From the NCBI RefSeq assembly GCF_018977255.1, contig NW_024704743.1:21206001-21270000 (forward strand): DNA of 64,000 bases, read 5' to 3'. Source of the DNA: Callorhinchus milii. Taxonomy: Eukaryota. Shown in pieces: positions 1 through 64,000 of this stretch (positions are counted from its first letter, which is position 1; the number at the start of each line of letters is the position of its first letter). A model generated the notes under the pieces. That model saw only the letters and a list, made by a program, of their open reading frames with translations. It did not search any database and was not told where the DNA came from. The position numbers and the translations under genes were made by a program.

Positions 1-147
1 AGTGGATCACAGTGTCTCGAAAGGCCACAAGAACACCTGTTATATTTTGCTTGGCATTGCTGCAAAGGAACTGCAAAGCTCCAAAGCTCAAAGAGTTGGG
101 AAGGACCCAAAGGGATGGGAGAATTCACAATGCTAATTTCTCTATCC

Positions 148-530
148 AAAATAAATTTACACAGCACCTTTTGTGTGGGGAGGATGTCCCAAGGCACTGG
201 ACAGTCCAGGGTTTGCTACAAGCTGGGGACAAGAGCTGATGAGGTGGAAGGTGATGGGTGGGAAAGATGACTGAATGTGCAGCCAAAGAGAAATCTCTTG
301 AAGGAGGCAAGGGAAGGAGCAAGCCGGAGGGACTCTGGGATGGAGAGTGAGGGGCAGATAGGCTGAAAGCCCAACTACCGATGGTGAGGCGGGCAGGGCA
401 AGGGATGTGAAGCAGGCGGAGTGAGTGAACGAGTTTGTACGGTTTGAGAAGATCAAAGAGGTAGGATGGGGCAAGACAGAGTTGGAATTTAAAGGTCAGG
501 ACGAAGATCTTGAACCTAATCAGCTGAAGA
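148..530 (-). mobile_element. L2-clade LINE, 3' end fragment
   Basis: Minus ORF 125..544 reads IRFKIFVLTFK...LAPSYLFDLLKPY...TIGSWAFSLSAP (L2 ORF2 C-terminus); the 3' tail ACTGTCCAGTGCCTTGGGACATCCTC matches other L2 copies in the window. Confidence 0.85.
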
Positions 531-631
531 ATGCAAAAGCTCATCTTCTTATAGAAAGCCGGATCCTAGAAAAGGCTGAACAAGATTGCTGTGGGATTGA
601 GACAAGAAAAACCTTGTATTAATGGTCTAAT

Positions 632-1100
632 GGTCAGCCTGGTTGAAAGCACTCTTGCCTCTGAGTCAAAAGGTTGTGGGTTCAAGCTTCAAATCGGGAC
701 TTTGAGCTCAGAGCTAGGATGATGCTTTAGTACAATGCTGGGGGAGTATTGCATTGTCAGAGGTGCTGTCCTTCAGATGAGACATCAAAGATCGTCTTTG
801 TCTGCCCTTCAGGTGGACCTTAAAGATATTATGGCACTATTCAAAAAGAGAATGGAGTTTCTCCTGGTGTCCTGGCCAACAATCCCCCAAATAAAATTAG
901 TCATTCATTTTACCTACAAATGTACAATAATCCTTGCATTTGATATAGTGCCATATTATGTTATCAACAAGTATGAAAGTGCTTCAAAGGATTTTACTGT
1001 GTAGTGCCTTTACAGTAAATCCGTGAATGGCTTTGAGACATCATCCTGATGTGAAAGATGTTGAATCAAATATAAGGATTATTATTTATTATTATTATTA
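632..1100 (+). mobile_element. Old tRNA-head SINE with Deu domain (SacSINE1/AmnSINE-superfamily-like) plus tail remnants
   Basis: Head AGCACTCTTGCCTCTGAGTCAAAAGGTTGTGGGTTCAAG; Deu-like core CAGGTGGACCTTAAAGATATTATGGCACTATT...GGTGTCCTGGCCAAC; (ATT)n-type tail near 1075-1100. Confidence 0.7.
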
Positions 1101-1114
1101 AGTTCAGGTCTTTG

Positions 1115-2053
1115 AAATATAAAATCTTAAAACTTTCCAAGTTTACAAATGATACTAAGCTAAGAAGAGTAATAAATAGTGAAGAGAATAGTAGCAGACT
1201 GCAAGAGGACCTAGACAGACTGGCAAAACGGGCAGACACGTGGCAGATGAATTTTAATGTGGAGAAATGCAAAGCAATGCATTTTGGGTGGAAAAATGAG
1301 GAGAGGCAATATAAGCTGATGGTACAATCTTAAAGAGGGTGAAGGAACAGAGAGACCTGGGGGTTCATATAAGCAAATCCTTGAAAGTAGCAGGACAGGT
1401 AGATAAAATTGTTAAAAAAGCATGTCGGATACTAGACTTTGTAAATAGGGGCATAGATTACAAAAGTTAGGAAATTATGATGAACCTTTATAAAACACAG
1501 GTTTGGCCTGAGTTAGAGTACTGGGTTCAGTTCTGGGTACCACACTTTAGGAAGGATGTCAAGGTATTGGAGAGAGTGCAAGGAGATTTACCAGGATGGT
1601 ACCAGGAATGAGGAACTTCGGTTATGAGTGAAGGCTAGAAAAGCTAGGATTATTCTCCTTGGAGCAGAGAAGACTAATAGAAGTTTTCAAAATTATGAGG
1701 GGATTCGATAGGGTGAACAAGAAGAAACTATTTCCACTGGTGGGTGGGTCAGTAATCCAAGGACACTAATTTAAAATAGTTGTTAAAAGAAACAGAGGGG
1801 AGGTGCAGAGAATTTTTTTCACGTAGTGAGCTGTTCAGATCTGGACTGTATTGCATGAATGGGTGGTGGAAGCCAATTCGATAACAACATTTAAGAGAGA
1901 AGCAGATAATTATTTGGGGAGGATAAGTTTGCAGGGCTATGGAAAGAGAGCAAGGGAGTGGGATTGATTTGAGTAGCTCTTTACAAAGAGCCGGCACAGA
2001 CAGGATGAGCCGTAAGGTCTCCTTTGTGCTGTATAATTTTATGATTCTATGAT
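1115..2053 (+). mobile_element. CR1-clade LINE, 5'-truncated, decayed RT C-terminus and 3' UTR
   Basis: ORF 1112..1333 KFTNDTKL...LQEDLDRL...WQMNFNVEKCK (CR1 FADDTKL region); later nucleotides encode a PELEYWVQFW-like motif; ends in ATGATTCTATGAT. Confidence 0.92.
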
Positions 2054-2897
2054 ACGTCCTGCACTGTTCCCTTAAAACTGGACTTTGCTGAATATCTCTT
2101 ATATGCTGACTGTGAAACAAGAAAGGCTTTGATTCCCTGCAAAACCAGACTTTTCTTTCCTAGGCAGTCCGTGCTCCCACATCTCATTTGCCTGGAAGGT
2201 GTTGAAAGACATTATGCTGGGTCAAGTCACACTTGGATATCCTTGTGCTCCTTAGAGTGGGAGGTGTAAGAAGCTTAATTTGTTCAAATATTTTGGGCAG
2301 AGATTTGTTTTTCACATGACGTGTCGCCCAACTTGTGTTTTGAAAGAAAGATGAAAATGGAAATTCGCTTGTCACAAGCTCCATGACTACAGCAGGCAGT
2401 GTTCTGTGTGCATGATCGGACAACATCATTAGCAAGATGGGCACTGTAACTCTGAGTATTAGTGAATGTGCAGATAAAGAGAGAGTCTCAGCTCAAACTG
2501 AAATGTTTCTGGCAGGTTTACACTGAGAATCTGACTTTCAACAAATAGCCTCTATCCCCAGCCCCTCACCAACCAACTACTTGTAGTTAGTAACAAATGC
2601 AGAGTGTGTGTTTAACGAGGAAGAATGTAGCTAAGCAACAGTTAAAGAGCAGGGAATAAATAAACACAACACAGATATTGATGTCTACCAAGCTTGTCTA
2701 TTCATTGACTGGTTTTGTAACATCTGGCGTTCTAATTTACCTTGTACAAAAATGTCCGCTTGTTTGAAAAAAAACATCTTTTTTGAATGTCTAATCTGTA
2801 CAAAAAAGGTTCAACTCACTAACTCAACAAGACAGAAGAGGAAAATATAGGGCAGCTCTGTTAGGATTGACCCAGTTGAGAGCGGGTTCATTTAGAG

Positions 2898-3095
2898 CAG
2901 TGGTGGACAGCCCATGGAGCCATCAAGAAGCAGCCTCCTGAACATTCGCATGCATCTTGGTAAATCCGTGTTCGATCGCTAGTGTGTTTCCAGGTTTATC
3001 TAGATTGAATATTTCCTGATTTAAGCCAAAGATCAAAAAAAATTCAATCAAGAAAATTTATTTTTTTGGCCGACCAACAATGTTGGCCACCGCTG
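2898..3095. mobile_element. Non-autonomous hAT DNA transposon (MITE)
   Basis: Perfect 8-bp direct repeat ATTTAGAG at 2890-2897 and 3096-3103; imperfect TIRs CAGTGGTGGACAGCC and (reverse complement) CAGCGGTGGCCAACA. Confidence 0.8.
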
Positions 3096-4181
3096 ATTTA
3101 GAGCATGGGTTTACTGTCTTGGGTGCAGCTGTACAAAAACAGCAATACAAAAACAATTGCTTTGGATGCTGACAAGCCAGTTCCTACACAAGAAGATGGC
3201 TGCCTTTCTGGATCATCAAGAGTAATGCATAAAAAGTGCTTTTAGATGCACCAAGATCTTCTGCAAGAAGATGCAGGTTTAGGGTTGCAAATAGCAATTT
3301 CAGTGACAGGTTACAAGGGAAGAAGTGGTTAAGGCCAGGACATATTTTACAAGAACAGCTCGATGAAGTGATAGGAGGATTGTAGGATGGTTTTCTGGAA
3401 AAACAAGATCAAATGGGTTGAAGGTCTTTCTTCATCCAAACCTCTCTCTGATCTGGTATGATTCCAAAATATTGGCTTTGATTTTGCTTTGGACTATTAT
3501 TATTCTGAAGACTGTTGTGTTTACACAGCATAGGTCTCTCATATTGTTTGTGCACTGTTACCATTAACGTGATAAACCCAAGCATTAAAATCATTTTACG
3601 ATTTCTGTGCGTAATCCAGCTGTGATGGAATGACATGCAGCAAGGCCTTTGGTTCCTAACACAAGACTGGAATGACTTCTGTTCAGACTTGTAGAATGTA
3701 TCTGAATGACTATCATTTATCTGTGGTGTCAGCGTGTCACAACCAGCATATTTTTGATTACTGACTGTTTCTTGACACTTTTCTCTGAGTAAGTTGATGT
3801 GAGTATGTTTGTCTTCACATAGGAGCAAAAATAATGCAGGGGAAGGTGAGTCACAGGTGTAAAGCCTCATTAACAAAAAAGGTTACATCAAGCGTAAAAG
3901 TGAAGGGAGTTTCTCCCAGTGTCCTGATCAACAATTGTCCAGGTAAAATTGATCAAATCACATAATGGCTGTTTATTTGACATTGGGGTCGACATAGATA
4001 TCCTGTTCTTCACATTCTTACATCCTATGAAAATAGAAATAATAAGTCAAGTAAGTGCTCTCCTTTCTCTGATCTTTCCCTTGTCAATGCTTAGAACTTA
4101 ATGATCTTAGGTTTGGAGCTGCAGGTGGAAGGTCTAAACCTTATTATAAAAGCGATGTTATATTACGCCATGTGTAGAGAG

Positions 4182-4281
4182 TGATTTACAGGTGTCCTTA
4201 AATATGTAATTAACAACCATGAATTAAATTATTTAAGTAAGTAACATGAATTATGTTACTTAAGGGCACCTGAAATTTGCT
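4182..4281. repeat. Imperfect palindrome, probably an old DNA-transposon derivative
   Basis: GATTTACAGGTGTCCTTAAATA pairs with TACTTAAGGGCACCTGAAATTT around an AT-rich centre. Confidence 0.5.
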
Positions 4282-4454
4282 TATTACTCCTGAATTTACA
4301 CCATTTACACCATTCATTATGGTTTACCCGCAACGAACAATACACCTGAATTTTCTCATGGTATACCCAGAGTGCATAATGCACCTGCTTTTACACATGG
4401 TTTACCCCTAACACACATATCCCAATGTCTTGTGGCAGTTCTGACTTCTTTGCC

Positions 4455-4712
4455 AAGTGCCATCCCCCAGATGAGATGTTAAATCAAAGTCCCAACTATC
4501 TGCTCAGGTTAAAGATCCTGTGGCACTATTCAAAAAGTGAAATTAATTCTCTCAGTCTTGGGATTTTTGTGGGACAATACTGTATGCAAGTTGGCTGTGT
4601 TTGCCTTATATTACAGTCACTGAACTTCACAATAAAATCCTGTGAAGACATTTTCAGATATTTCAATGATGTAATAAGGCACTATATCAAGGGCAAGGAT
4701 TATTTATTATTA
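4455..4712 (+). mobile_element. Decayed Deu-domain SINE, 3' part
   Basis: GATGAGATGTTAAATC...AAAGATCCTGTGGCACTATT core, followed by tail TATCAAGGGCAAGGATTATT. Confidence 0.6.
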
Positions 4713-6888
4713 ATCATGGCAGCCAATCTATCCACAGCAAGGTTACCGCAAACAGCCACAAAGTGAAGTACTGTAAAAAAAATTACTTTTTGTACTTAAA
4801 ATCTCTTTTAGCGTGAACTTTCTCAGTAAACAATACTTTCTCCCTTTTTGCTAGAATGAGAATGCCTCTGCTGCCTAAAAACGGGAAATATGGTCCATTG
4901 AAACTTGATTTCTTTCACTTGGCTGGCAGTGGAGGAGCGGTTGGCATAACTCATTTTGAAAAGTTTAATGGATTTTGTTTGAACAAGTTAATAGCTTTGG
5001 ATTCAGCAAAAGGCCATTCGCTCCTTGTAAAAGAATAAAATAAACATTTTTCTTTTTGTTTGGGGGAAAAAACAGCACATTAATCACTTGTTCAAGCAGA
5101 AGACATTTCTCCAAGTTACCAGTCCCCTATATTTACGTGCAGTAACCCAGGCAAGATCCATCGCATTGTGTTGTGTCCAGATTAAACCGATAATGCAATA
5201 CAAATGCTGGCCCTGATTCTGTGTTTAAACCTGAAAGAAGCTGCAAAACTGGATATTAAATTTGAATCCAAGTAACTTTTTTTAAAAAAGAAAGTGCAAT
5301 TAGATGTTCTCAGGTGGAGAGGCAAGTCTGACAGGTGAGGAAGGGATTTGGCATGTAGACAGGTGGAGGAGTGCTCGTAACCATGGTGTCCGCTGACGTT
5401 GGACAGTTGAAAGGGCATGTCGGTGCAGCTCACTGCACATGTGGCTGCCAGAAGATCCTATAGGCTGGGAAGGAATTTTATGTAAATCGTTGGCTTTCAG
5501 AGTTTCGATGTAACCAATTCATCTCATACATGCAGAGTGTGAACATCCCTCAAAGTCTGAATTGTACTGAAGCATGATTGAAAGCGCTCTGTAAAGTTTG
5601 GAAACCCATCAGATATCTACGTCAATTTCAGCTCTGCAGAGGGAGTTGCAGGTAAAAGTTACAGTTGTCGGTGTTTGTGAAGCACAGTCCAGTTGCTTGC
5701 TTGAAGTGTTTCTGATTTGTTTCGTAAAGAAGTCTGTTTTGGTTGCATGTGCCTGAACCTGCCTTCTAGCCCAAGTGAGGTTCACTGTACCTGGAAACAT
5801 CTGCCCTTTCTATGATGCTTATCAACAATATTTATAATTTATGGCTTCGAAAACTGTTAAGCAGTCAAAGTGTTGCCAGTATCACTGAAAGCAGCTTTCC
5901 ATGAGGTTTAGCAGAGCAGCCAGAAACGTAAAACCACCCTTTTGTGCTTGGCCTCCGATGCATCAATCAACAGTACAGAGCAAGCAAACTGCTGCTCTCA
6001 GGTGATGAAGGCCCAATGGGTAGCTCTGATGGTATCTTAGTTCAGGGTCTAATGGGAGGAGTGTAAGTAATTATGGATCCAATGGCAGATAGCAGGGGCC
6101 CTAAGATCAGAAAGTCAGTTTACAGACCAGACACCTGTGGAGTACAAACATTGAAGCAGAAATACGATCAGTTGTCTGCAAACTGGTTGATTCTACTTTT
6201 TCCATCCCCCAAAAACCATTTTAACTTCAATCAGTTTTGCTTTGAGTGAGAAGCTGATGAACTGCAGACGTTGATGGCAATGAGTCACAAGTAGCATTTC
6301 TTTCCAGTGTTCAAAAGTTCACAAAGGCAGCTGTCTCTCTGGTTGTTTTGAAGTCCAGCAGAGGTAAGGAGATCTCTGGGCAGATGCCATCCTTTGTGAT
6401 CACGTGAGTAAATCATGGGTATCTTTGTAATTTGTAGAGGGAGTTTGATCGCTCTGCTCAGTGATGGAAAAGCTCAACAGCTGCATCTTACCATTCACTG
6501 CACTTACATTTCAAACCGGCAGAATTTCCATTTGCGTACTCCTAATGAAACAATTTGAACCATTCCCAATATAACTGCACTTTAAGGGGGAGAAACTCCA
6601 CCTGGTTCAAGATTTACAGTGCTCTTATTTTGTCAGCATTTTGGAGCGCCTAGAATTTGGCAAACTTTTAAAATACTGTCATAAATTTTTAACCAAATTT
6701 TCTGTACATTTTTAAGAGCTGCAGATAAACAAACTATAATAATGATCCTTGCATTTGATATAGAACCTTCAACATTGGAAGAACGTCTCAAAAGCGCTTT
6801 ACCCTTCAGCAGGATTTACTGTAAAATGTGGTGACTGTGCATTTTGTAGGCAAAGCAATACTCCTGACCTTATCTTGAGAGTCTTATT

Positions 6889-7234
6889 TAATAATAATAG
6901 ACTTTGCATTTGATATTGCGCCTTATCAAGTCTTCAAGACGTCCCAAAGCGCTTCACAGAATATACTGTAAAGTAAATTGACTGTATATTTTGTGGGCAA
7001 AATGTAGCTGCCAGTTGTGTACAGCAGTGTCCCACAAACACTCGTGGATTGAGTGACCAAATTATTATTATTCAAAAATAAATTTTGGAAGGGATTACTA
7101 CCCCCAGAAAAGTGATCCGCCAATCGACTAACAGCCAGGTTCCTACTTACTGCTAGGTAAGCAGAGGCGTGTGTGGAGTAAGAAAACATGCCTAAGGTTT
7201 TGCCCTCCCTGGGAATCGAACCAAGGTTCTCACG
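6889..7234 (-). mobile_element. tRNA-derived SINE, long form, head truncated
   Basis: Aligns by eye to the other copies; carries the internal CCTAGCAGTAAGTAGGAACC segment. Confidence 0.9.
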
Positions 7235-8837
7235 TTCAGCCTTAGTTATATAAAAGTGTGCAGGTTATGAATAGGCAACATAGATAATAAAAGTAACTTC
7301 AAAGTTACAACTGAATTTAACCAATTGCCAAATTCTGCACTCTCTGAAAAACTAAGTAGAGTAAATCTAGACCCAAGTAGAAATTCCCTCTGTGCTTGAT
7401 TTTACAATTTATTCTTTGAAAAGAAAGCTTGTGTTGATTCTGTTTAAATTTGATTTTAACATCTTATGGTTGTCTGAAACTGTGAAATCCTTTTCAGACT
7501 TGTAGCACTGATGTCTGATGTCTTGTTTTGGAGGAATCTCCGATGTCCATTCTTGTTCTCTTTACATTCTCTTTACCAGCACATTTCTTGCAACGTGGTA
7601 AACCAATCTTGACAGCCCTTGACATGTGAAAAACAGTTAATTATTGAAGCCTAAAAAAAGTCAAAATAACATTTTTAAAAAAAATTCCTTTGAAGTCTTT
7701 TTTGGAGTTGTGGGACTTGTTTCCATTGGTGAACTGTTTGGTAAAATACAAGATCATTTGACAGGAAGACCATCTGACATTTCCTGCCCTTTCTCTTCAT
7801 GTGCTTTTCTGATTAGATAACTGCTAGATGGTATGGAAGTAAGTAAATTGTTTCCTAAGCAGTGAGAGATCACAGTCTTTCCATAAACATTGTCAGCTGC
7901 CTGACGACAAGTCTGTGTTGCCTGTTCATATGTACTTTTATATAATTCATCCAAGCAACTAAGATTCTGCATGTAAGGTAAGCAGCAATGTTACTTCGAA
8001 TGCACAAGCTAATGATCAAAGATAGAACCTAGACGTAACTCCATGATTACCTCACCTAAGCCTGCTTTCAACGAACTTGCAATAATTCACACCCCTAAAA
8101 ATATTTGCTCAGAGGTTGTGATTTTGAACAGCTCGGTGAGGATTCTCTGTTAACTGTTTAATGTAGGGTTTGCTTGTGTAATTCATTGGCTGTGAGCACA
8201 TTGTTGGGATGTGCTGTTTGTGTTGTCTGTCACTAGGATTTCATCTGCGCTCCTGTTGGTGGCTTTATGCCGATGGGAACGTTTTTTTCTAAATACAATG
8301 AATGTTACCTCCTGTCAGCTTCCTGATTGATTGACTGTTTGTTGTAGTCAGTAGGTTGGTTGGTGCCTATTGTAGCAGAAAGGAAGTATTGTCAGGTTTA
8401 GCACTGTAATGATAAATTTCTCAATGGCGTTGCACTTTAGATTAAGAGATAAAGCCTATTGTCATAACTAATAGATACACCCTGATGATGATGATCAGAA
8501 AAGGAATTGTTCAAGTCACATATCGCGAAGAGAAGCTGAATGCAATAATTATTTTTGGTCAGCCAGGTATCTGACACATAAGGAAACATGTCACCTTGCT
8601 TAAGAGTTTGCAAATGCATCAACCATGAATATCACGGCAATGACATACTGACTTTTAGTTTGGGTTCGCACCACGCCTTTCTGCCCTGAAGGAATTTTAT
8701 TTATTTCTTCTTCTGCTGGAACATAGCTCTCCTGCAGCACCTCACTCACCCAAGTGACCATTATTTACGTCTGAGCCTTCACAATGAATGCCGGTAGACT
8801 GCTTGACAATTTGAGCCAGATCCTGTCATCGCTCGAA

Positions 8838-9481
8838 AATAATAATAATCCTTGCATTTGATATAGAGCCTTATCACGTCTTCCAGACGTCTCAAAGTGC
8901 TTCAATAATAATAATAATAATAATCCTTGCATTTGATATAGCGTTTTTCACGTCAGGAGGACGTCCCAAAGCGCTTCACAGAACACACTGTAAAGTGAAT
9001 TGACTGTATATTTGTGGGCAAACGCGGCAGCCAATTGCGCACAGCAATGTCCCACAAACAGTCGTAGATTGAAAATGACCAATTTATTATTGTTTTTGGT
9101 TTTTGGAGGGATTATTATTAGGCGTGTGGAGTAAGGAAACTTGCCCAAGGTTTCGCCCTGCCTGGAATTGAACTCAGGTCTCTCGCTTGCAAAGCGAGTG
9201 CTCTAACCACTGAGCCACAGGACTCCATGTGAATAAACATGGAGTCCTGTTCACAGAATAAACTGCAAAATGAATTGATTGTAAAATATTTTGTGGGTAA
9301 AAACGCAGCAGCCAATTGCACACAGCAGTGTCCCACAAACAGTTGTGGATTAAGTGACCAAATTATTATTATTTTGTTATTATTTATTTATTGAAGGGAT
9401 TATTACCCCCGGAAAGGTGAGCTGCCAATTGACTAACAACTGGGTTCCTACTTACTGCCAGGTAAACAGAGGCATATGTGT
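8838..9481 (-). mobile_element. tRNA-derived SINE, long form, interrupted by a short-form copy (8838-8904 plus 9250-9481)
   Basis: Tail ...CAAAGTGCTTCA breaks at 8904 and resumes as TTCACAGAATA at 9250. Confidence 0.85.
8905..9227 (-). mobile_element. tRNA-derived SINE, short young form, full length
   Basis: Head with A and B boxes; lacks the ~64-bp internal segment; (ATT)n tail; near-identical to 23679-24005, 55731-56048 and 58404-58725. Confidence 0.95.
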
Positions 9482-10014
9482 GATCCACACACAGGCATCC
9501 ATCCACCCTCTAGCGAGGGGGGTCTCTGGGAGATGATTAGAATTCAAAATCCTGGCTGGTTTCCCTCTTTCTAACCAGGTTACTGAGACTCATAGCTCCC
9601 ATTTGGCTGCTCCATTTGACATCTGCTCCCTAAGCACAGATCAGAGATGAAATCTAATTTAATCAGCAGCCACGGATATATGTAATATTTTACACTGGGG
9701 TCTAAATTCTGGTTGGTGTTACTGAGTAGGTTTTCTTATTAAGGAACCAACACTGTGCAATTGGGAACAAAACGCAGTCATACTGACTTGTGGGAGCTCT
9801 ACTCCTATGTGATTGACTTCTGGGGTGGCGTGTTCCTGTCAACTAGTGGAACAGGAATCCCACTTAGAAATATCGCAAGTTAGATCCTAGTGACTTGAAT
9901 CTTGATTAGAGTAACGGCTGTATATTTCCTTCAGTTCAGTGTGACAGCAGATAAACACAGCAGATTGGTGCAATAATGTTTCCAGAAGGTCGGGTTGCAG
10001 CATTGACCCAAGGT

Positions 10015-10310
10015 GACAAGATGTTAAACCGAGGTCCCATCTGCCTGTTCAGGGGGACGTTAAAGATCCCATGGCAGTATTTGAAAAGAGAAGCTAGTTT
10101 CTCATAGTGTCCGGGCCAACAATCCCCCAAGTGAAATTGGTCACCCACTCCATGGCTATTTGTGGGCCATTGCTGTGCAAAAAACTGACTATCGTGTTTC
10201 ACCCACAAATACACAGGCAATCCATTTCACTCTATATCATGTGAAGCGCTTTGCAATGTCTTGACGGCGTGATAAAGTGCGATGCCAAATGCAAGGATTA
10301 TTATTGTTAT
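10015..10310 (+). mobile_element. Deu-domain SINE, core plus tail
   Basis: AGATGTTAAACCGAGGTCCCATCTGCCTGTTCAGGGGGACGTTAAAGATCCCATGGCAGTATTTGAA is a well preserved Deu core; ends AAATGCAAGGATTATTATT. Confidence 0.8.
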
Positions 10311-11284
10311 AAGGTAGGACTGAAATGGTAGAGTGCAGCCTGGAAAGTTCCTTATTTTGGTCCTGTCACTGGGGCAGGTTCTTAGAGGAGGACAGCTGGT
10401 GTCACACAGGAGGGAGAGAATAATGTAAACTTATTCATATGTGACTGTTAATTCTTGCTTTTTTTTTGTTTGTTATATAACAAAAATCCTTTTTTGCCGT
10501 CTGTAAAAGTTTGTCTTCAAGTAAGGAGAAAAGACAAACTTATGTATTAGAGTTTTTTTCCTCTATTTTAAGACATGTACTTTAGAACATATTTGTTCTC
10601 CTGAATCAATGTTGGTACCATTTGAAGCAGGGGCTAAATTACTGATCGAGTCACTCCAGGTAGATGCTAGTGGTTTTCATTTGTTAACCTGAATTTGAAG
10701 TTAGTTATCATTTTGAGACAAAACAAATTGAGAGGAACTGATGTAATAGTGACATTGCATTAATCCTTATTGGTTTTGCAATGCAAATACTGTAATGCGC
10801 TTCAGCAGAAGGTGACTCTGCAAGCCAAAGCCCAAGGGCTGTCCTAATTGGACAAGCAGCGAGAAGCTTGCCAGTCAATGCTCTCAATGGTAAGCTATGC
10901 AGGTTTATCTAGTTAAACTCCAGCAACATTTACTCTGGATGCCCCAAGCCTTGAGTCTCCACCAGCCTACAGGGGAAATTCCAATTGCAGGTGGCATTCA
11001 TATGTGTAATTCTCACATCCGGCCAAAAGATTGCAAACTTGTTAGAGGAAAGTCTGAAGTAACTCTACACATTCCAGCTTTTGGGTTAACATATCCTGGG
11101 CTTCTCCTCACACAGTGACGGAAAGAAGGTGAGTAAGTGCTGGTTCTGTTGTTGTGTGGAGAAGCTGTTTTCAGATTGTCAATTTTAAAGGCAGGGTGAA
11201 TTTTAAAGGCTAGGTTTGTTTACCTGGCAGTAAGTAGGAACCCAGATGTTAGTCGATTGGCGGATTGCTTTCCGGGGGTGAGAC

Positions 11285-11460
11285 ATGATCTCGCTTCTGA
11301 ATCAGAGATGTGGGTTCAAGCTCTACATCAGGAATTTGAGCTCACGGTGTAGACTGACACTCCAGTGCAGTACTGGGGAAAGCCCTGGGTGGTGCCATCC
11401 TTTGGATGAGACTAAACCAAGGTATGTCTGCTTCCTTATAGCATTAAAGATCCCACCTCC
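11285..11460 (+). mobile_element. Deu-domain SINE, 5' part
   Basis: TCTGAATCAGAGATGTGGGTTCAAG head; GCTGACACTCCAGTGCAGTACTG-like segment; TTAAAGATCCCA. Confidence 0.65.
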
Positions 11461-11462
11461 AC

Positions 11463-11607
11463 TTGATGAAATTTCCATGGAAAAGAGAGGTACTAGGGTG
11501 GAGAGATTATACTGATGGCGGTGTATGTGAAGTGTAAGCACCATCACTGACTACTTGGGCTGAATGGTCTGTTTTGGTGCTGTGGATTTTATGTAATTCT
11601 ATGTAAG
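11463..11607 (+). mobile_element. CR1 3' UTR remnant
   Basis: TTGGGCTGAATGGTCTGTTTTGGTGCTGT...ATGTAATTCTATGTAA. Confidence 0.6.
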
Positions 11608-13364
11608 AGTGTGCTGTTGTGATAACTATTACTGTATGTTGTCTGAGCAGATCAGAGATGAGGATTGAATTGTTGTGTGCATCTGGAACCTTGGCTCCAA
11701 AGAGACTTACTTTTCTGGCTTTGTTCCCCCAAAAGTTTCTACTTAAAGGAACATGTCCCTCCCCCATTGTGAGTTCTTTCAAAAACAACATTCTTAGTCT
11801 GTCTATGAATACCTTAAAACATAAGATTGTGCAGAATTCTGGAACATTTTAAAATTTAGTCTGAATTTCTCAAGTCAGTTTTCTGCAGGTCTTTTCATGA
11901 ATTGCGGAAAAACAGCTTCTAAATCTGATCAATGACAAAAGAAAGGAATTTGCAAAGTAAAGTCACTCTGAGACATGAATAAATGCATAAATGAGATTAA
12001 TGAAGGTTTGGATGGCAATATCGTGTATTTTTTTAAGCCAAAATAGAAGGCCTACAGAATTTCTTATATGCTTTTTAAAAAAAAAGACATGCAGCTGAAC
12101 TTTTAAAACTTTAGCGTTAATTCCACTATGGACCAATAGAATTTTGTGTCCTATTTCTATTGAACTGAATGGTGAGGTGTACAGATGGAATTTGTCTGGC
12201 TCCACCCAGGACTGAAATGGTATAATTTAGTTGTTTAAAAACAAGAACACTGGAAGCCTTCCATTCTCTACATAAACACAAAGCACATTCTGCAGAGTCT
12301 ATTATTAGGTCCTAAATTCCACAACCAATTAACCCAGGAAATGTAATCCCTTTTATTGTGAATCTTTTATGTTTGAGACAGCACATTATAATCAGTTGGA
12401 GCCTGGAATCATTTGCCTACAACTGGGTTGGTCTGAGATCTGCAAATACAGTATTTTGCCAATGTTGAATTGTAACTTCCTAACTTTTTGTCTTCTTAAT
12501 TGATTCTGCAGCTATGAAACCTTTTTCATCATGTTTGGTTTCTATTTCCACAATCAGAATGCACAGTAAGAACATGTGTAGTCTTGTTTCTTTATAAGCA
12601 AAGGCTTGTCAAAGTAAACCACTTGGTAGCTTCACAAAAGTGAAACATTCCTTTGTCTTGCATCTTTGCTGCATCTGGAAAATATGGAGAGACACTGAGA
12701 CATCCAAATGTTAGTGATAATCTATTCAGTCCACAGGATCTGAAACATTAATCAGACATTTATCTATCACCTCATTCCAAATGAGTAATGTTGAGATGGT
12801 AGTTTTAATTCTCTTTAAAATATATGGCCTGTTATTCATTAGATAATTTGGCAAGTTAATAGGGTGCAACGACTTGATGAATCAATCATTTAATGCTATA
12901 ATTGTTTATACTGTGTTGTCTCTTCTAAAATAAAAGTCAGCAGTACTTACAATACCAAGTTTTTTTTAGCAGCTGTTCTGGTTTGGATTCAGTTCTTGGC
13001 AATTCAATCATTTTCATTCATTCAATAGAACTTTTTACATGCATTGAACTCCATGTAAAAGTAAACGTAAATTAAAGGAATATTTCAGTATCCAATACTT
13101 CTTAATGATTTTTATTTCCTGTTGTGTAAGAAAGTCAATGTTGCCAAAATATTTGCAGATCACAGATCCACCCAGTTGTGAAATCTGTACTAATATGTAC
13201 TGTTGAATCTGGAAAATTTACGTGGACTCAATTCCACAGTCAGGCCTACTTTTGATTGATTTGTTCATTAAAGTCCATTCCTGCAACCCTGACCTCCAGT
13301 TTGCAGATTGTGTTAACAAAGTGTAAAGAAGGAATTACAAATGCTCTTATTTAAGTACTTGGTT

Positions 13365-13635
13365 CTTGCTGCACATCCCCACATTCTCAGTGGCACCATC
13401 GGTGGCCAGGCTTTTAGATTGTACGCCCCTAAACTCTGGATCTCCCGCGCTCTACTCTGTTATCTCACCCTCCTCTCCAGCTGTCTATAAGTCCTGCCTT
13501 AAAGTCAACCTCTTCAACCATGCCTACTGCCAGCTCCCCCTTGCTTCTCTTTGCTCAGCATATGACTTCCTCTTTGTAAAGTGCTTGGAGACATTAGCTG
13601 AAGTGAAGGATGCTATATATAAAAACGACTTGTCA
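13365..13635 (+). mobile_element. Decayed L2 3' end
   Basis: YKSCLKVNLFNHAY-like C-terminus and tail GTAAAGTGCTTGGAGACATT...GGATGCTATATA. Confidence 0.6.
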
Positions 13636-13879
13636 ATGAAAATGAATCACATGATTTAATTTAATTGATGAATTATATAATTAAGGGCATCTTTAATTGC
13701 CTCTTTACACATGTGTTTGCAAACATTAACGGAACCTGCATATTAGGCCCCAGTATAGCCTTATTTTAACTCCTTGCCTCAATCCCCCTGCCTTGTCCCC
13801 TCCCAGCTTGTACTTATCATTTCTTTGCAGGTAAGGGCACACAGTGAAGCATCAGTAAATTTAATGACAAGGGGAGAAT

Positions 13880-14230
13880 AATACGTAGAACCGTTGAACC
13901 AAAGAAGCCTACAGTACAGAAGAGGATAATTGGCTCTCTTAAGAGCAATCATTTCAGTCCCATTTATCTGCCCTTTCTCCATATTCTTGTAGCCAACTCT
14001 TTTTAAGGTATTTGTCCAACAACAACAAAATTACATTCGTATAGCGCCTTTCACTTTCGTGAAAAAAATTCTCCTAATCTCTGGATTTGCTTATTTGATA
14101 GCTATCTTAAATTGATGCCCTCGAGTCATTATTTCCAAAATTATTTCAAAATTATTTCCACTGACTAGTGGAAATAATTTCTCCCTATTGACTCTATAAA
14201 ACCCAACATAATTTTAAATACCTTTATCAG
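13880..14230 (-). mobile_element. Decayed CR1 3' fragment
   Basis: Reverse complement resembles the 3' part of 1115-2053 (GTCAATAGGGAGAAATTATTTCCACT...). Confidence 0.55.
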
Positions 14231-14364
14231 GTTACCCCTCACCCTGCTTTGTTCCATCCCTACAACTTTCAGTATGTACTTGGTTACCGTTTTCTCCTCT
14301 GGTACCCAAGTGCATTTTGAAAGTGTCGAAATTCAGTGGCCTGCCTTCAGATGTGAGATATAAG

Positions 14365-14735
14365 AATAATAATCCTTGCATTTGATATAGCGTCTTATCA
14401 CATTTTCGAGACGTCTCAAAGTGCTTCACAAAATACACTGTAAAGTGAATTGACTGTATATTTTGTGGGCGAAACGCGGCAGCCAATTGCACACAGCAGT
14501 GTCCCTCAAACACTCGTAGATTCAGTGACCATTTATTATTTATTATTACTTTTTGAAGGAATTATTACCCGCAGAAAAGAGACTCACCAATCGACTAACA
14601 ACCGGGTCCTGCTTACTGCGAGGTAAACAGAGGCGTGTGGAGTAAGGAAACTTGCCCAAAGTTTCGCCCTGCCAGGAATCAAACCCAGGTCTCTCGCTTG
14701 CGAGGCGAGCGCTCTAACCACTGAGCTACAGGACT
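14365..14735 (-). mobile_element. tRNA-derived SINE, long form, full length
   Basis: Head 14664-14735 folds into a cloverleaf with a CGC anticodon; internal segment present; tail present. Confidence 0.95.
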
Positions 14736-15409
14736 TTACAGAATTGAGTGAGGCCTTTGCACTATGAAGAAGGAAGGAAATCTAAGGTGGTTGGTTTGTG
14801 TAGTCTGGGCAGGGTGCATCTGTGCAGGTGTTAGACGTACCAATGGGGGGCAAACAACAATAATTTCTCTTTGTCTAAACTAATTCTGATCATATTGAAG
14901 CGGGACTACGTTTGTCAGAGGCCTTTGGCATTGCTGTCTTCTATGGATTTCATGTCCAAACCTATTGCGTTGTTTGTGTATGAGATCACAGCAAAAATGA
15001 TGCATGATTTTTCATGCTCCCTGGCACGGATGGCGTCTCTTTCAGTTTGTTTTCTTGTCAGTCAGTTTTTTAAGAAAATATGAATTTTATAAATTTATTT
15101 CCCATCATGTTTTCTCCTCCATCTTTCTCTCCATTCCTCCTCTCTGAAAGCATTTAAATCCTTTATCCTTCTATTGACCTGCAGATCCTCGGGTGCTGGG
15201 TGCTCCCCAGACGTTACCCAAATTACCTTTATTCTTGTGTGAGCATTACCAGTGATTGTCGGAAGGCTATTTAACCATGGGATAAAGGGGGCATCACAGC
15301 AGTCCTCAATCCTGCCTTCACCCAATATATTTGTGCGCACATCTTCCAACACAGGTCTGCCAATTTGCAACGCAGGTGTAAATTTGTTGTTGCTGTTGTT
15401 GTTATTTTG

Positions 15410-15710
15410 CGAATTCAAGATCCTCATCCTCACCTACAAGGCCATTCACGGCCTTGCTCCCTCCTACCTCTCCGACCTACTATCCCCCTACTTACTCCTT
15501 CAAGGCCGGTCTCAAGACCTTTCTCTTCGACCGTGCCTTCAGCTCCCCTCTCGACTCTCTACCCCCTCCTTGCTCCCTCCCTTCCCTCCCCTCACCCTGA
15601 CCATTTCCCCCCGCTCGGGTCCTGACCCAACTGTACAGCGCCTTGGGACGTCCTCCCGACGTGAAAGGCGCTCTATAAATGAAATCTTGTTGTTCTTGTT
15701 GTTGTTGTTG
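15410..15710 (+). mobile_element. Young L2 LINE 3' end with internal deletion
   Basis: EFKILILTYKAIHGLAPSYLSDLLSPY; CpG-rich tail CAGCGCCTTGGGACGTCCTCCCGACGTGAAAGGCGCT; (TTG)n end. Confidence 0.92.
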
Positions 15711-15959
15711 TATTGTGGTTAGCCAGAAGAAATGCTGGTTAATTTTCCTCTCGCTAACCCAGGCTAATTGTAGCATCCCAGTGAGATTACCTATTCAACA
15801 TAGACCAGGATTTGAGTCTGTACCTTTCTGTACAGCCTAGTGCTGCATTTGTAGCACTGGGCTGTACCTTTATCATCGAGAGAGCTAAACAATGTTATCT
15901 CTTATTTAAGTTGTGCTTGCTTTCTGGAACTTAATCCTGGAGTTCATTCGATTTGTTTG

Positions 15960-16365
15960 CTTTCTCCCCTCTTTCAAAGCACATCTCAAAACGTACCTCT
16001 TTGACCACTCTTTTGATAATCTTTCCCCTCTCCACACACCCTGGCTTCCAACCTCAGCTCAGGTGCCCATCCAGCAGTGTGAATGTGCTTTGAGATATCT
16101 TCCTTTGTGCTTTGTGAAAGGCGCTATATAAGTGTGTATTGTATTGTAAATGACATGCACACAGATGTTGTTAATTATATAATTAAGGTCAGGGAGGGTA
16201 GGGGTAGCCATTCATCCTCCTATTCACCCCACCCCCCCCCACCCTCTGCTCCCCACCACTCCTGATCCCAACCTCCTGCTCAAGTCTGAATCTCTGACTG
16301 TGCAGCGCCTTGGGACATCATCCTGATGTGAAAGGCACTATATACATGTAATTTGTTGTTGTTGT
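15960..16365 (+). mobile_element. Two tandem L2 3' tails
   Basis: FKAHLKTYLFDHSF in ORF 15913; second tail GCAGCGCCTTGGGACATCATCCTGATGTGAAAGGCACT...TTGTTGTTG. Confidence 0.7.
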
Positions 16366-16690
16366 ACACGTTTCCACAAGTCACATGATAAGCCATGTGG
16401 ATTCCACAACTCATAACAACAAATTGCATTTATTTAGTACCCTTCACATGGGGTAGCTTTTTGAAACTCAGCCAATGGAACCCACTGCAATAGATGGTTG
16501 TACAATGAATGCAAAGCTCTCATCAAACTTTAGGATTCCACATCGTGAATCTGTCCTACTCCTGTAATTCTTGATTGCAGTTCTTAATTGCCTATGTGAT
16601 GTCTATTAACATCATTTCAATTGTCTGAATAAGCAGCAAACAACTAGACCAATTTTCGTGCTGAGAAATAAACTGGTAAATTATCTATAT

Positions 16691-17072
16691 GTCCTGTAGC
16701 TCAGTGGTTAGAGTACTTGCCTTGCAAGCAAGAGACCTGGGTTCAGTTCCCTGCAGGATGAAATGTTGGGCAAGTTTCCTTACTCCACATGCCTCTGTTT
16801 ACCTAGCAGTAAGTAGGAACCCAGTTGTTAGTCGTTTGGCAGATTGCTTTTTCGGAGGTTATAATTCCTTCAAAAAAATAATAATAGTAATAAATTGGTC
16901 ACTCAATCCACAACTGCTTGTGGAACACTGCTGTGCGCAATTGGCTGCTGCATCTTGCCCACAAAATATGCAGTGAATTCACTTTACAGTATATTCTGTG
17001 AAGTGCTTTGAGACGTCTAGAAGACTTGATAAGGCGCTATATTAAATGCAAGGATTATTATCATCATTATTA
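16691..17072 (+). mobile_element. tRNA-derived SINE, long form
   Basis: GTCCTGTAGCTCAGTGGTTAGAG head, internal segment, AAATGCAAGGATTATTAT tail. Confidence 0.95.
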
Positions 17073-17124
17073 TATATTTTTTAAAAATCTTTCTTCTCCT
17101 CAATGAGAAGACCAGAGATTTTTA

Positions 17125-17395
17125 ATAATAGTAATAATATTTGATATAACACCGTATCACAAAGCCGAGGTCTCAAGTGTGCTTCACTGGAATTTCCATA
17201 AAGTGTAGTCATTGCGTATTTGGAAGTGAATGTGGTAGCCTATTTTGAGCACAGTAATATCCTACTGTGAAACTATGAAGTGAGTGACTAATTTTTTGGG
17301 GGGATTGTTGGCCTGGACACTAGAAGAAACTGCCTTCTCTTTTCTAATAGTGCTATGGGTCTTTGAACGTGCACCTGAACAGGCATACTTGGGTT
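17125..17395 (-). mobile_element. Decayed Deu-domain SINE, 3' part
   Basis: GGGGATTGTTGGCCTGGACAC...ATAGTGCTATGGG is the reverse complement of the Deu core. Confidence 0.55.
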
Positions 17396-17419
17396 AATAT
17401 ACACAAGTTGATGATGCTG

Positions 17420-18232
17420 TTCTATGTTTTTATAAGTAGTGGAATAAAATAAAAGCATAGGTATAATGCTAAGCCTGTATAAATCATTGGTTAGGCCACA
17501 GGTAGGAGTGTTTGTTTTCCAGAATTGGGCACCTCACTGTATCAAAGATGTCAAGGCCATAGAGATGGTGCAGAGGAGACTGTTACCAGGAATGCATTTA
17601 AAAACAACTTGTTTTTCCAGTCTTTTCCTGTAAATATTTTACTTATGAGAAAAAAATGGAAAAACAACTTGTTTTCAAAATTAGAAGAGGTTTTGATTAT
17701 GCAAATAGGGAGAAATTATTTCCAGTATAAAAGTATGATGAGAGCTTTGCATTCATGGTTGGTGAATCACTAATTAGATGGCTATATTTAAGGTAATTAC
17801 CAAAATATCAAAGGGAGAAGTTAGAAGTTCTTTTACGCGGAGGATAGTTGGAATGTGGAATGTGCTAATTAATGTGGGATGTGCTAAATTTTCACACCTT
17901 AGATCATTAATTCTTATGTTATTATCTCTGGATACAGTACTATATATAGTTTGGGACATGACATGTGCATGTAACTGCCAGGATGGTGTAAGGCGAACTG
18001 GATGGACCTTGATCTTCTTTCTTCCAGCAAATTCTTACCTGGATTCATTTAGTGAGGCAGAATCCGTATTCTCTTTTAAAAGGGGATATAGATTGTAGTC
18101 AGGCAAAATCTAAAAGCGCTTGGGGAAAAGGCAGGGGAATTGGGACTAAAGGGATAGCTCATTCGGAGAGTCAGTATTGACATGATGGACCGAATGGCCT
18201 CCTTCTATGCTGCATGTTTCTGTGGTTCTATC
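17420..18232 (+). mobile_element. Decayed CR1 3' region
   Basis: CTGTATAAATCATTGGTTAGGCCACA (LYKSLVRP); VRSSFTRRIVGMWN in ORF 17778; 3' UTR ATGATGGACCGAATGGCCTCCTTCTATGCTG. Confidence 0.75.
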
Positions 18233-18944
18233 TATAGTAAAATGTCCCTTGGTAGCATCGCTGTGTGAGAACAGCACACTCTCAATCACTGTGCTTCAGA
18301 GATCTCAGTGGCCTTACATGCTATAACAATCTTAGTCTCTCTTCACTTACTATGCTAACTGGAATTTCTGGCTCGCTATCCAGAAAGTGAAATATTTTAC
18401 AGATTCATGAACCTGTGATGACAATAGCAGAGCTCTTCAGTCCTCCATTAATCTTGGCTCCTACCTGGATTAAGTGTGACCTCAATTATAGGACTAGTTC
18501 AATGGCAGGAAATTACACTTCCGGAGGCAAAGAGAGAGTGTGCTTACATTGAATGGTTTCCTCCTGCTTCAACCCAGTTATATTGTGAAAGAGAATTGAA
18601 AAAGATCAACATGATTTAATGGAATTTGAATCAATTTCCATCTTCTCCACATTGAAATAACAGACGTTTGTTTTTGAACCTTTCGATAAACAGAAATTAC
18701 TTTGATACAAATCCTTGGTGAAGGTCATGTTTTGTTTAGTCATGAGGAAGTTACATCATTTCCATTTCTTTTACATAGGGCATCACACATTCAGGAGTCA
18801 GTGACTGATAGGGGTGTCTGTAGGGAAACTAATGAGGCGACAAGAGGGGGATGGGGAATGCCTATAACGGAGGACATGGGGGAGAGGGATGGGCCTCTAC
18901 ATGAAATACGAAGATACTTTGATTGCTTGTGTCCAATTATTTTC

Positions 18945-19280
18945 TAATTTTCTCCCATTCAAATAGGTCTCCCTGCTCTTGCTGGGGTGTGGTTTCACAG
19001 ACACTGGTACCCACTCAAACGGCCATCATTCATGTATGAGTCGTGGCTGTGAGGGTCAGCACAACACTCAATTGTACAGGCCATTACAGTCAAGCCTGAC
19101 CTTTCCTCAAATGGCTACCACACACTCGCACTACCGGTAGAGAGTGCTGTGGAGGGACCAGGAGCAAGAATCCTGGTTGCTTTTACTCGCCCTAACCCTG
19201 AGAAGACTGGGGCCAGTTTTGCCTCCCTGTGCAGCCCGGGCTGAGGTGAGCAATTTAGCCAAATCTAGAGTGGGAACTCT
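18945..19280 (-). mobile_element. Ancient SINE-like dispersed repeat, family not assigned
   Basis: Reverse complement similar to 51780-52160 and 61350-61655. Confidence 0.55.
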
Positions 19281-19705
19281 TTCTAATGATAATGGGAGTT
19301 CAAACTGTTAATATTGACATTTTCTGCAGATTGTCATCCTCCTGCTCCACCCCCACCACCCTGGAATTTCACTTCCAGTTGATCTACTTTCAGAGTGACA
19401 TTCCCATGGGTCTGAGTGCTGAACAATATTAATAAATCCAGTTGTTGATCACCACTATTTTATTCCCATTGTCCTTTGTTTGGGCAGCGCATGCGGAAAC
19501 TCATCACTGTGCTTAAGGGCACCCGTACCAAACTGAAACAGCTTCTTGCATTCCACCTACACAAGGAAAAGCCTGTGTCTGGCTCCCACCTGTCATGAGT
19601 AGAACAAATCGGAACAGGGCGAGCAACATAAATTAGACAGAATTCAGTCCCATGGTTTAAATCTTTGCACATAAACGGATTAACACGTAAGTATATTAGT
19701 AGCTT

Positions 19706-20071
19706 TAATAATAATAATGCTTGCACTTGATATGGAGCCTTAACATGTCTTTGAGATGTCTCAAAGTACTTCACAGAATATACTGTAAAGTGAATTTACT
19801 GTATTTTTTTTGTGGGCGAAATGCGACAGCCAGAAACTGTCCCACAAACTGTCGTGGATTGAGTGACCAATTTATTTTTTTTGAAGGAATTTTTTTTTTA
19901 CCCCCGGAAAAGCGATCCATCAATCGACTTACAACCGGTTCCTACTTATTGCTAGGTAAACAGAGGCGTGTGAAGTAAGGACATGTGCCCAACATTTCAC
20001 CCTGCCGGGAATCAAACCCAGGTCTCTCGCTTGCGAGGCGAGTGCTCTAACCACTAAGCTACAGAACTCCA
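19706..20071 (-). mobile_element. tRNA-derived SINE, long form
   Basis: Head, internal segment and (ATT)n tail all visible. Confidence 0.95.
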
Positions 20072-20519
20072 CTTTATGTCAAAGGTCTTGCATTAGCAAA
20101 TATTCTGGTCATTTCAGCTGTTAAATATGCTGCTGTTTAAAACTCTATAATACCAAAGGTACAAAGCTGTACCAAAGTGCTCAAACCACTGTGAAGTGAC
20201 TGTGTATTTTGTAGGTGAATGCAGCAGTCAATGTGACTCAGTGACAAGAGTGCTATCAACTGAATCAAGTTGACATGTATTAAGGAGTCGGAATGAATGT
20301 CCCTGAAAGTTCATCTTCCAGCCTTTGGAATGGAGTAAATAGTGCAAAACCATAAATGTGTCCAATCAAATGTTACTTAATAATTGTTCATGGAGAAAAT
20401 CGTGCTCTCTGTATTTTCTGCTGTGTTGCCATTAATCAATTGGTTGACTCAACTGTCGGTATTGAGAAATATCAGGTAAATATTCTAAATGGTCCACTTG
20501 TTTGACCCAGCCTGATATC

Positions 20520-20880
20520 ATCTTGTAAAGAAAGAACTTCATACCACCTTATCACATCAAAACATCTCTTCACTATAATTATTATCATGTGTATTATTAT
20601 CACTGGTTTTGTGGCCAAATGCAGTAGCCAATTGAGCCATTTATGTCCATATATAACCATGAGGTGTATGACCAGTTAATCCGGAGAACTGTTGACCTGG
20701 ACACTGGGACAAACTTTCTGTTTCTGAATACTGAATATTGTGGTACCTTTCATGTCACTTGAAAAGTTTTACATGACCTTGGTTTATCTCCTCTAAAAAA
20801 AAGGCATCTCCGACAAACCAGCAAACATCCAGTACTGCACTGAAGTGTATCCTGGACTATCAGCTCACGTCCTGGCATTA
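20520..20880 (-). mobile_element. Decayed Deu-domain SINE
   Basis: CAGTACTGCACTGAAGTGT and GTTGACCTGGACACTGGGA landmarks on the reverse strand. Confidence 0.55.
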
Positions 20881-22534
20881 AACATAGCTGCATGTTTCAC
20901 TCCATACAAGTTCTGAATTGTATAAATCAATTTATAGAATACAGTTTCAGTCTGAAATATTGAGCCCCAAATCCATTGGGGATGTTTCTTTAAAAATAAT
21001 TGAAAGATAGAACCAAGGAAAATGTTTCTTGTGAAACTAGATGTTATTCTGCTTATTATCAGCTTTAATTTACTTGAAAATGTACAAGAATGTACAAGAG
21101 ACGAGTACTTTGTCTTAAAGATTCATTCTCGAGACAACTGAAGTAGCAGTCTGGCCATACTGTAATAATAGGGTAATAACTAGACCAATTACTTTGATTT
21201 TATTCAACACTATACTGACATGTGTCAGTACAGCATGTCCTGACTTGTGAAGGAACACAGTTCCTATGTTGTTTGTCTACAAAATCCACAGCCATTGCAT
21301 TTTATAGTAAATCCTGCGAAGCCCTTCACAATGTCCTCATAGTGTGAAAGGTGCCGTATCAAATGTATGGATTATTATTTGAGGTTTTATGCCCTTTGTT
21401 TAATTAAAGAGCAATTTCAGCCACAAAACGTTAACCTTTTAATTTTGCTCCGCAAGGAATAATGGGTGTCAGCAAATCATTAAGGTTTGGGTGAAGTTTC
21501 ATTAACTGTAGCATACTGTAATTGTCAGAACAGCTGCCCTTTGAACTAGTTTCACTTTACACCTTAAAAAGAACTGTGGACAAATGGCTCCTAAATCAAG
21601 ACTGAACCTTAAAGACTTCACAATATTCTGCACCGTCTCAAATTTTAACACCGCGGCTAAGGGTCAAAGGAAATAGAAGTTCTCAGATGAGGTGCATCTC
21701 GGAAGCGAAGGTTATTACAGTTAAATAGCCCACTGATTTGTGCTGCCCCAGCTCACAAATGAAGAACAGCCACCTGGATGGTCTTTTGGCACCATTAGAA
21801 CTTTGCCTTGGCATGAGCCAACTTGTTCACATAAAGAAGAATGATGAAAAATTTGGAAGACGTTTGATTTGAAGGTATGGCCAGTAGTGAAGCGAACCAT
21901 TCTGTTGAAACATAAAAGGTGTGGCCAGAAAAGACCGTCCTGTTCTGTTTTGCTGAAATTTTGAATTAGGAACCCGTGAACAGAGGAATGGAAGTCGCTT
22001 GTATTTTCTGTTCCACAGAATGTTTACTTCACAAAGGCATAAAGACGTATAATTTTGCATTGATTCAACAAGCATAGTAGGTTACATTATAACAGCTACT
22101 ATTGACTGTAATGCTCACTTATGGCAATGTCACTGTAATGACAACATGATGGAGTAGGTTGAGTAGGTTGATGGAGTAGGCGAACATCTCTTGCTTCTCA
22201 TTTCTCATGTCTCTTTTTTTCCTTGGGATCTCATCCTGACGTGAAAGGCGCCGTATAAATTCAATTTGTTGCTGTCTCAGGAACGTTGATAAAAGTGGGT
22301 GTTGAATCTCTTGCAGTTGTGTTCCGGATGCATTCTTGTATTGTTGCAGTCGCTTCATCTTCTCTTTTGTTTTCTTCTGATGTTGCTGGAATTGCTGGAA
22401 CCTTGAATAGTCGAAGTCGAGTGGCCTGAGTCACATAAAAAATTCTGCAGAAATTCTGCCTTCCTGGAGGAGCAGGAAACATAGTCGCTCTCACTATCTC
22501 GAACCGGACATTTGGGCTGACCAACTCAGACTGA

Positions 22535-22851
22535 AATAATAATAATAATCCTTGCATTTGATATTGCGCTTTTCACATATTCTAGACGTCTCAAAGCGCT
22601 TCACAGAATAGACTGTAAAGTGAATTGAATGTACATTTGTGGGTGAAATGCGGCAGCCAATTGCGCATAGCAGTGTCCCACAAACAGTCGTGGATTGAAG
22701 TGACCAATTTAATTACTGTTTTTTTTCTTGAGGGATTATTATCAGGCGTGTGGAGTAAGGAAACTTGCCCAAGGTTTCACCCTCCCGGGAAGCAATCCCA
22801 GGTCTCTTGCTTGCGAGGCGAGGACTCTAACCACTGAGCTACAGGACTCCA
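22535..22851 (-). mobile_element. tRNA-derived SINE, short form with long-form-type tail
   Basis: Internal segment absent (GGATTATTATCAGGCGTGTGGAG), but the tail reads GAGACGTCTAGAA on the element strand. Confidence 0.92.
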
Positions 22852-23677
22852 AGAGGTACAAGTATAGCTTATACCTCTTTTATCATTGTCCTTTTTTAAC
22901 ACCAAAATGGTCCATGCAAATCTGCACACCCTCACCCAGCTGATGGTTGTTTAAACAGCATGGGACTGTACTTGGGTAATAATAATAATATAACCCATGG
23001 ACTGACTCCGATTAAAGTGATGAAGCTCCCTCCGTCACATCAACAATTAACAAGACAGCCGGAGCTGTGTTCAATTCCCTTCTTTCTTCTGAACTAATTT
23101 AACTCTTCAAGGCACAACTTACTGATATTTTCCGATAACCATTTTATCTAGAGTTGTATACCAAGTACCCCGTAACATACGTCATGCCTTAGAAATAAAT
23201 TCTACAATTCAGAGACAATTTAATTAGGCTTATAGTTTTACATGTCATTTTTAAAACTGGATAACAAGCATAAGCAATCTTCACTTGACCACAACAACCA
23301 ATTTATAATCAAGATTGACATTCCACAGGTCAGCTTGATGCTAGTTAACAAGCATTCCTGACTGCGCTAAAACAATAATCCATTGCTGATCACAACAAAA
23401 AGAGAGACTATCAAAAAGATCCTCAACCACAGATGTGAATAAACCACACAGGAGACACAGAGTCCCGAAGAACTGAAGCAGATTTGCATATTTTTCAACG
23501 CTATGATTTTCCCTGTAGTGTTCCTCTGACTAAGGTCCTTTCTGAACACCTTTTCTAGTTCATTTTCTGAATATGTCCATGGCAAATCCTACAATTTGAC
23601 ATGTGTTACCAAACCACTAGGTCTAATGATTCAGTGCATTATTTTTATTGCTGCCTGGATGGCAAGTCCAGCTGTGT

Positions 23678-23678
<1 letters not shown>

Positions 23679-23710
<32 letters not shown>

Positions 23711-24005
23711 CCTTGCATTTGATATAGCGCTTTTCACGTCGGAAGGACGTCCCAAAGCGCTTCACAGAACACACTGTAAAGTGAATTGACTGTATATTTG
23801 TGGGCGAACGCGGCAGCCAATTGCGCACAGCAATGTCCCACAAACAGTCGTAGATTGAAAATGACCAATTTAATTATTGTTTTTGGTTTTTTGGAGGGAT
23901 TATTATTAGGCGTGTGGAGTAAGGAAACTTGCCCAAGGTTTCGCCCTGCCTGGAATTGAACTCAGGTCTCTCACTTGCAAAGCGAGTGCTCTAACCACTG
24001 AGCTA
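23679..24005 (-). mobile_element. tRNA-derived SINE, short young form
   Basis: Near-identical to 8905-9227; long (AAT)n tail at 23679-23710. Confidence 0.95.
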
Positions 24006-24126
24006 AGGTCTCATTATATGTAGAGAGACAATTGGCCTACAAACAATTGAATGGAGATAATTTATTTATTGAATGTAACCTTATTTTTTTTAAAAAGGAG
24101 ACAAAATTGTACTGATGTTAATTTCA

Positions 24127-24850
24127 AAACAACAACTTGCTCTTATATAGTGCCCGCCACGCAGGGTAGAGTCTCAGAGCGCTTAACAATGGCAGAGCCT
24201 GACTCTGAACAGAGGGTGGGGAGGTGGCGGTAAACACAGCTGAAGAGTTTTCAGATGGGACTTGGAAAAGGGGAGAGGGGGGCAAGGTGGAGGGATTGAG
24301 GGAGAGTGTTCCAGAGTTTTGGGTTGAGGTGGCTGAAAGCACGACCTCCAATGGTGGGATGAAGGGTGCGAGGGACAAGCAGGAGGCCGGTGCCAGTCGA
24401 ACGGAGGCGCTGGGTGGTGGATTGGGGAGTGAGGAGGTCAGTGAGGTGGGGAGGTGCCAGAGAGTGAATGGATTTGAACACAAGTGTGAGGATCTTAAAG
24501 TCGATCCGTTTGGTGGAGTGGAGTCTGGCCAGAACTGGTGAGATGTGGATACGGAGTTTGGTCCGCTTAAGTATGCGGGAGGCAGAGTTCTGAATGAGCT
24601 GGATCTTTTGAATAGTGGAGCTGGGGAGACCGGCGAGAGGTGCGTTGGGGTAATTCAAACGCATGCACGAGGGTTTAGGCTACATTTGGGGTAAGGTACA
24701 GTCATAGGTGGGCAATGTAGCAGAAGTGGAAGATAGTAGTCCTGCTCAGGGATCGGATTTGGGGGAGGAAGGTCAGCTGGGGGTCGAACCGGCCGCCTAG
24801 ATTGAGCACTAGTTTGGTGAGTCTGAGGGAGAGCCCAGGGAGGTTGTAAA
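24127..24850 (-). mobile_element. L2 LINE, 5'-truncated ORF2 C-terminus and tail
   Basis: ORF 24251..24664 RLNYPNAPLAGLP...IQLIQNSASRIL...HISPVLARLH...IDFKIL...GGRAFS. Confidence 0.92.
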
Positions 24851-27218
24851 GGAGCAATGAATCCATCATCGTGTTACATTATCCCATCAGGGATGCCACA
24901 CTTCTGTACACAAGCCATAATGAAAATATGTTCTTCATCTCTGCTTTGCATGGCTGAAAGTGTGGTTTGGCATGTATTTACATCCATAATTTTTTTATAT
25001 ATTGACATGAACCTTGTTCCTTGGCCTCACAAGGCCATCCGTTGCCTATCTATATCAAATACAAGGATTATTTTTATTATTATCTTATGACGAAGGCAAG
25101 TAGGTACCACTGTAGAATGTATTAGGTGTATGGAAGTGGGCTAACATTGTGTCCTCTTCTGGCTCTTCTCTCTTTGTTATGTCGTGGCCCTTTTTATTTA
25201 ACCATAAAACAGCTGCTTGTGTTTCTAAAGTGCTGACAAATCACAGAAATGCGTCAACAAAGGGATCATCATTCTGTATTGTGTTTGTGCTGGATGCAGG
25301 TCTTTATTTCTAAGCTTTATGTTCACTTGACAGACGTCAGGAAACTCAAGACTACTTCAATACTCAGACATTTGTCAGACACGTGTTATAACAAATTTTT
25401 GATTAAACATGCACTGGTTGGAGTAGCCTCACATCAAATCTGCATGAAATGGGCCAACTATTGTGTCAAAGTCCAGTCTAATTGAAGCTAAACAAATCTA
25501 TGTATTCTCTGCACTGAGATAAAAATAACAATTCAAAGTCCCATTGCTTTAAGGAACTGGGTTTTATTTATAAAGTATCCTCCAGAGGATATTTACAAAA
25601 AAAATCTTTTAAGTAGTTTCGTGAAGCAACCCTAACTCAGCAGGGCGTGCCTTCCTCTGTCAGCCCGAGTGAGGAGAAGCAATTGATTCACTGTTGCATC
25701 CATCACTGTCCATCTGCTAGTTGGCAGCTCGGAGCTGTAATATTTCTGCTCAGGGTCAGCATACTCCTCCCTCTCTTTAAATGTACAGCGATTGGAAAAG
25801 GTCACCACAGATTTGGTGTGATAGAATCTGTTAAATGGTGAAGTTTCAGCTGATAATTATTGAGTGGTTTCAGGTGCCCCTGCCCATGCCGTCCCATCCC
25901 GTTTGCTCCCCCCCCCCACCAAGTTTCAGCACAATAATTGGGCCTGGCATTTTTTGTGTTCCCAACTAATCCTGTGAAGTAGCAATGAGTTTCTGCCTCC
26001 GGGTTTTTTTGAAAAGTATTTTCTGAGTTGGTATTCGAGATGACGAGTCGAAAATAATTTTGAACAGACCTATCAGTCCAAACAACCGTGCTGATCACAC
26101 TAAGGAAGTAAGGGAGAGAGGGTTCAGACTTGAAACCAGTCGATAATTATCGACTGAAATTCTGCCCTTTCTGGAAAGATTCCATATGGTCATTATCACT
26201 TCATATGTGCTGTGATGCATTTTTTAACCCCATCGTTATCCATACTGGACAACCCGTTATAACAAGCCTCTCTACAGCGCCAGCCCACTTAGAATATGAC
26301 TGCCTGTGGATCCGTCAGAGATCTATATGCACCACAGGAAATTACATCAACAGTGCTTTATAGAAGTGATGTCCATGGTGGCCATTTCTACAGGAGTAAC
26401 AACATTATATAGTGTGTTTCAGGTTGGAAGAATCTCTCAAAAGGCTCCAAGGCATGAGCCCATGACGCACGCTATGTAAATGCAAGTTGTTGTTTTTTAT
26501 ACTGAGTGGGAGCCTGAACTCAGAAGGAGTTGGCGGTAGGAGGACGGTGAAAGCAGAAATAACAGGTCAGCACTTCCAGTGTGCAATGTACAACATTTCA
26601 GGAAGAGACATTAGTAATGGCCTTTGTGACAGCGCACCTTGTGATCTCCTTTGATGTAGAACATATGAGCTAATCTTCTCAATTCATCAATTTGTGCAAA
26701 ACTGATGTCGCCAAACAGCTCTAGGATGGCTTCTCCGATCAACATCAATTTTAGAGCCACTGCCTTTTGAAGATGAGTGGATTCATGCTGGATGTAAACT
26801 GGCGAATGTTTTAAAAACAGTTGGTTTCCAAATTAAGAGGGAAAGTAATAATTTTACAAAAATGTGCCCATTGCTACATTTTAAACCAAAATGGTCTTGG
26901 GCCTCAGGAATGTGGATCTGATACTTAAGCAAGATAGAATGCCTGTACAGATGTACAGAGAATAGTGGTAGTAATTTGTATGATAGAAAATGTGAACAGA
27001 AATAAAACCATGTTCATGGTTAAACTTGAACCTTATTGCACCAATTATATTTATTTCTTTGTGTTTATTCTGTGGCAGGGTATAATGTGCTGAACTAATG
27101 GGCTAATAGAGTAATGTTTGGTTTTTATTGAGTTTCCTCTTCTGGGGAGGAGCCCAATCAGCAGTTTCATTCCAAAGTCCCAGTGTTTTCCTGGTTTGGT
27201 CTAAGTATTACATCATTA

Positions 27219-27363
27219 GAAAACAGAATTCGCAGCATCTATGGACAGAGGAAAATGAGTCAACTCACTTTGTTCTCTCCATAGATGCTGCCTGACCTGC
27301 TGCGTGTTCCCAGCGACTTCTGTTTTTATTTCAGATTTCTAGCATCTGTAGTATTTTGCTTTT
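27219..27363 (+). mobile_element. Probable Penelope-like element terminal fragment with 5' inversion
   Basis: 13-bp direct repeat TATTACATCATTA at 27206-27218 and 27364-27376; TTCTCTCCATAGATGCTGCCTGACCTGCTG body preceded by its own inverted copy. Penelope assignment rests on architecture and recollection of shark repeats. Confidence 0.6.
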
Positions 27364-28876
27364 TATTACATCATTATGTTGTATAAAATAAAGTTATATT
27401 TGTAAGTGACGTTAAAACCCTACAGATGACACTGGAGGTATGTGGCACACATTCAGAGCTTGTCATGGAATACTTCCCATTGGTTTCTCAGTTGGCCAGC
27501 ACATGAAAGGCTGTGCCTGAATGTCAGGTAACTTCACTCCTGACATTTATCTTCCCCACCTGGAGGTCGCTTCTTTCTCCACATTTCCAGCTGACCCTCG
27601 TATAAGCCCAGTGCCATTTTGTTTGTTCTGGTTGTTGTGTCATCAGCAGTGTCCTGGAATACTGCGGACCCACCTGGCTCAAGAACCGGACTACCAAGAC
27701 AGCCACGGAGAGCTTGATTCCGACATTCCATTGCCAAATGTGTCACGTTGGAGCCAGTTCAGCTCCAAGGAGACCCCGCTTACTCCCCAGGAGAATATTT
27801 TGTAGATCAGGCTGCTCTTCCGAACACCCCTCCTTATTACACACATCTAGTAGCAGTTGAAAATATTTATTATTCAATGTCTTATCAGTTTAATCTTACT
27901 GCACTGTTATTTTATTAAACTTTGGACTACCTCTTCATTTCAAAATAGCTATGCGAAAGGGTCAAGCCTGTGACTTTCTTATGTAATCATTTTTAAATCG
28001 CAAGATTCATTCAGATGAAAAAGGCCCTTCAGATCATTTTGTTAAACATATAATTACATAGAATGTTAGAGCACAGAAATAAGCAATTTGACCTAATTAG
28101 TCCAATTTCCTTTTCCCTCACATATGCAGTAAATTTCCTTTTAAATACATTGATGCTTTCTGCATCAGCACAGCTTGTGTCATTGTGATCTTATGCTTCC
28201 AGAAAATCCACCTTAGCATCTTCCCATTACAAAATAAAGCTCTTAAAATAAGTCAGCAACATGACATGTTTGTCCTGGCCCTTCCTGACAACAAGATCCA
28301 GTTGTAATTTGGCATTTGTTATTTACCCTCTGGGTAAAAAGATACTTCCTGGTAGTATCTGTAAATTGCTCAGTGAAACTCTAAATCCTTATCTCCCCGT
28401 TCTGATGCTAAACTTGATGTACCGGTTAAACTAGAATTTGCTATTGATTTGATATACTTTCTAAACCATAGTAGAAGGACAAAGAAGTCAAGTACCTTGA
28501 TGTGAAGAGGAGGAGGCAGAGGAGAAAGAAGTGGTAGAAATGTTTTCGAAAGGTGTATTTTTGCCAATTTCCTCCATCTCTCCCCTGCCCTCTCCTGAGC
28601 CACACTAACGTTTTTGTAAGGAACTGCTATACAGCCCCTGGGCACCTAAGTGGTCGCTATTCTTCTGTGAACTTTGACAGAGAGTGTTAGCAGACTTTTC
28701 AACGTGAGGAGCATAACAATCGGATGCAATTCTATTGCATCTGACATCTGCACGTGTGCATTCTTTACTTGGAGTCTCTAGATAGCAGGTCTGGGAAATC
28801 TGATTCATTTGCTTTGCCTCCTCTCTGGTCCGGGAGTCCCTAACCGCTAGAACTCTCTCCCTCTTACCCCTCCGTT

Positions 28877-29225
28877 AATAACAACTTTTGTTATAACGGC
28901 ATTTATATACTGCCCCTCAAGCAGGTAGCATCTCAAGAGAGCTTGACGGTGGCAGAGCCTGACGACGAGCCAGGGAAGGAGGGGGTAAGGTGGGATTGAG
29001 GGAGAATGTTCCAGAGTTTCATCCTCTCTATCTGTAGTTGAGCCTGCCTTAAAACCTACCCCTTTGACTATGGCTGTGGTCACCTCCTGTTTTCTCCCTT
29101 TCCTAGTGTTTGATCCCAATAATGTAAAGTCCTCCAAGCCATTACCCTATGTGAAGGTCGCTATATAAATGCATGTTGTTGTATAGTGTTTAGAAGGTCA
29201 CTGTATAAGTGCATGTTGTTGTAGC
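28877..29225. mobile_element. Divergently oriented L2 tail fragments, right tail duplicated
   Basis: Minus tail ~28877-29015 abuts plus tail ~29020-29183; GAAGGTC(G/A)CT(A/G)TATAA(A/G)TGCATGTTGTTGTA occurs twice. Confidence 0.55.
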
Positions 29226-29629
29226 AATATTGCCCAATGACATCTCATCTGTAGTTGGATCAGTACAGTTAGCCTCAGCATAGAGTAACTCAGATGGGGC
29301 TGAGGTTTATTTCACTTTTATTTGAGGCTAACCCCAATCTAGACAATTCAACCTCAATTTACTAACACACCACAGATGTAGTATTTAAACTTTTGAAGTG
29401 TCTGGATGCTACATTGGACAGAGTCTCTTCTGAAATGTTTAATGTAATTCATGAAGTAGATGAATTCCTAATGTTTTTGATAGCTTGAAAAAAAATTGTA
29501 TGGGTTATCAGAGCTTTTCAGCATGAACTTAGTTGCAATTGTACAGAGCTCTCCTCTTCTTTATCTCCATCCGAAGTAGGAAAAGTTCAGAGTGATTAGT
29601 AACTGCAGCTTCTTAGAAATGACATTATA

Positions 29630-29855
29630 CGATTTCTAGAACCATGAAAATTTGCAGCACAGAAAGGGTCATTTGTCTCATTGGGTCTGTTCTGGCTCTT
29701 TGAGAGAGCAATCTAGTCAGTCCCATTACATTTTCTTATCTCCTTATCCTTGCATGTTATTCCTATTTAGATATCTCTTGAGTTCCCTTTTTGTCAGGGT
29801 GTAGAAGAGCATCACATCCTAACAATCTTCTGGGGAAAAAAACAATTTCTCTCCC
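29630..29855 (-). mobile_element. CR1 3' UTR remnant
   Basis: GCAGCACAGAAAGGGTCATT...CTGGCTCTTTGAGAGAGCAATC resembles the reverse complement of 1960-2050. Confidence 0.55.
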
Positions 29856-30810
29856 TTGCTCCTTATACTCACAGATGGGAAAGTAAAACTGGAAAACAAA
29901 TCCATGGCACTCCCAATACTGGGTGCAACACTGTTGGGGAATATTGCTTGCAAACCTGGTATTCAAAGAACTACAGAAGTCCTTGGTGCAAACAAGAAAA
30001 TCTGTCAAATACAGTAAGTGCAGAACATTTTTCCGAGGTGTAATGGTGAAGCACTGAAGGAAAGTAATTAGGTTTGCAGTAGAACATTTCCCTCACTGTA
30101 CAACATTGTGATAATTCTGTTCGTCTGCTAGTGCTCACCTCTTCAATGCGTCAAGTTAGTCTAAAATTAGTGACAATTCAAACAGTTTCCAGGTGATCAA
30201 CATGAGTTGTTGCAGATGGATATATGTTAGGTAGTTCTGCAGTGATGTTTGGTTCTGTGATTTCTTTAGCAGTTAATTAATTCAGCTGTGCTTAGAATTT
30301 TGCTCAACTGGAATGTCAAGTCAAGCGTTCATCGCACAGGAAATGTGATTTTAAAATGTAAACAAATCAAATTAGATAACGTGAGTCCTGATGAATTGCA
30401 CGCAATGATCTTTCTTGTAATGATTTATGCCATTTGTATGAATGAGTTATTTTATCTAGGCACCCATCATGAAACTTCTTTTCTGGCTCCAGTAAAAATT
30501 GTAGTTTGATAAATAGGGAGTATGCTGGAGTATTTCAAAATGTTCATGGGATTTTTTTTTCAAATTGTAGATCACTCATGCAATACTAATTAATAAAAAG
30601 TCTGCACTTGTGAGAATCCAGTGCACAGTGATAATAACTACACAACGCTTAAATATAGCCTGGTTCAGTTGGTCGAACTGTAGGTTCAAGCCACATAGCA
30701 ATGACAACAACAACAAGATTACATTTCTATAGTGCCTTTCACGTCGGGAGGATGTCCCAAGGGGCTGGAAAGCACTATTGGAAGAGAGTTTCTACTGATG
30801 TACTGGCCAA

Positions 30811-31158
30811 CACTTGCCTCGCAAGCAAGAAGACCTGGGTTTGTTTCCCGGAAGGGCAAAATGTTGGCAAGTTTCTTTACTCCACGTACACTCCTCTGTT
30901 TACCTTGCTGTAAGTAGAAACCTGGTTGTTAGTCAATTGGCAGATTGCTTTTCCGGGAATAATAATTCCTTAATTTTTTTTAATATAAATTTGGTCATTC
31001 AATCCACAACTGATTGCGGGATATTGCTGTGCGCGATTGGCTGACTCTTTTCGCTCACAAAATATGCAGTCAATGCACTTTACAATATATTCTGTGAAGC
31101 GCTTTTAGACACCTTAGCAGCATGATAAGACCCTATATAAAGTGCAAGAGTATTATTA
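30811..31158 (+). mobile_element. tRNA-derived SINE, long form, head truncated
   Basis: Starts within the anticodon arm; internal segment and tail present. Confidence 0.88.
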
Positions 31159-31342
31159 ACAATATGCTAAATAAAATTGGTAATTTATTTCATGACTGTC
31201 ATTCGGACATTGCTGTGTGCAAATTGGCTGCTGGGTTTCTCTTACAAAATACACAGTCATTACACTTTACAGTAAATCCTGTGAAGCACTTTTAAACATC
31301 CCCCTGATATGAAAGGTGCAATATCAAATGTAAGGAATACAT

Positions 31343-31675
31343 TGGAGTCCTGTAGCTGAGTGGTTGGAGCACTCACCTCGTAAGCGAAAGACCTTGGTTT
31401 GATTCCCAGCAGGGCGAAACGTTGGGTAAATTTCCTCACTCCATACGCCTAGCAGTAAGTAGGAAGCTGGTTGTTAGTCGATTGGCCAATCACTTTTCCA
31501 GGGGTAATAATCCATTCAAAAAAAAATTTGTTCATTCAATCCACGACTGTTTGTGGGATACTGCTGTGCGCAATTGGCTGTTGCTTTTCGCCCACAAAAT
31601 ATACAGTCAATTCACTTTGAGCGCTTTGAGACATCTCAAAGATGTGATAAGGCGCTATATCAAATGCAAGGATTA
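31343..31675 (+). mobile_element. tRNA-derived SINE, long form with small deletions, directly after an older SINE tail (31165-31340)
   Basis: TGGAGTCCTGTAGCTGAGTGGTTGGAGC head; tail AAATGCAAGGATTA. Confidence 0.92.
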
Positions 31676-32148
31676 ACATAGTATTATTAATTATTATTAA
31701 TAGTATAAAGATGAGCGTCACTCGGAGGATCACTCCAACCTCACTGCAATAAAAATGTCCAAGCTGTAAATGTTGAACAGTGGGAACAATTCATATATTT
31801 ATGTAATGTAGCACCTTTCAGGTCAGGACAATTCAAAGCATTTTGCATAGCTGACTGGGGCCCGAACTTGGGGGAGGAGGAAGGTGGGGGATATAGGATA
31901 CGAAAAGCGAGGTTAAACAAATACATCTTAAAGAGAGCTTTAAGAATGAGGTGAAGGAAATATAGGGTGAATAGCTGGGCAGTTTTTGTTCATATTTTGC
32001 TGCAAAAATAGTGATTGCCTTCGATGGAGCCATGAATCAATTGTATCTAAGGTTTTCTTTCAGTTGCACACCAGTGTTAATAGCTCATAATTGTAAAGTT
32101 AACTTGCTTCAATGGAACCTCTCTATTATTTGATTTTTGATTTATTTT

Positions 32149-32325
32149 TCTCTTTGACCGTGCCTTCAGCTCCCCTCTCGACTCTCTACCCCCTCCTCGC
32201 TCCCTCCCTTCCCTCACCCTGACCATTTCCCCCTGCTCGGGTCCTGACCCAACTGTACAGCGCCTTGGGACGTCCTCCCGACGTGAAAGGCGCTCTATAA
32301 ATGGAATCTTGTTGTTGTTGTTGTT
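32149..32325 (+). mobile_element. Young L2 3' tail
   Basis: Almost identical to 15522-15710; pure (TTG)n end. Confidence 0.92.
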
Positions 32326-32689
32326 GATTATTTAGCACTCTATAATTAAATTATTGATGGTTTGGAATTAAAACTGACCCAAATGGTGTTTGAAATGACC
32401 TCCTCGTCTGATCATGGAGATGTTTGTATTTCTTTAAGTGAATAAGAATCTGGTGCACACACACCGCAGAATCTGTTTGCAAGCAATGCTTATGTGTGTC
32501 CAGGTGAGTACAGGCTCATTTGTAAAGAAAGCACACTTAAGAACAACATTTTTCATTTATATAGCACGGTTAACATCAAGAGGACATCTCAAACCACTTA
32601 ACAGGATTTTAGAGATGGTGGGAGAGGGGGGAAAGCTGGGGGTGGGTGGGGGGGAGAAAGGTGACCAAAAGTGAGGTTGATGAGGAAAC

Positions 32690-32895
32690 CAGTGGAGATA
32701 ATTTCTCTCTATTGACTCTATCAAATGCCTCAAATTTTTTTGTTCCAGTGAAAAAAGTCCCAGTTCCTCCAGTCTCCGCTCATAGGCCAAGCAACTAATC
32801 CTTAGTATAATCCCAGTAAATCCCCTCTATATCCTTCTGTTATCTTGACGTCTTTCCTGAAGTGAGATGAACAATGCAGGACACAATATTCTAAC
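32690..32895 (-). mobile_element. CR1 fragment
   Basis: ORF 32557..32790 MAYERRLEELGLFSLEQK is a CR1 ORF2 C-terminal motif. Confidence 0.8.
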
Positions 32896-33133
32896 CCCCT
32901 GTGGAATTCTGCATTGTCTGAGGATGTGCCCTTTGGATGAGGTGTTAAACTGAGGTCCTGCCTGTGTGTTCAGGTGGATGTTAAAGATCCAATGGCATCT
33001 CCATGCATTGTGGCCTACAGTCTTCCAGATGAATCAGTCATTTACTTCATGGTTACCTGTGTGATCTTACTGCACACAAAATGGTATCACAGCTGCCTTC
33101 AAAAATACACAGGCACTTTAGGTACATCCTACT

Positions 33134-33500
33134 TGGAGTCCTGTAGCTCAGTGGTTAGAGCATTCACCTCGCAAGCGAGAGACCTAGGTTTGATTCCCAG
33201 AAATTTGCATGTTGGGCAAGTTTTCTTACTCCACATGCTTCTGTTTACCTAGCAGTAAGTAGGAACCCCATTGTTAGTCGATTAGCGGATTGCTTTTCTG
33301 GGGATAATTATGCTTTTTTAAAAAAATAATTTGGTCATTCAATCCACGACTGTTTGTGGGACACTGCTGTGCGCAGTTGGCTGCTACGTTTCGTCCACAA
33401 AATATACAGTCAGTTCACTTTACAGTATATTCTGTGAAGCAATTTGAGACGTCTAGAAGACATGAAAAGCACTATATCAAATGCAAGAATTATTATTATC
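33134..33500 (+). mobile_element. tRNA-derived SINE, long form
   Basis: Head, internal segment and tail present. Confidence 0.95.
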
Positions 33501-34566
33501 ATCATCAGGGTGATAACTTGCTGAATTACTGGGGAGTGGGGGCAGGGGAGGAGTACTGGGGATTCTAGTAGTAGTAGACCTGTACTGTCAGCAGCAGAGA
33601 ATGACTTCAGATGAATTAAACTACAGCTTGGGGTGGGGGTGGGGGGGAGATTGAAGGAAAGCAAAACTCATTCTTAAAAAATGATACTCTAATGATTTTA
33701 GGTTCCTCCTTTTCATCAGAATACAGTTTGAGATTAGACATAGAGACTCGTAACAAAGCGGTTAGCTTTGTAGATCATTTGATACTTTATGTTATAGAAT
33801 GGAACAGTCATGTTGTTACAGATGTCTGCCAGCTGTCCATTCTGTCCCCGTGTTGTACAGTGACATTAGGATAATTCCCTCTGCCGTGTGTTTCTACCTT
33901 CTTTCCCTAAGAGATTGTATATGCTGCCGTTTCAAAAACATTGGGAGTGAAGTTGAACAAAAGCTTTTGTACTTTGTGATCAAAGTGTCCACTTTAGGTG
34001 AAAGCTTTCAAGTAGAAAGGCCTTTCACTGTTTCCGTAAATCAAATCTGCTTGCGGAGGTCAGTCTATAATTCACTCGTAAATTTCACCCCCACGTCGAA
34101 ATGGACAAAGATATCCTAGTGAATGACTAATGAGTGATAGCAAGTGTATTTTGGTTCTTGGAATGAGGATGATGAAATAGTACAGCCAATAATAAATGCT
34201 GAGCTGGGGTAGTGGCTTCTCATTGCTTTGCTGTCACAAGAATTGGAGCCTGAACTGAATCCTGCATTTTTGAATGAAAGTTTTCTAAAGGTTTTGACAG
34301 GTATGGATAGAGCGCTAAACTGGGAGATGAGAGTGAATGGTAAGAGGTGGAGAAATGAGCTGGTTGACTGCTTTGTAAACACGAAGGGTTGACCGGTGGG
34401 TGCATGTGAAATGCTCATGTGGCCAAACTATTTCTGGTTACTGGTTTATAGCTTGCGTCTCCTGCCTATCCTTCCCTTCGGAGGCACACTCGTCACTGCT
34501 ACGGATGAAAAAACTTGAAAGTTCAGACAACTAATTTCTGAGAAAAAAAAGTTGGAAGCATTTTGA

Positions 34567-34912
34567 TCCTGTAGCTTAGTTGTCAGAGAACTCGCCTTGC
34601 AAGTGAGAGGACCTCGGATCGATTCCAGGACAGGGCGAAACATTGGGCAAGTTTTGTAACTCCGCATGCCTCTGTAAGCAGTAAGTAGGAACCTGGTTGT
34701 TAATTGATGGGTGAATCGTTTTCCCCTCAAAAAATAATAACAAATAAATAAAATAATAATAATTTGGTCACTCAATCCATGACTGTTTATGGGACACTGC
34801 TTTGCACAATTGGCTGCCGCGTTTCGCCCACAACATACAGTCCATTCACTTTACATTATATTCTGTGAAGACGTGATAAGGCATTATATCAAATGCAAAT
34901 GCAAGGATTATT
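34567..34912 (+). mobile_element. tRNA-derived SINE, long form
   Basis: Head TCCTGTAGCTTAGTTGTCAGAG, internal segment, partly deleted tail. Confidence 0.9.
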
Positions 34913-35914
34913 TTGTTAAACAAAGTATAAAACCGAGGCATAGAGTAAAAATATTGTGGCATTGACTTCAAGCACAGGAGAATCCATTCTTGGAGCAGTT
35001 GGTAGTTCCCTTGTCACTGGTTCAAACATCATGATGCTGTGACACTGAAAAAAAGAGTTATTTTTCAATGCCCTGACTAATAATATTTCAGATTAATTGG
35101 TCGTTCACTCATGACTGTTTATGGGACCTTCCAAATAGCTGCCTTGTTTGCTTACAACTAAGTCACTATACTTGTCAGTAATTATTGGAAACCTTGAAAC
35201 ATTTTGATGTGATAAGTTTATAGAAAAGTGCAAGTTTTTTTTATTCCTTTTTTTTATTGGAAACAATGCTCAGTATGGTTGCTGATTGTTTTCCATTTGT
35301 CTTTGAGGGCACAGGTACCCCTGCATGCATTCACTTTGTTCTTGCTTAGTGAAAACAAACAAATCCTTCAGAGGCGAAGGGTTGCTGAAGCATCGATATT
35401 GTCTGCTCAACAGTTCAAGCGTATATTTGATGCTCCCCTATTTCGATCCGTGACTTCCTGTCAGCCAACACCTGCTACTTTTTAAGACCAGCGCCCAATG
35501 GATACTTTGCCTCCTGTTGAAATGTCAGTGACAGCAGTGGTGCTATGTGTAAGTGGCCTGACTCTGAGCCAAAATCTGAAAGGACACACCTCCTCTGTCA
35601 ATTGCAGATTGACTGAGAAAACCACATTTGATTTATGTGATTTCTGTCAGAGTTGGCTGGTGGAGATAAGTGAAATTACAAGAGCTAGATGACCCACACT
35701 GTTCTCTGACAAGTTCTGAGCAGTATGGATACTGGGACCTTGGTTAAGGAATGGCTTTTTTTAATATGGTATCATAGAATAATAATAGTCATTTAATTTG
35801 ATATAGTTCCTTTCATGTCAGGAGCATAACTCAAAGAGTTTCATAGGATATGCGGTAAGGTTTAATGACTATTTTGTAGGCAGAGATGTATAAGGAGATG
35901 AAGTGGTCCCATAG

Positions 35915-36150
35915 AACTACGACAACATGATGTTGAGTTTATAGAGCATCTTTCATGTGAAGACACCGTCTCAAAGCATTTCAGAGAGCCGACTAGGGGA
36001 ACGAGAAGGGAGTAGGGGAGCTGAGGAAGGTGGAGGAAGAGCTGACCAAAAGTGCGGTTGAAAGGAAAGGTCTTAGGTGGGCTTTAAAGCTGGAGAGGCG
36101 GAGGCACACTAGGATGGAGTCCAGAGATCGGGGGCAAAGTGGCTGAAAGT
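35915..36150 (-). mobile_element. Decayed L2 3' end
   Basis: Purine-rich GACCAAAAGTGCGGTTGAAAGGAAAGGTCTT is similar to 62714-62746. Confidence 0.6.
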
Positions 36151-36871
36151 TTAGTTAAAGCCAATGCTGCGTTTCCATCTGGTAGTCGAATTTTCCTTTC
36201 TTAGTCAATGAAAAAGGCTTCCTACACAATTACCTTCACTTGCCTCATTCTCCGACAGGAAGGGGAAGGCAGATGTCCTGCTTCAGGCTTCTGCTGATCC
36301 TGCTTTGCTATCAGTTGCTAAGGGATAGAATAAGTTCAAGCAGACTTCCCTTCCTCCCTTGTATTCACTTGGTGCCTCACCGATTGTGCAGCTTTGGTGT
36401 CTGTCCAATGGTCCAGCTGGGTTGGGGAGTGTGTGGTTCAGAGAGGGTGACCCAATGTCCCACCTCTCCATAGCCTGCGATGTTGGAGTTGACGAAACAC
36501 GTGACTGGACCACCGACTTTGTTGCTTTTTATGGCAAATTTTTCCTCATCGGTAAATCAAACCTGGCCTGAGGAGGAAAACCTGTTTGTAATTGTGTTCA
36601 AGCAGTCTTAACAGAACTCCGAAGGTTGAGGCTGCAATGACCCACAATGGACCCGGAGGTTTTATATCAAAGTTTAATATCAAGCAACATTGCCAAAGCA
36701 ATTCAATCTGAAAAGTGATCCATTTGATTTGAGAGGTCCTTTATGCTGGAGATGAAGAGAGACTGCTACACGTGGGGGTCTAAATACAGCTGATTCTCTG
36801 CCAAGTGCCGGTAACTCTTGCTGGTCACACAACTGGGAACATGCAGTGTGGAGTGCAGCTCGCTCGACCCC

Positions 36872-37097
36872 ATTCAGCCACTACGCTCTGAGGCTCTGGA
36901 ACTCCCTTCCTCACTCCCTTCGCCTCGCCCCCTCTCTTCCTATTTTCAGGTCTCGTTTGAAGACCTTTCTTTTCGACCGCGCCTTTGGTCACCTTCCTCC
37001 CCCTCCCCCTGGCTCGGCCCCGGGATCTGTTACTGTGAAGCGCTCTGAGACACCGCCCCGCGTGGAGGGCGCTATATAAATCAAAGTTGTTGTTATT
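36872..37097 (+). mobile_element. Young L2 3' end, second subfamily
   Basis: FSHYALRLWNSLP...FRSRLKTFLFDRAF; tail GAAGCGCTCTGAGACACCGCCCCGCGTGGAGGGCGCTAT. Confidence 0.9.
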
Positions 37098-37394
37098 GCT
37101 TCAGTATAGAACCCGCTAAAATAATAAAAATTTTGCCCACAAAATATACAGTCTATTCTGTGAAGTATTTTGAGACGTCTCGAAGATGTGATAAGATGCT
37201 ATATCAAATGCAAGGATTATTTATTATTATAATCCTTGTATTGATATCGTGCCTTTCAAGTTAGGAGGATGTCTCAATGCGCATCCCAGGATTTGCAGTA
37301 AAGTGTGTATTTTGTAAGCGAACAAAATGATGATTCTAACCACGGTAATTTATAGCACCATGTCTTAAAGGGGCTGTTTTTCTGTAACAATTAA

Positions 37395-37790
37395 ATAATC
37401 CTTGCATTTGTTGTAGTGCCTGTAACATCATAAACTTTTCAAAGTGCTTCACAAGTGTTGAGGTTTAGTGACTGTGTATAGGTAGGGGAATACACCAGAC
37501 AATTTGTGCACAGCAATTCCCCATAGACAGCCCTGCAGTAAATCATCGTTTTGCTAGCAGCCAGGACACTGGGAGAAACTCCCTTCTCTTTTCACTTAGT
37601 GACATGGGATCTTTAATGTCCACTTGAACAAGCAGATGGGACACTGGTTTAAGGTTTCAACCGAAGGAAAGCACCTCCGACAATGCAGTGCACCACCAGC
37701 CCTGCATTGGGGCGTCAGCCTAAAATGGAAACTCAAAGTCCCAATGTGGGGCTTGAACACGTAATCTTGTGATGTAAAGGTGAGTGCCAA
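37395..37790 (-). mobile_element. Deu-domain SINE, near full length
   Basis: CATGGGATCTTTAATGTCCACTTGAAC...GGTTTAAGGTTTCA...CACCTCCGACAATGCAG...GGCTTGAAC. Confidence 0.75.
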
Positions 37791-38985
37791 TTGTGGTACA
37801 TGATAGATTAACCTTCATGTGTGGAGGAGAAAGTTTACATACTGGTCAAAAGGGAATTATTACAGAACGAACAGTGTCAAGGTAATGCCAGTGAGGCAAA
37901 TAAAATGCTCCAGTCACCCACATTCCTATAAAACAAACACGGTAGAACATAAAGGCATTGAAGCTGTGCCTGAGCAAATGTTACCACAATCAGATATTAC
38001 AACCAGCCCACGAATAAACAGATTCTAAACTTAAAATAGTTTCAAGTATGCTTTGCAGTGATTTTGCACGTCATTTGAACTGAGTCTTGTCCTTGAACTC
38101 TCCTTTACCATCTCTCTCTGGGAGTGCGAAGATGTCAGATTGAAAGGATTTGAAAGGAAAGCATTTTAGTTTGCAGATTGGAGTCTGATTGTTGTAATGG
38201 GGGTTTTGGGTGGGACAAACATGCACAGCAGTCATCGCCCCGAACAATCCGAACTCGGTCACAGTTCAAAAACACAGCAGTGTTTACTTTAGCTGTACCC
38301 TGTATGTGGACATGTGAGAGGGTGTTAAATCTAGCTTTCTTGCCTTACTGCTCAAGCTCAGTAAAATCCAGACGCACCACTGCCTTTGGAACTGGGAGGG
38401 AACGCTGTTGGATTGAGATGTGAAACCAAGATCCCTTCTGCACGTTCAGAGGACTGAAACTTCTCCGAGCGTTAGCCATAAGACCATTGTCTGAAAAAAT
38501 AATATTGTTAATAATGCTCGCATTTGATATGCTAAAGCGCCGTATCGTGTCGGAAGGACATCTCAAAGTGCTTCATAGGATTTAAGATTAAGATCATGCA
38601 CAATTTTAGAAAATTTTCAAAATCAGTGTTAATTTTCAAGATGCTTTTCCACCTTTCCATAATTTTGAAAGCGCTGCCTGGGTTTCTATAGCTGCTGATA
38701 ACCCTCCACCCCGCCCAGTGAACATTCTTCATGTGTCAGCCAAGAGAGAGAATGGCAGCACGTAATTGGAGCGTAGGGTGGCACGGATCACAATCAATAA
38801 TAACCTGTCCTCAGCGAACATCCACACTTATAATTACAATCCTTGCGTACGATATAGAATCTTTTACGTCAGGAAGATTTCAAAAGCGCTTCAGGAGGGA
38901 GTCACCATAACGTGTAGTGATCTGTTTTTGTTAGCGAACGTAACACCCAACTATGTTTGCTAGATTGTTTGCCGAGAAACTCCCA

Positions 38986-39358
38986 AATAATAAATATTCC
39001 TTGCATTTGATTTAGTGCCTTGTCACATCTTCTACACGTCTCAAAGCACTTCACAGAATATACTATAAAGTGTATTGACTGTATGTTTTGTGGGCGAAAC
39101 GCGGCAGCCAATTGCACGCAGCAGTGTCCACAAGCAGTTGTGGATTAAGTGACCAAATTAGTATTATTATTTTGAAGGAAATATTACCCCTGGAAAAGTG
39201 ATTCGCCAATCAACTAACAACCGGGTTCCTACTTACTGGTAGGAAACAGAGTCGTGCGGAGTAAGGAAACTTGGCCAACGTTTTGTCCTGCCAGGAATCA
39301 AACCCATGTCCTCTCACTTGCGAGGCGGGTGTTCTGAACTCTGAGGTACAGGACTCCA
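38986..39358 (-). mobile_element. tRNA-derived SINE, long form
   Basis: Full length by alignment to other copies. Confidence 0.95.
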
Positions 39359-39964
39359 CAAGTCTCTTTTTGACTGGTGCCAAGGCCGCGGTGAAGCTCT
39401 GGAGCGTTAGTCCTAGACTACACGCTTAAAGTCCCATGGTAGTGTTTGAACCTACAACATTCTAACTCGGAGGCGAGAGTGTTACCAACTGAGCCAGGCT
39501 GACACTTGCATTATGCAGGTATCATTGGATAATGCTCAGGAATGGAAACACAAGGAAAGTGCTGTGGGCCTGAGAGACGGAGAGAGGAGTGGAAGGAGAG
39601 AGGAATGATGGCTGAAAGAGATAGAGAAGAGCACAAGATAGGATCAAGTGCGCAGAGTGAAAAATTGTAGTCATTCAGTTAGCAGGCCAAACTGTGCAGG
39701 GGATGAATTAAATACGAAATCACTGTAGGATTAGGTACTGATTGTTATTAATTACTTTTAGCTTAAGCAGAGGTTAATTAGTTAGAAAGCACTTTTTGAT
39801 TAAGTATAAATTACTTGCATGTTAAGTAGAAAATACTTTCGATTCGAAGAGTAGATGTTTCATTTGACAGGATTAACGGATTGTTTTGACATAAGCTTTC
39901 TTTCTGCATAATTTGGTTCTAGTTAGTCCTCCAGATGGGACATTATCTCATCATGTCATTGAAC

Positions 39965-41480
39965 TGTCTCACAAGATTGGTTTGGGTGAAGAAGACCCTT
40001 CAGCCCATCTAATCTCAATCTTACAGAATATGCGCCCTACTGTTTCCCCCATCAGAAGATCAAGCTACTTTTGAAATGGATCCTGACCTCGACATTCCCA
40101 TTCAGGAGAAGGGAGTTTTTTTCTCCCAGTGTCCTGGCCAACAAAAGCCCCAAATAAAATTGGTCACTCACTCTATGGCTGTGTGTGGGACATTGCTGGA
40201 TGTCGCGTTTCACTCACAAAGTACACAGTCAATCCACTTCACAATATATCCTGTGAAGCGCTTTGAGACGTCTCAATCACATGATAAGGCGCTATATTAA
40301 ATTCTTCCTGACAATCTGTTAATTACCCTCTGAGGAAAGAAAAACTTCCTCTCGCCTCTCCTGAAATTATCCTTCACAAACTCTAAACCTATGTCGGCTT
40401 GTTCTATTGTCTCGGTGCATCTTGTGTAAACGTATTGTTCTATGTTTACTGGTTCAATTTTTAAACATCTCTATGAGATTCCCCCCGAGTTATCGCCTCT
40501 CAAAATTGAAGAACCGTAGCGTATCTAATAGTTGCTTATATAGCTCTTAACAATGGGGATTATCCTTGGCACTGCCTGTGCAGCCCCTTAATGTCGCGGT
40601 GACCAGAACTGCAAACGGTCCTCTCTGTGGGGCCTGAGTAGAGCACTGTACAGCCTCTGTGTGACTGACGCCTGGGGATCTAAACTAGACATGATTTAGC
40701 AATGAAGCCCAGCATCCTGTTTGTCTTGTTTATTTGCAAACTGCATCACAGGATTTTACTGCAAAGTGGAATAAACATGCATTGTAAGCAAATATGCCAG
40801 CCAATTTGTAAACAGCAATGTCACACAAAGAGCCATGAAGTGATTGACCAATTCTAACTAGGGGATATTTGGCTAGGATTGGGAGCAACTTCATTTTTTT
40901 TAAAAAGTGCTAGGGTTCCGACTCCTAATCTCTAGGTAGCAGAACAAGAGGGCACCAAATCAGCATTGCAAAGGTAAATTTTAGGACAGACTCTAGGAAG
41001 TATTTCTTTACCTAGAAGGTAATTATTGATTGGAATGGAGTTATCAGTTAGGGTGGTTGAGGTCAGAAAAGAATGCTGCTGCAATGGGAGGACAGTACGG
41101 TGGGTAATAGGGAAGTATGCAATTACAAGATCACAAGATTGGTCTCAATGAAGAAGGCACTTTGGCCCTTTTGATCTTGTTCTTCCAGGATATCTACCTT
41201 ATAATCTTCCCGTCACAGCATCAAGCTGTTTTTTTAAATGAGTCCAGTGTTCTGACCTAAACCACCCTTCTAGGTGAACTGGTCCATTCGTTAATGGGTA
41301 AAGAAATACCTCCTGGTATCTGTCCTGAAATTGTCCTTTGCAACTCTCAATCTATGTCCTCTTCTCCCACTGTCTTGGTGCATCGGGAAAGTATTGCTCT
41401 GAGTTTATTTTTTCAATCCCATTTAAAATGTAACATGGCTCTCATACATGGTCTTCTTCATTCAAATCTCTTTTGTGAAT
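39965..41480. mobile_element. Cluster of very old CR1-like 3' fragments in both orientations, with a SINE remnant at ~40100-40300
   Basis: AAATTTTAGGACAGACTCTAGGAAGTATTTCTTTAC (FRTDSRKYFFT) on plus at ~40975; similar reverse-strand pieces at ~40330-40380 and ~41295-41345. Confidence 0.55.
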
Positions 41481-41514
41481 TGTGATCATAGTTCTGTAGC
41501 TTTGGGCTGAACCC

Positions 41515-41870
41515 TGGAGTCCTGTAGCTCAATGGTTAGAGCACTCACCTCGCAAGCGAGGGACCTGGGTTTGATTCCCATTAGGGCGAAACGTTGGGCA
41601 GGTTTCCTTACTCCATACGCCTCTGTTTACCTAGCAGTAAGTGGGAACCAGGTTGTTAGTCGATTGGCGGATTGCTTTTCTGGGGGTAATAATCCCTTCA
41701 AAAAAAATAATAATTTGGTCACTCAATCCATGACTGTTTGCAGGACACTGCTGTCCACTGTGTTTTGCCCACAAAATATACAATCAATTCACTTTACAAT
41801 ATTTTCTGTGAAGAGCTTTGAGATGCCTCAAAGATGTGATAAGGCTCTATATCAAATTCAAGGATTATTA
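41515..41870 (+). mobile_element. tRNA-derived SINE, long form
   Basis: Head, 64-bp internal segment and tail present. Confidence 0.95.
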
Positions 41871-43349
41871 GCATTATAGCCCCCAGCTCGAAGATCCATG
41901 TGGAGGTAAGTGAACACGTGATCATTTTTAGTTGTGATGTCCCTGCAATTGTACAGCCTGCTGACTGATCACTGTCAAGACTCACATCTAAATTAACAAC
42001 AACAACACATTACATTTGTATAGTGCCTTTCATGTCGGGAGCCAAATCAGCACTTTGGGACATCCACCAATAGCCAGTTGTCTGAGGATATACTGTAGTT
42101 TGTCAGGAATCTGTAGCATATTATCCAATAAAAGGCGAAGGATTTAAACACCTTGAGGGAGAACAAAAGAAAATAAGTGGGGGATAATCAGTTTTAACAA
42201 CTACATTGATAAATCTGTGAAGAACTTTGTGAAAAGCTGCAGTGTGTTAAAGTGTGCCCTGTGCTGAATAAATGTGAGCTACATCTTGCACAGATGTTCG
42301 AGACAGCTCTCTTTCATCGGAAGGAATTTGTAGTATTTCACCGTATAATATATTTTGTTTAATGTCTGTCTGCACTGTACTCAGCTGGCTGTTGCAGTGC
42401 TATAGGTAGTGCTGATGCAAGACTATGTACACCCCACTGCAATTTATAGCTTATTGTCTAGACAGAGGAAAATACCTTTGAGTGCTGGCTGCTACACTTC
42501 TATAGCATTGCACTTCTGACGAGAACAAGCTGTTTCATTCGGAGATTGTTTCCCCTTCTAAGATGCTGTGGTCTCCAAATGACTTAAAGAAAAACTACTA
42601 TTTCTACTGTGGTCTCTGCAGTTCATTTTCCATTAATGAGTATTTATTGGATGTAATATTTATCCAACGAGTTGACCCAACCAAAAAAAACAGAAGGAGC
42701 AAGATTCTCTGTTGTTTTAAGACGCAATATTAGGTATTTGATATTTATTTAACAAGTTGACTCAACTGAACAAAAGTTGAGGGGAAAGGTTCTTTGATTT
42801 TTGATATTTGAAATTGGGAGTGAGACGCACTGATTGATGGTAGCAGGCTTGCATGTATGCAGTTGGCTTTTGTTCTGAGGTCATTGTAGCAAAGAGAAGA
42901 AGTGATTTTAACAGAAAGACCTTTTAGGGCAACAAGCGATGAACAATAAACAGGACAGACAAAATGCCCACACCCTGAGATATAGTTTAAAAAATGACCC
43001 GTGTTGTAGATAATTTCAATGAGTCTCTGCTTCTATGATATTTGTGGGAGTACTCGGGTAAGTATTATTTATTGCCTGAAACATAGAATACAATATGAGA
43101 ACTTGTTCTGTGGCACTTGTCATAACCAAAATGTTCTTCTCAAGAATGTAGAAAAAATCCAATGAGAAATGGTCAGATAACAAAGTTCATCCTATACATT
43201 AACTTTTCTATCAAGCATTGATTTGTATTCTGAAGAAACCCCAATGCTTTTGCCTCTGTTATTTGCTTTAGTAATTGAATTTGATGTCAAATAATCCAAT
43301 AAAGCATTCTACAATGACTTGTAGAGCCAAATGCAACCTCTCTGGATGT

Positions 43350-45550
43350 TAACATAACATAACATGTAGGAGCAGGAGTAGGCCATTCGGCCCTTCGAGC
43401 CTGCCCCGCCATTCAATCATGGCTAATCTTCTAATCTAACTCCAGCTAATAACCTAACCCTGCCTTATCCCCATATCCCTTAATCCCTTTTGCAATAAGA
43501 AATCTATCTATCTCAGTCTTGAATATGTTCAAGGACTGAGTGTCAACAGCCCTTTGGGGTAGTGAGTTCCATACATTCACCACCCTTTGAGTGAAAAAGT
43601 TCTTCCTCAATTCAGTGCGAAAGGGCTGGCCTCTGATTTTAAGGTTGTGACTCCTGGTTTTAGTTTCTCCAACCAGGGGAAACAATCTCCCACTATCTAC
43701 TCTATCACGCCCTTTGATGATCTTATAGGTTTCTATAAGATCCCCTCTAATTGTTCTAAATTCTAGAGAATATAGGCCCAAATTGGTCAGCCTATCCTCG
43801 TAACTCATCCCCTTCATCCCTGATACTAACCTGGTAAATCTTCGCTGCACCCCTTCCAAGGCAAGTACGTCCTTCCTTAAATGAGGAGACCAAAACTGGA
43901 CACAGTATTCCAGGTATGGTCTCACCAGGGCCCTATACAGTTGCAGCAAGACTTCCCTACTCTTATACTCTAATCCTTTCATAATGAATGCTAACATAAC
44001 ACACCTTCCTAATTGCTGCTGCGCCTGCAGACTAACTTTCTGTGATTGGTGTACAAGGACACCCAAGTCCCTCTGGACGCTAACACATTCTAATCTTTCC
44101 CCTTCTAAAAAATAACCCGCTCTACTGTTTTTGCTACCTAGGTGGATGACTTTGCACTTCCTTACATTATACTTCATCTGCCACCTACCTGCCCAATCAC
44201 CTAACCTATCTATGTCTTGCTGCATTTTTTTAATGTCGTCCTCTGTGTTGACACTTACTCCCAGTTTTGTGTCATCCACGAATTTAGATATATATTAACT
44301 TCAATGTCCTCATCTAGATCGTTGATGTAGATGGTAAATAGCTGAGGCCCAAGGACTGATCCTTGTGGCACTCCACTAATCACATCCCGCCAATCCGAAA
44401 AGGACCCGTTTATCCCTACTCTTTGTTTCCTACCCATTAACCATTCCCCAATCCATGTTAATATGCTCCCCCCAATTCCATGGGCCCTTATCTTTTGGAC
44501 TAACCTTATGTGCAGCACCTTATCGAATGCCTTCTGGAAGTCCAAATAGACCACATCCACTGATTCACCCTTATCTAGTTTACTGTAAATGTCCTCAAAA
44601 AACTCTATGAGATTTGTCAAACATGACTTCCCTTTTTTAAAGCCATGTTGACTTGGCCTAATTATATTGTGCTCCCCTAAATACCGCACTACCACATCCT
44701 TAATCAACGATTCTAAAATTTTCCTATCACTGATGTGAGACTAACTGGCCTATAGTTCCCCATCTTTTCCTTTCCACCTTTTTTAAATAGTGGTGTGACA
44801 TTTGCGATCTTCCAATCCATGGGGACTGTTCCAGAATCCAAGGAATTTTGGAAGATCAGACATAAGGCCTCCACTATCTCATAAGCTACCTCTTTTAAAA
44901 CCCTGGGATGCAAGCCATCCGGACCAGGGGATTTGTCACTTTTCAGTGCTAACAGTTTCCCTAGCACCAATTCTCTAATGAAATTTTTCTAATGAAAATT
45001 TCCCTAAGCTGTTCCCTGTCCTTATCCCCTTGGTGCATCTCTATTGTTGGCAGACTTGTTGTGTCTTCTAGGGTGAAGACAGATGCAAAGTACCCATTTA
45101 GGGACTCTGCCATGTCCTTGTCCCCCAAAAACTTTCACAATCAGACTTAATGTTCCTAGCTAGCTTACCCTCATACACCTTTTTCTCGCTCTTAATGAGT
45201 TGTTTAGTTTTATTTTGCTGGTTTCTAAAACTCTCCCAATCTTCAGATTTGCCGCTATTCTTGGCAGTTTTATAAGCCTTTTCTTTTAATTTGATGCTTT
45301 CCCTAACTGCTCTAGTTAGCCACGGATGAATTGCTTTCCCTGTGGTACTCTTATTCCGCAAGGGAATATGCGACCGCTGAGAATTTTGCACTATATCCTT
45401 AAATAATTGCCACTGTTGGTCTACATTTTCACCTCTTAATCTTATTCTCCAGTTTATTTTACCTAAATCTTTCCTCATATCTACAAAATTAGCCCTATTT
45501 AAATTCAAAATACTTGCCTCGGATTTAACTATATCCCTCTCTAACTTAAT
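43350..45550 (-). mobile_element. CR1-clade LINE, 5'-truncated 2.2 kb, ORF2 reverse transcriptase broken by frameshifts
   Basis: Collinear minus ORFs 45098..45508, 44713..44970 ([25 protein letters not shown]), 44255..44707 ([35 protein letters not shown]) and 43446..44279 (DDTKL...RPYLEYCVQFWSP); 3' UTR ends in (ATGTT)n. Confidence 0.97.
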
Positions 45551-45674
45551 CCCTCTCTAACTTAACTTAATTTAAATTCAATTAATTTTGTCATACGTGT
45601 ATACTGTTCAGTTATTTATACGATTATATCCAGGGCTTGGTAACTACCTTGATTTGTATGCATAAAAGTAAATA

Positions 45675-45831
45675 CAGTGAATTCCTGATAATAAAACACT
45701 GGCTTACATAATCATGTGGCTTATAATCACCACAATGCCAATATCCCAGCCACTTGGGCTGGGCCATGCAAAATGTGAATAAGAGATCTCCTCCCTATAG
45801 TTCATCACTCACAATGTATAAAGTTTCACTC
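45675..45831. mobile_element. Decayed Tc1/mariner (Tigger-like) MITE
   Basis: TA-CAGTGAATTCCTGATAAT start and internal AATATCCCAGCCAC are shared with 54004-54180; right end AGTTTCACTC-TA. Confidence 0.5.
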
Positions 45832-46599
45832 TACACACCCCCTTCAGTAAAGTATTGGATATATCATCGAAGCAAACTTGCCTGTAATGCAGGCAAATGC
45901 CACTCAGTTCAGCCCCGCTGCACACCGGGACCCTGAAGCAAACTCTCGTGATGAGCGGCCTAGAGCAGGGGAACATGAAAATGAAGAAAATGGAGGATTG
46001 TAATTGTAAGCCAGTATTTATTTCTGAAGGTGGGGTGGTCCTAAGAAGGCTAAAATAACTTAGCTCAAAGAGCTGTCTGCAGAAATGACTCTTATTCTTG
46101 TGCATCTGGAAAAGTGAGAGAAAATCCCTTTATTGTACAGGATCTTGGATTTGCTGTCAGCTACACCGAATGTGACATACCCCTTCAGAAAGAAGTGACA
46201 ACAAGTTTAAATCAGTGACAAACATAGCGTGAAATGGCAAGTGCTAATATTCATTGTATGTGCTACCTATTTAGCTGGTATTTAACAACCAGGTATAGCA
46301 TAAACACTGTGTGTTAACGTAGGTCCTCCTAGTGGCTCCAGAGGAGACTGTCTGCATAGTCACTGAACTCTTTTCCCTTGGAATGACAATATATCAGCAG
46401 TTTACTGTAGCTAATTTTGAGTCTCCAAACTCATGTGGACCAGCGCTCAAGGGTAGGGATGTGTATTTGAGTTGTGGACAGAGGCCTTCTGTTAACCTTG
46501 CAAGCCAACCTCACATTGGGTCAGGTGGTTCTAGTTGGGCAGCCAGTGGGAAGCTTGCCAGACAGTGCCCTGGGTAACCTTACCTTGATGTCAAACATC

Positions 46600-46865
46600 C
46601 TTTACCTAGCAGTAAGTAGGCAGATCATTTTCCAGGGGAAATAATCCCTCAAGAAAATAAAAAATTGGTCATTCACTCCACGACTGTTTGTGGGACAGTG
46701 AGTGCTATGCACAATTGGCTGCTGCCTTTCACCCACAAAATACACAGTCACTGCACTTCACAGTGTATTCTGTGAAGCGCTTTGAGATGTCTCAACGATG
46801 TGATAAGGCGCTATAACAAATTCCCAGCAGGATGAGGCATTATATCAAATGCAAGGATTATTATA
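46600..46865 (+). mobile_element. tRNA-derived SINE, 5'-truncated, doubled tail
   Basis: Begins at TTTACCTAGCAGTAAGTAGG; two AGGC..TAT..CAAAT tail motifs. Confidence 0.85.
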
Positions 46866-47869
46866 TGCTGCAGGTTTGGATAAATAGGCTGCATCCCTCT
46901 GGGGAAACAGTGTGCTTTCCATACCAGACAAGTGAAAACCATACATATTGCAATCCTTATTGCTTTGACTCTTAAGAATGGTGATGAGTTCCACGTGTGT
47001 CAAACGCCTGTCTGACCAAAAAAATAGTGAGGAATAATCTCTGACTATTGTTGGTATGAAGGATGATATAGTAATTATAATAGTAAGAATTCAGCTTCTG
47101 TCTGAGTAATGTCCTGTGTCGTGATGCACAAATTTGCATCAAGGTTTTGAAGAGCTTGCTGTATAATGTGTGTGCTATATGTTAAGTGATTCTTTTTTGG
47201 CTGCCAAACATAACCATTTTAACGAAGAGCAGAAAATGGCTACTCTGAGATTATTTCAAAGAACAAGTGTATGACCTCTTTGGTGTACTGTTAAGTATAC
47301 GACCTCTTTGGTGTGACATTTAATAATAATAATAATCCTTGCATTTGATATAACATCTTATTACGTCTTTAACATGTCTCAAAGAACTTCACAGAATATA
47401 CTGTAAAGTGGATTGACTGGTATTTTGAGGGCGAAAAGTGGAAATTTAAATTTAAATTTTTAATTTAGGAAGCATTGACATGAGACCCAATAACCAGAGT
47501 GCCACTGTTCATCATCTGTTGGCAGCATTGCCTCTCAGTTGATAGAGAATGGCATTTCTTTCTATCCTCCGATATGCATGTCAGGAAAGATTAGCATTCA
47601 GAAGAAGGAAGTGGAATATTCAGTGACAGTGTTTCATTCCAGAAGTAATGAATGTCCATGCCAATGTAATGTGTATTGCTGTATTCATTGCTACACATGT
47701 TTGATATCATCAATTGCTGCATAACAGGACTTGTAGTTCTTTGACACCTTGAATATGATTCCTGTGATCACATAAGGGATATTTGATACAAAGGAAAATG
47801 CAATCGGTTGTTATTGTCAGTTGACTCACAGCAACTGACTAATAAAGTTCCTTTTACAAGAGGCAGGCT

Positions 47870-47970
47870 TCCAAGCTGTTGAAACTGAAGGCGTGTGATG
47901 GTCCACATCTTGAATATTGTTGCAGAAATCTGGTCACTTTTGGGACCAAGCTTAGAGCTATTCAACAAGG
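47870..47970 (+). mobile_element. Small ancient CR1 ORF2 remnant
   Basis: Translates as LLKLKACDGPHLEYC, resembling the CR1 motif LLKLYKALVRPHLEYC. Confidence 0.45.
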
Positions 47971-49299
47971 TAGGACAAAGTAATTCATGAAATTGCACAC
48001 GTTACCTGCAACAAAATAATTTCTTTTACAATTTTGTCTATGTAATTTCTTTTGTTTGATCAGCCTGGTGTCTGACACACATGTAAACTGATCACCATGC
48101 TTAACCTAGACTTAAGACTTCCTTGTTTGCCACCTACATGTAAAAATTTCCGTGTCTGGAATGGAATGCACACACTACCTGTAGGCATACGCCCTGCTTA
48201 TCTAATTCTGCAGAGTATTAGACGCAGGTTGGCAGGAGTTAGGCTTGGAGACCCCCAAAGTGGGCATTGGAGTACAGTTGGAGTTTAACTGAAACTGCAT
48301 AGCTTGCCATTCAATCTGTGTTTACATTTCTTGATGCATGTTAATTCAGAATCAGGAACGGTTTTGCTACCTAGTTTGTGGAATGAGTTTTGAAAAATAT
48401 TACATCTTTCTTATACATCAGATGTCTAGTATTTTTCCAAAACCTTTGTTCTGCTAACAATTGTATACTGTCTAGAGAATAGACATTGACTGATACCTAC
48501 TGACATTTTGACTGACAATAGACTCAGTCCATTCATATTAAAGTTGAACATTTAAGTTGTGCAGGAAAGCCGTAGTTATTGCTAAAGTAACCAGCAGAGA
48601 GAATAAAAGTTCTTTACATAGATTAAAACAACCAGTGTTTGTATCTATTTGAAATGGCTCTTGAATTTCTCACATGAATGAGGAGAGACAGCTTATCCAG
48701 CAGTATTTAATGTGGGAAACGGCCTGAGCTTCCTGCTAGAATTGAGCCCTTTTGCTACTCTTGTCTCACAACAAAGGGGTAATATTCTGTATTAATGACC
48801 TGTCTGTGACTGTATTCATTTGATGAGCAGCCAACAGACCTGATAATTGAGCTCCTGTGATTGAATCAAATGCACTCACAGATGCTGCTCATTCATCATC
48901 ACCTGATGTGTGTTTGCTCTCTGCGGTGAATAGAACCTGTTGCAACAATGGATTCACTTGTGAAGTTCCCAAGTCGTCTCAAGAATTAGCCACAAGGTAA
49001 TGAAGCTGGAATGATGCCATTCGGGGAGAAAATGTGTACTAAAGTGAGGTGCTACTCTCATTGTGCCTTTAAATACAGCTGGTTGCCAGTTGAAAGACAA
49101 AGCTTCCAAATTATTTGTGAAATTGTAACAGAAATTTCTAACAGGAAAGTATGAAAATATGATTAAATAATAGAAGGCAGAAGACAGTAGGAGATAAGTC
49201 TGCCGGTTAGACTTTTGAATTGAATTGAACAAAGACCAGCTATAAATGAAGAACCAGTTATAAAACCAGTTATAAATGAAGTATCCTGTTGACAGGTAC

Positions 49300-49595
49300 C
49301 AGTTTGACTCAATCCATTCTCATGGAGTCAGAAAGTTGTATGTTGAAGCCCATGACACTTAAGCTCATGACACTCTAAGCTGATTTAGTATAGAAGTGGG
49401 GAGTGCTTCATTCTCAGCGGTCCTATCTTTTGGATGAAAGATTTAAACTGAGGTACCATTCACCTGTTCGGATGGATGTTAAAGATCCCATGAAAATATT
49501 TGAAAAAAGAAAAAACGTTTTCCTGGTATCCTGGCTAACAATGTTCCTAAAAGTGATCATTCATTCGTGGCTGTTTATGGGATCTTATGCAGCCA
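49300..49595 (+). mobile_element. Decayed Deu-domain SINE
   Basis: TTAAACTGAGG...CCTGTTCGGATGGATGTTAAAGATCCCATG...CCTGGTATCCTGGCTAAC. Confidence 0.7.
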
Positions 49596-50948
49596 CTCTT
49601 AAGTGAGTCCGAGATGGAATCTCAGACGGACTTTCCCTGTACGATGCTGTCTGGTCCCTGTTTAGCACTCTTTTGTCGATGACACGGGTGAAAACAGAAA
49701 TTCAGCAGGTGAATCTAGTGTACCTTTGCACTGACTGTTAAATAGCATTTTGGAATCTCTTTCTGTGAAGGTTACGTTAACCATAATAGAGTTAAAGATT
49801 ACTAATGTATTTACACATAAAGGTTTGAAACCCCAAATCTGTATTTACAAACAAGATGCTTTCAAACAGCTCCCTTTTGAGTTGCAGATTCCAATTATCT
49901 AGCGCTATGTTTAGCTCACTCCCATAATAAGTAATAAGTGACTTTGTAATTAGAGATAGCACTACTTTTCATAATAATGCTGCAAATCATTACTGAGTGG
50001 CTATAACTGTTATGTTAAATTATACACCAGGGGCTTTTTGTTTGAGATAACCTGCTGGTGTGTTATTAGTAACTGCTGTCTGCCTATTGGGAATCTTTTG
50101 CATTAATGATAAATGAGATAAGGATTGAAGTCTGTAAAATGGACAACAGGTGCATTCATGACATAGAACTGCCTCCAGATGCGGAGGACACAACTTCATT
50201 GTCTGATCAGATCTTCTCTCTGACTAGGCTGTGAAAAACCTGCTAATTATTGAGAAATCCTAGCTTGAAGGAAACCCTTCTCTTCTCACCGTAATTCAAA
50301 ACCTAAGCTCAATGAAACACCAGTTTTATAATTTAAGTTGGATTTGTTTTTATTACATGCAATGAAGCTTCATTCTGCAGCCAGACTGTATCATTTTTGG
50401 TAATTTATCATGGACTATTCTTTACAATAAATAACAAATGCAAAATATTAACTTTATATCAGTTACCTGGTAAATGTTTGTTATTTTTCTTTGAGATGGG
50501 GTTTGGTGGAGGGGGTCAGTAGAAAGAACAATCCCCAAATAAAATGAATTATTCACTTCATGGTTGTTTGTGGGACATTGCTGTGTTCAAATTGCCTACA
50601 GATTTGACTACAAAATATAGGATCACTACACTTTACAGAATATCCCGTGAAGCACTTTGAGACATCCAACATGAAGGTGATATATGTCAAGTGCAAGGAT
50701 TGTTATTTATTGTATGTTTGAGTGTGTCGGCAAATTTGAGAGAGAATTAGATGGCTATTTGAAGGAGAAATCTATGGAGGATATTGAGAGATGGAGAATT
50801 GTATGATTGTTTTAACTCTGAGGTTTGTCAGATGGCCCCAGAATCGTGTCCTTCAGTCTTAATCATTCTGTGTGGAGAACACTCCTGGTCCTCCACAACA
50901 TAAGATGTGAACTTCCACACAATCTCAACCTGTCAGGTCATGTTGTGT

Positions 50949-51098
50949 TTAAAATGTAAGATTATACAGAATTGTGAAAAATTCTTAAATTCAATCTTAA
51001 TTTAGAAGCCAATTTTCCACAGTCTTAAAAAGAGCCAGATTGCAAATAAAGAAGGAATTCAAGAATATTCCACAATTCTGCACAATTTAAAATTTTAA
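50949..51098. repeat. AT-rich palindromic element (MITE-like)
   Basis: 44-bp arms 50949-50992 and 51055-51098 are about 80% complementary; related arms at ~11814 and ~38581. Confidence 0.65.
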
Positions 51099-51171
51099 GT
51101 TAGAATTGACTTACAGGCTAAGGCTGATAACAATCTTTCCATTTGATATAGCCTTTCATGTTAGGAGGCAG

Positions 51172-51490
51172 TGGAGTTCTGTAGCATAGTGGTGAGCGCA
51201 AGAGGCCCCGGGTTCGATTCCCGGGTGGGGAGAAACCTTAGCAGTAAGTAGGAACCCAGTTGGTAGTCGATCGGCGGATCGCTTTCCGGGGGGGTAATAA
51301 TCCCTCCAAAAGAAAAAGAAAATTGTCACTTAATCCACGACTATCTATAGGACACTGCTGTGCACAGTTGGCTGCCGCATTTCGCTCACAAAATACACAG
51401 ACAATCCAATTTGCAGTATATTCTGTGAAGCGCTTTGAGACTTCTCAACAATATGATAAGGTGCTACATCAAATGCAAGTATTATTATTA
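51172..51490 (+). mobile_element. tRNA-derived SINE variant inserted in an older minus-strand SINE tail
   Basis: B box GGTTCGATTCC; flanks ...GTTAGGAGGCA and TCTCAAAGCG... rejoin into one tail. Confidence 0.88.
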
Positions 51491-51779
51491 TCTCAAAGCG
51501 TTTCAAAGGATATACTGTAAAGTGTAGTGACTGTGTATTTTGAAGGTGAAGTAGGGGATGATTTTTTACCTGTTTCTTTTGTCTCCAGCCCTGTGCACTA
51601 TTTACAGTAACTACACCTGTGTCTGAGCTGCATATTGTTGTGTAGCAGGATTCCAGTTATAAACTGGCCAAATTCTGGGTCAAAGCCTCAGTGAGGGATT
51701 GTTATTTTCTTTTGATAGTTCCTGCAGTGCCGGGGAATTTTTCCTGACAATTAAACTGTACTTTTGTCTGGCTCCAGCG

Positions 51780-52160
51780 CTGGATTAGTCGCACCACCCA
51801 GTGTAGTATTATGATATATAGACGAGAGGTCATGGGTTCAATTCCTGCTCTATGCTGAGTTAGCAGTTGGAACACTACAATTGACTTTAGTGCCCGTAGG
51901 CAATGGAAGGGAAAGGTTCCTACTCCAGTTATCTCCTGCTGAAAAGTATGTTTATGTGTGTGGACATCAGATGGAGATAGGATCAGGTCAACTGTAATGC
52001 CCTCCACTAGCAACTAGCCTGCTGACACTGACACTCGGTCTCAAGGCTCATGTATGAAAATGCTCCCTTGGGTGTGGTATTGGGAGGACGCTAAATCCTG
52101 TGGAATCCCATCTCAGCAGGAGTTGTTGCCTTCGGGGGAGGAGGAAGAGAGGAAAGGGTA
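51780..52160 (+). mobile_element. Ancient SINE-like dispersed repeat, family not assigned
   Basis: B-box-like GGTTCAATTCC then TATGCTGAGTTAGC...GTGTGGACATC...AGGCTCATGTATGAA; similar copies elsewhere in the window. Confidence 0.6.
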
Positions 52161-54003
52161 AGAGAATTGGCAACAAAAATTCCTAAACCACCAGTGAACA
52201 AGACCTTGTGGAACTGACTTAGAAAACCCGTTTTGTTTGTGTCTAGATGCTCATGATTTTGTATCCATGTAGATTATTTTTGCTGCGGTTACTTTTTTAA
52301 AAAACTTTTATCAATGGATCTGAAAACTCAGGCTGAATATTGAGACTGAAGAAATTCTAACCTGCTAGAATTCTTAAGTGTAGCCTTTTCTTATATGGAC
52401 TGCACTGCACGTTTTTAAAAGAAAGTAGTATTCAATGTCTTTGAAAGTATGGCCCCCAGCTAATGCAAAACTTGTGTGCAGCCTTACTGCTTTGAACTGA
52501 GGATTGAATTTGCCCCCCTTGTGTTTGTTTTAGCTGTCTGTGTCCATATATCATTTCTATGCTATAAGAACTGTATAGTCTAGCAAAGCAATAATGGAAC
52601 CCAGCTCCTTAAAATGCCCAAATTTAGAAGTGCTTCAAAAATGTTTAATGCCTTCACATTGCCTTACTATAAAAGACTAATACCTATTCCTAAATTATGC
52701 TCACTGGATTACACAATTGAATCTGTAGTGTCAACCTTAAAAATTCTGTGCATTAATTTGCTTGCATTGTAGTGCCGGGGGTTGAACAAATCTGTATGAA
52801 GTATGAAGTACTTTAAGACTGCCCACTGCAAATTGTCCCAATTATACTTGGTTTGGTCATGTCTGTGATGTAGATTACTTGGCATTCTTTCCCTTAAAAT
52901 TGACAAATTAAGTAGTGTGTGTAATTCAGACCTATGAACAGAAGGCTCTTTTAGTTACTTTTCCAACACAATCTTTGTCAAAATGATTGCAACAAGGCTG
53001 CGAGCTACAGTATTTATAAAGATGGTGAAGTTTCAATATTAGATTATTAGGTTTATGTAACATAAAGGGAATGATGCACACACTTTGTATATGAAATCTA
53101 ATTTTGCTCTGATCCACTTATTTTGGGGTAAGTTAAATTATTATTTTACATGGACAGAATCTGTAAATGAGAGGGATCAGGATCTGAAAATGGGATGACC
53201 TTCATGTCGAGACGTCTCAAAGCGCTTCACAGAATATATTGTAAAGTGAATTGACTGTATACTTTGTGGGCGAAACAAAATGCTATATATGCACACTAAA
53301 GACACTCAGCTTTTGTTTTGTTTAATAATGTTCTGAAAAGTGGGGGGTTGCAAAATCTTCCTGGAAAATGATTCCACAGGCCCATAGACACAGATACAGT
53401 CTCATTCCAGTATGTTGTTCATGTGGCCATTATTCATACATTAAATAGACATTGAGGGTTGACAAGCTGTTCTACCATAAAGCTCATCACAACCATACTC
53501 GTTTGTGTTCTGAACTGTCGTAGGGAGAATTAACTGTGAGGACAAGGAGCTTGAATTTGATCCACAAGCTACAATTCTGAGAAGACTTTTTTTAATATGG
53601 AAGAGTCTGTGATCGGGTTACATCAATGCATTCACTGGATGACATCCTGACCCATTAAAACAAGTATTAAAAAGAGAACTGCCCTATCTGTCAGTTTTAT
53701 GCCCCTTTCAAAGATGCTGGTAAAGATTACTGAATTTAATGTGTATGTTTCTTGCTCAACATTGATTTATGTCTGACTGTCTGTCGTTGTGTAGCAGAAA
53801 TCTGTGATCTTTTCTGTGAAAAAGAGTACTCTGACTGAACCTCGTTCACTTCATAGATTGCGTTAAATGATAAGGAACCTGGAAAGCAAACATACTATTT
53901 TCTATTAAGCTTGATGATAATCCAAATTAAATGAAATTTCAATGGGGCATTTTATTTGTTTCTGTGCATTTTATGTGGAACATCATTGTAGAAGAAGCAA
54001 ATA

Positions 54004-54180
54004 CAGTGAACTCCTGACAATTCAACTCTGGCTTAACTTGTCACTCCCACTTAAGTCATCATGCTGTCAATATCCCGGCCGCATTTATTTCTGTATTTAC
54101 ACGTATGCCTAACTTGCCACTCCAGATGACTTGTCACTGATCCTTTTCCTTTGGAGTGACGAGTTATCAGGAGTTCAGTG
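54004..54180. mobile_element. Tc1/mariner (Tigger-like) MITE
   Basis: TIRs CAGTGAACTCCTGACAATTC and (reverse complement) CACTGAACTCCTGATAACTC match 17/20; TA on the left flank, CA on the right. Confidence 0.75.
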
Positions 54181-55229
54181 CAGTATACTTGCATTTGCAC
54201 AATTCATTGCTGTCTCTGAATTTAGCAAATCTCTAGTTAAATCTACGGTTGAAAAACTGAAGCAGCAAAAGCTACAGGAGGTGACATTTCTGCTGCTATC
54301 AGAACTAAAAGGTTGATTACAATTTATTTTGGGCGACAAGGAAATGAGGCAATTTATATATGAGCACAATCAAAAAAAATTCCCTTGTAACCATTTTTAT
54401 CGCTGTAGTTTGAAAAAATATCACTTGACATTCTTCTTTTTGGCACGAGGGTTATCATATCATCCACAATGGCTTTGATTACAATATTTGAAGGAAATTA
54501 CAAACATCACAGCTCCAATGCAGATTAATCCCTCAAGAGATTTTTTTTTCTTCATTTGTACGGATTTTGTGCGCGTAAGGTGGAGATTAATACTAACTGT
54601 GATTGAAACAGTGATGGAGGTTACATAAACTGAACTGGGAAGTCAAAGAAATCCAATTTTGCCTGTAAATTGATATTTGATTACTAAAAAAAGCTTATAA
54701 CAGTTCAAGCGCTTGAGACATTTTAAAAACGTAATTTCTGCAGGAATGCCATTAGTGTGATCAAGAGTACATTTCTTTCGGCATTCTCCTGTTATTTGGA
54801 TTATTGGCTTAACCCTTTAACTTGCGCATAGGTTTAGAATTTCCATGCAGGTCAGTGGAAATAGATAGGCTTCATTTTACTGATCCTGAACAGAGGGGTT
54901 CTCTTCCCTCTGTTATACCTAATAATAATCCTTGCATTCACATTTGATATAGCGCCTTTCACATCAGGAGGACTTCAAAGATTTACTGTAAAATATAGTA
55001 TACTGTAGTTTTGTAGGAAAATATGGCAAATCAATTTTATTTGGGGGATTGTTGGCCAGGACAATTAGAGAAACTCATTTCTCTTTTCGAATAAAGTAGT
55101 GCCATGGGATCTTTAACATCCACCGGAACAAGCATACGGGTTTAATGTTGATTTAATGTCTCACCTGTAGCATCACTCCTCTGACAATACAACAGTCCCT
55201 CGACACCATATTCGAGTGTCAGCCTAGAC

Positions 55230-56275
55230 CAGCTTGGTCCAACAGGCGGCCCGCGGGCCACAACCGGCTCAGCGGATGATTTTGTCCAGCCCGCAAACCA
55301 TTTCCCACTTTGCTGCTTTACGTTCTGGCTGCGCCTCTCTTCTGATCGGTCTCCATGAGACAGCGTGGAGAGTGACAGGAAGAGGGGCGGAACGGGAGGT
55401 ATCCAGCCCGCCCCTCCCTGTCACATCTCACACTGCCTCAAAGCTCGTGCAACCTGGTGAGTCTCAGTGAGCAGCAGCAGTATTTTGCAATTCTAAAACT
55501 ACGCAACTATGAGTCTCAGTAGGAAACACAAGGTAGATATGGAAAATAGAGAACTTCAGTGTAAGTGGAAGTGAATTACTTGTTTATTGAGCGTAATAAT
55601 AGTGAAAACCTAATTGCCTTGTTTGCTTGCAAGTCATATCTGTGTTGAAGGCGTTCAGAATTAGTTTTATAACTGTGGATTAATCTGTTTTCGTTTTGTT
55701 GAGCATTCTCTGTAGGGGCCTCCTTATATTAATAATAATAATAATAATCCTTGCATTTGATATAGCGCTTTTCACGTCGGGAGGACGTCCCAAAGCGCTT
55801 CACAGAACACACTGTAAAGTGAATTGACTGTATATTTGTGGGCGAACGCGGCAGCCAATTGCGCACAGCAATGTCCCACAAACAATCATGGATTGAAAAT
55901 GACCAATTTATTATTGTTTTGGTTTTGGAGGGATTATTATTAGGTGTGTGGAGTAAGGAAACTTGCCCAAGGTTTCGCCCTGCCTGGAATTGAACTCAGG
56001 TCTCTAGCTTGCAAAGCGAGTGCTCAACCACTGAGCTACAGGACTCCACATTGGGTTGATATCTTGTGTTTATACTTTAATATACAAAAAAATTGCATTT
56101 ATTTCCATTTGAGATGATCATCATTAAGTAATACAGTCACACAAGTTAAAACAGGAATTTTGTATGATTCTTTTATGATCCTGGAAGGGAAAACAAACAT
56201 ATTGTTTGTGCGGCCCAAAGATGTTTCTCAAGTGTGGCATCCGGTCGTCGACACCAAATAGGTTGGACAATCCTG
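55230..56275 (+). mobile_element. hAT (Charlie/Buster-like) internal-deletion derivative with transposase N-terminal remnant
   Basis: TIRs CAGCTTGGTCCAAC and (reverse complement) CAGGATTGTCCAAC match 11/14; subterminal GCGGCCC motifs at both ends; from ATG 55509 reads MSLSRKHKVDMENRELQCKW.../YLFIE.../CLVCLQVISVLK across frameshifts. Confidence 0.82.
55731..56048 (-). mobile_element. tRNA-derived SINE, short young form, inside the hAT element
   Basis: Full length; near-identical to other short copies. Confidence 0.95.
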
Positions 56276-58403
56276 CCCCAGTCTATGGGGTCAAAATACC
56301 GCCATGGGGTTTGAACCCACAATCTTTGAATCTGAGGCAAGAGCACTTCCACTTGAGGCAGGCTGACACCTGTATAACCCGTAACCCAACTAACAACACC
56401 TTCAGAACCCTTATCATGTTAACTGTGGAGAGCCAGTAAGTGGACTGATTGTTTTTAGAGATTGCATTCTACGCATACTAGAACTGAGCTAAGTATCGGG
56501 TACATCTGCTTTCAGAACTTCCAGTCACATGTTTCTTCTAATAAACTTTGCTGACCCTGGGCAACACAGCAACTGGAAAAAATAAAACAGCTTTTGCCTT
56601 TTAAAATGATAATCAAATACAGAATAAGCTTGATTAAATATTCTAAATTGATGATGGGAATATACCATACAAACACTCCCTTTGTTTTAGCGAATTGCAG
56701 CTTGTTTGTCAAAGAATGATTATTTCATATTTATAGCTAATATCTTCTATCATTGCTGCATCGATTCATAATTTGTGTTTCATATACGGTGTTGAAACCA
56801 TTTACCAACTTTTAAAATGTGCTCTCGTTCTGGAAAATAAATATTTCTAAATTAGCATTTTATTTAACAGGTGTTCAATTTTTGCTCTGAAATGGTCTTT
56901 GAAAAAAAATAGGCATTTCATTACATTTGTTCCCCAGCTGTGGTCCAGCTATACAGCAAATTAATTCCTTAAGCTAGGGAAAAATGAGATGCCCCATCAC
57001 ATGACTTAGATGTCTTGCACATCAGAAGGTGTTTAAGCCAGTAGCTTCCCCAACTGGGGTTTCGATGTAATGTATGGCTTGTGGCGATTTTTGCTCATAA
57101 ATCTTCCCCATTTGTCTATTGGCCTGCCTGGCTATCACGCCATAAAAGGAGATTGTGATTCCTCTGTGGGCTGGTTGTGCTTTCAAACCTGAATTTCTGC
57201 TCTGTGCATTTCATCAAAATGACTATTTCTCCCCCATGGGTTTAGATCTCCAGTAACATTTGTGAATCACGGGAGGGTTTTCTGCAGTTTAACTATTTGA
57301 GATATAAATAGCAATGTCATAGTTGTTCTGTAATTAAACTTGACGGTATCGTACAAAATGCAAAGGAAAGTGATAACTTCAGGAAGTACTGTCCACAATA
57401 GCACAAGCCGTATTGTACAGCATTTTGATTGTGCACTGTAGAGTGCTACTCAAATACTTCTTCATACAATAAGGTAGGCAACTGAACTGTGCAATTGTTT
57501 GCTCTTGTATTCACACTTTGTCATAAATATCAAAATATATTACTGTTAAGCTTTACGGTGTAGTGCAATCTTTACTGTATATTTTGGGGGATAACACAAT
57601 TTAACTCTGAAGTATATTGCTTATCCTGTTACTGTGTTATAAAGGTAAAATGTATGCGTTTTTCTGGACATTTGATAATTACGTGTCTCGTTAATGTAAA
57701 TCTGCCAAGTACAGTGCACCCAGTACAGATAGTTAATGGGGTTTAATTTCCATATCAGCAAACTGGAAGCGTTAGGTTCATTTGTGACATTTTTGTGACT
57801 TTGTTTTATGCAATTCGTAGCCCTGCGACTTGCAAATCCCAAATCAGCAAAGTCCGATAGAAGATAAGCAAATAAAATGGTTGGAAATTTGTTAACTGCC
57901 CTTTCATTTTGCACTTTGTGGCTTGGGATTTGCAGGCCACATATTTTGCCGTAAGTATCTCACAAACCAGAAGTTTTAATTAATGCCACAAATCTGAGTT
58001 TGTGACTGTTGTGAATTAGATTTGAAATGACATTGGTTTGACTTTGGTTTCATATCAAACTAGGGTGGCCTTCTTCTGTACCAGCATCTGTTTACCGACT
58101 GTATGGAGCTAAACTGTCCTGTGAAAGAAAATGTTGCTGTGAGCAGAAGCTGGTGGCCAGACCAACTGGCACTCTGCAGTGTACCCATCATTCACACAGG
58201 TTGCTGGTGCTGCATTGCTGGATGCATTCCCTCCTCATTCAAATTTGATCCAAAAATTCAAATGAGTTGGTGACTCAACTTGTGATTTGTATTAGTTGCT
58301 GCATTGGCCTGCATAACATTCACTTCATTTACAATTAATCTGATTCTCTAGAGAAGATAGACATTTTATTTTACGGTGAAAGGTGCAATATAAATGCAAT
58401 TTG

Positions 58404-58725
58404 TGGAGTCCTGTAGCTCAGTGGTTAGAGCACTCGCTTTGCAAGCGAGCGACCTGAGTTCAATTCCAGGCAGAGGGCGAAACCTTGGGCAAGTTTCCTT
58501 ACTCCACACGCCTAATAATAATAATCCCTCCAAAACCAAAAAAAAATAATAAATTGGTCATTTTCAATCTACGACTGTTTGTGCGACATTGCTGTGCGCA
58601 ATTGGCTGCCGCGTTCGCCCACAAATATGCAGTCAATTCACTTTACAGTGTGTTCCGTGAAGCGCTTTGGGACGTCCTCCCGATGTGAAAAGCGCTATAT
58701 CAAATGCAAGGATTATTATTGTTAT
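58404..58725 (+). mobile_element. tRNA-derived SINE, short young form
   Basis: GGAGTCCTGTAGCTCAGTGGTTAGAGCACTCGCTTTGCAAGCGAG head; flanked by AATTTGT at 58398-58404 and 58726-58732. Confidence 0.95.
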
Positions 58726-58781
58726 AATTTGTTGTTGGTGACACAGTGGTGACTGTTAAAAAGTTCATTTGTTGCTATTTT

Positions 58782-60561
58782 CAATAGAACCCCCATTATA
58801 GCGCGGTTTATTGTAACTCGAGTTCGCTTGTAGTTCGAACTATTTGTTAACCCCGTTCATCGTGCACCCTAGCGGCTCGTCAGCTCGCTTTGCAACACAG
58901 CAGCTCGTCTAAACATGACTGATTGGTCAACTTATCAAATGGTCACCATTACCATGACTTGTGTATTACACGTGCCAACAGGCAAGAAGTGATATTGATG
59001 GTGACCTAATGACTAGGAAGTCAGCCATTTTGATTTCTAGTGCTAAAAATAGCCGACTTCTGAGTCATGAGGGCATCGCCGATGTTATTTCCTTCACACT
59101 AGGCATTTGTGGCGCATAGGAAGTGGTGTTGTCATGAATCGCATGGCCTGGAAGAGTTGGCTATTTCTTTTCTCGTGTGAAAGCCCAGAAACAAACTGGC
59201 TGGATGTTTGCCTCAAATGATATTCTGTCTGTCTGTGACCAGGGCTCCCTCTAGCTTCTCGTCCTCCTTGACTTCTCCTGCCTTTGATACCTTTGACCAG
59301 TGCATCCTCCTCAACCACCTCTCCTCTCACCTTAACCTGTATGGTTGTATCCTTGAGTGGTTCAGATCCTACCTCTCACACTGTCTCCACCTTGTCTCCA
59401 CAAATGGCTTCTCCTCCAGCCCCCAAACAGTCTCGTGGGCTCTGTCCTTGGTCCTCTCCTCTTCAACTTGTACATGCTCCCTCTTGGTGACATCATCCAT
59501 GGATACAGGATCAACATCCACATGTATGCAGATGACACCCAACTCTATCTCTCTGCTTTCACCCCCGACTCTAGGACTATTGCTGTCCTGACAGAATGTC
59601 TGTCAAATATCAAGTCCTGGATGAAAGCTAACTTTCTACAGTTGAACGACAACAAGACTGAGGCTCTCCTGATTAGCTCCCGTCAGCGCCTCCACAACTC
59701 AGGCATGGGCAGCATCATCATCCATGAAGCACACTCCACCTTACTGAGCCAGTTGGAACCTTGGCTCCTTCTTTGACCCTCAACTGTCCATTCTACTCCA
59801 CATCTGTGCCGTAACCCGCTCTGCCTTCCCCCACCTTTGCGATGTTGCTTGGCTCCACCTTACTGCCTCACCCCTCAGGCCACCAAAACCCTCATCCACA
59901 GGCTCATCACATCTAGGCTCGTCTAAGCCAACTTGTTGGCCTTCCCAAACCTTCCTTCCATAAGCTGCAGATCATCCAGAACTCTACGGTTTGTATCCTC
60001 TCCCGCACCAGGCTCCAAGACCCCACCACCCCCATCCTCTCCCAGCTCCACTGGCTCCCCATTCCCCAGATGATAGGATTCAAAATGCTCGTCCTCAGCT
60101 TCAAGGCCCTCCACAGCCTTGCTCCTTCCTACCTCTGTGATCTGCTAACCCCATATCATCCAGTCCGCTTCCTCCGCTTAGCAGACTCCGGCCTGCTCCT
60201 CGTCCCCCGCCCTCCCCTCCCCCACCATTGGAGGTTGAGCCTTCAGCCTCTTTGCCCCCACCCTTTTGAACTCTATCCCACTCTATCACCTCTCTCCCTC
60301 CCTTGCCTCTTTCAAGACACGTCTCAAGACTCTCCACTTTGACTGCGCCTTCAGCCATGCTCCTACTCTCCCTGTCCTCTCTGATTCCAACACCCTGCTC
60401 GAGTCCAAATCCTGGACTGTCCAGTGCCTTGGGACATCCTCCCGACATGAAAGGCGCTATACAAATGTAATTTTGTAATATATAGTATGTGCGCACAAGC
60501 AATGAAACAGGGTTGGAAATCTTTGGTCCCTGGCCACCACCATTATAACAAATCTCTACTG
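58782..60561. mobile_element. Possible Tigger-like DNA transposon remnant enclosing an L2
   Basis: Left CAATAGAACCCCCATTATAGCG and right CATTATAACAAATCTCTACTG-TA resemble decayed Tigger-type termini. Confidence 0.4.
59245..60478 (+). mobile_element. L2 LINE, 5'-truncated, RT domain with frameshifts
   Basis: GSVLGPLLFNLYMLPLGDII...HMYADDTQLYLS...WMKANFLQLNDNKTE (ORF 59357); FKMLVLSFKALHSLAPSYL (ORF 60070); L2 tail. Confidence 0.96.
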
Positions 60562-61349
60562 TACTATGTAAAGTCGATCCAGGTAACAATTACTTAGTTG
60601 AAAGATCTAGAACAACTGCATCTCTCCTGGAGCACAAGACATGCCTAAGTAAATATTTGTTTAATCTGGTCTGTCTTGCTTTCTCAGACAAACCGAATGT
60701 TTGCTGCTTCCATTTCCCACAATATCTCTCTGTAATTAACACTATTTCCCATCATCTATCGGTTTTAAAATAGGCTTTTATTGTACAACCCGTTGCATTA
60801 TCTTTCAGCTCAGCATTGTCAGCTCCTTTTCTGCTGCTTTTTATATCTGTAGGTAAGTGAGCTGAGCTGGTTACAAGGTGACATGCTCAGTTGGACTCAA
60901 GACAACCCATTGTGGCAATCTCTGGTTCCTGAAGCACTAGAGAAACCAGACTACCGAGACTGGTTGGTCTTCAGTCCTCCAGGGCACTACTGATGAAACA
61001 GCAGCCAGCCTAGCTCATTAGGACTCGAAGGTGCAGACTTGGGGGTAAGGTTTCTAACCGATAAGCTCCTGTTAACCCTGTAAACCAAAGCCCTAATATG
61101 CAGCGTGTTCTCAGCTGGTCAAGCAGCAATTTTAACGTGTGGGTGGCATACGTGGAACACTATCTTTTAAGCACACTCATGGTTTTCTGCATGTTTTCAT
61201 TGGAAATGACGTTGGAGGTGCAGAACCTGCCAGCGGCATATTTAAATAGCAAATTGCTGCTAAATTGACACCCATTGTTTTGCAGTGAAATGCTATGTAT
61301 GGGAGGCTTCTCAGTGTCTCAGTGTGCTTATGTAATGAATTAAATGAAG

Positions 61350-61655
61350 CCACATGGACCCGGCAGGTGCCAGCTTCGGGCCGAGATAACTGATCTCAAC
61401 CAGCAGTGCGGCTTCTACAACTGGCTCCAGCGCCCCAGTTTAGGAGCGACAAGTCAACCAGGTCCCCTCTGTTTGTAATCACTACCCAGAAAACCTGGCC
61501 TGGATGCACCTTATGGTTCAATAAGCCGTCATCGATCATTGTGCAGGCTCACCATTAATAACAATCACTTGGGAGAGTTACTGGAGGGTGACTGTGGATC
61601 TGTCTCCTAGGAGAAGGAGTTAAACTCTTTCAGGAGGAAGGGAGTGAGAAAAAAG
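61350..61655 (+). mobile_element. Ancient SINE-like dispersed repeat, family not assigned
   Basis: CTGATCTCAACC...CTACAACTGGC...GCAGGCTCAC...CACTTGGGAGAG resembles 51780-52160. Confidence 0.5.
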
Positions 61656-61929
61656 GTGTGAGCAATGGAAAAAGTACCTTGGGAGATGATTCCTTAAGTT
61701 TGTAAATAAATGAAGAATTTATGATGTTAATAGAAATAAAAGTGCCATAATTGTGTTGATCGCTACAGACATTTTAAGCTGTCTTCAACCTCTGAAACAA
61801 ATATGTAATTAAAAACACTAAGGCATTGATTTGCACAACAGACTGGGGCACATAACTGCGAACAGGACAGAAAGTGAACAAAGTTCTTCAGAGCAAATCG
61901 TAACCAGAAATTCCACTTGACTGAAAGCG

Positions 61930-62160
61930 TCCCTGATTCCAGAACACCTCTGCAATATATCAATACCCTTTGGAAGACAGAATGCCAAAAGCTGTCTGCT
62001 ATATTCCCAATGTGGCTTCAACAGTGATCTGTATAAGGCGAGAATGACTTGACTTGTCAAATGCCATTGAGACGTACGAGTGTTTCATCAGCTTTTCTGA
62101 CAAGTTTCCCTTTGCCTGGAAATGTTATGATCACTAATTGCATGTAAATCCTTATTCTTA
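61930..62160 (-). mobile_element. Ancient CR1 fragment
   Basis: VILALYRSLLKPHWEY in ORF 61818..62060. Confidence 0.65.
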
Positions 62161-62204
62161 TTTCCTTTTCTCATCAATCCGCAGTTAACTGACGAACTGC
62201 AATT

Positions 62205-62435
62205 CTATTGCCTTGCAGGAGGCAAGGGAGTGAGCGAGGCGAAGGGAATATGGGATGAAATTCCAAAGGGTGGGGGCAGAGAGGCTGAAGGCCGGACCAC
62301 CGATGGTGGGATGGGCCAGGCGGGGGATGTGGAGCAGGCCAGATTGATAGGGGTTTAGCAGGTCACAGATGTAGAAAGGGGTAAGGCCGTGGAGGATGGA
62401 GGCAGAGGAGGACAAAGCTGGAGTGATGCGGGGTA
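62205..62435 (-). mobile_element. L2 fragment
   Basis: LHGLTPFYICDLLNPY...PTIGGPAFSLSAPTLWN. Confidence 0.85.
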
Positions 62436-62600
62436 GAGGACAAGGATGGGAGCATTTTGGGGGGAAGCAGCTCAGGTCAGGGCCCAAAATTCGCATGGAG
62501 ATGCTGAAGACAGGCGGTTAGTGGGGCGTAGGTAGCCCGCAGGCCTGGCGACGGTGGGGGCTAGAGGAGACCGCACGCGCAGAGTGGGGAGAGAAGGGGC

Positions 62601-62746
62601 AACAACAACAACAACTTGGATTTTTATAGCGCCCTCCACGCCGGACGGCGTCTCAGAGCGCTTTACAGTAACGGATCCCGGGGCCGAGCCAGGGGGAGGG
62701 GGGGAGGAAGATGACCAAAGGCGTGGTCGAAAAGAAAGGTCTTCAG
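62601..62746 (-). mobile_element. Young L2 3' tail, same subfamily as 36872-37097
   Basis: Reverse complement closely matches 36958-37097; (AAC)n end. Confidence 0.9.
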
Positions 62747-62856
62747 CAGAGAGGCGGGCCTCATTATGTTATTTTCCAGGTTGCCCAGCTTACAGGGAAA
62801 AGAGAGAGGAAGGGAAGCAAGTAATAATAAAACTGTACTACACCTGATTTCAGTAG

Positions 62857-63185
62857 TTCAAAACTAACAGGCGGAAGTGACATCACGTGAGGAGTTTCAA
62901 CCATTGGTTCAGGCGGGATATTTTGAAATGGCGTCTCCGCAACTGGACTCATATCTTGGCCCTGCTGCTACCTGTCGGCTCCCACTTACTTCGCTCCCGG
63001 AGCCCGCGCTGCTGCCGCACTCACCTCCCACACTAACCTCGTGCCGGAACAGCTCGCTCGGTTTGCCCCGGCGCTGCCATGCCCGGTTACCTCCCGCCCG
63101 CCCGCCTGCCTGCTGGCTCCCAGTCGCACTCCCCAGTCCTGCTTCTCTTCTGCAACGCCTCCCGTCTGCCTGCTCGCGTCTGCAA
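62857..63185. promoter_or_regulatory. CpG island with promoter motif cluster (ETS-CRE, E-box, CCAAT, CDE/CHR, YY1)
   Basis: About 26 CpG counted in 62871-63180; GCGGAAGTGACATCAC 62871-62886, CACGTG 62884-62889, ATTGG 62903-62907, GGCGGG 62912-62917 plus 4 nt plus TTTGAA 62922-62927, AAATGGCG 62926-62933. Confidence 0.7.
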
Positions 63186-63340
63186 GGTCTATACTGTTTC
63201 TTATCAATCCCTGTGGGGTTGTGCGGGGAAACAACTTTTGCCTGGACACTGTCCTACAGGACTGCACAGAGAAGGGGCGAAGGGCACTCTGGTCTCTCTT
63301 CAAGGACGGCAAAGTCTCAAATCAGGTCAAGCTTATGGCA

Positions 63341-63659
63341 TATAATAATAATAATAATCCTTGCATTTGATATGGCGCTTTTCACGTCTTCTAGTTGTCT
63401 CAAAGCGCTTCACAGAATAGACTGTAAAGTGAATTGACCGTATATTTGGGGCGAAACGCGGCAGCCACTTGCGCACAACAGTGTCCCACAAACAGTCGTG
63501 GATTTAGGTGATCAATTTATAATTGTTTTATTTTTGAGGAATTATTATTAGGCGTGTGGAGTAAGGAAACTTGCCCAAGGTTTCGCCCTCTGCCTGGAAT
63601 TGAACTCAGGTCTCTCACTTGCAAAGCAAGTGCTCTAACCACTGAGCTACAGGACTCCA
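63341..63659 (-). mobile_element. tRNA-derived SINE, short form with long-form-type tail
   Basis: Internal segment absent; head like the young short copies; tail loop GAGACAACTAGAAGACGTG on the element strand. Confidence 0.93.
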
Positions 63660-64000
63660 CAATATAAGACCTGTGTGCAAAACAGTCCTCATTTATTGTT
63701 GTGAGCTCCTAAGGATGCAGTGAAGAGGCTTCCTCTGGCCCATTTGCAAAGTCCAGAATCAAGCAGTGAGATGGATTTGTAGCAAACGTGGGAATTGGCT
63801 GCAGGGAGCGAAGGCTCCAGACTGTCGCTAAGCCCTCTGGAGGCAAAGTCAGCTTCATAGTCGGCAAGTCTATCGTCAAGGCCTCTCGAGTGAGGACCTG
63901 GGTTAAGTGCTGAGTTAGCCTGGTAAGCGGCATTGGACTTGGAAATTGAGAACATCAAAATGGCTGTCATGTCACAAGCTATTCTGTAAAGGTCCTCCCA

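Follow-up and report, generated by a model that had tools for sequence, protein, structure and literature searches.

The mammalian G2/M promoters of the CDE/CHR type (DREAM/MMB/FOXM1-MuvB), such as those of CCNB2, CDC25C, and PLK4, are the closest described counterparts of the element reported here. In PMC4176359, the CHR is placed within 200 bp of the start and works in reverse orientation in ∼45% of genes. PMC4176359, PMC3287175, and PMC4705690 describe the CDE as optional, being a G/C-rich element four bases upstream of the CHR in 23% of CHR promoters, and assign a role in activation to the CCAAT boxes. In human promoters, CHR-like sites numbered 47,444 until a conservation filter was applied in this work, which makes sequence alone weak evidence for such a promoter. 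Another described element is the ETS-CRE composite of GABPA and CREB1 (PMC3464117 and PMC4555227), in which a second CG raises localization in housekeeping open chromatin from ∼6% to 60% (PMC3464117).

Results

The window analyzed here is a 64,000-nucleotide stretch of the Callorhinchus milii genome. A preliminary description had pointed to a compact cluster of promoter motifs near its right end, and a motif scan found every one of these motifs where it had been placed, within the 63-bp span that had been given (Table 1). The additional minus-strand TTTGAA upstream of the block was likewise present, and since this hexamer occurs 110 times in the window (59 and 51 by strand), a second CHR is unremarkable by itself.

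Table 1. Features of the locus and its flanks (window coordinates; depth ratios are not copy numbers)
Feature	Position	Strand	Remarks
Duplicated unit, ∼560 bp	62549..63107 (approximate)		Relatives align over 62549-62576, 62789-62945, and 63031-63107
High-copy SINE/LINE tail inserted into unit	62600..62752	-	One relative lacks 62577-62788
170-bp contig identical to locus	62827..62996		Seen in X1 at depth 9.5, without a counterpart in X6
Second CHR hexamer TTTGAA	62857-62862	-	No listed substitution in the single long relative
Motif block	62871..62933	+	ETS, TGACATCA, E-box, inverted CCAAT, GGCGGG, CHR, YY1
ETS site GCGGAAGTG	62871-78	+	
bZIP-type octamer TGACATCA	62878-85	+	
TCACGTGA	starts 62883	+	E-box at 62884-89
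ATTGG (inverted CCAAT)	62903-07	+	
Best-conserved core (CCAAT, CDE, CHR, YY1)	62903..62938		Common to other genomic copies; likeness ends ∼62935-62945
GGCGGG (GC-rich CDE candidate)	62912-17	+	
CHR hexamer TTTGAA	62922-27	+	Spacer ATAT after GGCGGG
YY1 site AAATGGCG	62926-33	+	
Triple of 5' splice-site-like sequences	62984..63040	-	63037, 63024, 62989
Donor GAG/GTTAGT	63038/63037	-	Closes 43-nt coding stretch from ATG 63080
Candidate first exon (3' part)	63038..63107	-	ATG 63080, 43 coding nt (MAAPGQTERAVPAR, phase 1)
Middle-copy repeat	63220..63342		As many as 25-28 contigs, at depths reaching ∼110-130 times that of the locus's own
tRNA-headed SINE	63343..63661	-	tRNA match 63590-63652; apparent 6-bp target-site duplication ATATAA

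The block unites 7 of the 11 motif classes of our panel within one 84-bp window, and fewer than four classes come together anywhere else in the 64 kb. Dinucleotide shuffles of 62200-63340 never reached five classes (0/1000) and at best gave four (17/1000), a test that is inflated because the panel was fixed after the claim of the cluster had been read. A GC box 4 to 5 nt ahead of TTTGAA occurs once in the window on either strand and arose in 4 of 1000 shuffles. The ∼330-bp patch that holds the block (62861-63190) has a GC content of 0.62 and a CpG observed/expected ratio of 0.87 versus 0.385 for the window; adjacent SINE pieces are about equally CpG rich (0.77 to 0.91). The TATA class is absent from 62857-62940 in the panel scan.

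By sequence, the block resembles a CDE/CHR promoter in its canonical TTTGAA, its close CCAAT box, its lack of a TATA box, and its CpG richness. If the CDE is taken in its earlier five-letter form, 5 nt would separate it from the CHR. Counted as PMC4176359 defines it, GGCGGG ends 4 nt upstream of the CHR. The block has one CCAAT box, whereas the cyclin B2 promoter has three, spaced ∼33 bp apart (PMC3287175). It differs further from CDE/CHR promoters in being present in several copies and in that the nearest exon probably lies upstream of its core and in the opposite orientation; the candidate minus-strand ATG is ∼155 bp from the CHR, the contigs giving no start sites. The first 10 bases, CGGAAGTGAC, correspond to the ETS-CRE composite, and 10 of the 11 bases match the 11-mer CGGAAGTGACG of PMC3464117 and PMC4555227, the second of its two CGs being missing. 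The octamer TGACATCA is identical to a Jun-TRE-type bZIP site (PMC2441799); it is a candidate binding site, retained by those relatives whose contigs span it.

Contigs of four runs were aligned to 62520-63345 at 80% likeness. X2 and X3 are DNA-like; X1 and X6, both from one study, are RNA-like by guess. The stretch was present in 5 of the 12 listed runs, and none of these five is recorded as RNA. The locus's own contig has a depth of 5.6 in X2 and 7.5 in X3 and is the sole cover of 62968-63023 and 63136-63219. Over 62884-62939, depth in X2 and X3 rises to 165 to 188 against that of this contig; here as in all the ratios reported, depth should not be equated with the number of copies, nor a contig with a locus. 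An A-to-G difference at 62900 is carried by six non-self contigs in X2 and in X3 at single-copy-like depth, while one deep contig (115.5 in X2 and 98.5 in X3) reaches 13 to 21 times that depth. The deep contig aligns over ∼62874-62935, and its listed differences comprise one substitution and three small indels. For comparison, the SINE tail within the unit, which served as an internal control, has a depth of ∼700,000. The block is therefore low-copy repeated, below the copy levels of SINEs and LINEs, and not single copy, and the preliminary description had itself named a multi-copy segment as refuting its reading; six diverged contigs and the deep contig carry it.

The relatives also outline what was copied. 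The alignment of a 711-bp contig (X3 record 23) spans 62799-62937 and contains 23 differences and a single gap, one relative joins 62576 directly to 62789 in both X2 and X3 and lacks 62577-62788, the SINE tail included, and another joins 62938 to 63031 in X3. These contigs and joints place the block in a low-copy family whose members have a common unit of ∼560 bp.

Two side observations concern individual contigs. The deep contig is a near-identical motif block that X2 and X3 contain and that X1 and X6 lack; a young element or a tandem array may account for it. In X2, the contig of the locus itself differs at 62837-62838 and has 11 gap positions, which probably reflects an indel polymorphism immediately to the left of the motifs.

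The window is repeat rich, with 23% of it self-matching. An Rfam search gave 12 tRNA-like matches between 9153 and 63652, none of them in the block; those that were checked head a ∼320-bp SINE whose copies are ∼87 to 89% identical. A large CR1-like LINE remnant, named by eye, lies at 43446-45556 on the minus strand with frameshifted endonuclease-to-RT frames, and an L2-like remnant lies at 59000-60400 on the plus strand (RVT_1 at 59357-59773, E value of 1.4e-11), with related 3' fragments at ∼150-530, 15400-15700, 24240-24480, and 62209-62395. A Pfam search of 298 of the 332 low-repeat ORFs (≥48 amino acids) returned that RVT_1 domain as its sole match and no host exon; the scan left aside 15 minus-strand ORFs (1-9 kb), 5 in the CR1 remnant, and 14 plus-strand ORFs over two LINEs. 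The window holds no long host-like ORF and no convincing leftward exon chain, although such a search would miss exons that are short or that follow a very long first intron.

Searches close to the block gave a similar result. The six frames near it had no Pfam match at an E value of ≤10, the plus-strand frame 63191-63346 had no homolog among three candidates, 63188-63346 returned nothing usable in Atlas, and MAAPGQTERAVPAR gave a single chance match in PDB (E value of 4.7). Homology of 63661-63999 was rejected, as the two phmmer matches were both internally repetitive proteins. Exact DNA patterns had no occurrence in metagenome or viral contigs, and a literature search with five short words of the block found no related paper. 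Positions 62876-85 fit the CRE-like decamer of T-cell receptor V-beta promoters, which precedes a leader and V exon; a V-beta promoter was rejected, adjacent ORFs having no Ig-domain match.

These surroundings bear on an unlikely but serious alternative, that a transposable element of low copy number supplied the unit as its 5' or terminal promoter region (an LTR, the end of a DNA transposon, or a LINE 5' UTR that carries splice donors and an antisense promoter), with the deep contig as a young subfamily. LINE 5' UTRs carry internal and antisense promoters, and YY1 sites occur at LINE 5' ends; the block shares with them a YY1 site, CpG richness, antisense donors, and repetition. Dispersed relatives ∼83% identical to the locus alongside one much deeper, collapsed sequence would suit a transposon, as would the gene-free, repeat-rich setting and the middle-copy repeat that begins ∼280 bp to the right. 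Against this, depth does not climb steadily toward a 3' end, being high in the core and single at 62968-63023 and 63136-63219, a pattern unlike simple 5' truncation. No linked ORF2, tail, or terminus accompanies the block, and no convincing terminal repeat was found in 62300-64000. The plus-strand frame around 63220-63342 resembles, by eye, the thumb of a LINE reverse transcriptase; Pfam, phmmer, PDB, and homolog searches of 63190-64000 gave this likeness no support. The PDB search on this question in the region right of the block returned a single chance match (E value of 1.7), and the CR1 reverse transcriptase of the window gave no useful alignment with the thumb-like region. The conserved exon and donor described below, moreover, look gene-like.

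One relative matches 63031-63107 with ∼96% identity and three listed differences. By bin arithmetic and distance-to-end values, its piece starts at 63037, at the GT of a minus-strand donor, in both RNA-like runs; in X3 it starts at 63031, donor position +7. The piece has a depth of 35 in X6, where the locus's own sequence is not seen, which fits RNA. X1 and X6 leave 63108-63219 uncovered, a gap to which we attach no weight. The exon is shared with this one relative, the core with many. No joint or loose end among those listed falls at 63037, so splicing is read from a boundary. The triple of donor-like sequences within 60 bp is the sole one in the window on either strand and the window's strongest donor cluster, as scored with an approximate, self-made weight matrix. 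The same weight-matrix scan found no plus-strand donor above 3.1 in 62750-63340. Directionality was read by the general rule on U1 sites. A minus-strand donor at an RNA-like boundary suggests that the first exon runs leftward and that the motif block sits ∼100 bp inside its intron.

Some further sequences touch on transcription. The locus-identical contig of X1 suggests that the window copy may not be silent; it may also be one duplicated fragment. Within 62791-62945, an RNA-like X6 contig of another relative matches on either side of the block, up to 62829 and over 62907-62945 (depth of 9.5), so the block of that relative may be transcribed throughout. On the minus strand, a polypyrimidine run at 62789-62822 ends in GTAAG, and the next letter in the SINE-less relative completes a donor consensus; the minus strand may thus carry another short exon beyond the block in the downstream direction.

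The preliminary description had instead placed a cell-cycle-regulated gene off the right edge. The sole exon evidence favors the minus strand, and repeat DNA makes up the right flank; the orientation is probably the opposite of the one proposed. We regard as rather unlikely the alternative of an active promoter for a plus-strand cell-cycle gene with its start close to the CHR or to 63037 and an ATG at 63079, running off that edge. The order CCAAT, CDE, CHR, and YY1/ATG does suit a rightward start, and the X1 contig covers the block. In the relative, differences at 63070, 63071, and 63075 give the same ATG region a strong plus-strand Kozak context at 63079, by which a rightward start near 63037 is possible, and the sharp RNA boundary there could be that start. 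But the likeness to this relative ends 28 nt past the plus-strand ATG, the plus strand has no donor above the threshold given, and its ORFs have no Pfam match, with no homolog at an E value of ≤1 among 37 candidates for 63079-63339. Repeats occupy at least 63220-63661, the block is not single copy, and the X1 contig reaches ∼100 nt upstream of the CHR.

The differences listed for the relatives, all of which come from the same species, were compared across 62832-62937, with 62837 left out because the locus's own contig differs there. Substitutions fall at 2 of 48 motif and 13 of 58 nonmotif positions (Fisher P = 0.01), a count that rests on the listed difference rows, with 38 further rows outside it; if the eight unlisted differences of X3 record 23 all fell in motifs, P would be 1.0 and the contrast would be gone. 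The two altered motif positions are in the ETS core and the E-box. At 62873, G is replaced by A in both other contigs that cover it (X2 and X3), which removes the GGAA core. E-box position 62888 is changed in three of the four diverged contigs of X3, and the deep contig has an insertion there. Among the listed differences, none is a substitution in TGACATCA, CCAAT, GGCGGG, TTTGAA, or AAATGGCG; the deep contig has a 4-nt insertion inside the CCAAT region.

This pattern divides the promoter grammar that had been proposed: the CCAAT/CDE/CHR/YY1 core is kept in the listed rows of the relatives and, on this comparison, looks to be under selection, while the E-box and the ETS core are altered. The E-box of the window copy is probably a C-to-T product of a CpG. 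With the ETS core and the E-box altered in relatives, and with the CG restored in no listed relative, the idea of an ETS-CRE decayed by a CpG transition loses its support, and TGACATCA looks like the state of the family rather than a decayed CRE. That the cluster arose by chance in a CpG-rich duplicated segment and is functionless in every copy is very improbable: short hexamers are common, the panel was post hoc, and an 80% alignment favors whatever part is conserved, but no shuffle of the 1000 came close and, among listed rows, the long relative across the whole block differs mostly outside motifs.

Discussion

The motifs, the related copies, the pattern of listed differences, and the RNA-like boundary in a relative are direct observations. 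The account we favor, to which we give about an even chance, is that the block is a selected NF-Y/CDE/CHR/YY1 promoter core from the 5' end of a duplicated gene and that this copy is probably an orphan. The core, comprising the bZIP site, the NF-Y CCAAT box, CDE/CHR, and YY1, would belong to a gene 5' end that exists in several copies, at least one of which appears to make a spliced RNA with an exon matching 63038-63107 on the minus strand. The core would then lie within intron 1 of a leftward transcript or serve an overlapping head-to-head start.

As for function, NF-Y, a bZIP dimer, and YY1 would keep this TATA-less, CpG-rich region open. MuvB, through LIN54 on the CHR and aided by E2F4/p130 on the CDE, would repress in G0/G1 and activate in G2/M. 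Binding, the start site, and cell-cycle control are what we infer from the motifs and the boundary. The window copy itself would be an orphaned duplicate with repeats inserted on both sides; its probable orphan status, likewise inferred, follows from these repeats and from the lack of a downstream exon in our searches.

A lone and probably orphaned copy is of modest interest. If functional, the block would add cartilaginous fish to the lineages that use the CCAAT-CDE/CHR grammar. MuvB and LIN54 homologues have reportedly been found in Drosophila, so that this grammar would be expected in cartilaginous fish; a literature search found no example of a fish CDE/CHR promoter among the papers it listed. 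It is a doubtful, speculative proposal that a putative young transposon or an amplified gene or lncRNA array of ∼15 to 30 elements spreads a DREAM/MuvB-wired G2/M cassette in the holocephalan genome. Our literature search, which covered titles and the beginnings of abstracts, found no case of CHR/DREAM sites in transposons, and one combining C. milii with DREAM, CHR, or transposable elements found nothing relevant by title. The promoter core is of a known kind, and the greater value lies in its repetition in a small family, whose copies would tell a gene family from a mobile element as the carrier of a cell-cycle promoter.
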